The notes: generated from the sequence alone by a model not told the origin. Numbered from the stretch's first letter, positions 1 through 50,775 are shown. The stretch: DNA of 50,775 nucleotides from Clostridia bacterium (GCA_017452545.1 JAFTME010000003.1:1-50775), one strand, 5' to 3'. Numbers and translations are program-made.

Positions 1-267
1 GATTTCACCTATTATCCTGCCATTATATCAAAATTTCAATTTTTCGGTATGCCGAAGGATCTCATGATTCAATCATGGATGATCACATTTGACAACCAAG
101 GCGAAATTTACCATATACAACTGTACAGTAAATATAACATACAAGAAGGAAGCACGGTGGTCAACAGTTTGAAGCAAACAACAGACAAGAAAATCGTTTG
201 GCCCGAGGAATTGGTCGGTGGTGGCACGGGTATCGGTGGAGTATATCGAATCGTTCCATTAGAATAA
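1..267 (+). CDS. 3' part of a gene running in from the left edge; probable paralog of the lipoprotein at 2872-3786
   Basis: Frame 1 is open from base 1 (DFTYYPAII...) to the stop at 267. C-terminal motifs FDNQGEIYHI and VWPEELVGG resemble INSNGDVHLI and VWPTELRDG of 2872-3786. Confidence 0.65.
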   Translation, partial: DFTYYPAIISKFQFFGMPKDLMIQSWMITFDNQGEIYHIQLYSKYNIQEGSTVVNSLKQTTDKKIVWPEELVGGGTGIGGVYRIVPLE

Positions 268-299
268 ACCACTCAAAAAAATTCAGGAGGATTTTCATT

Positions 300-1172
300 A
301 TGTTCTATACTATTTACAAAAACACATTTAAGACCTTATTCCGCTCCGTTATTTTCTATCTTGCGCTTGCCTTACTGATCGGCGTTGCCATTTACGAGGC
401 AATAGGCGGCGCGTATGGCTATTATGATATGGAGCTGAAGGAACTAATTATGGATACCGACCCGCGGTTTGTTTTGACCAAAGACAACTATATGCAAAAT
501 CCCAATAATGCCTGTTGCGCAAATATGATGATGTACGCCATGCCCCTGTTTGCCGTCATTTCCGCCGTGCTGGTGTTACATAGCAATTATAATGATCGTT
601 TTTACGAAATCGAAAAAGCAGGTAACGTCAAGTCTGTGACCTACTTCATGGCGCGTATTTTGGCGCTGATCACCATCAACGCTGTGCTGATTGCCTTTAC
701 CAGCCTGCTCACGCACTATTGGTACGTCTTCTCCCGCGGCGGCGTGAACGGCATGGGAACCATGGAAATGCTACTGGATTCCGTCGGCCGCGTGTTGCGC
801 TATGCCGTGTTCCTCGCCATTCCTTCCCTGACCTTCTATATAACCTTTACCTACGCCATCGGTAGCATTTTCAAGAGTGGCTGGGTCGGCGCCATCGCCG
901 GTATGGGACACGTCGTTGCCTACTTCATGGGATATCTTATGCTGCGCTTGCAGGTGGGTGAAATTGGAAAATTATATTTTGAATACCTTTGCCCGATTCC
1001 TACTAAGCTGCGAAGCTATCTTTATGCCTTTGATACCGCTGATGTTGCTGCACACATGGAACGAAGCGAAACCTCGCTTGGTAAAGCCGCGGCCTGCGTT
1101 GGTGTGCTGTTGGGTGTGTCGGTTATTTACAGCACGGTCAGCTACCTTTGCCAGCGCAAGCGCATTCAGTAA
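300..1172 (+). CDS. ABC-2 type transporter permease
   Basis: AGGAGG RBS before ATG 300; about 6 hydrophobic segments; in an operon with an ABC ATPase. Confidence 0.75.
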   Translation: MFYTIYKNTFKTLFRSVIFYLALALLIGVAIYEAIGGAYGYYDMELKELIMDTDPRFVLTKDNYMQNPNNACCANMMMYAMPLFAVISAVLVLHSNYNDRFYEIEKAGNVKSVTYFMARILALITINAVLIAFTSLLTHYWYVFSRGGVNGMGTMEMLLDSVGRVLRYAVFLAIPSLTFYITFTYAIGSIFKSGWVGAIAGMGHVVAYFMGYLMLRLQVGEIGKLYFEYLCPIPTKLRSYLYAFDTADVAAHMERSETSLGKAAACVGVLLGVSVIYSTVSYLCQRKRIQ

Positions 1173-1181
1173 GCAAGAGGA

Positions 1182-1928
1182 GTGAATCGAATGTTATTGC
1201 TTCGTACTTATAAAAAGTATTGGTGGGTTGTGGCGTTGCTTCTCCCCGTCTTTGCCATTTTGACGCGCGTTTGGGAGCCATCGTCGCTCATTATGCCCTA
1301 TCCAAGGAACGGCTATCTTGCCTACTTAGAGTTGTTTTTACCTATGCTGTTATTGGTTCCCCTCTCGATGATGCTGTTTGATCGCTACGAGATTGAGCTG
1401 GCGCTGGTGTGTGGCGTGTCCACTATCAAGCTGATGCTTCAACGTGTGCTGGCGCTCGCCAGCTACGCCTACGGTGTCCTTGCTCTGTTCGTGCTCATCT
1501 TTCGCTACACCCCCTATGTCCCCGATCCGAATGCAAAGCTGATCTTTCCCATCGTCATCCCCGAGAGGTATCGGTGGTATATGCTGCTCTCTCTTGCTGT
1601 TACGCTATTGTTCTTCACCGCGCTGTTTCTGTTCTTCCGCGTGGTAACGCGCAACTGCTATCTGCCCGTGGGGCTTGGGTTGTTCGTCTTTCTATTCTTC
1701 AAGGAGCGATCGCAAGACATTCAAACGGCAGCGCTGGGCACGAAGCACGCCCTGTTTGACCCCTTTATATCCTGCTATTTTCTGGGGAACAGCGTTCCAG
1801 CATCACTCTCCCTTCCCCACCTTTGGACGCTCAACCGCTTGCTCTTCTTGGATCTTGGGCTGCTTCTCTTGGTGGTAAGCTGCCTGCTGCTTCGCCGTGA
1901 AAAGCTACATGAGGGCTTTGGCGAATAA
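1182..1928 (+). CDS. Second ABC transporter permease-like membrane protein
   Basis: GTG start just after GAGGA; multiple TM segments; lies between permease and ATPase. Confidence 0.7.
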   Translation: MNRMLLLRTYKKYWWVVALLLPVFAILTRVWEPSSLIMPYPRNGYLAYLELFLPMLLLVPLSMMLFDRYEIELALVCGVSTIKLMLQRVLALASYAYGVLALFVLIFRYTPYVPDPNAKLIFPIVIPERYRWYMLLSLAVTLLFFTALFLFFRVVTRNCYLPVGLGLFVFLFFKERSQDIQTAALGTKHALFDPFISCYFLGNSVPASLSLPHLWTLNRLLFLDLGLLLLVVSCLLLRREKLHEGFGE

Positions 1929-1964
1929 TAAATCAAAACAACTATAAAATTATGGAGGAATATC

Positions 1965-2843
1965 ATGAATATCGAAATTAAGAATTTGACGAAGGTTTAT
2001 CCGCTTGGAAAAAAGAAGGCGCTGGATGGCGTAAATATCACCATCGGCAAGGGCATTTTCGGTCTGATCGGCAGAAACGGTGCCGGCAAAACCACCCTGA
2101 TGCGCATTTTAGCGACCATTATGCAAGCAACCGAGGGAGAAATTTACTTTGACGGTAAGGAACTGAATGCCAATAAAGAAGCCTTCCGCACCTCACTTGG
2201 CTATCTACCGCAAAGCACCAAGCTGATGCCTGCCTTGAATATCGTAGAGTTTTTGGACTACGTTTGCATCATGAAGGGCATCAAGGACAAAAACGAGCGC
2301 CGTGAACGCATCACTGCTGCCATTGAGACGGTCGGACTTGTTGGCGAGGAAAAGAAGCTACTGCGCGCCTATTCGGGCGGTATGCTGCGCCGTGCGGGCA
2401 TTGCACAGGTGCTGATTGGGGATCCGCAGGTGCTGATCATCGACGAGCCGACAACCGGTCTTGACCCGGAGGAACGCCTGTATTTCCTCAATCTGCTCTC
2501 CAAGATCGCCCGCGATCGCACCATCATTTTCTCCACACACATCACCGCCGACATCGAGCATCTGTGCCAGGACATCTGCGTGCTGGAGAAGGGACAAGTC
2601 AAATATCTCGGTAAAAAAGGCGAATTCATTTCGCGCATCGAGGGCAAGCTGTGGGAGCATAACGGTACCCCCGAGGACGAAGAACTGCTTCGCACGGAAA
2701 GCGTAGTCACCTCGGTGGCATACGTAGACGGTGCACCGTGTGTACGCTACGTATCCGACGCGCCCATTCTCCTTGGTAGCACCGCTATCACCGCGACACT
2801 CGAAGATGCTTACATATACGCGTTGGGCGGTGTGAAGCGCTAA
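1965..2843 (+). CDS. ABC transporter ATP-binding protein (DrrA/BcrA-like exporter)
   Basis: Walker A GRNGAGKT, signature YSGGM, Walker B LIIDEPT, H-loop STH. Confidence 0.95.
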   Translation: MNIEIKNLTKVYPLGKKKALDGVNITIGKGIFGLIGRNGAGKTTLMRILATIMQATEGEIYFDGKELNANKEAFRTSLGYLPQSTKLMPALNIVEFLDYVCIMKGIKDKNERRERITAAIETVGLVGEEKKLLRAYSGGMLRRAGIAQVLIGDPQVLIIDEPTTGLDPEERLYFLNLLSKIARDRTIIFSTHITADIEHLCQDICVLEKGQVKYLGKKGEFISRIEGKLWEHNGTPEDEELLRTESVVTSVAYVDGAPCVRYVSDAPILLGSTAITATLEDAYIYALGGVKR

Positions 2844-2871
2844 AATAACAATTGAAATAAGGAGAAACACC

Positions 2872-3786
2872 ATGAAAAAATTACTTATCCTGTTACTCGC
2901 TCTCGCCCTTGTTTTGACCGCCCTTGTTGGGTGTGCCAAACCCAACACGCCAAACGAACCGGGGAGCCCCAACACCGACACACCCCCTACCCCGCCCATC
3001 ACGGACGAGGACTATGACGAGATTATCGGCGGCGACAACTCCGGCAATCCCGGCGAAACGAATCCGCCCGAGGACAATCCTCCTGTGGACAATCCGCCTA
3101 CAACAGAAACACCCGAAGGTAGCCAGGTGGCAAGCGGATTTTTGGCTAAACAAAAGAAGTACAACTACGGCGAGAACAATATCGTTATGCTTAACGTAAC
3201 CAACCAAAACGAAGAAAATTACTCGGTTAAAGTAGAGGGCTATTATCTGGATGCTGACGGCAAAGTTTTGAAGACAGAAACCAAATTTGTCGAGGGTTAT
3301 GCAGCAGGGTACGTCAAGGACTTCCTCTTTAACCCCGGCATTGCGTTTGACAGCTTCAAGTTCACGCTGACAGCAGAAAAGTTTAGCGGAGAATGCTATG
3401 AGGATGATTTTTATATGAAGGATGTAGTCCTTCGGCAAGGAACCGCACACGGCTTTACACCGGAAGAACTAGCCGCAGGATTTGAAGTCACAAAACAATA
3501 TCCCTGCCTTTGGCTGGATGGCTCATGGGGATATTCCGGCACTACCTATCCTGCCTATTTTGATAGGACTTATATTATCATCAATTCCAACGGTGACGTT
3601 CATCTCATATTGGATCATAACAATTTCAACAGCATCCTAGGATATAGAATACCACGGCCTAATGCCGTCAATTCGACCATTTGGAGTTTATATCTGTCTT
3701 TTTCAGAAGAAGATGTATGGCCAACGGAATTGCGCGATGGCTACCAAATACTTTTTGCATTTACAGCTTCTGAGACTGAAGAATAG
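2872..3786 (+). CDS. Lipoprotein with Pro/Asn/Thr-rich linker, FxLYD-like Ig domain and divergent C-terminal domain
   Basis: MKK plus hydrophobic stretch plus LVGC lipobox; low-complexity linker; YYLDADG motif; RBS AAGGAG. Confidence 0.8.
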   Translation: MKKLLILLLALALVLTALVGCAKPNTPNEPGSPNTDTPPTPPITDEDYDEIIGGDNSGNPGETNPPEDNPPVDNPPTTETPEGSQVASGFLAKQKKYNYGENNIVMLNVTNQNEENYSVKVEGYYLDADGKVLKTETKFVEGYAAGYVKDFLFNPGIAFDSFKFTLTAEKFSGECYEDDFYMKDVVLRQGTAHGFTPEELAAGFEVTKQYPCLWLDGSWGYSGTTYPAYFDRTYIIINSNGDVHLILDHNNFNSILGYRIPRPNAVNSTIWSLYLSFSEEDVWPTELRDGYQILFAFTASETEE

Positions 3787-3837
3787 AAATTAGCTTGTAG
3801 AAGTATTGAATGAATTTTTGAAGTGATATGGCAAGCA

Positions 3838-3883
3838 AAAAAGGCCTCTGTATAACTGAAATGGGTTATACAGAGGTCTTTTT
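3838..3883 (+). terminator. Rho-independent terminator of the ABC/lipoprotein operon
   Basis: AAAAAGGCCTCTGTATAAC-8 nt-GTTATACAGAGGTCTTTTT. Confidence 0.8.
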
Positions 3884-3942
3884 ATATGCTTCAATTGACA
3901 ATATCCGCAGACGCACCATAAAGACCTACTGTTATCTATGAG

Positions 3943-3996
3943 TTTGTCAATTCAATTTGATCATTTTTTTCAAAATGATCAAATTGAATTGACAAA
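3943..3996. repeat. Perfect 25-bp inverted repeat with 4-nt loop
   Basis: TTTGTCAATTCAATTTGATCATTTT-TTTC-AAAATGATCAAATTGAATTGACAAA. Confidence 0.9.
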
Positions 3997-4217
3997 TGAA
4001 AATTATCCGAGCGTGAGGATGAGATAGAGTTACATAAAAAATGCAGCCCCGCTCAACATCGGTTGACATTGAACGGGACTGGATTTTTTGTGCACAGCGA
4101 GAGGTTGATTTGGTAAAGAAGATCAGCATATTCTTGCATTTTTGTTGTTTGTTGTTCTTATATGATAGCAGGGTGGCAAATTTTGAACATTTTTTCGAAG
4201 TGCGAAAAATCCTTATT

Positions 4218-4679
4218 TTACAAGGGTTTTCGTCGATTTTTTGATAAAGGTTGTACTTGTGTGATTGCAGCATCTGCCGCGAGGTCCTCGTTGAGGTCGG
4301 CGATGGGATCGCCCTTAACGGCGATATATTTCATATCGTTGGGCACGCCGGAGGCAGCAACGGGATAGACACCGGTGGTATGATCGACGAAATAGGCAGC
4401 AAAGGGGGTGCCGACGATCTGCTCCTCGCGCAGATTGCGGGTCAGCTGATGGATGATGGCGGCAACCATCTCAAGGTGCCCGAGCTCTTCGCTGCCGACG
4501 TCAGTCAAAAGACCAACGACGTCGCCGTGCGGCATGGAATAGCGCTGGTGCAGATAGCGCATAGAGGCGCTGAGCTCGCCATCGGGGCCACCGACTTGAC
4601 TGATGATGGCGCTTGCCAGCGCGGGATTGGGATTTTTAATCTTTACGGGATATTGCAGCTTCTTCTCATACGTCCACAT
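4218..4679 (-). pseudogene. cotJC: cotJC (Mn-catalase-family spore coat protein), 5' portion only, interrupted after codon 135
   Basis: MWTYEKKLQYPV, GGPDGEL, EELGHLE and GDPIADLNEDLAA are typical of CotJC. The expected EQKAR...RE..H C-terminal part is replaced by 18 unrelated residues. Confidence 0.9.
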
Positions 4680-4694
4680 GGATATTCACTCCTT

Positions 4695-5153
4695 TCAAAG
4701 TTGACCCTTGTCGTTTCCGACAAAGTCGAGCTGCCAGGGCCAGGGGCTTGCAGTCCAATCCCAGCGCTCGCTGCTTTGGTTTCCAATGGCGCGGACGGGG
4801 GCGCACAGCGCTTCATACTGCTCGATCACCTGCGCGCGCTCGCAGCGCAAGCGATGGAAATGATCAAGTGCACGGCTGCAATCGGGGTAAACGTCCAAAT
4901 ACAGAACGATTTCATTGATGGCAAAATCGAGCGTCTGCAGGCGGCGCATCAGCTGGCGGCACTGCTCGGTATTGGCGGGAGAATTGCCACAGCCGCAGCC
5001 ACCTCCGTTGTTCCCTGCCTCGCCCCTTGCGTGGATACGGTTGGAGCAGCCGCCCGTCTGTGACGCGGTACCGCAGCCGCAACCGGTACGGCGAGGGGGA
5101 TCCTGCTCCCGGCGGCGATTGCCAAAGATGCCGTTGGTATTACAATTATTCAC
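4695..5153 (-). CDS. cotJB: Spore coat protein CotJB with Gly/Cys-rich N-terminal extension
   Basis: GTG start at 5153 after AAAGGAGG; LDFAINEIVLYLDVYP and WDWTASPWPWQ motifs; directly upstream of cotJC. Confidence 0.9.
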   Translation of the reverse strand: MNNCNTNGIFGNRRREQDPPRRTGCGCGTASQTGGCSNRIHARGEAGNNGGGCGCGNSPANTEQCRQLMRRLQTLDFAINEIVLYLDVYPDCSRALDHFHRLRCERAQVIEQYEALCAPVRAIGNQSSERWDWTASPWPWQLDFVGNDKGQL

Positions 5154-5502
5154 AGAACTTACCCTCCTTTCCGCCGTAGAACGGCAAATCCAGCGCGCGG
5201 AACAGTGTACCGCGGCGCAGGGCGGTCTCCTCGTCGTACAGGTCATCATACTGCTGCAGCGGCATATACAGGGCGGCAAGAATACCGCCGCGAATGCCGA
5301 AGCCCTCATGCGCGTCGTCCGTATACGACTGCTTTTGCATCGGGCAGCTTGCGCCGACCGTCACCGCTGCGGGGACGTCGCCGCCGTGCTCGCAGCAGCC
5401 GCAATTTCCGCGGTCGGCAGGCAGACGCGGTGCGCCGAGAAGATGACGCAGCAGCTCGTCGTCCACACGCTCCTGCGGCGTCAGATCCTGATTCAAATTC
5501 AA
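5146..5502 (-). CDS. cotJA: Spore coat associated protein CotJA
   Basis: Likely TTG start at 5502 after AAGGAGG; C-terminal LAALYMPLQQYDDLY...ALRRGTLFRALDLPF motif; overlaps the cotJB start. Confidence 0.85.
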   Translation of the reverse strand: MNLNQDLTPQERVDDELLRHLLGAPRLPADRGNCGCCEHGGDVPAAVTVGASCPMQKQSYTDDAHEGFGIRGGILAALYMPLQQYDDLYDEETALRRGTLFRALDLPFYGGKEGKFCE

Positions 5503-5555
5503 AATGTGTTCCTCCTTCCAAGGCACCGCCGGGTCTGTGCGCGGCGCCTCACTAC

Positions 5556-5583
5556 AATATATGCGGAAGGGCGAAAAATGTCA
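5556..5583 (-). promoter_or_regulatory. Putative mother-cell sigma-E/sigma-K promoter of cotJABC
   Basis: Minus strand reads TGACA-15 nt-CATATATT; CATAnnnT is the sigma-E/K -10 consensus. Confidence 0.55.
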
Positions 5584-5649
5584 AACGCTGCGATTGTTTG
5601 TCGTTGTTCGTCGGGGCAAAAAAATTTCCCACTTTTTTTCAAAAAGGGG

Positions 5650-5678
5650 TTGACATTTCAAATAATATGTTGTATAAT
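5650..5678 (+). promoter_or_regulatory. Consensus sigma-A promoter of tRNA-Arg
   Basis: TTGACA-17 nt-TATAAT. Confidence 0.9.
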
Positions 5679-5702
5679 AATGTGGTCGTTGAGAAACGGC
5701 AT

Positions 5703-5779
5703 GCGGTGTTAGCTCAGCTGGATAGAGTGTTTGGCTACGAACCAAAAGGTCGGGGGTTCGAATCCCTTACACCGTACCA
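5703..5779 (+). tRNA. tRNA-Arg (anticodon ACG)
   Basis: Acceptor stem GCGGTGT/ACACCGT, D-arm AGCTCAGCTGGATAGAG, anticodon arm TTTGG-CTACGAA-CCAAA, GGTTCGAATC T-loop, encoded CCA. Confidence 0.97.
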
Positions 5780-5780
5780 A

Positions 5781-5814
5781 AAAAATGCCTACGCAATAGC
5801 GTAGGCATTTTTTT
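5781..5814 (+). terminator. Rho-independent terminator after the tRNA
   Basis: ATGCCTACGC-AATA-GCGTAGGCAT followed by a T run. Confidence 0.9.
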
Positions 5815-5927
5815 ATTTGTATTGTGCTTTGATTACGGCGCGCCGTTCGTTTTCGGAGCGCAACCGATTAAATATATGCGAATGATACGAAAGCGAAGGT
5901 CGTTTTATTGACTGTCGGCATCCTTCA

Positions 5928-5956
5928 TTGACTTCTGCTTTATTTTGTGTTATAAT
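5928..5956 (+). promoter_or_regulatory. Sigma-A promoter of the M42 peptidase
   Basis: TTGACT-17 nt-TATAAT. Confidence 0.75.
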
Positions 5957-6010
5957 GAAAACAAGAAATCACAAGAGCCCTCGCGCTCTTGGGCAAAGGA
6001 AGAATGCAAC

Positions 6011-7048
6011 ATGAACAAGGAATTTTTATTTGATCTGCTGCGGACGGGCTCCGTTTCCGGAAACGAGGCAGAGCTGGAAAAAAAGATCTACGATTATATG
6101 CAGGACAAGGCGGATGCGGTGTCGGTTGACGAGCTGGGCAACGTGACCGCGGCGCTCAATCCGACGGCAACATTCAAGGTGCTGGCAACCGGCCATGCAG
6201 ACGAGATCGGTCTTATGGTCAGCGCAATCGGCAGCGACGGCACACTGATGGTAACCGAGATCGGCGGCATCTATCCCACGACGTATCCCGGGCACAAGGT
6301 ACGCATCTACACCAAAAACGGTGTGATTTTCGGTGCAGTGGCAAACTCCAGAGAGATCGCCAAGAATAAGGAGCCGGAGGCGTCCTCGCTTCGGATCGAC
6401 ATTGGCGCGAAGGATCGCGAGGATGCGCAAAAATACGTGGAGCTCGGCGACACGGTAACCTTTGACACGGACGTTCGGGAGCTGCTCAACGATTGCATTT
6501 CCGGCAGAGCGCTGGACGATCGGATCGGAGCGTTTATTGTCATGGAGGCGTTGGCGAAGGCAAAGGCGCAGGGGGCTTCGGTCGGCTGCTACGCCGTCGC
6601 AACGACCGGTGAGGAAACGACAGGAAACGGTGCGTATTTCTCCGCCTCCCGTATCAAGCCGAGCATCGCGATTGCCGTTGACGTGACGTATACCTCAGAT
6701 AACTGCGGCATCAGTGAGGCGGAAACCGGAGATATTTCCGTTGGCAAGGGGCCCGTTCTTTGCAACAACCCGTCCATTCACAAAAAGGTTAACGAGCAGC
6801 TGCGCGCGTGCGCTCGCAAGCTGGGGCTGGCGGTTCAGACCGAGGCTGCCAGTGGCAGGACCGGAACCGACGGTGACATCATGCACAAGACAGGACTTGG
6901 TGTTCCCTTCGCGCTGGTATCCATTCCTCTCCGTTACATGCACAATCCCGCCGAGGTGGGATCGCTGAAGGATATCCGGGATTGCATTGATCTTCTTGCG
7001 GAATTTTTCGTAAGCTGCACGGAACATATGAATCTGAAGCCGTTCTGA
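6011..7048 (+). CDS. M42 family metallo-aminopeptidase
   Basis: GHADEIG, RALDDRIG, GEET, AVDVT, GTDGD and IPLRYMH motifs; ATG 6011 after AAGGA. Confidence 0.92.
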   Translation: MNKEFLFDLLRTGSVSGNEAELEKKIYDYMQDKADAVSVDELGNVTAALNPTATFKVLATGHADEIGLMVSAIGSDGTLMVTEIGGIYPTTYPGHKVRIYTKNGVIFGAVANSREIAKNKEPEASSLRIDIGAKDREDAQKYVELGDTVTFDTDVRELLNDCISGRALDDRIGAFIVMEALAKAKAQGASVGCYAVATTGEETTGNGAYFSASRIKPSIAIAVDVTYTSDNCGISEAETGDISVGKGPVLCNNPSIHKKVNEQLRACARKLGLAVQTEAASGRTGTDGDIMHKTGLGVPFALVSIPLRYMHNPAEVGSLKDIRDCIDLLAEFFVSCTEHMNLKPF

Positions 7049-7053
7049 ATTTG

Positions 7054-7095
7054 AAGCAAAACGGAGCCGACGCTCATGCGTCGGCTCCTTGCTTT
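7054..7095. terminator. Bidirectional terminator between convergent genes
   Basis: GGAGCCGACGC-TCAT-GCGTCGGCTCC with A/T-rich flanks. Confidence 0.8.
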
Positions 7096-7097
7096 GA

Positions 7098-10000
7098 TCA
7101 GATCACGCGTTTGAAATAGTGGAGATAGAGGCGCTTGCCTGCAGGCAGGCGCTTTTTCTTTTGCGTGATCAGCGTCAGATAGAATTGTGCGAGATCTGCC
7201 ATGGCATCGGCGGGCATGCCGTAGCCGAATTCCTCGGCGGCGACTGCCTCCAGAATATCTCCGATGCAGGTCTTACTGACGACCTCCTTATCCCCCGTGG
7301 CGCCGTCGGCGTATTCCATCGGATAGCCGAAGGTGTCCTCGTAGGCAAAGGAAATGCGCTTTGCATAAGCCTCGCGCAGCTCTCCCTTTTCGGGTGCGGT
7401 GCCGTACAGGGCGAGCAGCTCCAGCGTCTGGCGAATCAGCTTGGCTGCGACCTCGGCGCGGTGCTCCTCGGTATCGAACACGTGCTCCGCGCGGGCGATG
7501 GTATCCTTGGCAAGCTGCTCTCGTGCCTCTTGCGCGCGTTTTGCCTTGCGCAGGAAGCGAACGATCAGCACGATAACGGTGATCAGCACCAGCAGGACAG
7601 CAAGTGTCAGCAGAATGCCCTTGATCAGCGCTTCCCAGTTGAAGGGGATCTCCTCTCCGTTGCCGCCGGGAATATCCACGGGCGGTACGGGAGGCAGGAT
7701 CGACGGATCGTCATCCGGCTTTTCGGGCGTATCATCGGGCGTGGTGATCACAGGGCCCATGATCTCTGCCGAGGTGGATTTTTTGCCGTACAGATCGACG
7801 TAATAGGCGGGGGTGGTTTCATAGACGATCCAGCCGATGCCGTCGTACCAAACCTCGATCCAGGCGTGCTTATCGTTATCCTGGACGTCGCCGACGAAGC
7901 GACCAAGGTCATCGTCCGCATAGACGCGGCGAGTATATTCGTTACAGATATAGCCCTCAACGTAGCGCACGGGAATATCCAGCTCACGCAGCAGCAGGGC
8001 GGCGGCAGAGGCAAACTGCACGCAGTAGCCCTCCCTCGTTACGGTCAGGAAATTCTCCACACCGCAAAGCGTGGGATCGCCCTCCTTGGTGATGGTCAGC
8101 GTATAGGTACAATCGTCCACGAGGCGATTGATCACCGCCATGGTCAACAGATGGCGCTGTTCATAAGCCGATGCCTCAAGTGCATCACGGGTTGCAGCCT
8201 CGGAGAGCTGATAAGGCTGCGCACCCGGCAGCAGCTCGCCGCGCACGCGCTTGCCGGTCTCCTCGTCGATATACGAGTCGGCAAAGCAATCGTCGGGGTA
8301 ACTGCCGGTCAGGATCTCCTGCGCCAGCGCGCGGATGATCTCACTGTCGGCCTTGGAGGTATAGGTATTGTAAACAAAATCGCTATAAGCATTTGCTTCC
8401 TCAAGGAAGCGATCGATCATGGCACGGTAGACCTTATCGCCGTCCTCGACGTAGTGCTTGGCGATGCTCTCCCCGTTCGGATCGAACGTACCGGTATAGC
8501 TGCTCTTGAATGCGCGCTTATTCTTGAAGGAATTGTAGCGAGCGATCTCCTTTTCAGAGTTATTATACGCGGCGATCAGCGCAGCGACGTTGTGATACCA
8601 CTCTTCGTCCAGCTGCATGGGCGCGTAGACCAGCGCGGAATAATCGGCGCGCTGCTCGTCAAATTGTGAGCCTACCATAACGCCGTCGAAGAAATTGGCG
8701 TAGGGCAGCAGGTGCTTATTCAGCGATCGATATTCCAGCACGCCGTGCGCTTCGCTTGTGACGCGCGGGAGATACAGCTCCGCTCCTATCGAGCGCAGGC
8801 GCAGCACATTCGCCACGTATGCGACAAAGCCGTATTCCTCGTAGCTGTAATACTTTTCGTAAAGATCCTCCTCGACGATTTCTGCGGGCATGAACAGCTT
8901 GCAGAAGCGCTCGAAGGTTAGCTCACTCGGCATATCCTGCACGTCGTAGAGATCGCGCCACTGTGCGAGATGGTCGTCGTTTGCGGTATGCCATGCGCCG
9001 TCGATATAATCGACACCCAGCCAGCCCTGCATATACAGGTTATTATCAAACTGGGAGTAGATGCGCATCAGGTTCAGGTTTTGGAAGACCTGCGTTTCGG
9101 CGGTCGTGTCGTGCGGCTCAAAGTTTTGCTCCTCCTCGCCATAGGCGTACATCTCCATGACAGGATCGTCGCCACGCAGCACGGCAGTCACATATTCGCG
9201 GTAATAGTTCATGCGGCGGTCAATGCTCTCGATGGTATTGAAGGCGCCCTGCACGGTTACCGTCGGGAAAAACAGAAGGATGAACGACAGCAGCAGCATG
9301 GCAAAGCCGGCAAAGCCACCCATGGCAAGGCGGGCATCGGCGCCGATCCTGTCATACTTACGAACGGCAGCCAGCTGCGCGCGTTCGCGCTTACGCTCTT
9401 CCTCTTCAGGAGAGAGCGCGGGCTGCTTTTGGGAGCGACGGTTGGAGGAAAGATCGAGATAATCGTTCAGCTCGTCCTCAACCGTAACAAGTCCCGTAGC
9501 CCGGCGTTCGCGGCGACGCTCGCGGCGCTCGGCACGCGATTCCTTTTCCTGCTCCCGCTGCTCTGCCTGCGCGCGCAAGCGCTCCGGCACCTCGGGACGG
9601 TCGTCGACGAACAACGCGTGCTTCTCACGCACCAGTGCGTTGTTTTTCTTATCGTACAGGCACTGATAAGCGTACATGATCAGAATTGCCGCAAAGCCGG
9701 CGATCACGGACGTGACCGCCCAGTTGGAAACGGGGATATTAAAGGTAAAGATGGACATCAGCGTTGCCACCGAAACGATCAGCGGAACGACGATGCGGAT
9801 GCGGCGGATGAGGAAGGGCACGAACAGCAGCGCAAACAGCCAGCAAAGCGCTACGACGCCATCCGCAAGCAGCTCCTCCTGCTCAAATTCGGTGATCGGC
9901 AGCTTGATCACGCGGCTGATATAGCTGTAATAGCCCAAGCTGTACAGGCGCCGCATGATGGCGTTATACACCACCGTGACCACGTGGTCGATATAGGTCA

Positions 10001-10337
10001 GGGCGTCATCCTGCTGCAAAAGGTGCCAGAGCAGCACGCCCAAAATGGCGGTCGAGCCGATCGCGGCTGTATACCAGCGATAGCACACGACGGCAAGGAT
10101 CAGCACGGCAAGCAATGCGGGCAGGAAGGTCGCGCCGGCCTCCGACAGCTTGAAGGCAGAGGTGACAAGTGAGGTCACGCCGTTGACGGCAGCGAACACG
10201 ACCAGCATACGGCAAAGGTAACCCAGCAGTCGCATGGTCAGACTGCGCCCTGCGGCATCGGGAGGACAGATCAGCGCGGGCAGCACGCTCGCTTTGGCTT
10301 TTGCGGAGGTGGCAATTTTCTTTTTCTTGGTCATCAT
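7098..10337 (-). CDS. Membrane-anchored transglutaminase-like protein (TgpA-like)
   Basis: N-terminal multi-TM region; GYCVQFASA (Cys), RYVEGY, HAWIEVW (His), ETTP; Pro linker and C-terminal TM. Confidence 0.9.
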   Translation of the reverse strand: MMTKKKKIATSAKAKASVLPALICPPDAAGRSLTMRLLGYLCRMLVVFAAVNGVTSLVTSAFKLSEAGATFLPALLAVLILAVVCYRWYTAAIGSTAILGVLLWHLLQQDDALTYIDHVVTVVYNAIMRRLYSLGYYSYISRVIKLPITEFEQEELLADGVVALCWLFALLFVPFLIRRIRIVVPLIVSVATLMSIFTFNIPVSNWAVTSVIAGFAAILIMYAYQCLYDKKNNALVREKHALFVDDRPEVPERLRAQAEQREQEKESRAERRERRRERRATGLVTVEDELNDYLDLSSNRRSQKQPALSPEEEERKRERAQLAAVRKYDRIGADARLAMGGFAGFAMLLLSFILLFFPTVTVQGAFNTIESIDRRMNYYREYVTAVLRGDDPVMEMYAYGEEEQNFEPHDTTAETQVFQNLNLMRIYSQFDNNLYMQGWLGVDYIDGAWHTANDDHLAQWRDLYDVQDMPSELTFERFCKLFMPAEIVEEDLYEKYYSYEEYGFVAYVANVLRLRSIGAELYLPRVTSEAHGVLEYRSLNKHLLPYANFFDGVMVGSQFDEQRADYSALVYAPMQLDEEWYHNVAALIAAYNNSEKEIARYNSFKNKRAFKSSYTGTFDPNGESIAKHYVEDGDKVYRAMIDRFLEEANAYSDFVYNTYTSKADSEIIRALAQEILTGSYPDDCFADSYIDEETGKRVRGELLPGAQPYQLSEAATRDALEASAYEQRHLLTMAVINRLVDDCTYTLTITKEGDPTLCGVENFLTVTREGYCVQFASAAALLLRELDIPVRYVEGYICNEYTRRVYADDDLGRFVGDVQDNDKHAWIEVWYDGIGWIVYETTPAYYVDLYGKKSTSAEIMGPVITTPDDTPEKPDDDPSILPPVPPVDIPGGNGEEIPFNWEALIKGILLTLAVLLVLITVIVLIVRFLRKAKRAQEAREQLAKDTIARAEHVFDTEEHRAEVAAKLIRQTLELLALYGTAPEKGELREAYAKRISFAYEDTFGYPMEYADGATGDKEVVSKTCIGDILEAVAAEEFGYGMPADAMADLAQFYLTLITQKKKRLPAGKRLYLHYFKRVI

Positions 10338-12112
10338 CCCTGCGCCTCCTTCCCTTGTTCTGCATCGTCGGGCTGTGCACGGACGACGTCAAGACTCAAG
10401 CCGTTACCGCTGAGCAGCACTCGACAATTTTCAAGATAGGCGCGGCGCTCGGCGATATGGGCAAATCTCTGCTCTGCGTCATAGCAAAGCAGCTCGACCG
10501 CGCCGAAATTCGCACCGTCGGACAAGCCCGGCAGCGACGAAAACTCTGCAATCGTCTGCTCATCGGGCGCAGGCATGACGAAGATCTGCTTGATGCTCTG
10601 CGTATCCGCAAGCATGGTGCGCAGGCGGGTGACCTTCTGCTCGGGGCGGCAAAGCGGTGCCGTCGCAAACAGGCGGAAGATATTGTCAAAGTCGCGCTCG
10701 TCGGTCATTTCATATGCCAGGACGTCGCCCTCGGCACGGCTGTCAAACCACACAAGCAGGCAGTTGTTGCCCTGACGAAGCTCTCGCAGCACGGCGGAAA
10801 CCGCCAGCTCGATCACGCCGTCGGCGCAATATTCGTTCATATCCTCGTAATAGCGATCCTCTGCCAGCCGCTGAACGTCGACCGACGGCTCTTGGCTTGG
10901 CTGCACGGACACGCTCGGCTCGATCAGCTCGGCGGCATCCGCCTTTTTGCGGCGGCTGCGACGCTCAGCCGAGCGGATACGGCGGCGGGATTTTTCCATG
11001 ATCTCGCTATCGACGATGGCGCGGACGGTGGGATCGTCCGTCGCCTGTGTTTTCATATCGGCATCGACGGCAGTGGGCGCCGTTTTCGCAGCGTTGCGTG
11101 CCGCCTTGCGTTGACGGCGGCGGTCAGCGTCCGAGGCTTCCGCAGCAAGCGCTTCGGTCGGCACCGTATGTGCACGCGGCGGCTGCGTCGGATAATGCGC
11201 TGCCATATCGCAAAAGACGATGGCACGGTTGGAAACTCCGCTGGAATAATCGCGGACGATCAGCTCCTCGGACTTGGAGGAGAGATTCCAGTGCACGCTC
11301 TTGAGCGAGTCGCCCAAGCGGTACTCTCGGATATCCGAGATCTCAAGGCGGTCGTAGCTATAGGGAGATTTGGTGGAGCGGTTGGCGACGTCGGACACGG
11401 CCTCCGCAGAACCCTCTTCCCCTGCCCGCTTACGCGGCATGACGTAGATGGACTCAAAGCAATCCGCGTCCACACGGATGCGGAAAATGCGGAAAAAGTC
11501 GTACACATAAAAGCAGCTGACACCGACCTCGTAGGTACCGCGGAAACGGAAGGTGACACTGTTTTCCACCGAATAGACCGACAGCGGCGCCATGGAAAGG
11601 CGAGCGATCCGCTCCTCGGTGCGAACGGCGTCCGTCCGCGGGATGCGGATGATGGCATCCACGAAGGGATAGGCGAGAATGGATTCGTTGAGCACGCGGA
11701 AACGGTAATCGCACGGGCTCATTTTCTCGGTCTCCTTGGAATTGGAGACCATATAAACCTTGAGCGAGGCGCGTGCGGTCAGCGTGTACACCAGCATGGC
11801 GGGCAACAGCAGAAGCACGAACCAGAAAAACAGGTTAGACGCGCGGGAGCGCAGCACCTGCGTAAAGATCAGCGAACCGATCAGCAGCGCAAAATAACCG
11901 ATGGCTCCCTTGGTAAAGGCAAAGACACGGCGACTGTAGATGCGATCCTCCGGTTGGGCATTGGGACGCCAGGCAATATCCTGTGCCGCCACTCGCTTTT
12001 GCGCGGCGGCGTTCAACCACCGACGGATCAGCGGCAGACTCGTAACCCACCGGCAAGCACCGCTCCACGCTCGTTGCAGCCATGCCGCAGCCTTGGCAAA
12101 CGGTTGTTTCAT
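10334..12112 (-). CDS. DUF58 domain protein
   Basis: Two N-terminal TMs, FRGTY, IREYRLGDSLKSVHWNLSSK motif; lies between MoxR and the transglutaminase. Confidence 0.9.
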   Translation of the reverse strand: MKQPFAKAAAWLQRAWSGACRWVTSLPLIRRWLNAAAQKRVAAQDIAWRPNAQPEDRIYSRRVFAFTKGAIGYFALLIGSLIFTQVLRSRASNLFFWFVLLLLPAMLVYTLTARASLKVYMVSNSKETEKMSPCDYRFRVLNESILAYPFVDAIIRIPRTDAVRTEERIARLSMAPLSVYSVENSVTFRFRGTYEVGVSCFYVYDFFRIFRIRVDADCFESIYVMPRKRAGEEGSAEAVSDVANRSTKSPYSYDRLEISDIREYRLGDSLKSVHWNLSSKSEELIVRDYSSGVSNRAIVFCDMAAHYPTQPPRAHTVPTEALAAEASDADRRRQRKAARNAAKTAPTAVDADMKTQATDDPTVRAIVDSEIMEKSRRRIRSAERRSRRKKADAAELIEPSVSVQPSQEPSVDVQRLAEDRYYEDMNEYCADGVIELAVSAVLRELRQGNNCLLVWFDSRAEGDVLAYEMTDERDFDNIFRLFATAPLCRPEQKVTRLRTMLADTQSIKQIFVMPAPDEQTIAEFSSLPGLSDGANFGAVELLCYDAEQRFAHIAERRAYLENCRVLLSGNGLSLDVVRAQPDDAEQGKEAQG

Positions 12113-12132
12113 ATATGTATGCTTCCTTTATT

Positions 12133-13095
12133 TTACTTGCCGAGATACGGAACCTCCACCGAGCGGAAGATCTCATCCAGGATGCTATCGACCGACAGGT
12201 GGTTGAGCTTTGCCTCCTGCGTCAGGATCACGCGGTGTGCGACGGCAGTACGGTACAGCGCGGCAATATCGTCGGGCAGCACGTAATCGCGGCCGCGAAG
12301 GAAGGCATACGCCTGCGACAGGCGCATGAGTGCGACAGATGCACGGGGGCTGGCGCCAAGCGACAGCGACTTATGGCGTCTGGTTGCGGAGATCAGCGAG
12401 ACGATATAGGTATAGAGCGACTCCTCGACCTTGACCTCTGCCACCTTTTTCTTGGCCTCCATGATATCTTCGGCGCAAAGCATCTGGCTCGCGGTATCCA
12501 TGGGGTTCTGTCCGCGGCGAGCGCGCAGGATCTCGACCTCCTCCTGGGGGGAGGGATAGCCCATATTCAGCTTGAAGGCAAAGCGGTCCAGCTGCGCCTC
12601 GGGCAGCGGATAAGTACCGACATAGCCTGTGGGGTTCTGGGTTGCGATGACCATAAAGGGCTCGGGCATGGGATAGGTCACGCCATCAACAGTAACCTTA
12701 TTTTCCTCCATTGCCTCCAGCAGCGCAGACTGCGTCTTGGGTGAGGCACGGTTGATCTCGTCGGCCAGCAGCAAATTGCACATAACCAGACCCGAGCGGA
12801 ACTCGAAGCTCTCCTTCTGACGGTTATAAATATTAAAGCCGGTAATGTCGGATGCCATGATGTCAGGGGTAAACTGGGCGCGGTTGAACTGCATACCCAT
12901 AACGCGGGACATGGTGGCTGCAAGCGAGGTCTTTCCCGTTCCGGGGACGTCCTCGATCAGCACATGAGAGCCGGACAGCATTGCCGTCATCAAAAGGATC
13001 ATTTCGCGGTGCTTGCCGACGATGACCTTTTCCATCTCTGCAATGGCATCAAGAATTTTCTGCTGTTCCGTGGGGGTAGTCTTTACTTCATCCAT
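12133..13095 (-). CDS. MoxR family AAA+ ATPase
   Basis: EDVPGTGKT, QFTPD, LLADEINRASPKTQSALLEAM, ATQNP, LPEAQLDRF, GASPR; ATG 13095 after AAGGAGG. Confidence 0.96.
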   Translation of the reverse strand: MDEVKTTPTEQQKILDAIAEMEKVIVGKHREMILLMTAMLSGSHVLIEDVPGTGKTSLAATMSRVMGMQFNRAQFTPDIMASDITGFNIYNRQKESFEFRSGLVMCNLLLADEINRASPKTQSALLEAMEENKVTVDGVTYPMPEPFMVIATQNPTGYVGTYPLPEAQLDRFAFKLNMGYPSPQEEVEILRARRGQNPMDTASQMLCAEDIMEAKKKVAEVKVEESLYTYIVSLISATRRHKSLSLGASPRASVALMRLSQAYAFLRGRDYVLPDDIAALYRTAVAHRVILTQEAKLNHLSVDSILDEIFRSVEVPYLGK

Positions 13096-13308
13096 GAATA
13101 TAGCCTCCTTACGCATGGTTCGGGTAATAAAATACGACCGAAGCGGCAGCGCTGCTGCCCACTGCGCATTATAATACGTACATTATATCATATTTTTCGC
13201 ATATACGCGCACCCTTTGTGTGAAATTTACAAAAAAGATAAATTTAGTATCTGTTGAACAAAAGCAAAGCACCCAAATTGTACATAATGACAACGCTGCG
13301 ACGCAATA

Positions 13309-13685
13309 AACAACCACCCGCCAAGCGGGTGGTTGTTCACATGCGGGCATAGCCCTCCATTCTTCGCTATGCGTAAACGCATCTATACGAACTGCCAATT
13401 GCGTGGGAGTACTTACCAAGCCTCCCTCCGGGAGGGAGGTGGCACGCGACAGCGTGACGGAAGGAGCCTGCGTGACTGTAACAATGCACCTGTTCTATCC
13501 CAAGTGCCAAATCTGCAGTTGCGCACTCTCCTCCACCGCCTACGGCGGAGCCCCCTCTCGGAGGGAGCCTTTTAGTTACTCTCTTCACATCAATTCTTTC
13601 GTTTTTATTTCCTTTCTCAGGTACATTTCCCCCCGCATGATTCAACTATATAATTCTTACCGAACCACGCGTCTAACGCGTGGTT
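13309..13685. mobile_element. Possible non-autonomous hairpin-ended (IS200/IS605-like) remnant
   Basis: Related perfect hairpins AACAACCACCCGC-CAA-GCGGGTGGTTGTT (13309-13337) and AACCACGCGT-CTA-ACGCGTGGTT (13663-13685); no transposase between them. Confidence 0.35.
13418..13572. repeat. Inverted REP-like doublet
   Basis: AAGCCTCCCTCCGGGAGGGAGG.. on + and AAAGGCTCCCTCCGAGAGGGGG.. on -, each followed by a second small hairpin. Confidence 0.7.
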
Positions 13686-13694
13686 TTACTATAC

Positions 13695-13727
13695 AAAAAG
13701 GAACCCCTTTTTTCAAAGGGGTTCCTT
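13695..13727 (-). terminator. Terminator of the LRR surface protein gene
   Basis: AAGGAACCCCTTT / AAAGGGGTTCCTT stem, T run on the minus strand, 13 nt after the stop. Confidence 0.8.
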
Positions 13728-13740
13728 CGTTGATTTTTAA

Positions 13741-16700
13741 TTATCCGATCGGCTTCTTCTTGAGGTACAGGAAGTAGAACGCTGCGCCGCCGCCTGCAAG
13801 CACTGCAAGGAGCAGTACTACAGCTGCGATGGTTCTGCCGGTCTTATTCTTGGGCTGCTCGTCGGAGCCGCCGGGGGTCTGATCGCCGCCGGAGGGATTC
13901 TGCTCGTCCTCGCCGCCGGGGGTTCCGGGACCGGGGTTGACGGGCGTGTCGTCGCCGGAGCTCTTGGGCTGCATGGTGACCTCGAGGGTCTTATCTGCGA
14001 TACCCATGGTGCCCTTAACGACCTGTCCGCCGGAGGTGTAGCTCTCCAGATCGGGGATCTGAATCTCGTAAGCGGAGCCCGCCTGAACATCCTGCGTGTA
14101 GGTGCCGAGGATCGCGCCGTTGACGTCAACATAGTTGATAGTCAGCTTATAGAAGGCACGCGTGTAGACGACCTGAACGATGGTATCCTCTACCACGCTG
14201 TCAACACGGATGTTGGTCTGCTCGGTGGTATAGCCCTCGATTGCGGGAACGGGATAGTCAACGGAAGCGCCGTACTTTGCGGTAACGGAAGCGTCCTTGA
14301 TCATCTTGTAGCCTTCGGAGTCAACCTCAACGAACTGGAAGGTGACGCGATAATCTCTGAGCTTATAGACGACGTTGACCTCAGTCTCGCCTGCGTAGGA
14401 GTTGATAACAACGGTTGCGCGGTTGGGCGACATACCGGTAACCTCGGGAGAATCCACGGAAACCTTTTCACCGAAATAGGTTTCGATGACGGCATCCTGT
14501 GCTACGCGGTAGCCATCCTCATCAACGTAGTGGATGGTCAGCGTGTAGGGTGCCTTCTTATAGGTGATGATCAGCTCCTGATCCGCCTTGATGGACTGGA
14601 TCTGGTAGGTGGGCTGGATGGGCTTATAGTGCTCAACGGCGGGAGCGTCAATGGTGACCTTGGTCATATAGTCGCCCTTGACGATGACGTCGTCGCCCAG
14701 CTTGTTGCCGTTTTCGTCCTGCAGCTTTACGGTAACGTCGAACTGCTTAACGGTATAAACGACGGTCACGATGCGGTCGCTGGTCATATTGAGAACAGAG
14801 ACCTTTTCCTGGTTGGGCGTGTAGCCCGTGATCTCGGGAGAGGTGATCTCCATGCCCTTACCAAATTCAATGCGCTGCGTCTTGGTCTCTGCCAGCGTAT
14901 TGCCGTTGACATCCTGATACTTGATGGTCAGCGTATAGACGTTGGGAATATACTTGATGGTGATGGCCTGCGTACCCGTACCGGTCAGCGTGATCTCAAC
15001 GCTGGGAGCGCTGGGCGTGAAGTTGGGTACGATGGGAGAATCGACCACGATGGTCTCGCCGATGCTGCCGGTCAGGGTGACAGAGGGAGCAGCGGTCGTA
15101 CCGTCCATATACTGATAGTGAATGATCAGCTTGGTGCCGAGAACCAGCTTTGCGTTCTTGATCTCGGTGTCAGCATTGACAACCAGCGTCGTCCACTCCT
15201 TCTCGGTGCCGTTGAAGTAAGCGGTCGTGAGGGCGGAGCAGCCGTCAAAGATGCCGGTGGTCAGGGGCTTGAGCGTACCGTTGGTCAGGTCAACGCTCTT
15301 GAGTGCGGAACAGCCGGTAAAGCTGCCCTTGCCCAGCGTGACAACGGAGGACGGGATCATAATGGTCTCAAGCGAGGTACAATTCTGGAACGCGTGGATA
15401 CCCGTAGAGGTCAGGCCCTCATTCAGCGTCACCGATTTGAGCGACGTACAAGAGGTGAAGGCGTCATCGGGGATCTTGGTCAGCGTGCCGGGGATATCGA
15501 TGGACTCAAGGCTCGAGCAACCGTAGAATACGCGGCTGCCCATGCTCGTCAGGTCGTTCGAAAGCTCAACCGTCTTAAGGTTAGTGCAGAGCTCGAATGC
15601 AGCCTCGCCGATGCTCGTGATGCTATCAGCCATCTTAATGTGCTGAATGTTCTTATCCTTGGTCAGAAGGTTGCTGCCGATACCGGTAATGCCGTTGGCA
15701 AATACGATGGTGTGGATATAGGGCAGTTCTCTCTCCCATGCCGTCTTATCGGTGACGGGGCCGTAGCCGGACAGCGTCAGAACGCCGTTTGCACGGTCAA
15801 CGGACCAGGAGATGCCGTCCACAGTGGACTGACCGGATGCGTAGCGATAAACCAGTGCGTCGGTCAGCTCGGTGTTACCGGGCTCGCACGCGGGGAGATC
15901 GTACTCCCAGACGGCTTTAACGATAGAAGAGCAGCCGGAGAACGCCTTGAGCTTAACGGTCAGCGTAGAGGTGGACTTGATGACAACACCGGTCAGGGAG
16001 GAGCAATTGTAGAATGCTTCCTCGCCAATGGTGACGAGAGTAGAGGGGAGATCCAGGAACTTGAGTGCCTTGCAGCCGTAGAACGCCCAGTAGCCGATCG
16101 AGATCAGGCCCTCGGGCAGGGTGACGGACTCAAGAGAGGTACAGTTGCAGAAGGTATAATCGCTGATGGACGTGATTCCCTCGGGAATGACGATGGTCTT
16201 CAGAGAGGTACAGTCGCGGAATGCGCTGGTACCGATCGCTTTGAGCGTATTGGGAAGGTTGATGTTTTCCAAAGAGGAGCATCCGCGGAAGGCATCGGCG
16301 CCGATGGACTCGATACCTGCATGCAGTTGAACGTTCTTCAGATCAACACAGTTCTGGAATGCGCCTGCCCCAATCGACTTGACGCTATTGGCGACGAACA
16401 CGTCAACAGCCTTGGTCATGCCACTGAAAGCGTTGGTACCGATGCGAGTAACGTCGGAGTAAACGGAAATACCCTTGACAACGGGAGCGTAAGAATACCA
16501 GGGTGTCAGCTCTGCGCGGTCATAATCGGGGATCGCGCCCGTACCCGTGATGCTCAGAGACTGCGTGTTTGCATCATAGGACCAGGTCAGCTTACCCTCG
16601 GTATTGGGAATGGTATTGGAAACGCTGGAGCCGGGCAGAGAGGGCGTAACGGGTGCGCTGGTGCGATAGGTCAGTACGCGCTCAAGGTAGGTGTTGCCCA

Positions 16701-19029
16701 TGTCGCCGATCGTCAGATAGGTCTTGAGAACATCAACGTATGCATCGTACAGAAGAACGCAGTTCGTGAAAGCAAAGTTCTCAATGGTTGCCATGGTGTT
16801 ACCCATGCGAAGAGTAGTTACGTTGTTGCAATGATAGAATGCATACTGGCTGACCGAAGTAACGCCATCCGTGATAGAGATGCTCTTGATATAGTTTGCA
16901 TACGGCTTCCACGGAACCTCGCTCCAGTTAAAGAAGGAGGTCATGGGGCCGTAGCCGCTGATGATCAACGAGCCGGAGGCCAGATCCAACGTATAGTTGA
17001 CAGCAGGACCGCAGGAGCCGGTGAAAATGGTCTGCGTGGTGCCGCCGGGCGTAGAGCCGCCGGGCGTAGAGCCGCCGGGGGTGCTGCCCGCATACTTCAG
17101 TACGCTGACAAGCGCTTCGTTACCGGAGGAATAGACAAGCATCTGGCTTTGCGTATTCGGCGTGGATGCTGCCGTGGGATAGCAATTATAGAAGGCATAG
17201 GGCATGATCGTCGTGACGTTTGCGGGGAAGTTTATCGTCTTGAGCGAGGATGCGCCCATGAATGCGTAGTTACCGATGACGGTCGTATCGGTAGAGAAGG
17301 AGACCGTGTTGAGCATCGGCATATTGGCAAATGCGTTCTGGCTGATGCTCTTGATGCCGGACATCATGGTAACGTTGGTGATCTGACCCAGACGGTGTGC
17401 CCAGGGAGTCACCGTGGGGCTGGTAAAGTCAGGCATATTTTCGCCAACCGAGGAGAACAGCGTCAGCGTACCGGTGGTCGGCATATAGGTCCAATAGATG
17501 GTGGTTCCGGAAATATAACCGGAATCCGCATACGTCGTCGTACCGCCGCCGGTTCCACCGCCGGTGCCGCCGCCGGAGGTTCCCAGGTATCTGAGAACAC
17601 GCGTCAGGGGCTCGTTGTTGTTATGGATCGTAAGGGAGGTCTGAACGCCGTCATACGTTGCAGTCGCAAGACCGGTGCAGCCGGCAAAGGCGCTGTCGTA
17701 TATGAGGATAGTCGATGCGGGAATTGCAACGGAGGTCAGCTTCAGGCAGTTCTGCAGCGCATTGTTACCAATGCTGAGCACAGAGGTACCGATGGAGACC
17801 GAGTTAACGTTGGTCATATTGGTAAACGCATAGTTACCGATCGACTTGACACCGTTATAAACAACGATAGCAACGATGTCATTCTTATAGCTGTTCCAAG
17901 GAGGCAGATTGGTCGTGCTATAATCAGTCATATAGCCGGTTCCGAGGATCTCGAGAATCTTGGAGGTAGAGTTATAGCTCCACTTTACGCCGTTTCCGCA
18001 ATCGCCGCCGACGCTGTTGCCACTGTTAGCATAGACCAGAACGTCGGTCAGAGGCTTGTTGCCGTTGCCAACGGTGGAAATCGAGATTCCGCCGTAATTC
18101 GCCTCAGCACTTGCGCTTTTCAGACCGGTGCAGCCATAGAAGGCGTAATCGCCGATGGTCTTGACGGACAGAGGCAGCGCTACGCTCTCCAGCGAGGAGC
18201 AGGAGTTGTAGGCGTACTTACCGATCGTCGCAATATCCGAGCCGATCGAGGTGGTCTTGACATTGGACAGACCATGGAAGGCGTAGTCGCCGATATTATC
18301 GATCTTGGAGGAAATATATACGCTGCTGATCAGGCTGCGATACGCATACCAGGGCGCGTTGCCCATGGTATAGTCGGGCATGCTGACGTTGAAGGTCAGC
18401 GGGTTCATGATCATCAGGGTACCGTTCTTATAGACCTCCCACTTGATGCGGCCGCTGGTACCGGAGGCATAGATCTGGTTCTGGCTTGCCTGGTAGAGCG
18501 GGTTTGCATTCGTCAGATCCTCGTTACCGTAGGCAATGGCTGCCGTCAGGGGGAAGGACGAGGTCTTCAGATTGGAGCAGTTAAAGAACGCAAACAGCTG
18601 AACGCTGCTCACGCTATCGGGAAGAACGATGGTATGGAAGGTTCCATGCGCAAAAGACCATTCACCGATGGTGGCGATGTTGGAACCCAGCACGTAATCC
18701 GTACAGTTCAACAGGTTGTTGAAGGCATAGTTACCGATGGAGGTAACGCCTGCGGTGACAAGCACGCGCTTGATCAGCAAGCTATACTCATCATACCAGG
18801 GCGGACGGGTTGTTTTACTGTAATCCGCCATAGGGCCGGTACCGCTGATAACCATTTCACCGGTTGCGGTATTCAAGGTGTATGCGACGTTTGCGCCGCA
18901 CTTTCCGCTGACCAGCGTAGGCGTCGTTGTCGTCGTTGTTTCGGCAGCACTTACAGTGATACCGGCGACAAGCGTCAGCAGCATGGACAGCACCAGCAGG
19001 CATGAGAGCACTTTCTGGAATTTCTTCAT
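13741..19029 (-). CDS. Large cell-surface protein: BspA-type leucine-rich repeats (LRR_5), MucBP-like repeats, C-terminal membrane anchor
   Basis: ATG 19029 after AAGGAGG; signal peptide ending VSA-AE; many SIGxxAFxxCxxL repeats; YxLTIxYxDxxG...PxIxGY repeats; Pro/Gly linker, TM and KKK tail. Confidence 0.92.
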   Translation of the reverse strand: MKKFQKVLSCLLVLSMLLTLVAGITVSAAETTTTTTPTLVSGKCGANVAYTLNTATGEMVISGTGPMADYSKTTRPPWYDEYSLLIKRVLVTAGVTSIGNYAFNNLLNCTDYVLGSNIATIGEWSFAHGTFHTIVLPDSVSSVQLFAFFNCSNLKTSSFPLTAAIAYGNEDLTNANPLYQASQNQIYASGTSGRIKWEVYKNGTLMIMNPLTFNVSMPDYTMGNAPWYAYRSLISSVYISSKIDNIGDYAFHGLSNVKTTSIGSDIATIGKYAYNSCSSLESVALPLSVKTIGDYAFYGCTGLKSASAEANYGGISISTVGNGNKPLTDVLVYANSGNSVGGDCGNGVKWSYNSTSKILEILGTGYMTDYSTTNLPPWNSYKNDIVAIVVYNGVKSIGNYAFTNMTNVNSVSIGTSVLSIGNNALQNCLKLTSVAIPASTILIYDSAFAGCTGLATATYDGVQTSLTIHNNNEPLTRVLRYLGTSGGGTGGGTGGGTTTYADSGYISGTTIYWTYMPTTGTLTLFSSVGENMPDFTSPTVTPWAHRLGQITNVTMMSGIKSISQNAFANMPMLNTVSFSTDTTVIGNYAFMGASSLKTINFPANVTTIMPYAFYNCYPTAASTPNTQSQMLVYSSGNEALVSVLKYAGSTPGGSTPGGSTPGGTTQTIFTGSCGPAVNYTLDLASGSLIISGYGPMTSFFNWSEVPWKPYANYIKSISITDGVTSVSQYAFYHCNNVTTLRMGNTMATIENFAFTNCVLLYDAYVDVLKTYLTIGDMGNTYLERVLTYRTSAPVTPSLPGSSVSNTIPNTEGKLTWSYDANTQSLSITGTGAIPDYDRAELTPWYSYAPVVKGISVYSDVTRIGTNAFSGMTKAVDVFVANSVKSIGAGAFQNCVDLKNVQLHAGIESIGADAFRGCSSLENINLPNTLKAIGTSAFRDCTSLKTIVIPEGITSISDYTFCNCTSLESVTLPEGLISIGYWAFYGCKALKFLDLPSTLVTIGEEAFYNCSSLTGVVIKSTSTLTVKLKAFSGCSSIVKAVWEYDLPACEPGNTELTDALVYRYASGQSTVDGISWSVDRANGVLTLSGYGPVTDKTAWERELPYIHTIVFANGITGIGSNLLTKDKNIQHIKMADSITSIGEAAFELCTNLKTVELSNDLTSMGSRVFYGCSSLESIDIPGTLTKIPDDAFTSCTSLKSVTLNEGLTSTGIHAFQNCTSLETIMIPSSVVTLGKGSFTGCSALKSVDLTNGTLKPLTTGIFDGCSALTTAYFNGTEKEWTTLVVNADTEIKNAKLVLGTKLIIHYQYMDGTTAAPSVTLTGSIGETIVVDSPIVPNFTPSAPSVEITLTGTGTQAITIKYIPNVYTLTIKYQDVNGNTLAETKTQRIEFGKGMEITSPEITGYTPNQEKVSVLNMTSDRIVTVVYTVKQFDVTVKLQDENGNKLGDDVIVKGDYMTKVTIDAPAVEHYKPIQPTYQIQSIKADQELIITYKKAPYTLTIHYVDEDGYRVAQDAVIETYFGEKVSVDSPEVTGMSPNRATVVINSYAGETEVNVVYKLRDYRVTFQFVEVDSEGYKMIKDASVTAKYGASVDYPVPAIEGYTTEQTNIRVDSVVEDTIVQVVYTRAFYKLTINYVDVNGAILGTYTQDVQAGSAYEIQIPDLESYTSGGQVVKGTMGIADKTLEVTMQPKSSGDDTPVNPGPGTPGGEDEQNPSGGDQTPGGSDEQPKNKTGRTIAAVVLLLAVLAGGGAAFYFLYLKKKPIG
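17041..17085. repeat. 15-bp tandem repeat x3 encoding a STPGG linker
   Basis: GCCGCCGGGCGTAGA twice, then a degenerate third copy. Confidence 0.85.
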
Positions 19030-19116
19030 GAGTTTGAGACCTCCTTGAGTTTTAACGATCCGTGAGACATCACAGCTGAGGTGTCCCTGAAAATAGACAT
19101 CGTTATAGTTATTACC

Positions 19117-19145
19117 ATTATAACACAACACCGAAAAAAATGCAA
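19117..19145 (-). promoter_or_regulatory. Sigma-A promoter of the LRR protein gene
   Basis: Minus strand TTGCAT-17 nt-TATAAT. Confidence 0.75.
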
Positions 19146-19306
19146 GACATTTCATCACACAATTTAACTTTTATTCACATATTCGGTCGACATATTGCGC
19201 CATCGGGTGTGTCGGATGGAAAAATATCTACATTATTTTATAATTTTCGGTCAAATGTGCCGCACGTGCGGCGCAATGGGGAAAAAATTTACAATTTCAA
19301 GCGCCC

Positions 19307-22021
19307 TCAGTAGCGGTCGGTATGTCCGCGCCATCGCCAGAGCAGCTTTCGCAGTTCCTCTGCGGGCAGGACACTCAGCGCCATCGCCGCCGTCAGCCCA
19401 AGCTCACCGGGCAACAGCGGAACGGTGCGCAGCACGCTGCCGCCAAGATAAACGAAGAGCAGCTGCACGGCAAGGATCGCCGCCATAATAACGAGGAAGG
19501 GGCGGTTGCGCAGCAAGCCCGAGAGCGGATTGAGTCGGTCGGAGCGGGTGTTGAAGCAGTTGAACACGGAAGCAAAGATAAACAGCGCAAAAAAAGCGGT
19601 CAAGCGGCAAACGTCACCCGCAGACTCGCGGAATTGCGCCTCCACGGTCGGCATCTTGAGAAAGAACACGAATAAGGCAACGGTATAGCCGCCGAGCAAC
19701 ACGATCTGGTCGATCATGTAGCGACAAAGGATGGGGGTATCGCGTCGCTTGGGCGGCTCACTCAGGCAGGAGAGCAGCGGCGGCTCGCCCGCGAAGGCAA
19801 GCCCGCCCAGCGTATCCATGATCAAATTGATCCACAGCATCTGCACTACGGTCACAGGCGCATCCACGCCGATAAAGGGGCCGATCATGGAGATGCCGAC
19901 GGCGCAAAAATTCATGGTCAGCTGCAGCGTGATGAATTTGCGGATGCTTTTGAAGATATTGCGTCCGTAGAGCACGGCGCGAACGATCGAGGCAAGATTA
20001 TCGTCCAGGATCAGAATATCGCCCGCGTCCTTGGCGACGTCGGAGCCGCTCCCCATAGCAAAGCCGATATCCGCGCGACGCAAAGCGGGAGCATCGTTGA
20101 TGCCGTCGCCCGTCATACCGACCACGCGATCCTCCTCTTGCGCAACGCGCACAAGGCGGCTTTTGTCGGTTGGCAAGGCGCGCGCAACGACTGCCAGCTG
20201 CGGCAGTAGCGTGCGCAGCTCAAGATCTGAGAGCAACGCCAGCTCCTCGCCCGTGACCACGCGAGGCTGCTTGGCATTCAGGATGCCGCACTGTGCGGCG
20301 ATGGCAGCGGCGGTTTCTCTGCTGTCGCCCGTGATCATGACCACCTGCACCCCTGCTCCCTGCAATCGGGCAACGGCGCCGGGCACCTCGGGACGCAGAC
20401 GGTCAGCAAGCGTCACGGCGCACAGCAGCACGGCCCCCTCAAAGCGACCCGCCTCGATCGCGGCAGGCGAAGCGCCGCCGGGAATAGCTGCAAGCAGCAG
20501 CAAGCGCTCTCCGCTCTCGGTACGGCTGTGAATGCGGCGCTCCATAGCGGTGCGATCCAAAGGAACGGTACTTCCCCGTCCGTCGAATGCGCGATCGGTA
20601 TAGCGGAGCAGGCGCTCGGGTGCGCCCTTGAGCAGTGTCATGCGTCGTCCGTCGGCAAGCAACACCGTCGTTGCGGAATATTTGCGCGCGCTGTCAAACG
20701 GCAGGCGGTCGAGCACGCGCACGCCCGCAGCATCCGCTCTATGCGCGTCGGGAAGCGCAGCAAGCAGCGCTCGCTCGGTCGCGTTGCCGCCAACGGGCAC
20801 GCCGTCCTGTCCGTACTGTGCCGTGGCGTTGCACAGGACGGATGCCGCAAGCAGTGCGCCGCGTGTGTCCTTGCGCGAAAAGAACGCGGCAACAGAGAAC
20901 TCTTCCTCTGCAAAAACAAGCGTGCCGACGCTCAGCCGTCCGGCGGTCAGCGTTCCCGTTTTGTCGGTAAAGAGCAAATTCATACTGCCTGCCGCTTCAA
21001 TGCCCGCAGGCTTGCGCACCAGCACGTGATCCCGTACCATTCGGCGCGTATTGGCGGACAAAACGACAGCGATCATCATGGGAAGTCCCTCGGGCACGGC
21101 GACGACGATGACGGTCAGCCCCAGCGTCAGCGCATGGAGCAGCGTGGAGAGAAGATAGGGAAAATCGCTCAGCTTGAGCAGCATGATCTCGCGCGAAAAG
21201 CCGCTATCGATCAAAAAGGCATGGAACAGATACGCCGCCGCGACCAATGCCGCCGCGACGTAGCCGACGACGCTGATCTGCCCTGCCAGCTTTGCCAGGC
21301 GCAGCCGCAGCGGACTTTCTCTCGTTTGCTGCTGCACCTCGCGTGAGATGCCGCCGAGAAAGGTCGCGTCGCCCACGCGCGATACCCGCATGACACCCTC
21401 GCCGCTCAACACGGCGCAGCCGCGATACAAGCTGACGGCATCGTCAGGCGCATCCCGTCGCTCGCCCCCTGCGTGCTTTTGTACTTCCCGGCTCTCACCT
21501 GTCATGGCTGTCTGATCCACACGAACTGCCCCTTGCAGCAGCACACCGTCCGCAGGGATGTTCTCCCCTGCCCCCAACAGCACGAAGTCGCCGACGACGA
21601 CCTCCTCCCACGGCACAACGCACACGCCGCTTGCCCGCCGCACGCGACAAAAGGACTGCGCGCTTTGCGCCTGCAGACGGGCGAACGCCTTTTCCGAGCC
21701 GGTTTCCGACAGCGTGGAGATGAGCGTGGCAAGCAGCACCGAAACAGCGATTCCCACCGTTTCTACCCAATCGCTCTCCCTGAACATCAGCAGAAGATTG
21801 AGCGCCAGCGCCGCCAGCAAAATGCGGATCACGGGGTCGCCCAAATTGGAGAAAAAATGCGACCAAAAGCCGCGTTGCTCTGCCTTGGTCATCCTGTTCG
21901 CGCCGTGCTTTTCGCGGCTGCTTTCGATCTGCTTGTCGTTCAGCCCGCGCAGCGCAGCGCACTCTTCTTGCGGCGTGCTACTACCATTTTTTGGCAGCGT
22001 TTGTTGGTTTATGCACATCAT
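19307..22021 (-). CDS. Calcium-translocating P-type ATPase (P2 type)
   Basis: TGES, VPEGLP, DKTGT, KGAPE, GDGINDAPAL and LWINLIMDTL motifs. Confidence 0.93.
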   Translation of the reverse strand: MMCINQQTLPKNGSSTPQEECAALRGLNDKQIESSREKHGANRMTKAEQRGFWSHFFSNLGDPVIRILLAALALNLLLMFRESDWVETVGIAVSVLLATLISTLSETGSEKAFARLQAQSAQSFCRVRRASGVCVVPWEEVVVGDFVLLGAGENIPADGVLLQGAVRVDQTAMTGESREVQKHAGGERRDAPDDAVSLYRGCAVLSGEGVMRVSRVGDATFLGGISREVQQQTRESPLRLRLAKLAGQISVVGYVAAALVAAAYLFHAFLIDSGFSREIMLLKLSDFPYLLSTLLHALTLGLTVIVVAVPEGLPMMIAVVLSANTRRMVRDHVLVRKPAGIEAAGSMNLLFTDKTGTLTAGRLSVGTLVFAEEEFSVAAFFSRKDTRGALLAASVLCNATAQYGQDGVPVGGNATERALLAALPDAHRADAAGVRVLDRLPFDSARKYSATTVLLADGRRMTLLKGAPERLLRYTDRAFDGRGSTVPLDRTAMERRIHSRTESGERLLLLAAIPGGASPAAIEAGRFEGAVLLCAVTLADRLRPEVPGAVARLQGAGVQVVMITGDSRETAAAIAAQCGILNAKQPRVVTGEELALLSDLELRTLLPQLAVVARALPTDKSRLVRVAQEEDRVVGMTGDGINDAPALRRADIGFAMGSGSDVAKDAGDILILDDNLASIVRAVLYGRNIFKSIRKFITLQLTMNFCAVGISMIGPFIGVDAPVTVVQMLWINLIMDTLGGLAFAGEPPLLSCLSEPPKRRDTPILCRYMIDQIVLLGGYTVALFVFFLKMPTVEAQFRESAGDVCRLTAFFALFIFASVFNCFNTRSDRLNPLSGLLRNRPFLVIMAAILAVQLLFVYLGGSVLRTVPLLPGELGLTAAMALSVLPAEELRKLLWRWRGHTDRY

Positions 22022-22052
22022 GGCTATCTTTCACTCCTTTGCTTTTTCCACC

Positions 22053-22082
22053 AATATATGATGGATCCGCAAAAAGCATGAC
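22053..22082 (-). promoter_or_regulatory. Putative sigma-E promoter of the Ca2+ ATPase
   Basis: Minus strand GTCATG-16 nt-CATATATT; same -10 as upstream of cotJA. Confidence 0.5.
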
Positions 22083-22107
22083 GCGCCGCGGTTGGGTTTA
22101 AAAAGAG

Positions 22108-22282
22108 GCGGGGGAGAAACTTTTTGGGAAAAAGTTTCTCCCCCGCACCCCCACTTCAAAAACTTTTAATCAAAAAGGATAGGCGTGCATCGTTACAAAA
22201 ACAGCCTATCCGATAATTTTATTTAAGTTTTTTGGAAAGGGGTGCGGGGGAAACCTTTTGTTCACAAAAGGGTTCCCCCGCA
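22108..22282. repeat. Inverted pair of family-A hairpin repeats (REPIN-like)
   Basis: GCGGGGGAGAAAC..GTTTCTCCCCCGC-ACCCC..CAAAAACTT at 22108-22167 and an inverted copy at 22225-22282. Confidence 0.85.
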
Positions 22283-22296
22283 TATATATACCCGTA

Positions 22297-23643
22297 TCAG
22301 CAGCAGCCCTGTGCCTTCATAGACTCGGCGACCTTAATGAAGCCGGCGATATTCGCGCCTGCAACCAGGTCGTCAGCCATGCCGTACTGAGCAGCAGCCT
22401 TGACGGAGTTGTCGAAGATATTCTTCATGATGTCCTTCAGCTTAGCGTCGACCTCCTCGGCGGACCAGCTGTAGCGCATGGAGTTCTGGCTCATTTCCAG
22501 ACCGGAAACGGATACGCCACCTGCGTTAACAGCCTTGGAGGGTGCGACAACGGTGCCGTTTGCCTTGAGGTAAGCAACAGCCTCGTTGGTGGTGGGCATA
22601 TTGGAAACCTCAACGTAATACTTCACGCCGTTGGCAACGATCTTCTCTGCCTCAGCCATGCCGACCTCGTTCTGGGTTGCGCAGGGCATAACAACGTCGA
22701 CCTTGACGCCCCAGGGCTTCTCACCCTTGAAGAAAGGTACGCCAAACTTGTCAGCGTAATCTTCAACTCTGTTGCGGCAGGATGCGCGCATCTCAAGCAT
22801 ATAGTTGATCTTTTCCTCGGTGGAAACGCCGTTTTCGTCGTAGATATAGCCGTCGGGACCGGAAATGGTAACGACCTTACCGCCAAGCTCGGTGATCTTC
22901 TTGACTGCGCCCCATGCAACGTTACCGAAGCCGGAGACGGCAAAGGTCTTGCCCTTGATATCGTCCTTGAAGTGCTTGAGCATTTCAACGGTGTAGTAAA
23001 CAGCGCCGTAGCCGGTAGCCTCGGGACGGATCAGAGAGCCGCCGTAGGGGATGCCCTTACCGGTCAGGACGCCGGTGAACTCGTTGGCAAGTCTCTTGTA
23101 CTGACCGAACAGATAGCCGACCTCGCGTGCACCTACGCCGATGTCACCGGCAGGAACGTCGGTATCAGCGCCGATGTGACGGAACAGCTCGGTCATAAAG
23201 CTCTGGCAGAAGCGCATAACCTCAGCGTCGGACTTGCCCTGCGGGTCGAAGTCGGAGCCGCCCTTACCGCCACCCATGGGCAGGGAGGTCAGGGAGTTTT
23301 TGAAGGTCTGCTCGAAGCCGAGGAACTTCATAATGGAGGCGTTGACGGAGGGGTGGAAGCGCAGACCGCCCTTGTACGGGCCGATCGCACTGTTGAACTG
23401 TACGCGGAAGCCGCGGTTGACCTGAACCTTACCGTTGTCATCAACCCACGGAACGCGGAAAACGATCTGACGCTCGGGCTCAACCATGCGCTCAACAACG
23501 CCGGCAGCAACAAGGTCGGGGCGGGCGTCGATGACGGGCTCGATGGATTCAAACACCTCGGTTACAGTCTGAATAAACTCAGGCTCGCCGGGATTGCGCT
23601 TACGGACAGTCTCAAGAACGTCAAGCAAATACTGATTCTTCAT
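22297..23643 (-). CDS. gdhA: NADP-specific glutamate dehydrogenase
   Basis: GPYKGGLRFHPSV, LPMGGGKGGSDFDP, DVPAGDIGVG, RPEATGYG, GFGNVA; ATG 23643 after GGAGG. Confidence 0.97.
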   Translation of the reverse strand: MKNQYLLDVLETVRKRNPGEPEFIQTVTEVFESIEPVIDARPDLVAAGVVERMVEPERQIVFRVPWVDDNGKVQVNRGFRVQFNSAIGPYKGGLRFHPSVNASIMKFLGFEQTFKNSLTSLPMGGGKGGSDFDPQGKSDAEVMRFCQSFMTELFRHIGADTDVPAGDIGVGAREVGYLFGQYKRLANEFTGVLTGKGIPYGGSLIRPEATGYGAVYYTVEMLKHFKDDIKGKTFAVSGFGNVAWGAVKKITELGGKVVTISGPDGYIYDENGVSTEEKINYMLEMRASCRNRVEDYADKFGVPFFKGEKPWGVKVDVVMPCATQNEVGMAEAEKIVANGVKYYVEVSNMPTTNEAVAYLKANGTVVAPSKAVNAGGVSVSGLEMSQNSMRYSWSAEEVDAKLKDIMKNIFDNSVKAAAQYGMADDLVAGANIAGFIKVAESMKAQGCC

Positions 23644-23738
23644 ATGGTACCTCCATGTGCCGCGCGCGGCGGCAATACAAAATATAGACAAATTTTGCGG
23701 GGCTTCGGCTCACAAAAAACCTCTCCCCCATTATTGTT

Positions 23739-23767
23739 ATTATATACCACCTCCCTTTGTTTGTCAA
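23739..23767 (-). promoter_or_regulatory. Consensus sigma-A promoter of gdhA
   Basis: Minus strand TTGACA-17 nt-TATAAT. Confidence 0.85.
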
Positions 23768-23901
23768 GAATTTTTTTGCGTTTTTTGCAAGTTTTCTCCC
23801 TCAAACTTGCATTTTGCTGTGCCCTCCTCCGGCACCGCAGGCAAAGCGCACAAAAAGTCCGCGATGCACTGCTTTTTCGTTATAAAAAACACAGAAAGTC
23901 A

Positions 23902-23930
23902 TTGCATATTTCAAAAATTTTTGATATAAT
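23902..23930 (+). promoter_or_regulatory. Sigma-A promoter of the glycosidase lipoprotein
   Basis: TTGCAT-17 nt-TATAAT. Confidence 0.75.
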
Positions 23931-23966
23931 AAAATCAACAAGCATGTTCACGGAAAGGAGCACGCC

Positions 23967-26900
23967 ATGCAAAAGAAAGTTCGAAAAATCACTTTGTTCG
24001 TCCTACTATGTCTGATCGGAGGTATTCTTATGTCTATGCTTTCCTGTACCCCCAAGCAGCCCGACACGCCCGACGTCCCCGACGTTCCCACACTGGTGCT
24101 TGCCGAGCAGGGGAAGTGCCTGTATCGCGTCGTCCGCAGCGACCTTCTGCAGACCGGCTCGCCCGAGGTGCAGGCCGCGCTGGATGTTCGCAACGGTCTT
24201 AAGGCAGTTCTCGGCTCCGAGCCTGCCATCGCAACCGACTGGGAGGACAAGGACAATCATGCCGACATCAAGGAAATTCTGGTCGGTATGACCAACCGCG
24301 CCGAGAGCGAATCGGTCTATGCCGCGCTGGGCGCTGACGAGTATGCCATTCGCGTCATCGGCAACAAGATCGTCATCGCGGGTAGCACGGATGAGCTGCT
24401 GCGTCACGCGGTCACCGTTTTTCTGCGTGACTATTGCGGTTACATTTCCGCATCCGTCTTCACCGCAGCGACCGAGCTGCGCATTCCCGAGACGCTGAGC
24501 ATTCAACAGGTCTATACCGTTCCTCCGCAGGTCGCGGTCTACGTCACGGATCTCAAGCACAACTACGCGGAAACGCTGGTCAACGAGCTGCGTGCTGCCT
24601 CCCTTGAGCCGACGCTCTATTCCATTGAGGATACGGATCCCGATGACGTACTGGATGCCAACCGTACCGATCTTGTCATCGTCGTCGGTGCCTCGGCGCT
24701 GCCCAACACCATGGTCAACGCCATGCAGAAGTATCTCAACAACAGCGGCAGACTGCTGCTGCTCGGCGGTCCCACGCTCGAAACCGTTCTCTACGAGCTT
24801 GACGGCAAGTGGTATTCCCGCAACGATTACGCGCTTGCCATGATCGACGGCGTCGGCGAGGACAATACGACCACGCTGCTGGATCTCACCAACCCGAGTA
24901 CGGTCGCCAAGGCAGGGCGATCCACCAACAACACAAGCAACGCCTTTGAAGCGACCGTCGCTGATTACGAGCTGTACGAAACCGATGCACAGCTGTACCA
25001 CTGGGTTGAGAACATGAGCAGCTGGGATATGCTCTCCTTCTCCAATCTGTCCGTGCCCAAAAAGGGCCACAACGCCATGGGCTTTTACGCGATGCCGGGT
25101 GACGACAACACCGGTGGCATTTCCGTGGAGATCGTCGATTCTCACGGTGCACGCTGGTATGCCAACGTCACCTTTACCGACAGCGATTGGGCCTACTATC
25201 TGCTGGAGCCCACCGATTTCATCTGGTGGAAGGACGGCGCGCAGCCGCAGAGCGACGTACCGAGCTTTGACGATATCGTGCGCGTTCAGCTCGGCTTTGC
25301 CAACTCCTATCGCAACAACTCCATCGGCGATCACAGCTATTTCTGCTCCAGCCTGATGCTGTACTCCACCGAAGAATCTCTCCCCGCACCCGCAGGCTCC
25401 TTTGTGCTGGATGCGGTCGCACCGCTCTACGAGCTGTATCCCGTTACCAACGCCAAGGCACTCGGCGCGTACGAAAATCAGATGTTCGTATCCGCGCGCG
25501 ACTATGTCGTACCCTCTTCCCTGTTCTCCTGCGCCCCCGGCAGACAGGGCGCCGGCTTTGACAAGGGCACAACCTCCCGCTTTATTCCGCTCATTCGCGT
25601 GACCGATGCCAAGGGAATGCACGCCGGCTATGCGGCATGGATGCACGTCTACTATTCCAAGTCAGCGGTAAACGGCAAGATGGAGGGCGCCATCGTCGGC
25701 ACCTTCAGCGCCGATTCCAACGATTTTTACAACGCAAACGGTATTGCTGCCGTCGTGGAGGCATCGCGTGCCATGACGGGCACCTCCTTCATCATTGACG
25801 GCGGTACGACCGAGTACATTTACGTCGAGCCCGACACCGACACCATTACGGCAGGTGTCAACTACGTTGCCGATGAAACGGCAGAGGTCGTTGCTACCGT
25901 TGATCTGTATGCAGGCGACAAGCTGCTGTCCACCGTCAGCTCGGAGAGCACTGCAGTCAAGCCGAACCCCAAGGGCATCTGCTCGCTCAGCGGTACGTAC
26001 GACGTCAGCGGCGGCAAGCCCGACCGCGCAGTCGTCACGCTCAAGCAGAACGGGCGCGTGGTGGACACCGTCGAGCAGGAGATCAGCTACTGGGCACCCA
26101 AGCCCGCCGAGGAGCGCTCCTTCATTTACACCGAGGACGGGTATTTCAAGAAGGATGGCGACATCATTTCCTTCTTCGGCGTCAACTATATGCCCTCCTA
26201 CGGCATGGCTGAGGCCAACGGAAGCTACTTTGAGCACTACGTCAGCGATGCCGCTTACGATCCGACGGTCATCTCCTACGACCTGGCGCGCATCAAGGAT
26301 ATCGGCATGAACGCCGTTTCCATCTTTGTATATTACGATCACGTCAAGAACTGCAACAACATCCTTGACCTTATCAACAAGTGCGAGCAGCTGGGCATTT
26401 ACGTGGATCTCTCCATTCGCCCGTATGCATACCCGCTCCGCGAGGACTACTCCTACGAGCAGGTACAGGCCATGGTTCAGCGCCTGCGCTTCCACGAGAA
26501 CGACAACATCATCGCCTATGACATTGCGTGGGAGCCGCGCATCGGTACCTACCAGTCGACCAGCATGTACATCGGTCGTCAGCATTGGGATGAGGACTGG
26601 GTAGAGTGGATCGAGGACAACTACGGCAGCCTCAGCCATGCGGAATCGCTGTGGGGCGTTCGTATTCCCCGTAACGCCGACGGCGTTCCTGTCATCACCG
26701 ACGAGATGCTGGACAACACCACCTCGACCTACCGAAAGGCAGTCGCTGCGTACTACCGCTTTATCGATGAGATCGTTGCGGCAGATCTGCAAAAGAACAT
26801 GATCGCAATGAACGCGCTGGCACCCGAGCAGATGTTCAGCTTCCGTATGTCCATGTCAGGCAGCGCGCTGCGCACCGCAGGCTACATGCCCTCGACGCAC

Positions 26901-27833
26901 TGCTTCGATTTCCAGAGCCTTGCATCAACCATGGCATTCATGGAGCCCGAGGGCTACTCGCTCAACGCGAGCGACGAGGCGGCTCTGCAGATTGCCTTTG
27001 CCAACGCTTACGCAAGATACACCCAGCCCGAGTCCCCCGTCGTCTGGAAGGAATACGGTCGCCATTGCTGGACCGGCATGCCGGACGGCAACTTCCACCC
27101 CGACTCCCAGCTGCTGCAATCGCAGGCAGATTATTACGCCTACACGCTGGACTACTGTCTGAACGCCTACACCTCGGGAATGTTCTGCTGGTTCTATGCC
27201 GGCGGCTTCCGCATCGGTGAGAATTCGGACTACGGCATTCTCAATCCCGACGGCTCCGATCGTCCCGTTACCGCGCTGTTGCGCGAATACGCGCCCAAGT
27301 TCATCGAGCAGGGTGCGCGCGTTGCGTCGGCAAAGGCAGAGATCACCGTAGAGAGAGACGATTACACGGGCGGTCTGTTCGGTATGTTTGAGGCAGTCAA
27401 GAGCAAGCTTGCCGAGGCACACGAGGCAGGAAAATACGTTGTCTTTGTCAACAAGAAGCAGAGCAGCGCCGATGAATACGCTTATGCCGACGCGCTGCTG
27501 AGCTATGCGGTCGGCGGTACGAAGGCAGAGGGCCAGTATCCGCTGCGCTACGTTGGCGGTCAGATCAAGAACGTAGAGATCGTCAACGAGGGCGGCAACC
27601 CCGTAGCCAAGATCACCGTCTGCAACACCAAGCAGTCGACCTGGCGTGCCGGCAGTGTATCCGTCGTTTCCGTTGACGGCAGTCGCGTTTCTGTCGACGC
27701 TACCATTGACACCGAGCTCTCGTATCTTGAGGAGACGGTGATCTCCGTGCCCGTTACCAGAGGTGCGATGATCCTTCGCTTTGAGATCGACGGCAAGCTG
27801 TTCGGTATGCGGTATTCGGTGATGGTGAAATAA
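23967..27833 (+). CDS. Multidomain lipoprotein, putative clan GH-A glycoside hydrolase (GH20b/GH67N-like N-domain, GATase-like domain, CBM-like domain, GH5/GH42-like barrel)
   Basis: Lipobox MLSC; EILVGMTNR...YAIRVIGNKIVIAG N-domain; GVNYMP, DLARIKDIGMNAV, YDIAWEP, VWKEYG and DYGILNPDG barrel motifs. Confidence 0.75.
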   Translation: MQKKVRKITLFVLLCLIGGILMSMLSCTPKQPDTPDVPDVPTLVLAEQGKCLYRVVRSDLLQTGSPEVQAALDVRNGLKAVLGSEPAIATDWEDKDNHADIKEILVGMTNRAESESVYAALGADEYAIRVIGNKIVIAGSTDELLRHAVTVFLRDYCGYISASVFTAATELRIPETLSIQQVYTVPPQVAVYVTDLKHNYAETLVNELRAASLEPTLYSIEDTDPDDVLDANRTDLVIVVGASALPNTMVNAMQKYLNNSGRLLLLGGPTLETVLYELDGKWYSRNDYALAMIDGVGEDNTTTLLDLTNPSTVAKAGRSTNNTSNAFEATVADYELYETDAQLYHWVENMSSWDMLSFSNLSVPKKGHNAMGFYAMPGDDNTGGISVEIVDSHGARWYANVTFTDSDWAYYLLEPTDFIWWKDGAQPQSDVPSFDDIVRVQLGFANSYRNNSIGDHSYFCSSLMLYSTEESLPAPAGSFVLDAVAPLYELYPVTNAKALGAYENQMFVSARDYVVPSSLFSCAPGRQGAGFDKGTTSRFIPLIRVTDAKGMHAGYAAWMHVYYSKSAVNGKMEGAIVGTFSADSNDFYNANGIAAVVEASRAMTGTSFIIDGGTTEYIYVEPDTDTITAGVNYVADETAEVVATVDLYAGDKLLSTVSSESTAVKPNPKGICSLSGTYDVSGGKPDRAVVTLKQNGRVVDTVEQEISYWAPKPAEERSFIYTEDGYFKKDGDIISFFGVNYMPSYGMAEANGSYFEHYVSDAAYDPTVISYDLARIKDIGMNAVSIFVYYDHVKNCNNILDLINKCEQLGIYVDLSIRPYAYPLREDYSYEQVQAMVQRLRFHENDNIIAYDIAWEPRIGTYQSTSMYIGRQHWDEDWVEWIEDNYGSLSHAESLWGVRIPRNADGVPVITDEMLDNTTSTYRKAVAAYYRFIDEIVAADLQKNMIAMNALAPEQMFSFRMSMSGSALRTAGYMPSTHCFDFQSLASTMAFMEPEGYSLNASDEAALQIAFANAYARYTQPESPVVWKEYGRHCWTGMPDGNFHPDSQLLQSQADYYAYTLDYCLNAYTSGMFCWFYAGGFRIGENSDYGILNPDGSDRPVTALLREYAPKFIEQGARVASAKAEITVERDDYTGGLFGMFEAVKSKLAEAHEAGKYVVFVNKKQSSADEYAYADALLSYAVGGTKAEGQYPLRYVGGQIKNVEIVNEGGNPVAKITVCNTKQSTWRAGSVSVVSVDGSRVSVDATIDTELSYLEETVISVPVTRGAMILRFEIDGKLFGMRYSVMVK

Positions 27834-27881
27834 TTTCGCATTTCCACGCAACAAGATACATCAACAAAAGGAGGATTTACC

Positions 27882-28736
27882 ATGTATCACAAAATCGGAA
27901 TTCCTCGTGTTCTTTTGATCCTTTTGCTCATCACGCTGCTTCTCCCGCTGTATGCTTGTGCGGAAGACGAATACAGCGGAGAGTCCATTCCCGTACTCTC
28001 CACCACCTTTCCCGACATGAAAAGCATGACGGCGGCACCGCTGGAGGATGTGCCGTATCAAACGTGGTGGCAGTGGCCGCTCGATGGATCAATACCGGAC
28101 AGAGTGCATTATCCACCCTGCTACGTTTACGTAGACAACGGAAACCTGTGCGTCACGGGCATTGATATCACTCCCAATACAACGTCGATTACTTTGAGAA
28201 ACGGCGATCTCTTCGTTGGTGTCGATGACGGTGAATTTTCGGGTGTGCTGATTCACGAAAGAGGGCGCAGAAGTATAAAGGAGCCCTACCCCGCCCCGGT
28301 TAACGTCGTCGAGGATAATTGCCAGGGCTTTATACGTTTGGATCCCTTTGCCGCTTATGCCTTTACGGGGTTAGACCACCTGGGAAGTGGCCGCGGTGCC
28401 ATCTTCTATATATCGTATGAGAAAGAAACGGATGAATGGATCTGGCGTCAATTCGCAGAGCTGGGCTCTCAAGCTACCGCGTTCATCTACGACCGCAGTT
28501 CAAAAACCATCTACGTAACAACCAATAGCACGGGCTTGCTTTCCGTGGATGAGGAGGGCAACGTAACGCAGCTGTTTACGGTAGAGGGCTGGGAAACACT
28601 GCGGACCAACTCCATGGTGCTCATGGATGACAATCTGTTCATCGGTACGGCAATGGGAGTCGCACGCTACAACACCAAAACCCAAGTCTTTACGTATTTC
28701 CCGCTGGATTACGATACCTACTGGCAGGAAAATTAA
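27882..28736 (+). CDS. Hypothetical exported protein, C-terminal beta-propeller-like segment
   Basis: AGGAGG RBS; signal peptide; beta-strand-rich repeats (IYVTT..GL, LFIGT..GV). Confidence 0.7.
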   Translation: MYHKIGIPRVLLILLLITLLLPLYACAEDEYSGESIPVLSTTFPDMKSMTAAPLEDVPYQTWWQWPLDGSIPDRVHYPPCYVYVDNGNLCVTGIDITPNTTSITLRNGDLFVGVDDGEFSGVLIHERGRRSIKEPYPAPVNVVEDNCQGFIRLDPFAAYAFTGLDHLGSGRGAIFYISYEKETDEWIWRQFAELGSQATAFIYDRSSKTIYVTTNSTGLLSVDEEGNVTQLFTVEGWETLRTNSMVLMDDNLFIGTAMGVARYNTKTQVFTYFPLDYDTYWQEN

Positions 28737-28777
28737 ACGCTCCGTGCAAAGCATCGGAGCAATAAGTAAAAAACAAG

Positions 28778-28799
28778 GGGGAGCCCGTCGGGGCTCCCC
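28778..28799. terminator. Hairpin between convergent genes
   Basis: GGGGAGCCC-GTCG-GGGCTCCCC with an A run on the left. Confidence 0.7.
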
Positions 28800-28828
28800 T
28801 CGTTATGTAATTTGGTGATGATTGCAAA

Positions 28829-29770
28829 TTAAGCCTTACGTGAAGCGATGAAATCCATTACCGTCTGTGCGGAAGGAATTCCGGTGGAGGCGCCGAGTGC
28901 CTGCACGCAATGTGCGCCGACGGCGTTACCGAATTCAGCCGACTTGACCATATCCCAGCCGTTGGCAAGACCGGTCAGGAAGCCGGAGCAGAAGGAGTCA
29001 CCTGCACCCGTGGTATCAACGGGCTTCTCGATCAGGAATGCGGGAACGAGCGTGGGCTCCTCACCGTTGGGAGAAACGAGAGCGCCGTCCTTGCCTACCT
29101 TGACTACGATGTTGGTGGGGCCCATGGCGTGCAGCTTTTCTGCGATCTTATAGGGATCCTCCTCACCGGTCAGCTTGGCAGCCTCCTCAACGGAGGGAAT
29201 GAAGTAGTCAAGCTCGGGCAGGCATGCCTCGATCTTGGGCAGCCATACGTCGTCAAAATCCCATGCGGTATCAAGCACGGTGATCTTGCCCATCTCTCTT
29301 GCGCGCTTCATCAGCTTGCGGGTAGGCTCGCCGTCAAAGCTGGACAGCAGCAGAGCGCCGCCGACGAATACGATGTCGCAGTCGGAGAGTACCTCGTCGG
29401 AGATATCGTCGATGGTGAAGGCTGCGGAGGAGGCGGGGTTATACAGGAAGCTGCGCTCGCCCGACTCATAAATGCAGACGACGGAAACGGTGGTCTGCAC
29501 GTCGTCACGCTGCACGATGCCGCGCGTATCAACACCGCACTTGGTCATTTCCTTCTTAACAAAGTCACCCATCATGTCCGTGCCAACCAGGCAGGAAATG
29601 GAAACGGGCGTGCCCAGCTTTGCCAGGTCGTTGGCGCAGTTGGTTGCGCAGCCGCCAACCAGCGTAGAAACCGACTCAACGGCACGCAGCGTGCCGGGAG
29701 CGGGAACGGTGGATGCGGGCTTGACGATAATGTCAACGGTTACGGAACCGATACAAAGAATCTTTTTCAT
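28829..29770 (-). CDS. PfkB family carbohydrate kinase
   Basis: GGCATN, VGTDMMG and DTTGAGDSF motifs; ATG 29770 after AAGGAG. Confidence 0.94.
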   Translation of the reverse strand: MKKILCIGSVTVDIIVKPASTVPAPGTLRAVESVSTLVGGCATNCANDLAKLGTPVSISCLVGTDMMGDFVKKEMTKCGVDTRGIVQRDDVQTTVSVVCIYESGERSFLYNPASSAAFTIDDISDEVLSDCDIVFVGGALLLSSFDGEPTRKLMKRAREMGKITVLDTAWDFDDVWLPKIEACLPELDYFIPSVEEAAKLTGEEDPYKIAEKLHAMGPTNIVVKVGKDGALVSPNGEEPTLVPAFLIEKPVDTTGAGDSFCSGFLTGLANGWDMVKSAEFGNAVGAHCVQALGASTGIPSAQTVMDFIASRKA

Positions 29771-29811
29771 TGCAAGTAACTCCTTTTGCAAAATATCTTT
29801 TTACGTCTACC

Positions 29812-29931
29812 ATTATATAACATTCTGCGCGGGAAGTCAAGTTTTTTCTTGCGTTTCTTGAAAAAAACAGTAAAAAGGCGTTTTCCGCGCAAAAAAGCCG
29901 CCTTGACAAGCATCGTCGGCGATGTTATAAT
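29812..29931. promoter_or_regulatory. Divergent sigma-A promoters
   Basis: Minus strand TTGACT(29840)-17-TATAAT(29812); plus strand TTGACA(29903)-17-TATAAT(29931). Confidence 0.8.
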
Positions 29932-29966
29932 GAATATAATCTGATCTCTTATTATAAGGAGGCGCT

Positions 29967-31940
29967 ATGAAACGACTGATTGCTCTTTTTCTTTTGATCG
30001 CCGCACTTGCCGCCACGCTCTGCCCTGCCGCATCCGCAGCAGACGAGAAAGGGCTGACGTTTACCGACGATCTGTATCGCACGCAATCGGCAGTCACGCA
30101 GCCGATCCGCACCTATGAGGCGTGGCTCCGCTTCCCCTCCGGTATCGCCGGCTCTACGCGCGGCGGTGCGATTTTCGGATGCAGCATCAACGATTACGAT
30201 TCGGTGCCTACCGTCGATTTCGAGGTCATGGCGGGCGGCTTGCCCCGTCTGCTCTGGAAAACGGCCGACCGCTCCGTCACGAGAGATCTGACTTTTAACA
30301 AGGTCAATCTGTACACCGGAAAAAAGCTGCACCTTGCCATCACCTTTGACAATTCGACCGGTGAGGCTAAGTGCTACGTGGACGGTGTGCTGCGTCAGAC
30401 GCTCAAGGTCGATCCGATGACCGCGCTGACACCGCACGCGCCCTACGGCATCGGCGGAACGCCCTATTCGGGCAACCCCTTCTATTTCAGGGGCGAGCTG
30501 TTCAGCGTAGCGGCATATTCCGACTGCCGCACCGAGCAGGAGATCAAAAACGATATGCTGATGGCTGACACCGACGACCATGCGCTGGTCTTTTCCTACG
30601 AGCTTGACGATATGACCGCGGGTGAGCCCATGCTCGATTACGGGAATCACCGCTATGATGCGGCGCTGATCGATATGTGGATGACCGAGGAGGAAATGCA
30701 GGCCTACCGTGAGGAGGCAGGCTATGCGGATTACGACTATGCCATTGCCGTGATCGGTGACACGCAGACCATTTCCAACCATTTCCCCGATCAGCTGCAC
30801 TACATCTACGACTGGATCGCAGCACACGCAGAGGAAAAGAAGATCGCCTTTGTGCAGGGACTGGGAGATATCACCGATCTCGACCTGCCCAGAGAGTACG
30901 AGCTGGTCAAGGGCGAGCTTGAAAAGCTGGACGGCGTTGTTCCCTATTCGCTCATCCGCGGAAATCACGACAATATTCCCAACTACACCAAGTACATTTC
31001 TTATGGTGAGTACGGCGGCTCTCCCGACGAGAGCTTCGACGGTACCATGCTCAACACCTATGAGACCATTCGCCTGGGAACGGTCGATTTTCTGATGCTG
31101 CGCCTGGACTACGCCCCCTCGGACGAGGTGCTGACGTGGGCGAACAAGGTCGTCAAGGAGCATCCCGAGCACAACGTCATCATTTCCACGCACGCCTATC
31201 TCAACTGCGACGGCAAGCCCATCGACGTCAAGCTCGGCGACAACAACGGCACGGATCTTTGGAACAAGCTGATCTCAAAGCACCAGAATATCGTGCTCGT
31301 GCTCAGCGGACACGTGACCTGGGATGAGATCCTGATTGCGCAGCAGCAGAGCAAGAAGGGCAACACGGTCACGCAGATCCTGATCGACCCGCAGGGGACG
31401 GACGGCACGCTCAAGGGGCGCATGGCCGACGGTCTGGTCGGCGGCATGGTCGCTATGCTGTATTTCTCCGAGGACGGCACAGAGCTTGCCGTGGAGTGCG
31501 TATCCACCACGCGCGACAAGTATTATATGTCCAGCAACCTGCAGACGGTCACGCTGGATATTGACAGCACCGCACGGGCAAGAGCTGAGGAGTTCTCCCG
31601 CACCGTCGCACGCGCGCTGGAGCGCGAGATCACCGAAGAAAATTACGCCGACAGAAAAACGCTGCTGCAATCGCTGCGCGAGGAATATAACGCCATGAGC
31701 GAAAAGGTGCGTGCTCGCGTGTCTGCCGACACGCTGGAGCAGCTGTCCGCCGCCGAGAAAGCGATCGCTGCGTTGGAGAACCCCGAGGCGTCCGAGCCCG
31801 AGCAGCCGAGCGACACGGACGACGCAAGCACGGCAGGCAGTGGCAACGGATTGCTGATCGGCGGTATCGTCGGCGGCGCTGCCGTTGTGATCATCGCCGT
31901 TGTGGCGGTCCTGTGCCTGAGCAAGAAGCGCAAGGCGTAA
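29967..31940 (+). CDS. Surface-anchored LamG plus calcineurin-like metallophosphoesterase
   Basis: Signal peptide; LamG-like HLAITFD..CYVDG..FRGEL; GDTQ, GLGD, GNHD, STH and SGH motifs; C-terminal TM plus KKRK. Confidence 0.85.
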   Translation: MKRLIALFLLIAALAATLCPAASAADEKGLTFTDDLYRTQSAVTQPIRTYEAWLRFPSGIAGSTRGGAIFGCSINDYDSVPTVDFEVMAGGLPRLLWKTADRSVTRDLTFNKVNLYTGKKLHLAITFDNSTGEAKCYVDGVLRQTLKVDPMTALTPHAPYGIGGTPYSGNPFYFRGELFSVAAYSDCRTEQEIKNDMLMADTDDHALVFSYELDDMTAGEPMLDYGNHRYDAALIDMWMTEEEMQAYREEAGYADYDYAIAVIGDTQTISNHFPDQLHYIYDWIAAHAEEKKIAFVQGLGDITDLDLPREYELVKGELEKLDGVVPYSLIRGNHDNIPNYTKYISYGEYGGSPDESFDGTMLNTYETIRLGTVDFLMLRLDYAPSDEVLTWANKVVKEHPEHNVIISTHAYLNCDGKPIDVKLGDNNGTDLWNKLISKHQNIVLVLSGHVTWDEILIAQQQSKKGNTVTQILIDPQGTDGTLKGRMADGLVGGMVAMLYFSEDGTELAVECVSTTRDKYYMSSNLQTVTLDIDSTARARAEEFSRTVARALEREITEENYADRKTLLQSLREEYNAMSEKVRARVSADTLEQLSAAEKAIAALENPEASEPEQPSDTDDASTAGSGNGLLIGGIVGGAAVVIIAVVAVLCLSKKRKA

Positions 31941-31983
31941 CGGCTATCACACCCGATCCGAACTCATAAAAGGAGGCATCCAT

Positions 31984-32853
31984 ATGACCAAAAAGATTTT
32001 CTTTGGCATCAATATTACCGCCAACCGAAAAAACACCCGTCTTGACGGCGAAGATTTTATCACCGACCGGGTCAGCCAGGCGCAGGAGCGCGCGCTGGAC
32101 ACCCAAACGGATGAGCTGCGGCGCATTCAGAAAAAGACACGGCTTCCGCTCCCGCTGCATCTGTTGTATCTTGTCAGCGGCTTTGTGACGCTCGTCATTT
32201 TCGTGAGCATCCTCAAGGCATCGGACGAGGTATCGATCCGACAGCTGGCGGAAACCATGCCGGGACTGCTGGTAACGCTGGGAATTTCCGCTGCGGTATG
32301 GGGTGCGCTGGCGCTCATGGGGCACTTCCGCAAGCGCAGGATCGAATCCAGCGACACAACGGAGGCGACGCTGCGCGCTGCAGACGTTGCCATCGCGCAG
32401 GCGTATGAGACGCTGGGCGTACCCGCCGGTGCGATCGATATGGACGTACTGGTCGGACGCTACCGCATCAAGGACGGTCAACCTGTGATCAAGTCGGGGC
32501 AAGCAGCGACCTTTGCCAACCCCGAAATGAAGGTGTTCGTCGAGAACGGCGAGCTGTGCTTTGCCGACGTCAGTGCGCGGTACTCCATCCCCTTGGATCA
32601 AATCGTGGCGATCCGCGAGATCCCCAAGCGCATTTCCATGACCTCCTGGAATAAAAACAGTCTTCCGCGCGAGGGCAGATATGCACCGTACCGTATTCAG
32701 ATGAACGAGCACGGACAGGTGTTCACCCGCAGCTACGGCGTGCTGGACATCAACCGCGACGGGCTTGCGATCTACGAGCTGTACTTCCCTATCTATGAGC
32801 TGCCTGTTCTGGAGCAGCTGACAGGCATGGTGGCGCAAAAGCAAGAAAAATAA
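31984..32853 (+). CDS. Hypothetical membrane protein (2 TM)
   Basis: AAGGAGG RBS; two hydrophobic helices; host-like codon usage. Confidence 0.75.
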   Translation: MTKKIFFGINITANRKNTRLDGEDFITDRVSQAQERALDTQTDELRRIQKKTRLPLPLHLLYLVSGFVTLVIFVSILKASDEVSIRQLAETMPGLLVTLGISAAVWGALALMGHFRKRRIESSDTTEATLRAADVAIAQAYETLGVPAGAIDMDVLVGRYRIKDGQPVIKSGQAATFANPEMKVFVENGELCFADVSARYSIPLDQIVAIREIPKRISMTSWNKNSLPREGRYAPYRIQMNEHGQVFTRSYGVLDINRDGLAIYELYFPIYELPVLEQLTGMVAQKQEK

Positions 32854-32858
32854 CGAAG

Positions 32859-32896
32859 TCGGAGCGAAATCCTTGTGATTTCGCTCCGATTTTTTT
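32859..32896 (+). terminator. Rho-independent terminator
   Basis: TCGGAGCGAAATC-CTTGT-GATTTCGCTCCGA followed by a T run. Confidence 0.9.
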
Positions 32897-32907
32897 ATTT
32901 TTTCCTA

Positions 32908-32964
32908 TTGACATCCCGGCAGATGCGTGATATAATGCGAATAGTTGAACAACCATTCAATTAT
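32908..32964 (+). promoter_or_regulatory. Sigma-A promoter plus ArsR/SmtB-type operator
   Basis: TTGACA-17-TATAAT (32908-32936), then the imperfect palindrome ATAGTTGAACAACCATTCAATTAT (32941-32964) with the TGAA-N6-TTCA core of CzrA/SmtB operators. Confidence 0.85.
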
Positions 32965-32975
32965 AAGGAGGCTAT

Positions 32976-33308
32976 ATGGAGCATTCAGAGCATTCCGTCG
33001 GCTGCCCTTGTGCGCACGATCCTGCGACCATCGAGCGAGAGCTGGAGGAGGTCGCGGCGCTGTACCGCGTATTTGGTGACAAAACGCGGGTATCGCTGCT
33101 GCACGCGCTGCTGGAGCGCGAAAAGTGTGTCAACGAGCTGGCAGGTGAGCTGGGCATGACGCTGTCCGCCGTGTCGCATCAGCTGCGCGTGCTCAAGCAG
33201 GCGCACCTTGTTCGCTCGCGCAAGGAGGGCAAGGCGGTATATTACGCACCCGACGACGAGCACGTTCGTACCATTCTGATGCAAGGACTTGATCATGTCA
33301 GGGAGTAA
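32976..33308 (+). CDS. ArsR/SmtB family metal-sensing repressor
   Basis: FGDKTRV, CVNELA, SAVSHQLRVLK and the alpha5 site DDEHV...DHVRE. Confidence 0.94.
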   Translation: MEHSEHSVGCPCAHDPATIERELEEVAALYRVFGDKTRVSLLHALLEREKCVNELAGELGMTLSAVSHQLRVLKQAHLVRSRKEGKAVYYAPDDEHVRTILMQGLDHVRE

Positions 33309-33331
33309 CCCCGTACAACGAACGGCGGTGA

Positions 33332-33646
33332 AGTTGCGCAAGCAAAATCTTCTACGGAATAGATTGCTATGTTCATTTCTTTGTCGCGGGACAAAGAAAT
33401 GAACCAAATGAAACCTGTTTCGCTTACGCGAAACTGCAAGTTTTCCTTGCTCGCACCGCGAGCATCGCGCAAAGCGCGAGCGGAAAACATTGCCCGCTTA
33501 GGGGCTGCCGCCCCTAAGTACCCCGCTTCATCGCGTGCTACCGACGACGCTGCACGTCGTCTAACCCGCACGCGGTCGAAAGAAAGAGTAAATCTTGCTT
33601 TCGCCGCCTCAAAAAGGACGGCGAAAACGGAGAAGTAACCGCAACT
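33332..33646. other. Densely structured non-coding insert (candidate ncRNA or MITE-like repeat)
   Basis: Seven hairpins, a three-way junction and complementary ends AGTTGCG/CGCAACT; no credible ORF. Confidence 0.6.
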
Positions 33647-33689
33647 GCAAATTTCGCTTATATATTATAAATTTTTTTGGAGTTCCGAG

Positions 33690-33741
33690 AACCTTTTTGC
33701 AAAAAGGTTCCCACAGCGGGGGTACGGGGCAGCGCCCCGCG
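33690..33741. repeat. Hairpin plus family-B REP-like motif
   Basis: GAACCTTTTT-GC-AAAAAGGTTC then GCGGGGGTACGGGGCAGCGCCCC; related inverted copies at ~33501-33526 and ~49533-49553. Confidence 0.6.
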
Positions 33742-33772
33742 CATATACAATAATCACAAGGAGAACATTATC

Positions 33773-33994
33773 ATGAAAAAGACATTCGCAATGGAAAATC
33801 TGGACTGCGCCAACTGTGCGGCAAAAATGGAAGCGGCGATCGGCAAGATCGACGGCGTGACTGCCTGCTCGGTCAACTTTTTTGCGCAGAAGCTGATGCT
33901 GGAGGCAGACGACGCGATCTTTGCCGAGGTGCTCAAGAAGGCGATCGCAGCGGTGCACAAGGTAGACGGCGACTGCGATGTTATCGTCAAATAA
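33773..33994 (+). CDS. Stand-alone heavy-metal-associated (HMA) domain protein
   Basis: LDCANCAAKME motif; AAGGAG RBS. Confidence 0.92.
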   Translation: MKKTFAMENLDCANCAAKMEAAIGKIDGVTACSVNFFAQKLMLEADDAIFAEVLKKAIAAVHKVDGDCDVIVK

Positions 33995-34012
33995 GGGTAC
34001 GGAGGCTGCACC

Positions 34013-35905
34013 ATGACACGCAAGCAAAAAAGAGTGCTGCACCGAGCGATCGCAGCGGCTTCGCTGCTGGTTGCTGCGGCGGTTGTTTGCTCGGATGCTT
34101 TGGCGCTCATCCCCGACGGAACGCTTGGTCTGCTGATCCGCCTTGCGCTGTTTCTCATTCCCTACGGCATCATCGGATATGACATTCTCTATCGCGCGGG
34201 GCGCGGCGTTATCCACGGGCAGATGCTGGACGAGAACTTTCTGATGGCGGTTGCTACGGTGGGCGCGCTGTGCCTTGGCGAGTACGCCGAGGCGGTGTTC
34301 GTGATGCTGTTTTATCAGATCGGCGAGCTGTTTCAGTCCATCGCCGTGGGCAAGAGCCGCCGCTCCATCGCGGCGCTCATGGATATTCGCCCCGAGGTGG
34401 CTCACGTTCTGCGCGACGGCGCGATCTGCGACGTCGATCCCGGCGAGGTGGCGGTCGATGAAATTCTCGTCATCCACCCCGGCGAGCGCATTCCGCTGGA
34501 CGGCGAGGTGTGCGAGGGGGAGTCCTATCTCGATACGGCGGCGCTGACGGGTGAGTCGGTTCCCCGTCACGTGCGCGTGGGAGATGCGGTCATCAGCGGC
34601 TGCGTCAATACGCAGGCGGTGCTGCAGGTTCGTGCGACGCGCGCCTACGAGGACTCGACCGTTGCCCGCGTGCTGGAGCTGGTGGAAAACAGCGCGGCAC
34701 GGAAATCACGCAGTGAGGCGTTCATCACCCGCTTTGCTCGCGTTTATACGCCTGCAGTGGTGGCGGGTGCTCTGCTGCTTGCCGTCGTGCCCTCACTGGT
34801 TACCGGGCAGTGGGCAGTTTGGATCGAGCGGGCGCTGACCTTCCTTGTTGTTTCCTGCCCTTGCGCGTTGGTCATTTCTGTGCCGCTCTCCTTTTTCGGC
34901 GGCATCGGCGGTGCATCGCGGCACGGAATTTTATTCAAGGGCTCCGGCTATCTGGAGCTGCTCTCGACGTGTGACACGGTCGTTTTCGACAAAACGGGAA
35001 CACTGACCAAAGGTACGTTCCGCGTCACGGCGCTGTTACCGGATGGCGACACGACAAGTGAAGAGCTGCTTTTGCTGTGCGCACAGGCAGAGCAATTCTC
35101 TGACCATCCCATCGCGCGCTCCATCGTGGCGCACTACGGTGCGGCACCGGATGCGACGCGGATGAGCAATGTTTGCGAGGTCGCGGGCGAGGGTGTGACG
35201 GCGTGCTGCGACGGTACGACGATCGCGGTCGGTAATTTGCGGCTGATGGCGCGCTGCGGCGTGCAGGCTGCGCTGCCCGACGGCGCGGACATTGCCCCCG
35301 GGGCGACCGTTGTTTATGCGGCGCAGGGGACGCGGTATCTTGGTGCGATCGTGATCTCGGACGAGATCAAGGCGGATGCAGCCGAGGCGATTGCGGCACT
35401 CAAGCGCAGCGGGGTGCGGCGCATTGCGCTGCTGACGGGCGACAGAGCTGAGGCGGCGGGTGCCGTCGCGGCGGCGCTCGACATTGACGAGGTGATCTCG
35501 GAGTGCCTGCCGGAGGACAAGGTACAGCACTTGGAGCGGCTGATCGACGAGTGCCACCGTCGCCGCGGTGCGCGGTTGGCGTTTGTCGGTGATGGCATCA
35601 ACGACGCGCCCGTACTGACGCGAGCAGACGTGGGTGTTGCCATGGGTGCGCTCGGAACAGATGCTGCCATTGAGGCTGCCGACGTGGTTCTGATGGATGA
35701 CAAGCCCACGGGGCTGGCGCTTGCCATGCAGCTCTCGCGGCGGACGCGACGCATTGTGATACAGAACGTCGTGTTTGCGCTTGGGGTTAAGCTGGCGGTG
35801 CTGGCGCTGGGCGCGCTGGGCTACGCTTCGCTTTGGGCGGCGGTGTTTGCCGACGTCGGTGTTGCGGTCATTGCGATCTGCAATGCGATGAGGAATTTAA
35901 GATAA
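34013..35905 (+). CDS. cadA: Cd/Zn-translocating P1B-type ATPase
   Basis: TGES, SCPCAL, DKTGT, HP, GDGINDAP and FADVG motifs; ArsR/HMA context. Confidence 0.93.
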   Translation: MTRKQKRVLHRAIAAASLLVAAAVVCSDALALIPDGTLGLLIRLALFLIPYGIIGYDILYRAGRGVIHGQMLDENFLMAVATVGALCLGEYAEAVFVMLFYQIGELFQSIAVGKSRRSIAALMDIRPEVAHVLRDGAICDVDPGEVAVDEILVIHPGERIPLDGEVCEGESYLDTAALTGESVPRHVRVGDAVISGCVNTQAVLQVRATRAYEDSTVARVLELVENSAARKSRSEAFITRFARVYTPAVVAGALLLAVVPSLVTGQWAVWIERALTFLVVSCPCALVISVPLSFFGGIGGASRHGILFKGSGYLELLSTCDTVVFDKTGTLTKGTFRVTALLPDGDTTSEELLLLCAQAEQFSDHPIARSIVAHYGAAPDATRMSNVCEVAGEGVTACCDGTTIAVGNLRLMARCGVQAALPDGADIAPGATVVYAAQGTRYLGAIVISDEIKADAAEAIAALKRSGVRRIALLTGDRAEAAGAVAAALDIDEVISECLPEDKVQHLERLIDECHRRRGARLAFVGDGINDAPVLTRADVGVAMGALGTDAAIEAADVVLMDDKPTGLALAMQLSRRTRRIVIQNVVFALGVKLAVLALGALGYASLWAAVFADVGVAVIAICNAMRNLR

Positions 35906-35920
35906 GAAACGAAAGAAAAG

Positions 35921-35978
35921 ACGGGGGAAGCCTTTTTTAGAAAAAAGGTTTCCCCCGTGCCCCCTTCCAAAAAACTTT
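35921..35978 (+). repeat. Family-A hairpin repeat
   Basis: ACGGGGGAAGCC..GGTTTCCCCCGT-GCCCC..CAAAAAACTT. Confidence 0.85.
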
Positions 35979-36036
35979 GGAGAATTTATAGATTAAAGTC
36001 TAAGCATCCGCTCTCTACAGCAAGGACATCAAACCC

Positions 36037-36061
36037 GTAGGGGAGGGGCTTGCTCCTCCCG
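36037..36061 (+). repeat. GTAG-type REP
   Basis: GTAG followed by the palindrome GGGAGGGGC-TT-GCTCCTCCC. Confidence 0.7.
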
Positions 36062-36219
36062 AAATCGCGTTTCCTCCGCCCCGAGCTCCTTCAAGAACCT
36101 CAGGAGCAAAACCGGAAAGAGAGAGTCTCTGCTGCAGCGGCTCGACCGGAATAAGAGAGCGCCGAGATGGAAAATTCCACCTCGGCGCATTTTCTGTCGA
36201 ATACAACGTGCCTGTTTCA

Positions 36220-36249
36220 CAAGTTTTTTGAAAAAGGGGGTGCGGGGGA
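36220..36249 (-). repeat. Half copy of the family-A repeat; 30-bp direct repeat of 36714-36743
   Basis: CAAGTTTTTTGAAAAAGGGGGTGCGGGGGA is identical at both sites. Confidence 0.9.
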
Positions 36250-36263
36250 AATTTTGCAACAGC

Positions 36264-36683
36264 TTATACGCTTGACTTGGTTAAAAATGTATGCGCTTCT
36301 GTCAAAATTCGTCTAGAGCTTTCGTATTCAAACAACGTCATCGCCTCTTCATACGAAACCAGAGGAGCACTTAACAGCTCTTCTTCTTGAAAGACAATCT
36401 CCTGATCCTCGTATTCTGCCAAAAAATAAATCATCTGTTTGATTACATCTTTTTTACCGGGAATGGCATGCTCATCCATAGTCACAAACCCATCAACAAG
36501 AGTAGGCCTCAGCTGCAGTTCTTCATAAATCTCACGCAATGCTGTTTCGCGTTCACTCTCTCCCGGTTCCATATGCCCCTTGGGGAACCCATGAAACCCT
36601 TCCCTTTGCTGCACCAACACATAACGAATCTCTCCTTGGATGCGCGTAAAAACAACCGCTCTGCACGACTTTTCGTACAGCAC
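36264..36683 (-). CDS. NUDIX hydrolase (Ap4A hydrolase-like)
   Basis: GFPKGHMEPGESERETALREIYEE Nudix box; GTG start after GGAGG; AT-richer than its neighbours. Confidence 0.88.
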   Translation of the reverse strand: MLYEKSCRAVVFTRIQGEIRYVLVQQREGFHGFPKGHMEPGESERETALREIYEELQLRPTLVDGFVTMDEHAIPGKKDVIKQMIYFLAEYEDQEIVFQEEELLSAPLVSYEEAMTLFEYESSRRILTEAHTFLTKSSV

Positions 36684-36713
36684 CTTAACATCCTCCCTTA
36701 ACAGTTATTTCCC

Positions 36714-36777
36714 CAAGTTTTTTGAAAAAGGGGGTGCGGGGGAGAAAACTTTTTTACAAAAAAGTTTTCTCCCCCGC
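36714..36777 (-). repeat. Family-A hairpin repeat (full copy)
   Basis: GCGGGGGAGAAAACTTTTT..AAAAAGTTTTCTCCCCCGC with the conserved tail. Confidence 0.9.
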
Positions 36778-36793
36778 TATCATATACTCTTAA

Positions 36794-38581
36794 TTACTTC
36801 GACAGTCTTGCCTCGAGAGCAGCGAGCTCGTCGTACATAGCCTGAGGAACTCTATCGCCGACCTGGGCGTAGAAGTCCCTAATATTCTTGATATCCTCGA
36901 GCCAGGATGCGTTATCAACGGTGAGCAGCTCACGGATGGTGTCGATGGTGACATCCTCCAGGCCCTCGATGTTGATATCCTCTGCCTTCGGAACGTAACC
37001 GATGGGCGTGATATCGGCATCAACCTTACCCTCGCAACGAGCCAGGATCCACATCAGCACGCGCATATTGTCGCCAAAGCCGGGCCAGATGAAGTTGCCG
37101 TTATCGTCGGTACGGAACCAGTTGACGTGGAAGATCTTGGGAGGATTGGGAATGCGGTTGCCCATGGACAGCCAGTGTGCCCAGTAGTCACCCATGTCGT
37201 AGCCGACGAAGGGACGCATTGCCATGGGGTCGCGGCGAACAACGCCGACGGCACCTGCTGCGGCTGCGGTCGTCTCGGACGCCATGATGGAGCCGACGAA
37301 CGCACCGTTCTGCCAAGAGGTGGACTGGTAAACCAGCGGAGCGGTCTTTGCGCGTCTGCCGCCGAAGACGATGGCGGACACGGGAACACCTGCGGGATTA
37401 GCAAACTCGGAGGAGATGCAGGGGCAGTTGGTTGCCATTGCGGTGAAGCGGGAGTTGGGATGTGCGCCGCAGGTGGACTTATCCTTCTTGTCGTACTTGG
37501 TGCAGTCCCAAGGATTGCCCTTCCAGTCGATTGCGGAACCGGGCTTAGGAGGATTCTTATCCAGGCCTTCCCACCAAACGGTGTTCTCGGCGGTGTTGTG
37601 AACGACGTTGGTGAAGATGGTGTTCTTCATGCAGGTGTGCAGCGCGTTGGGATTGGACTGCTCGTTGGTACCGGGAGCTACGCCGAAGAAGCCGTTCTCG
37701 GGGTTAACAGCCCACAGTCTGCCGTCCTCGCCGACACGCAGCCATGCGATGTCGTCGCCGACGCACCAGACCTTGTAGCCCTGCTGTGCGTAAACAGCGG
37801 GAGGAATGAGCATTGCCAGGTTGGTCTTACCGCAGGCGGAGGGGAATGCAGCGGTGACGTACTTGGTCTCGCCGTTCGGATACTCAACGCCCAGGATCAG
37901 CATATGCTCTGCCATCCAGCCCTCTTTACGACCGAGGTAGGATGCGATACGCAGAGCGAAGCACTTCTTGCCCAGCAGAACGTTTCCGCCGTAGCCGGAG
38001 TTGACAGACCAGATGGTGTTCTCCTCGGGGAAGTGAACGATATAGCGGTTCTCCTCGTCGATGTCTGCGCGTGCGTGCAGACCCTTGATGTAGTCTGCGC
38101 TGTCGCCCAGAGCCTCAAGAACGTTGGTGCCGACACGGGTCATGATCAGCATGTTCAGAACGACGTAGATGGAGTCGGTCAGCTCGATGCCGTACTTGGC
38201 AAAGGGAGAGCCGACAACGGACATGGAGTAAGGAATGACGTACATGGTACGGCCCTTCATGGAGCCGCGGTACAGCTTGGACAGCTTCTCCTTGCACTCG
38301 GTGGGATCCATCCAGTTGTTGATGTTGCCTGCGTCCTCCTTCTTGGAGGTGCAGATGAAGGTTCTGCCCTCGACGCGTGCGACGTCGTTGACAGCAGTAC
38401 GATGCAGATAGCAGCCGGGAAGCTTTTCCTGGTTGAGCTTGATCATCTCGCCCGTGGAGCACGCCTCCTCGCGCAGAGCCTCAGCCTGCTCCTCGGAGCC
38501 GTCGATCCAAACGATGCGGTCGGGCTGCGTCAGAGCAGCCATCTCTTCGATCCAAGAAAGAACATACTTGTTGTTGGTCAT
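36794..38581 (-). CDS. pckG: Phosphoenolpyruvate carboxykinase (GTP)
   Basis: DVARVE, GYGGNVLLGKKCFALR, AEHM, FPSACGKTNLAM, VGDDIAW, NPENGFFGVAPG and HPNSRF motifs. Confidence 0.97.
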   Translation of the reverse strand: MTNNKYVLSWIEEMAALTQPDRIVWIDGSEEQAEALREEACSTGEMIKLNQEKLPGCYLHRTAVNDVARVEGRTFICTSKKEDAGNINNWMDPTECKEKLSKLYRGSMKGRTMYVIPYSMSVVGSPFAKYGIELTDSIYVVLNMLIMTRVGTNVLEALGDSADYIKGLHARADIDEENRYIVHFPEENTIWSVNSGYGGNVLLGKKCFALRIASYLGRKEGWMAEHMLILGVEYPNGETKYVTAAFPSACGKTNLAMLIPPAVYAQQGYKVWCVGDDIAWLRVGEDGRLWAVNPENGFFGVAPGTNEQSNPNALHTCMKNTIFTNVVHNTAENTVWWEGLDKNPPKPGSAIDWKGNPWDCTKYDKKDKSTCGAHPNSRFTAMATNCPCISSEFANPAGVPVSAIVFGGRRAKTAPLVYQSTSWQNGAFVGSIMASETTAAAAGAVGVVRRDPMAMRPFVGYDMGDYWAHWLSMGNRIPNPPKIFHVNWFRTDDNGNFIWPGFGDNMRVLMWILARCEGKVDADITPIGYVPKAEDINIEGLEDVTIDTIRELLTVDNASWLEDIKNIRDFYAQVGDRVPQAMYDELAALEARLSK

Positions 38582-38656
38582 GGGTTTTTCTCCTTTTCTA
38601 TATTGCAATAAATTGGTTTCTGTTTTACTGCGGCAACCAAAGTCCTATCGTTGCCC

Positions 38657-38684
38657 ATTATATATAATACTACATTTTTGTCAA
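38657..38684 (-). promoter_or_regulatory. Sigma-A promoter of pckG
   Basis: Minus strand TTGACA-16 nt-TATAAT. Confidence 0.7.
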
Positions 38685-38945
38685 AATTTCAATCCCTATC
38701 CAAAAAGGTTACAAAGAATTCACATTTGTTGCAAATTGAACAGATGCGGCAAAGTCTTCCGTCAAAATCACGAAAAAATGACCGATTACCCCGCCAAACG
38801 CAAAGGAAAACGGGGAGGAATTTGTGGAAGTTGCCGTTTTTTGATTTCGGGTGTAAAAAATGACGAAAAGCCCTTGCGCAAAAAACGTTTTTGCGTTACA
38901 ATGAAGTAACGAAAAACGATGGCTTTTCACGGAAAGGAGTCGCAC

Positions 38946-41324
38946 ATGGAGCAAACCACAAGCAACGCGCCCGACGAGCGCATCTCTCCCGAACAGATCC
39001 GACAGACCTGGCTCGACGGCGGGCGGCGACGCGGACACACGGCGGGGCAGCTGGGCGGCGCAGGACGCAACATTCTTCGCAATCCGCGCTCGTACATCAA
39101 CTTTATCATTGCCATCTTTATCATACAAACGCTGCTCTGTCTTCTGATGACGGTGGCGGAGCTGGACAATCGCACGGCATACCGCGAGATCACGGAGCAC
39201 TACGATTATCATATGCAGCTGCGCAGCATCAGCCAGCCGCAGTACGCCGAGCTGCACAATCTTGATGCCGAGATTCCTCTCGACTGGCGCCCCTATCTGC
39301 CCTACAAGAGCATCACCTACGAGCGTCTGGCAGACGGCAGATACCACGCCTATATCACACTGCGCGGCAACGATCTTGCGCTTGAGCGGCAGCAGGTCTG
39401 CGACGGATTTTTGGAGTCGGTCGGGGCTGCCGGAGAATCGCTGGTCATTTCCTACACGCCGCTGTACAATTATCTGACCTATTATGCCGTCAACATTCGG
39501 GTGGAAACGGGCTGGGCGGTCTTTCTCTTCTCGGCGCTTTCCCTCTTTATGCTGACAACGCTGTACAACGCGCGGCTCAATCACGAGCGCTTTCAATACG
39601 GCATTTACATGGCGTGCGGCGCGGGTTTCCGCCAGCTGTTCACCACGGCGGTGGGCGAGATGCTGTTTATCGTGCTGCTGACCGCGCTGCCTGCGGTGAT
39701 CGTTGCCAACGTGACGGCAGTCGTGCTGTATGCGGGAACGGGAACGGAATATTCCCTGCGCCTGCTTCCGCTGCTGCTGACCTGGCTTTTGGGGGTATTG
39801 ATCGCATTTTTTGCGGTATGGATGCCCATGCGGCATCTGAGCCGCCGTCCGCCCGTGGCGCTGCTCGCCGCGCAGGACAACAGCAATCTGGTCACCTCGC
39901 CGCGGCGGTCGCTGCATATTTTCGGTCGTCGCTTCCCTTCGCACTACGAGGCGTTCAGCCTTTGGCGCTACCGCCGCTATCTGGCAGGACTGCTTTGCGC
40001 GTCGGTTTTGTTCGCCGCGCTCTGGCTGGGGCTGATCCGTGTGGCGGATTTTCGCACCGTGCTTGCTACGGCAAGCGCGCCCGAATTTACGGTGGAATTT
40101 CATCCAACGGCGCCCAACGCCACCACGCTCAACGAGAATGTGGAGTGGCTGTCGTCCGATCTTGAGGCCATCGACGGGGTGGACCATTGCGAATACAAGG
40201 TCAGCACGAGTCTGATGGCAAAGCGCACCTTTCTTGCGGTCACCGCCAAGGCTGCGCGCCACGCGGGTGCCTACACCGTCCATTTTGAGGATCAGAGCGG
40301 CGTTTACGGCGCCGCCACCAACTATGCGGAATACGTTGCGCTGAACGAGGACTCCTTGCGCCGTCTGACCGAGCGGACGGCAAGCATGGAGGGCGATCCG
40401 GCGCGTCTGCTCAGCGAGGAAAACACCGTCATTCTTTCAACGTCGCTGCACAACGCCGAGCGCTTTGATTTTGCACCCGGTGACACGGTGCTGCTGGCGG
40501 TCAACACGCAATCGACCATAACGACGGTTCCCTATCTGACCATGAACAATCTGGATCTTTTGCGCATCATTCTGAGCGACGAGGAGTTTATTCTGGAGGA
40601 ATACACGGTCGCTGCCGTCGTTCACGACGAGGCGGCGGGCGACCGCATCATGATCGGCGTTGATCACGGCACGTACGAGGATCTGACCGGCATGGAGGCG
40701 TACACAACAGCGCTGGACGTATATCTTGCCGACGAGATGGATTTCGGTACGCTTCGCACGGTGACCGACCGCGTACAGCTGGCGGCAAACGATTATTTTT
40801 CCACGACGGTGGTTTCGCACGGTGTCTTTTTTGACAATTATCTGACCGCCTTCCGCAACGTACCCGGGCGCATCGTCGTTGCCGCCTATCTCATTCTGAC
40901 CATGATGCCGCTGCTTTGCTTTTTCTCGCAGCAGATCTTTTACGGCAAGCGGCAAAAGGAATGGTACGTTCTGCGGGCACTGGGTGCGTCGCGTGCATCG
41001 CGGTTGCGCTTACTCTTGATGTCGGGCTGTATTCTGACGGCGGTCAATCTGGTCGTTATGCTGCTGCCGGGTCTGCTTGCCGACCGTCTTGCCTTTAAGC
41101 TATGCAACGAATGGCTGCCTGCGGGGGGATTCATTCCGTCGGTTCTGATGGAATACCGTCTATCCCCGGCGGTCATCCCGGTATTACTGCTCTTTGCCGT
41201 GATCAGCGGGTTTATTCCCTGCTTGATCGAATACGTCCGTGCCAAGCGGGCATTCGTGCAAGAGGATGCGCTGGAGCGAGCGCTGCAAGAGGAGCGCGAC
41301 TGCGCCAAGAAAGGAGAGGTGTGA
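38946..41324 (+). CDS. FtsX/MacB-like ABC transporter permease (duplicated domain)
   Basis: ATG 38946 after AAGGAG; two FtsX-type motifs (YGIYMACGA, WYVLRALGAS); two extracellular loops. Confidence 0.82.
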   Translation: MEQTTSNAPDERISPEQIRQTWLDGGRRRGHTAGQLGGAGRNILRNPRSYINFIIAIFIIQTLLCLLMTVAELDNRTAYREITEHYDYHMQLRSISQPQYAELHNLDAEIPLDWRPYLPYKSITYERLADGRYHAYITLRGNDLALERQQVCDGFLESVGAAGESLVISYTPLYNYLTYYAVNIRVETGWAVFLFSALSLFMLTTLYNARLNHERFQYGIYMACGAGFRQLFTTAVGEMLFIVLLTALPAVIVANVTAVVLYAGTGTEYSLRLLPLLLTWLLGVLIAFFAVWMPMRHLSRRPPVALLAAQDNSNLVTSPRRSLHIFGRRFPSHYEAFSLWRYRRYLAGLLCASVLFAALWLGLIRVADFRTVLATASAPEFTVEFHPTAPNATTLNENVEWLSSDLEAIDGVDHCEYKVSTSLMAKRTFLAVTAKAARHAGAYTVHFEDQSGVYGAATNYAEYVALNEDSLRRLTERTASMEGDPARLLSEENTVILSTSLHNAERFDFAPGDTVLLAVNTQSTITTVPYLTMNNLDLLRIILSDEEFILEEYTVAAVVHDEAAGDRIMIGVDHGTYEDLTGMEAYTTALDVYLADEMDFGTLRTVTDRVQLAANDYFSTTVVSHGVFFDNYLTAFRNVPGRIVVAAYLILTMMPLLCFFSQQIFYGKRQKEWYVLRALGASRASRLRLLLMSGCILTAVNLVVMLLPGLLADRLAFKLCNEWLPAGGFIPSVLMEYRLSPAVIPVLLLFAVISGFIPCLIEYVRAKRAFVQEDALERALQEERDCAKKGEV

Positions 41325-41325
41325 T

Positions 41326-42147
41326 ATGAGTCCGAGAAAAACCACACAGGAGATCATACAGGAGAAAACCGAGCAGCGGCTGCGCCGCACCTTTGATGCG
41401 GATCTGTCGCCCGAGGTGGACGGCCGTCGCGTGCTGCTGGAAACGGTGGACGTGATCAAGCAATACCGTCAATACGATCAGGTCGTCACGGCGGTCAATC
41501 GCGCGACGTTCCGCGTATTTGAAGGAGAATTTGTGGCGATCGTAGGCGCGTCGGGCTCGGGAAAGAGCACGCTGCTGCACCTTTGCGCGGGGCTGGACCG
41601 TCCCAATGCGGGTGAGATCTACATTCGCGGCAACCGTCTCAACGCCATGAAGCCGGACGAGCTGGGGCGTTTTCGCGGCTCGTACATTGGAATGGTATTT
41701 CAGACGCATCATCTGATCCCGCATTTTACAGCGCTGGAGAACATCCTCGTGCCGACCATGCTCTGTCACAAGAGCGAGATGTCCTACAACGAAAACCTCA
41801 AGAAACTGGTTGCGACGCTGGACATCGGCGATCGCTTGCATCATTTGCCGAGTGAGCTTTCGGGCGGTCAGCAGCAGCGCGTTGCAATCGCGCGGGCGCT
41901 GATCAATATGCCGCAGGTGATGTTTGCCGACGAGCCGACGGGAAATCTGGACCGCGAAAATGCGGAGGACGTACTGGAGCTGCTGCTGGAGACCAAAAAG
42001 CTGTTGGGGCAGGCGCTGGTTATGGTAACGCATGACCTCGGTATCGCTGCGAGAGCGGATCGCGTTTACAAGATGGATGCCGGGCGGCTGCGCCCCTGGC
42101 GTCGCTCTCTGGACGGCGAGCTGCCCGGCTATCACGGCGAGGAATGA
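41326..42147 (+). CDS. ABC transporter ATP-binding protein (LolD/MacB-like)
   Basis: GASGSGKS, LSGGQQQRVAIARAL, ADEPTGNLD and VTHD motifs. Confidence 0.95.
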   Translation: MSPRKTTQEIIQEKTEQRLRRTFDADLSPEVDGRRVLLETVDVIKQYRQYDQVVTAVNRATFRVFEGEFVAIVGASGSGKSTLLHLCAGLDRPNAGEIYIRGNRLNAMKPDELGRFRGSYIGMVFQTHHLIPHFTALENILVPTMLCHKSEMSYNENLKKLVATLDIGDRLHHLPSELSGGQQQRVAIARALINMPQVMFADEPTGNLDRENAEDVLELLLETKKLLGQALVMVTHDLGIAARADRVYKMDAGRLRPWRRSLDGELPGYHGEE

Positions 42148-42297
42148 CAAAGAGAGCCGGAGAATCGTTGAAAAAAGGCTTTTTAACGGCAAATTCTCGC
42201 AAAACGAGAGAGATTTCCGGTCTGTGGGGTTGCTTTTTCGCCGTCGGTATGCGAGAATATAGGCACGGATCCGAAATTCAACTCACGAGGTAACCAC

Positions 42298-43767
42298 ATG
42301 GAAAAGAAAACGATTGGTTCGTTTATCAGCGCGCTTCGCCGTGCCAAGGGATGGACGCAGCGCGATCTGGCGGAGCAGCTCAACGTTTCCGACAAGGCGG
42401 TCAGCCGATGGGAGCGGGACGAAAGTGCGCCCGACCTTTCTCTGTTGCCGCTGATCGCCGACCTGTTCGGCATCACGGTTGACGAGCTGCTGCGCGGGCA
42501 GCGCCGTCCGAGTGAGCCCGCCCCGACGCAGGCTGACGAGGCAAGCGCGCAGGACGAGGACGCACGGCTGCGCGCCGAGCAATCTGCCCAAAAGCGGCAA
42601 CGCATGCTGCTCGGCAACCATCTGCGCCGCTATAAAAATCTCAATTATATCTCGCTCGGTCTCGCCCTTGGCGGCATGATCGCGGCGCTGATCTGCAACT
42701 TCGGCTTCAACCGTGCAGCACTCGGCTTCTTTCTCGGCATCGCCTTTGAGATTGCTGCCGTCATATGCACGCTGGTCTTTACAGGCAACGCGCTGTCCGT
42801 GGTCGAGGAGGACTACGACCATACGCTGCTGAGCAGCTACAAGCGCGACGTTTTGCAAGCGGCCTGGCGCTCGCTGTTTCTCGTTGTGCTGCTCACGGGG
42901 CCGCTGATCCTGCTTTTGATCATCGGCATCTCGTACGGTGCCTACGTTGGCGCGGCTGCCGCGACCTTTTTCCCGTGGAGCGCCGTCTGGCTCGTCTTTG
43001 GCGGGCTTGCGCTGCGCGAGATCGGGCTGCTGTTTATTCTTCCCCGCGTCTTCCGCGCACAGGGCGTTGTATTGAGCGAGGACGAATGGGCGCGCAATCG
43101 CGCCTGCGTTCGCCTTTTGCGCCGCTGCTCGCTTTCGCTGGTGCTGGCGCTGCTGTTGCCGCTGATCGCCTTCGGCGTGCTCGACTGCGGCATGATCGAT
43201 CCGCGAACCGCCTTTGCCGACGGAACTGTTTTTGAGGATTTTGAAGAATTCCGTGCGTATATCGAGCAAACGGGCGACCCCAACGCTGACCGCCTCTCGT
43301 CAATCTCCATGTCCTATTACGGCAACAAAGGGACGGTGCGCCCCGCAAGAGATGCGTACGACTACGAGGAGGGGGCAGACGGCAGCGGTACCGAGCGCGT
43401 ACCCACAAACGAAAGCTTTTTCTATTCAGAAGACCAGGAGGTCGTAACCGAGGTGCCCGCGCCCGAGGAGGGCGATGATTATTTCAAGTGGAAATACGAC
43501 AACGAGTATGTGGTTTACGATCGCAGCAACGGTAGCGAGGTCACTCGCTTTGCCTGGAACAACCCCGAGGTGTGCGCTATTCGTTGGGATTTCCGCGAAA
43601 GCACGGACGGCACGCCCATCGAGGTGCTTACGCTGAGCGACCGCTATGAAAGTGAGCGCATCTATTACGCCATCCACACGGCGCTGTTTCTGCTGATGAT
43701 CGTTGAGACTGCTGCCGTTCTCGGCGTTTACATCGTCAAGCGCAGAAGGATCGGAAAAGGAATATGA
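42298..43767 (+). CDS. XRE-family HTH regulator fused to a multi-pass membrane domain
   Basis: LRRAKGWTQRDLAEQLNVSDKAVSRWE HTH; about 6 TMs; acidic loop before the last TM. Confidence 0.88.
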   Translation: MEKKTIGSFISALRRAKGWTQRDLAEQLNVSDKAVSRWERDESAPDLSLLPLIADLFGITVDELLRGQRRPSEPAPTQADEASAQDEDARLRAEQSAQKRQRMLLGNHLRRYKNLNYISLGLALGGMIAALICNFGFNRAALGFFLGIAFEIAAVICTLVFTGNALSVVEEDYDHTLLSSYKRDVLQAAWRSLFLVVLLTGPLILLLIIGISYGAYVGAAAATFFPWSAVWLVFGGLALREIGLLFILPRVFRAQGVVLSEDEWARNRACVRLLRRCSLSLVLALLLPLIAFGVLDCGMIDPRTAFADGTVFEDFEEFRAYIEQTGDPNADRLSSISMSYYGNKGTVRPARDAYDYEEGADGSGTERVPTNESFFYSEDQEVVTEVPAPEEGDDYFKWKYDNEYVVYDRSNGSEVTRFAWNNPEVCAIRWDFRESTDGTPIEVLTLSDRYESERIYYAIHTALFLLMIVETAAVLGVYIVKRRRIGKGI

Positions 43768-43772
43768 TTTTC

Positions 43773-43803
43773 GCCGGAGCGACACCCTCGCTCCGGCTTT
43801 TTT
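43773..43803 (+). terminator. Rho-independent terminator
   Basis: GCCGGAGCGA-CACCC-TCGCTCCGGC followed by a T run. Confidence 0.9.
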
Positions 43804-43891
43804 ATTTGAAAATTTTACAAAATTCCTCTTTTCAAACGAGGAAAAATCTGTTACAATTATAGTGGAGAATTATCACCGGGAGGTAGGAAAC

Positions 43892-44908
43892 ATGACCGCA
43901 TTCCAAGGCGCTGCACTGCCGCAGCAAATGCTCACGCCCAAGTGTCCGCTTCGCTTTGGCGAGGAAGGAACGTTTAAGATCTGCGTTTTTTCCGATCTGC
44001 ACGAAACGGCGGACTACGATCCGCGCTCGTACGCGGCGCTGGACGGCATTATCGAAAGAGAGCAGCCCGATCTTGTGCTGCTGGGCGGCGATATCTGGAA
44101 CGGCACGCTTGACCGCCCCATTGAAGAGCTGCGGGCGTTTTTGAACGTATTCACCGCGCCGATGGAGATGCGCGGGATTGCCTGGGCGCACGTACTGGGC
44201 AATCACGACCACGGCTACGCCTTTGGCGATGATGCGTATCAGGCGCTCTTCGAGAGCTACGCGCACTGTGTCAGCAGCCACACCACCGCCGAGATGGGGG
44301 TGGACGGTGTCTCCAATTTTGTGCTTCCCATCCGCTCGCACGACGGCAGTCGTATTGCCTTCGCCGTTTGGGGGCTGGACACGCACAACCTTTCCGACGG
44401 CCTTGTACTGCGCAACGGCGTCAATTTGCGGCAGGGGCACCGCGTTCCCTCGCCGATCACGGGAACGAGCCACTGGGATTTCGTTCATTTCAATCAGCTG
44501 CGCTGGTACTATACCGCCTCTGAGGAGCTGGAGGCACTCAACGGTGCGCCCGTGGACGCACTGATGATCATGCACGCGGCACCGCTGGAGTACGGCATTT
44601 GCATGGACAATCCGGCTGCCGTAGGGTTGGTCGGCGACATGGAGGAAACGCTGTATTCCGGCTCGCTCAACTCGGGCGTGGTCGCAACGGCGCTGCAGCG
44701 CGGTGATATTCGCGCAATGGTATGCGGGCATATGCACGCGGACACCTTTGCGGCGGATTACTGCGGCATCAAGCTCTGCTTTGACGGCTCGATCGGTTAT
44801 CGCACGGGCGGACGCGACGGCTTGCGCGGCGGGCGCGTGTTTGAGATCTCGGAGGGCGCGACGGGCGACATTCGCACCCGCTACGTTTACGCGCAGGACG
44901 TAATTTAA
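43892..44908 (+). CDS. Calcineurin-like metallophosphoesterase (Dcr2-like)
   Basis: SDLH, GGD, GNHD, MH and CGHMH motifs; ATG 43892 after GGAGG. Confidence 0.9.
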   Translation: MTAFQGAALPQQMLTPKCPLRFGEEGTFKICVFSDLHETADYDPRSYAALDGIIEREQPDLVLLGGDIWNGTLDRPIEELRAFLNVFTAPMEMRGIAWAHVLGNHDHGYAFGDDAYQALFESYAHCVSSHTTAEMGVDGVSNFVLPIRSHDGSRIAFAVWGLDTHNLSDGLVLRNGVNLRQGHRVPSPITGTSHWDFVHFNQLRWYYTASEELEALNGAPVDALMIMHAAPLEYGICMDNPAAVGLVGDMEETLYSGSLNSGVVATALQRGDIRAMVCGHMHADTFAADYCGIKLCFDGSIGYRTGGRDGLRGGRVFEISEGATGDIRTRYVYAQDVI

Positions 44909-44948
44909 CTTGGAAACAATAACAGAAAATAAAGGATAAAACGGATCA

Positions 44949-47186
44949 ATGGCAAAAAAGGAAATCGACGTAAAAAAGGAGGCTGCCAAGGCGGCAGCAG
45001 CAAAGAGCAAGACGGCAAGTGCCAAGGCACCTGTCGCCAAGAGCACGACAGGAAAGGCAGCGAAGCCCGCAGCAAAGGCGGTGACAAAGCCTGCGACAAA
45101 GGCGGCGCCCAAGGCAAGTAACCAAAAGGGCAAGGCTGACACCAAGGCGATCGCAGCGGGTACGGTCATGCAGGCCGTTCCCGAGGACGAGACGATCGGC
45201 GGCTACAACAACACCAGCATCAAATCCCTCAAGGGAGAGGAGCGCGTTCGTAAGCGCCCTGCCGTTATTTTCGGCTCGGATAGTCTGGAGGGCTGCGAGC
45301 ACGCATTTTTTGAGATTTTATCCAACTCGGTGGACGAGGCGCGTGAGGGCAATGGTGACGTGATCACCGTCACGGCGTTCCGCGATCATTCCATCACGGT
45401 AGACGACCGCGGACGCGGTATCCCGCTGGGCTACAACGCGAATGAGGGTCGCTGGAACTGGGATCTGATCTTCTGCGAGCTGTATGCGGGCGGTAAGTAC
45501 GACAACAACAACGAGGATGCAGCGTACGAATATTCGCTCGGTCTGAACGGTCTGGGTGCGTGTGCGACGCAATGCGCCTCGGCTTATATGGACGTTTATT
45601 CCTACGACGGAAAAAACGAGTACTCCATTCATTTCCGCAGAGGTCGACCGGTCAGCGAGCTGCAGAGCCGCCCGCTCTCCCCTGCCGAGCGCCGCACGGG
45701 CACGGTCATTCACTGGCTGCCTGATCTTGAGGTGTTCACCGACATCGCCATTCCCTACGATCACTTTGCCGCAACCATGAAGCGCCAGTCGGTGGTCAAC
45801 CCCGGCATTCGCTTTGTGTTGCACACCGAGGGCGAGGACGGCTCGCTGAGCGAGCAGACCTTCCTGTACGAGAACGGCATTATGGACTACATCTCCGAGA
45901 TGGTCGGGGAGAGCTCCATGACGGCACCCGTACAGTGGCATCTGGAGACGCAGGGGCGCGACCGCGAGGACAAGGCGGAATACAAGTTCAAGGCGGACAT
46001 CTCCTTCTGTGTATCCAACACGGTCAGCCTGCAGGAATATTACCACAACTCCAGCTTTTTGGAGCACGGCGGCTCGCCCGACGATGCCGTCCGCTCGGCA
46101 TTCGTTTATGCGCTGGACAAATATATGAAGAACCACGGCAAGTACAACAAGACCGAGAAAAAGATCACCTTCATTGACGTTGCCGACTGTCTTGTGCTGG
46201 TCATCAACTCGCACTCGACCATGGTCTCCTATGAGAACCAGACCAAAAAAGCCATCACCAACGAATTTATCCGCGATGCGCTCAACGAGTTTATCCGCAA
46301 CCAGCTGGAGGTTTATTTCATTGAGAACCCCAACGCTGCCGAGGTGTTCTCCAATCAGGTACTGATCAACAAGCGCAGCCGTGAAACGGCGGAGGGCACC
46401 CGTCTGCAGATCAAGAAAAAGCTGACCGGAACGATGGACGTGACCAATCGCGTTGAAAAATTCGTCAGCTGCCGCTCCCGTGATCCGCTGCGCCGCGAGC
46501 TCTACATCGTAGAGGGCGACTCGGCTCTGACCTCGTGTAAGCTGGGACGCGACGCCGAATTCCAGGCGATCATCCCTGTGCGCGGCAAGACGCTCAACTG
46601 TATGAAGGCGGACTACGAGCAGATCTTCAAAAGTGAGATCATCACCGATCTGTTGCGCGTCATCGGATGCGGCGTTGAAATCACGGGCAGTTCAAAAAAG
46701 AAGATCAAGACGGATATGAACGAGTTCGATCTTTCGCTGCTCAACTGGTCCAAAATCATCATTTGTACCGATGCCGACGAGGACGGCTTCCAGATCCGCA
46801 CGCTGCTGCTGACGCTATTCTACCGTCTGCTGCCGACGCTGCTCAAGGAGCACAAGGTCTTTATTGCGGAGACGCCGCTCTTTGAGATCACCGTCAAGGA
46901 CAAGACGTATTTTGCATACGACGAATTTGAAAAGGCAGAGATCCTCAAGAAGCTGGGCAACAAGAAATACACGCTGCAGCGCTCCAAGGGTCTGGGTGAG
47001 AACACCTCGGACATGATGTGGGAGACGACCATGAACCCTGCCTCGCGCCGACTGGTTTCCGTTGCGCCGACCGACCCTGCGGCAACCGAGGAGATCTTTG
47101 ACATTCTGCTGGGCAACAATCTGCCGGGGCGCAAGGCGTTTATCGCCGAGCACGGCTCGGAGTATATCAAGGATGCGGACGTGTGA
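44949..47186 (+). CDS. Type IIA topoisomerase B subunit (ParE/GyrB family) with Lys/Ala-rich N-terminal tail
   Basis: GHKL motifs EILSNSVDE, DRGRGIP, GLNGLG; TOPRIM EGDSA, PVRGK, DADEDG; KGLGE. Confidence 0.93.
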   Translation: MAKKEIDVKKEAAKAAAAKSKTASAKAPVAKSTTGKAAKPAAKAVTKPATKAAPKASNQKGKADTKAIAAGTVMQAVPEDETIGGYNNTSIKSLKGEERVRKRPAVIFGSDSLEGCEHAFFEILSNSVDEAREGNGDVITVTAFRDHSITVDDRGRGIPLGYNANEGRWNWDLIFCELYAGGKYDNNNEDAAYEYSLGLNGLGACATQCASAYMDVYSYDGKNEYSIHFRRGRPVSELQSRPLSPAERRTGTVIHWLPDLEVFTDIAIPYDHFAATMKRQSVVNPGIRFVLHTEGEDGSLSEQTFLYENGIMDYISEMVGESSMTAPVQWHLETQGRDREDKAEYKFKADISFCVSNTVSLQEYYHNSSFLEHGGSPDDAVRSAFVYALDKYMKNHGKYNKTEKKITFIDVADCLVLVINSHSTMVSYENQTKKAITNEFIRDALNEFIRNQLEVYFIENPNAAEVFSNQVLINKRSRETAEGTRLQIKKKLTGTMDVTNRVEKFVSCRSRDPLRRELYIVEGDSALTSCKLGRDAEFQAIIPVRGKTLNCMKADYEQIFKSEIITDLLRVIGCGVEITGSSKKKIKTDMNEFDLSLLNWSKIIICTDADEDGFQIRTLLLTLFYRLLPTLLKEHKVFIAETPLFEITVKDKTYFAYDEFEKAEILKKLGNKKYTLQRSKGLGENTSDMMWETTMNPASRRLVSVAPTDPAATEEIFDILLGNNLPGRKAFIAEHGSEYIKDADV

Positions 47187-47204
47187 TCCGCAGAGGGAGC
47201 TATT

Positions 47205-49520
47205 ATGAAACACCGTTTTTTACACGCGCTTGGAACGCTTCTGTGCTTGATACTGCTTTTGGGGCTTTTTGCCTGCACAGCGCCCGAGCCGACGCCGGAT
47301 GATCCTCAGAAGGAGAACACGCCGCCGACGGAGGAGACGGTCACGCTGGTCAGCGAGGGGAAAACGTCCTATCGCATCGTCCGCTCCGATCTTTTGCCGA
47401 GCGGGCACGAGGTCGTCAAATCGGTCGTTGCGCTGCGTCGGGCGTTTGAAGAGCACGTCGGCTGCAAGATCGCCATCGCCACCGACTGGGAGGACAAGGA
47501 CAACAACGCGGACATTCTTGAGATCGTGGTCGGAGAGAGCAATCGCGCCATCAGCGCGCTGCTGCCCGACGATGCGCCGGAGGATGCCTACTATATCTTT
47601 TTTGAGGACAACAAGCTGTACATCGGCGGCGCCAATGAGCAAGCGACCGTTTATGCCGTGCAGCACTTTATCGACACCTATCTCGTCGGTGCGACCGACG
47701 GCACGCTCGCCGTTCCTGCGGCGCTCAACGTCGTTGGCACGTTTGATTTCAAGCATCCCACCGTGCTGTACGTGCTTCACACGATCAAAAGCGTCAGCGG
47801 AGAGGAGAAGACAACGGTAGAATACAACGACGTCGTTCGTCTGCTTGCCTCCCTGCAGGGGCGAGTCAACAAGCAGGCGAGCAAAACGGGCGTTTACGTT
47901 TATCAGATCTTTGACGGCTTTGATCCGTTCTGGCTGGATTACATCAGCGAGGAGGGCAAGCTGCTGGAAGGACACACCCGTCACGATCTCGGCTCGATGA
48001 GCGAGGTCTGGGCGGCGTTTGGAGCATTTATCACCGAGGCGGGCATGGTTCTCTGGGATCCTGCCGTGCCCTCAACTGCCAACGTTGCCGCGACCGTTTG
48101 TGCGGTGGACGGCTATTTGCCGGTCCGCTACGACCCGTCGCCCGACAGCCTGTATTCCTGGCTGCGCGACAAGGGCGTCGCCGTCAAGCTGGATCTTTGC
48201 GACCTCTTTGACGGAGAGTTCGGCACAAGCATTGACGACACAAGCATTCCCTCCACCGGCTCGATCAAATGCGACCCGTATTTATGGGCGCTGGACAAGT
48301 ACGGGGATCGCGTCAACCCCAATATGCTCGCCTACGTGCTGGACGGTGCGACACAGGTTGCCGAAAACCCCGTCTATCAAAAGGCGGAGAGCACCAATCC
48401 CGACTGGAATCAGCTTTACTCGCACGATTATCTGATCTACAACGAATGCTTTTTCTTTGATCTGACCTGCGTTTCGGACGAGCAGCCGAGCGACGATCCC
48501 TCCCAGCCGATGGGCACGGATGCGACGACGCTTGTGACCGTTCTGGACTTTTTCTGCAAGAAAAACAACGGAAACATGGCAAAGCTGATGGGCTTCCCGC
48601 CCTGGTACGTCAAATACTCCACCCACGGGGGCAACGGCAGCCTCAATCCCACCGAGCTGGAGTTTGCCTTTACCGAGACCATCACACAATACAATTTCGT
48701 CAAGGAAGCCGATGCGGCGCATCCCTCCTGGATGACCAACGGATCGGTCTACACACAATACGAGCCGACCGTACTCTACACCAACACGGAGTCGCCCGTC
48801 GAGGAGATCTTTGACGACAACACCTATTATTTTACCATCTACATGGGTGACTACGATTCCTCAGCTTGGTTCAAGGCGAGAATTCCCACCTTCTTTATGC
48901 AGGACGAGGGGCGCGGACAGTATCCTTTGATGTGGGCCTTCAATCCCAATCTCGGCGACCGTATACCCATGGTATTTGATTACGTATACGAGCACGCGAC
49001 GCCCAACGACTATTTCGTCACGGGTGACAGCGGCGCGGGCTACGTCAACCCCGATATGCTGCCCGACATTGACGCGTGGGTGGACTACAACGAGCCCTAT
49101 ATGCAGAAATACGATATGGACATCGTCGGATTTATGATCCACGCGAACGGCTTGACCGCGCGCGAGATGGCGGCTTACGCCCGCTTTGCGCCCATCGGCT
49201 CGTTCCACAACGACAGCTCGCAGCAGCTGATCGTTTACAACGATCAGACCGTGTTCATGCATCTGATGAACGAGATCGTTCCCTCGACGGATGATTTCAC
49301 GCCGCGCAGGATGTATGAATACACCATCAGCAACGGCACCAATTTCGCCGCATACCGTGCAGTCTGCAAGAGCCCAACCGAGATCAACGGTGCCATTGAG
49401 CAGTTTATTGCTTACGCAGAGAAGCAAAATAGCAGCTACACCTACAAATGCGTTGATCCCTACACCCTGTTTGACCTCGTACTGCAATCGGGGCAGGGCG
49501 AGTATATTTACGGGGAGTAA
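47205..49520 (+). CDS. Lipoprotein with GH20b-like N-domain and GxGYxYP-family putative glycoside hydrolase domain
   Basis: Lipobox LFAC; LQGRVN, YMGDYDS, PLMWAFNP and SGAGYVNP motifs. Confidence 0.8.
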   Translation: MKHRFLHALGTLLCLILLLGLFACTAPEPTPDDPQKENTPPTEETVTLVSEGKTSYRIVRSDLLPSGHEVVKSVVALRRAFEEHVGCKIAIATDWEDKDNNADILEIVVGESNRAISALLPDDAPEDAYYIFFEDNKLYIGGANEQATVYAVQHFIDTYLVGATDGTLAVPAALNVVGTFDFKHPTVLYVLHTIKSVSGEEKTTVEYNDVVRLLASLQGRVNKQASKTGVYVYQIFDGFDPFWLDYISEEGKLLEGHTRHDLGSMSEVWAAFGAFITEAGMVLWDPAVPSTANVAATVCAVDGYLPVRYDPSPDSLYSWLRDKGVAVKLDLCDLFDGEFGTSIDDTSIPSTGSIKCDPYLWALDKYGDRVNPNMLAYVLDGATQVAENPVYQKAESTNPDWNQLYSHDYLIYNECFFFDLTCVSDEQPSDDPSQPMGTDATTLVTVLDFFCKKNNGNMAKLMGFPPWYVKYSTHGGNGSLNPTELEFAFTETITQYNFVKEADAAHPSWMTNGSVYTQYEPTVLYTNTESPVEEIFDDNTYYFTIYMGDYDSSAWFKARIPTFFMQDEGRGQYPLMWAFNPNLGDRIPMVFDYVYEHATPNDYFVTGDSGAGYVNPDMLPDIDAWVDYNEPYMQKYDMDIVGFMIHANGLTAREMAAYARFAPIGSFHNDSSQQLIVYNDQTVFMHLMNEIVPSTDDFTPRRMYEYTISNGTNFAAYRAVCKSPTEINGAIEQFIAYAEKQNSSYTYKCVDPYTLFDLVLQSGQGEYIYGE

Positions 49521-49583
49521 CAAGAAGAAATCGGGGCTCTGCCCCACACCTCGCATATAAACACCCGAAATGGAGGATTTATT

Positions 49584-50552
49584 ATGAATATCGCAATGTT
49601 GAGCGGCTGGCACGTCCATGCGGAGGGCTATGCCAAGGAATTCAATTCGATCCCGGGAGTCAAGGTTACTGCCGTTTGGGATGAGCTCCCCGAGCGGGGA
49701 CGCGCATGGGCAGAAAAGCTGGGGGCGACGTTCTACGAGGACGTGGATGCGCTGCTCGCCGACCCGAGCATCGACGCGGTCGCCTGCTGTGCACCGACCA
49801 ATCTACACGGCGATCTGCTTTGCCGTGCGGCAAACGCAGGCAAGCACATTTTCACCGAGAAGGTTCTCGCGCTGACGTGCGAGGAGGCCTATGCCATCCG
49901 CGATGCGGTTGCTGCGGCAGGCGTACGCTTTGTGATTTCCTTCCCGCATCAGACCAACCGTGCGCTGCTCAAGGCAAAGCAGCTGTGCGAGCAGGGTGCT
50001 TTGGGCACACTGACCTACGGGCGGATGAGAAACGTACATTCGGGCTCCATTCGCGACTGGCTGCCGCCCCACTTCTACAGCCGCGAGCAATGCGGTGGCG
50101 GTGCGATGATCGATCTGGGTGCGCACCCGATGTATCTGCTTGCGTGGTTCCTCGGCAAGCCCTGTGCGGTTTCCTCGGCGTTTACCAACGTGACCGACCG
50201 CCCGGTAGAGGACAACGCGGTCAGCCTTCTGGAGTTTGAGGGCGGCGCGATCGGTGTATCCGAGACCGGCTTCGTTTCGCTGTGCGATCCGTTTACGCTG
50301 GAGATCAGCGGCACGGCGGGTTGGCTGCGCGTGGTCGGCGGTGAGCTGACGGTTCGTCTTGACGGACAGAGCAAGGTCTACACGGCAGAGGAGCTGGACG
50401 TGACAAGACCGGCGCCCATTCCCTATTTCGTTGATCTTGTGACAAACGGCGGAGACGGTGCCTTCTACGGCATGGACGAGGCGGTTCGTCTGACCGAAAT
50501 TATGGTCGCAGCCTACGGCGCGGCACAAAGCAGGAAAAAGACGGAAGTGTAA
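49584..50552 (+). CDS. Gfo/Idh/MocA family oxidoreductase
   Basis: HAEGY, PTNLH, GKHIFTEKVL and GGGAMIDLGAH motifs. Confidence 0.93.
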   Translation: MNIAMLSGWHVHAEGYAKEFNSIPGVKVTAVWDELPERGRAWAEKLGATFYEDVDALLADPSIDAVACCAPTNLHGDLLCRAANAGKHIFTEKVLALTCEEAYAIRDAVAAAGVRFVISFPHQTNRALLKAKQLCEQGALGTLTYGRMRNVHSGSIRDWLPPHFYSREQCGGGAMIDLGAHPMYLLAWFLGKPCAVSSAFTNVTDRPVEDNAVSLLEFEGGAIGVSETGFVSLCDPFTLEISGTAGWLRVVGGELTVRLDGQSKVYTAEELDVTRPAPIPYFVDLVTNGGDGAFYGMDEAVRLTEIMVAAYGAAQSRKKTEV

Positions 50553-50565
50553 GGGGAGAATAGAT

Positions 50566-50775
50566 GCGGGGGAGAAAACTTTTTTGAAATACAGGTTTCT
50601 CCCCCGCCCCCCTCTTTCAAAAAACTTTGGGAAAAGGGAATATATGGTTTCGGGGTAAAGAGCGCCGAGGCGAAATTCGCCTCGGCGCTTGTTATCCTCG
50701 GTCGAGCCTTTGCGGCTGCGACGATTGCCTTCCCTGTTTTTTCAAGATTTTTTGGAAAGGGGCGTGGGGGGAACC
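50566..50775. repeat. Inverted pair of family-A repeats (second copy cut by the window edge)
   Basis: Copy at 50566-50628, inverted copy from 50744, and the internal hairpin AGCGCCGAGGCG..CGCCTCGGCGCT. Confidence 0.85.

Follow-up and report, generated by a model that had tools for sequence, protein, structure and literature searches.

A cotJC gene split at one codon by a serine recombinase element family of gut Clostridia, with possible excision during sporulation

The window analysed here is a stretch of 50,775 nucleotides from a Clostridia bacterium (GCA_017452545.1 JAFTME010000003.1:1-50775). It carries a cotJC gene that breaks off at codon 136, and position 4273/4274, where the break occurs, is almost certainly the attachment (att) junction of an element moved by a large serine recombinase (LSR). 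For the observations as a whole, the probable explanation is that an LSR element resides in cotJC and that its excision is linked to sporulation. The window cotJC as it stands is a gene fragment. Its junction is real and does not reflect chance, since the same position is broken in relatives and an independent contig runs across it. The features of the interrupted operon are the following.

5146..5526, minus strand: cotJA (Pfam CotJA, E 2.7e-13, above cut-off)
4695..5153, minus strand: cotJB, with a GTG start at 5153 (Pfam CotJB, E 1e-23, above cut-off)
4275..4679, minus strand: 5′ half of cotJC, codons 1-135 (Pfam Mn_catalase over residues 1-137)
4273..4274, minus strand: central GA dinucleotide, the inferred crossover, equal to the first two bases of the Glu136 codon
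4218..4272, minus strand: read-through tail of 17 element-encoded codons and a stop on the truncated CotJC (similar tails are found in G004 and G010)

The truncated open reading frame (ORF) spans positions 4218-4679 of the minus strand and encodes 153 amino acids. Residues 1-137 match the Pfam Mn_catalase profile (E 1.6e-36), although only positions 1-151 of the 284 in the profile are covered. The ORF thus falls short of the full domain of the CotJC/Mn-catalase family (PF05067), ending before the residues that align with Glu148 and His181. In a tblastn comparison, the window protein is 87.5% identical to intact CotJC of the same genus over residues 1-136, after which the match stops. Codon 136 (4274-4272) is GAT in the window and GAG in all five intact genes of the genus. 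In an alignment with 1JKU, a Mn catalase of solved structure, residues 136 and 169 correspond to Glu148 and His181, respectively, both of which we take to be metal ligands. The truncated product lacks Glu136 and the downstream histidine of RExxH, and should therefore be inactive.

An initial reading made from the sequence alone had described most of these features. Its view that the cotJA-cotJB-cotJC operon is intact up to codon 135 of cotJC is confirmed by Pfam and tblastn, and the predicted replacement of the Glu codon by GAT, with unrelated residues thereafter, is seen at codon 136, followed by 17 unrelated codons and a stop. The small palindrome GCAG-CAT-CTGC that it placed at the breakpoint is present at 4267-4277. 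The drop in GC content to the left of the breakpoint was likewise found (from 0.56-0.58 at 4201-4800 to 0.35 at 3601-4200), as was a hairpin said to lie about 40 bp inside the inserted DNA, which is imperfect, lies 41 bp inside and forms in an RNA fold. The insertion target is presumably a mother-cell sporulation gene, a status that we assign to cotJC of the cotJA-JB-JC operon by analogy with C. difficile, whose cotCB and cotD operons are described as sigma-K dependent (PMC3789822).

The same break recurs within the genus. Among 13 species representatives, seven are broken at residue 136 (G000, G004, G006, G009, G010, G011 and G012), five have an intact cotJC of 199-202 amino acids (G002, G003, G005, G007 and G008), and one is cut by a contig end. 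A 3′ half that starts with EQKAR is located on another contig in five of the six other split genomes of the genus. With G625, an Oscillospiraceae metagenome-assembled genome (MAG), added to these six species, a 3′ half is present in 6/7 other split genomes; none was found in G011. Directly upstream of the 3′ half, and on the same strand, G009, G012 and G004 encode a recombinase of 516-519 amino acids. Pfam scans of four such recombinases from relatives detected all four domains (Resolvase, Recombinase, Zn_ribbon_recom and a C-terminal DUF4368) in three, including that of G009, while the cotJC-adjacent recombinase of G004 gave no DUF4368 match. We assume that the DUF4368 architecture is common to TndX.

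Comparison of the junctions places the crossover at the central dinucleotide. Intact sites read ...GC(A/C)-GA-GCA(A/G)AAGG. All eight 5′-side junctions keep ...GCA-GA and then continue into element DNA, and in the six 3′-side junctions the element ends with ...CA-GA before GCA(A/G)AAGG resumes. GA is therefore common to the five intact sites, the eight 5′-side junctions and the six 3′-side junctions. The element arms that flank it are imperfect inverted repeats, such as AGCAGCA / TGCTGCT in G004. This constant GA, the inverted-repeat arms and the LSR gene directly upstream of the 3′ half in relatives strongly support the original proposal that the breakpoint is an att junction. A second insertion hot spot near residue 175 was also considered; it is firm for G004 only, and the other short 3′ ends may be natural C-termini.

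The sequence-only reading had also proposed that joining the two halves at GA would restore the gene. This works in silico in all five genomes tried, which are relatives and do not include the window, whose 3′ half is missing. The resulting full-length ORFs of 201-204 amino acids contain E136 and RExxH, and align end to end with intact CotJC.

Entire elements reveal what kind of DNA occupies this site. In G625, both halves of cotJC are located on one 231-kb contig, on the same strand and 20.4 kb apart, and the element end that adjoins the 5′ half closely resembles that of the window. The DNA between them encodes an HTH protein, a paralogue of Mn catalase, and a type I restriction-modification system accompanied by a PIN protein. 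A DUF4143 ATPase, an oxidoreductase, a small ORF and the recombinase gene are present as well. No phage genes were seen in this element, and no conjugation or mobilisation genes were seen in it by Pfam. In Roseburia faecis JCM 17581, whose chromosome is complete, 24.2 kb separate the two halves (473,905-474,315 and 449,486-449,689), and the intervening element is of the conjugative Tn916 type, with DUF961, FtsK_SpoIIIE, Rep_trans, ArdA, TcpE, AAA_10, NlpC/P60 and TcpC. The element of G006 carries a T4SS coupling protein, and the group-A elements have no transfer genes visible in the parts seen. Among 50,697 phage records, there are no relatives of the recombinase at 60% identity or more. Judged by gene content, the cotJC elements are conjugative-transposon-like or island-like and not phage-like. 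Thus, the earlier description of the insertion as 'skin-like' is not borne out in the sense of a prophage remnant.

The family is also widespread. A scan based on a recombinase alignment, with one genome per species, confirmed 563 relatives, of which the best 80 (73-100% identical to the G625 protein) were kept. Within these best 80, a cotJC half abuts the recombinase gene in 72. The cotJC 3′ half is located no more than 400 nt downstream on the same strand in 56 cases, and the gene is followed by the cotJC 5′ half on the opposite strand in another 16. Four of the remaining genes have fewer than 300 nt beyond them, and four have room but no cotJC piece. The elements of the opposite-strand class are flipped, and the direction of GA relative to cotJC is unchanged. 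Such an arrangement is expected if the central dinucleotide alone sets integration polarity. These 80 relatives come from Oscillospiraceae, Lachnospiraceae, Blautia, Roseburia and others, many of them from animal guts. Each half is present, with no intact copy, in four cultured strains: R. faecis JCM 17581, Lacrimispora indolis SR3, Anaerotignum lactatifermentans DSM 14214 and Flintibacter muris DSM 110149. In a family-level sample, 18 open frames shorter than 100 amino acids were found among the 150 3′ matches listed; five of these short frames were checked, of which four belong to split genes and one has the 3′ half only.

The part of the element that is contained in the window has the following features.

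4249..4272, minus strand: element-derived half-site (attP arm) TGCTGCAATCACACAAGTACAACC, of an arm family common to G004 and G625; its reverse complement occurs in recombinase-proximal arms elsewhere
4149..4272, minus strand: conserved element end, the sole part of the element common to the elements of other species
4202-4213 / 4222-4232, minus strand: imperfect hairpin CGAAAAATCCTT / AAGGGTTTTCG, which forms in an RNA fold
4044..4081, minus strand: strong terminator-like hairpin and T-run (17 pairs, 8 of them G-C, then CATTTTTTAT), which forms in the fold
3943..3996, no strand assigned: perfect 25-nt inverted repeat with a 4-nt spacer, seen in the sequence
1..3900, plus strand: element cargo up to the contig end, GC 0.35-0.56
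1-267, plus strand: 5′-open ORF (element cargo)
198-1172 and 1182-1928, plus strand: two membrane proteins (element cargo)
1965-2843, plus strand: ABC ATPase (Pfam ABC_tran, E 2.8e-30)
2872-3786, plus strand: lipoprotein-like ORF (element cargo)
3838-3883, plus strand: terminator (element cargo)

The arm adjoining the window's GA, TGCTGCAATCAC..., belongs to the same arm family as the arms of G004 and G625. In blastn comparisons, the element end is 85.5% identical to that of G004 (4149-4300) and 72% identical to that of G006 (4147-4300). What is shared between species amounts to some 125 bp at the end, and the cargo differs. The outer CGAAAA/TTTTCG pairs of the 4202-4232 hairpin are kept in five group-B element ends. 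The hairpin at 4044-4081, which is terminator-like in the reading direction of cotJ, would keep cotJ transcripts out of the element. Apart from the ATPase, the window cargo has no Pfam family and no NCBIfam match, and no conjugation or mobilisation genes were seen by Pfam or NCBIfam in the 4.27 kb of the window's element.

The opposite end was read in relatives, where an ORF of 43-55 codons is located directly upstream of the recombinase gene in at least 58 of the 80 loci. The core of its product reads C-x-S-V-F-K...T-x-x-W-I-E-L-I, and no family name was found for it in Pfam, NCBIfam or the protein atlas. Upstream of this ORF is a conserved block, AATAGYGGACTTGCC...TTCATATAGTGTA, whose divergent versions keep ATA, a spacing of 16-17 nt and CATA(C/T). 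The pattern ATA-N15-18-CATAYRNT occurs in 41 of 59 distinct upstream regions, with 0.0037 expected per 190 nt in the window's genome, although this count measures conservation and not independent matches because the upstream regions are related. The putative promoter motif fits the description of C. difficile sigma-E promoters, in which a -35 ATA is separated by 16-18 nt from a -10 of the CATAT type that sigma-K promoters have as well (PMC3789822). A -10 of the TGnTAnAAT type is located between the small ORF and the recombinase gene in the two loci that were read. We also considered a SpoIIID box in the promoter spacer, where the commonest block, GGACTTGC, misfits the C. difficile consensus KRTAACARK. 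The B. subtilis SpoIIID consensus is resembled by a few spacer variants only, and the idea of such a box was rejected.

Structure prediction supports binding of the small protein to the recombinase. The predicted complex has a score of 0.66, compared with 0.00 for the best control. Among 80 solved complexes, 58 scored this high, as did 2 of 110 mismatched pairs; these counts are rough given the custom alignments used. At least 86% of contacts are common to the runs, the pLDDT of the partner is at least 63, and the predicted contacts fall on recombinase residues 366-392 and 478-519.

A promoter-like site is also located upstream of cotJA.

5556..5584, minus strand: promoter-like site of the cotJ operon (mother-cell type fit: AC, 16 nt, CATATATT; sigma-70 fit: TTGACA-17-TATATT)

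The corresponding block, TTTGACATTTTTC...GCATAYATTGTA, is kept in all 12 genus loci and fits AC-N16/17-CATA. It also scores 11 of 12 in a sigma-70 scan, and can be read as either the sigma-70 or the mother-cell sigma type. SpoIIID and Spo0A are encoded in the genome of the window.

These observations suggest the following mechanism. An element has integrated into cotJC, almost certainly via a TndX-like LSR (Resolvase, Recombinase, Zn-ribbon and DUF4368), with strand exchange at the GA of the Glu136 codon. It is one member of a large family that targets this single cotJC site across gut Clostridia and differs in its cargo. In the window the cargo is an ABC transporter, whereas other members carry an island with a type I restriction-modification system or a conjugation module of the Tn916 type. 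The small ORF, the recombinase gene and the 3′ half of cotJC are expected at the far end of the window's element. During sporulation, a mother-cell promoter of the sigma-E type might drive the small ORF and, perhaps by read-through, the recombinase gene. The product of the small ORF is a candidate directionality factor that would bind the C-terminus of the recombinase. The element would then excise at GA, and the cotJC reading frame would be restored ahead of cotJ expression, while the integrated copy would be kept in the forespore. The junction, the element family, its target site and, in relatives, the in silico restoration of the frame are direct observations. By contrast, we infer when and in which cell excision happens, what the small ORF does, and that the window's genome still has the recombinase end. 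Going by the sequence comparisons and the modelled complex, we lean somewhat towards an excision that is coupled to sporulation.

A more ambitious version is that one TndX-like lineage has become tuned to a single cotJC codon across gut Oscillospiraceae and Lachnospiraceae, with a directionality factor driven by sigma-E, such that conjugative transposons and defence islands are excised in every sporulating mother cell. We consider this version unlikely. If true, excision would both rebuild a coat gene and release a circle ready for transfer from a cell close to lysis, and horizontal transfer in the gut would be tied to sporulation.

Perhaps, instead, these are ordinary integrative, conjugative or mobilizable elements for which cotJC is a cheap and conserved landing site. 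Excision would then be sporadic and serve transfer, and cotJC would be off in carriers and restored only on loss of the element. The full Tn916-type conjugation set of the R. faecis element and the coupling protein in G006 agree with this reading, as does the patchy presence of the break (7 of 13 genus representatives). GA is also the crossover dinucleotide of TndX-type recombinases, and TndX reportedly suffices for both integration and excision (by the title of Wang and Mullany 2000, cited in PMC4430133), so that a directionality factor and developmental control are both dispensable. Moreover, loss of cotJC is described as having no apparent defect in B. subtilis (PMC12122855), and a permanent knock-out could therefore be tolerated. 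A contig from a public run (X4) matches 4273-4928 and is then followed by 26 letters that do not fit. Because it diverges exactly at 4273, a form that differs from the crossover outwards also exists, which may be an intact cotJC or carry another element and fits polymorphism of the element.

The pattern of selection, computed with a purpose-written Nei-Gojobori script, argues against a gene that is permanently off. Between split genes, the 5′ halves have dN/dS values of 0.01-0.11, compared with 0.03-0.07 between intact genes. No stops were found in codons 137-176 of any of 57 3′ halves, so none of these promoterless gene pieces is broken, and R-x-R-E-x-x-H is kept in all 56 that were read out. 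The median dN/dS of the 3′ halves is 0.147 (maximum 0.77) over 86 pairs with dS of 0.15-1.5, compared with 0.04-0.15 in four intact pairs. When G009 is compared with G012, dS is 0.356 for the recombinase (dN/dS 0.079) and 0.364 for the cotJC 5′ half (dN/dS 0.031). These nearly equal dS values indicate that the element diverged in step with its host, with the gene split yet constrained. Selection and co-divergence both speak for continued use of the two halves, although frequent loss and regain of the element could yield a similar picture. Also unfavourable to a mere landing site are the sigma-E-like promoter block that divergent elements have kept in front of the small ORF and the group-A elements, with no transfer genes visible in the parts seen. 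Thus, the landing-site reading is a genuine possibility that we nevertheless find less convincing than excision linked to sporulation.

A dead remnant in the window's species, with cotJC turned into a permanent pseudogene after loss of the 3′ half or of the recombinase end, is quite improbable. Base 1 of the window is the end of its contig (C53), in an assembly of 159 contigs that is 90% complete, and the inserted DNA can therefore be traced for 4.27 kb only. Neither a Pfam search nor tblastn with intact CotJC found a cotJC 3′ half in this assembly beyond the 5′ half, and no orthologous recombinase was found in its 159 contigs. Given these two results, the contig end inside the element and the 90% completeness, the element may be incomplete or recombinase-less. 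In addition, a metagenome scan with the cargo permease yielded a single contig of 4,142 nt, which adds some 200 bases to the element. However, the 5′ half of the window shows no relaxation when compared with relatives (dN/dS 0.03-0.10), mobile DNA is often missed in binned assemblies, and of the other split genomes only G011 is without a 3′ half. A serine recombinase on contig C6, the only hit in the search for the missing enzyme, was examined and rejected; it is partial, 24% identical and located at the contig start, and is followed by unrelated sequence with no cotJC.

Four public runs, including X4, were compared with the window in the form of assembled contigs, in which rare joined forms are invisible. 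In the run that matches the window best (X1), contigs break between 4193 and 4203, where the depth is 46-51x compared with about 10x and several variant contigs occur. This depth spike marks the conserved element end as repeated DNA in that community, which might give rise to chimeras. The joints listed within cotJC, among them 4301-4530, have sides of 22-29 nt and were attributed to other organisms. An assembly or binning chimera, in which the conserved 125-bp end would have joined the cotJC of one organism to the element DNA of another, is nevertheless extremely improbable, since a single 740-nt contig from a different study (X2) bridges both sides of the junction (3804-4544, with 14 differences) and junctions of the same kind are found in seven other genomes; the chimera at about 4270 that the sequence-only reading had allowed for is thereby answered.

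The window alone offers a well-supported junction whose other end is missing, and the wider interest comes from the family. Studies of skin-type switches have drawn on a few strains of Bacillus and Clostridium, and the same logic may operate at one cotJC codon in a large share of gut Clostridia, both cultured and uncultured. If excision is coupled to sporulation, these elements would be released on a regular basis as members of gut communities form spores, and split cotJC annotations should not be taken for pseudogenes. The family is also a source of naturally occurring serine recombinases of high site specificity, together with a candidate small partner protein. In cultured carriers (R. faecis, F. 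muris, L. indolis and A. lactatifermentans), the question of a switch can be tested directly.

The gene cotJC has already been named in print as a target, in a preprint on SPbeta relatives that cites Abe et al. 2013, whose tables may already list cotJC cases. Within the main texts of the literature on cotJC with intervening or integrative elements, we found nothing on the codon-level site or the breadth in gut Clostridia, and nothing on conjugative or island cargo, on the small ORF with its promoter, or on the co-divergence of element and host.

Several known systems resemble the cotJC elements in part. The fdxN element of Anabaena, with its recombinase XisF, is excised from a gene in the course of heterocyst development, in which the cell differentiates terminally. 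Anabaena belongs to another phylum and follows another developmental programme, and the cotJC recombinase is a sub-threshold match to NCBIfam recomb_XisF (E 8.9e-27, 94 bits compared with a cut-off of 375 bits) and not a member of that family.

SPbeta interrupts spsM of Bacillus subtilis, and its excision during sporulation is described as reconstituting this spore-envelope gene (PMC4191935). Its recombinase SprA is reported to be constitutive, with the directionality factor SprB under the control of sporulation sigma factors (PMC5595907). The cotJC elements likewise interrupt a spore-coat gene. The difference is that SPbeta is an active phage, whereas the cotJC recombinase has no relatives of at least 60% identity in the phage records mentioned above.

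Tn5397 is a Tn916-type conjugative transposon moved by the LSR TndX; the central GA is described as always present in its target, and one coding sequence as strongly preferred (PMC4430133). The cotJC elements share crossover at GA, a strict site preference and, in R. faecis, a Tn916-type module. The preferred target of Tn5397 is a Fic-domain sequence and not a sporulation gene, and the cotJC recombinases are called TndX-like by their domain architecture.

The gin element in gerE of Bacillus cereus ATCC 10987 is a non-prophage island with restriction-modification cargo, described as being excised in sporulation by GirC and GirX (PMC5595907). The G625 element also carries a type I restriction-modification system and is without phage genes. 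The gene, the bacterial class and the recombinase are different, and gin has three recombinase genes and a demonstrated excision, whereas that of the cotJC elements is putative.

In skinCd, which interrupts sigK of C. difficile, a sigma-A promoter is described as driving the recombinase CD1231, and a sigma-E promoter as driving the small orphan protein CD1234, which acts as the directionality factor (PMC5025042). The target there is sigK and here cotJC, the cargo of the cotJC elements is not phage-like, and their recombinase is of the DUF4368 (TndX-like) type. In both cases, however, a serine recombinase element interrupts a mother-cell sporulation gene, and the layout of the cotJC elements, consisting of a sigma-E-like motif, an orphan ORF of 43-55 amino acids, a -10 of the TGnTAnAAT type and the recombinase gene, resembles that of skinCd.

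The cotJC gene of G004, a same-genus genome with a split cotJC, is present in three pieces in total. In addition to the residue-136 break, its 3' part carries a second break near residue 175 (QRFAE / ALRKVQ), where there is a 6.6-kb insert that ends in a different serine recombinase of 502 aa, which is 22% identical to the first recombinase. A third recombinase is located upstream and is 97% identical to that of G625, an Oscillospiraceae MAG with both cotJC halves on one contig. No cotJC piece follows this third recombinase in the locus, and this arrangement suggests that tandem or nested elements are present in G004.

306-1865, 5986-7545, 7599-7736, 12803-14311 and 14339-14431 of L025 (G004:C10): cotJC locus in three pieces

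The group-A elements, found in G009 and G012, have a single-copy dapF gene directly upstream of the small ORF (a candidate directionality factor) and the recombinase gene. This places dapF within the segment that parts the two cotJC halves, and the contig goes on for 25 kb with chromosomal genes of ordinary appearance. The intervening segment in these elements may be very large and domesticated.

7075-7902 of L023 (G009:C116): dapF site
1982-2803 of L026 (G012:C29): dapF site

Approximately 1 kb of the window's cargo (985-1976), comprising membrane-protein genes, has a 92% identical counterpart at G012:C9:173369-174363, in a genome of the same genus. Among 200 sampled family genomes, only G012 matches this cargo above the level of ABC ATPases.

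3943-3996 of the window: inverted repeat with perfectly matching 25-nt arms and a 4-nt spacer, in the AT-rich stretch from the cargo genes to the element end

Immediately upstream of the cotJ operon, the opposite strand carries a tRNA-Arg (ACG) gene (5703-5779, plus strand), preceded by a promoter-like site (5650-5678) that matches the sigma-70 consensus at 12/12 positions. Depth in public runs reaches 250-1170x in this region because the sequence is common to many organisms. Elsewhere in the window's own genome, three Spo0A C-terminal domain matches occur on one strand inside 1.2 kb (G000:C144:7589-8726, minus strand), two of them sharing one 245-aa frame. This tandem arrangement is unusual.

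Elements that split cotJC can also carry an intact Mn-catalase-family paralogue as cargo; in three elements it was observed upstream of the recombinase.

4623-5285 of L036 (the G625 element): Mn-catalase-family paralogue
87-668 of L051: Mn-catalase-family paralogue
6-572 of L057: Mn-catalase-family paralogue

The cargo protein is 220 aa long, matches the Pfam Mn_catalase family (E 4e-56), and is about 35-37% identical to CotJC.
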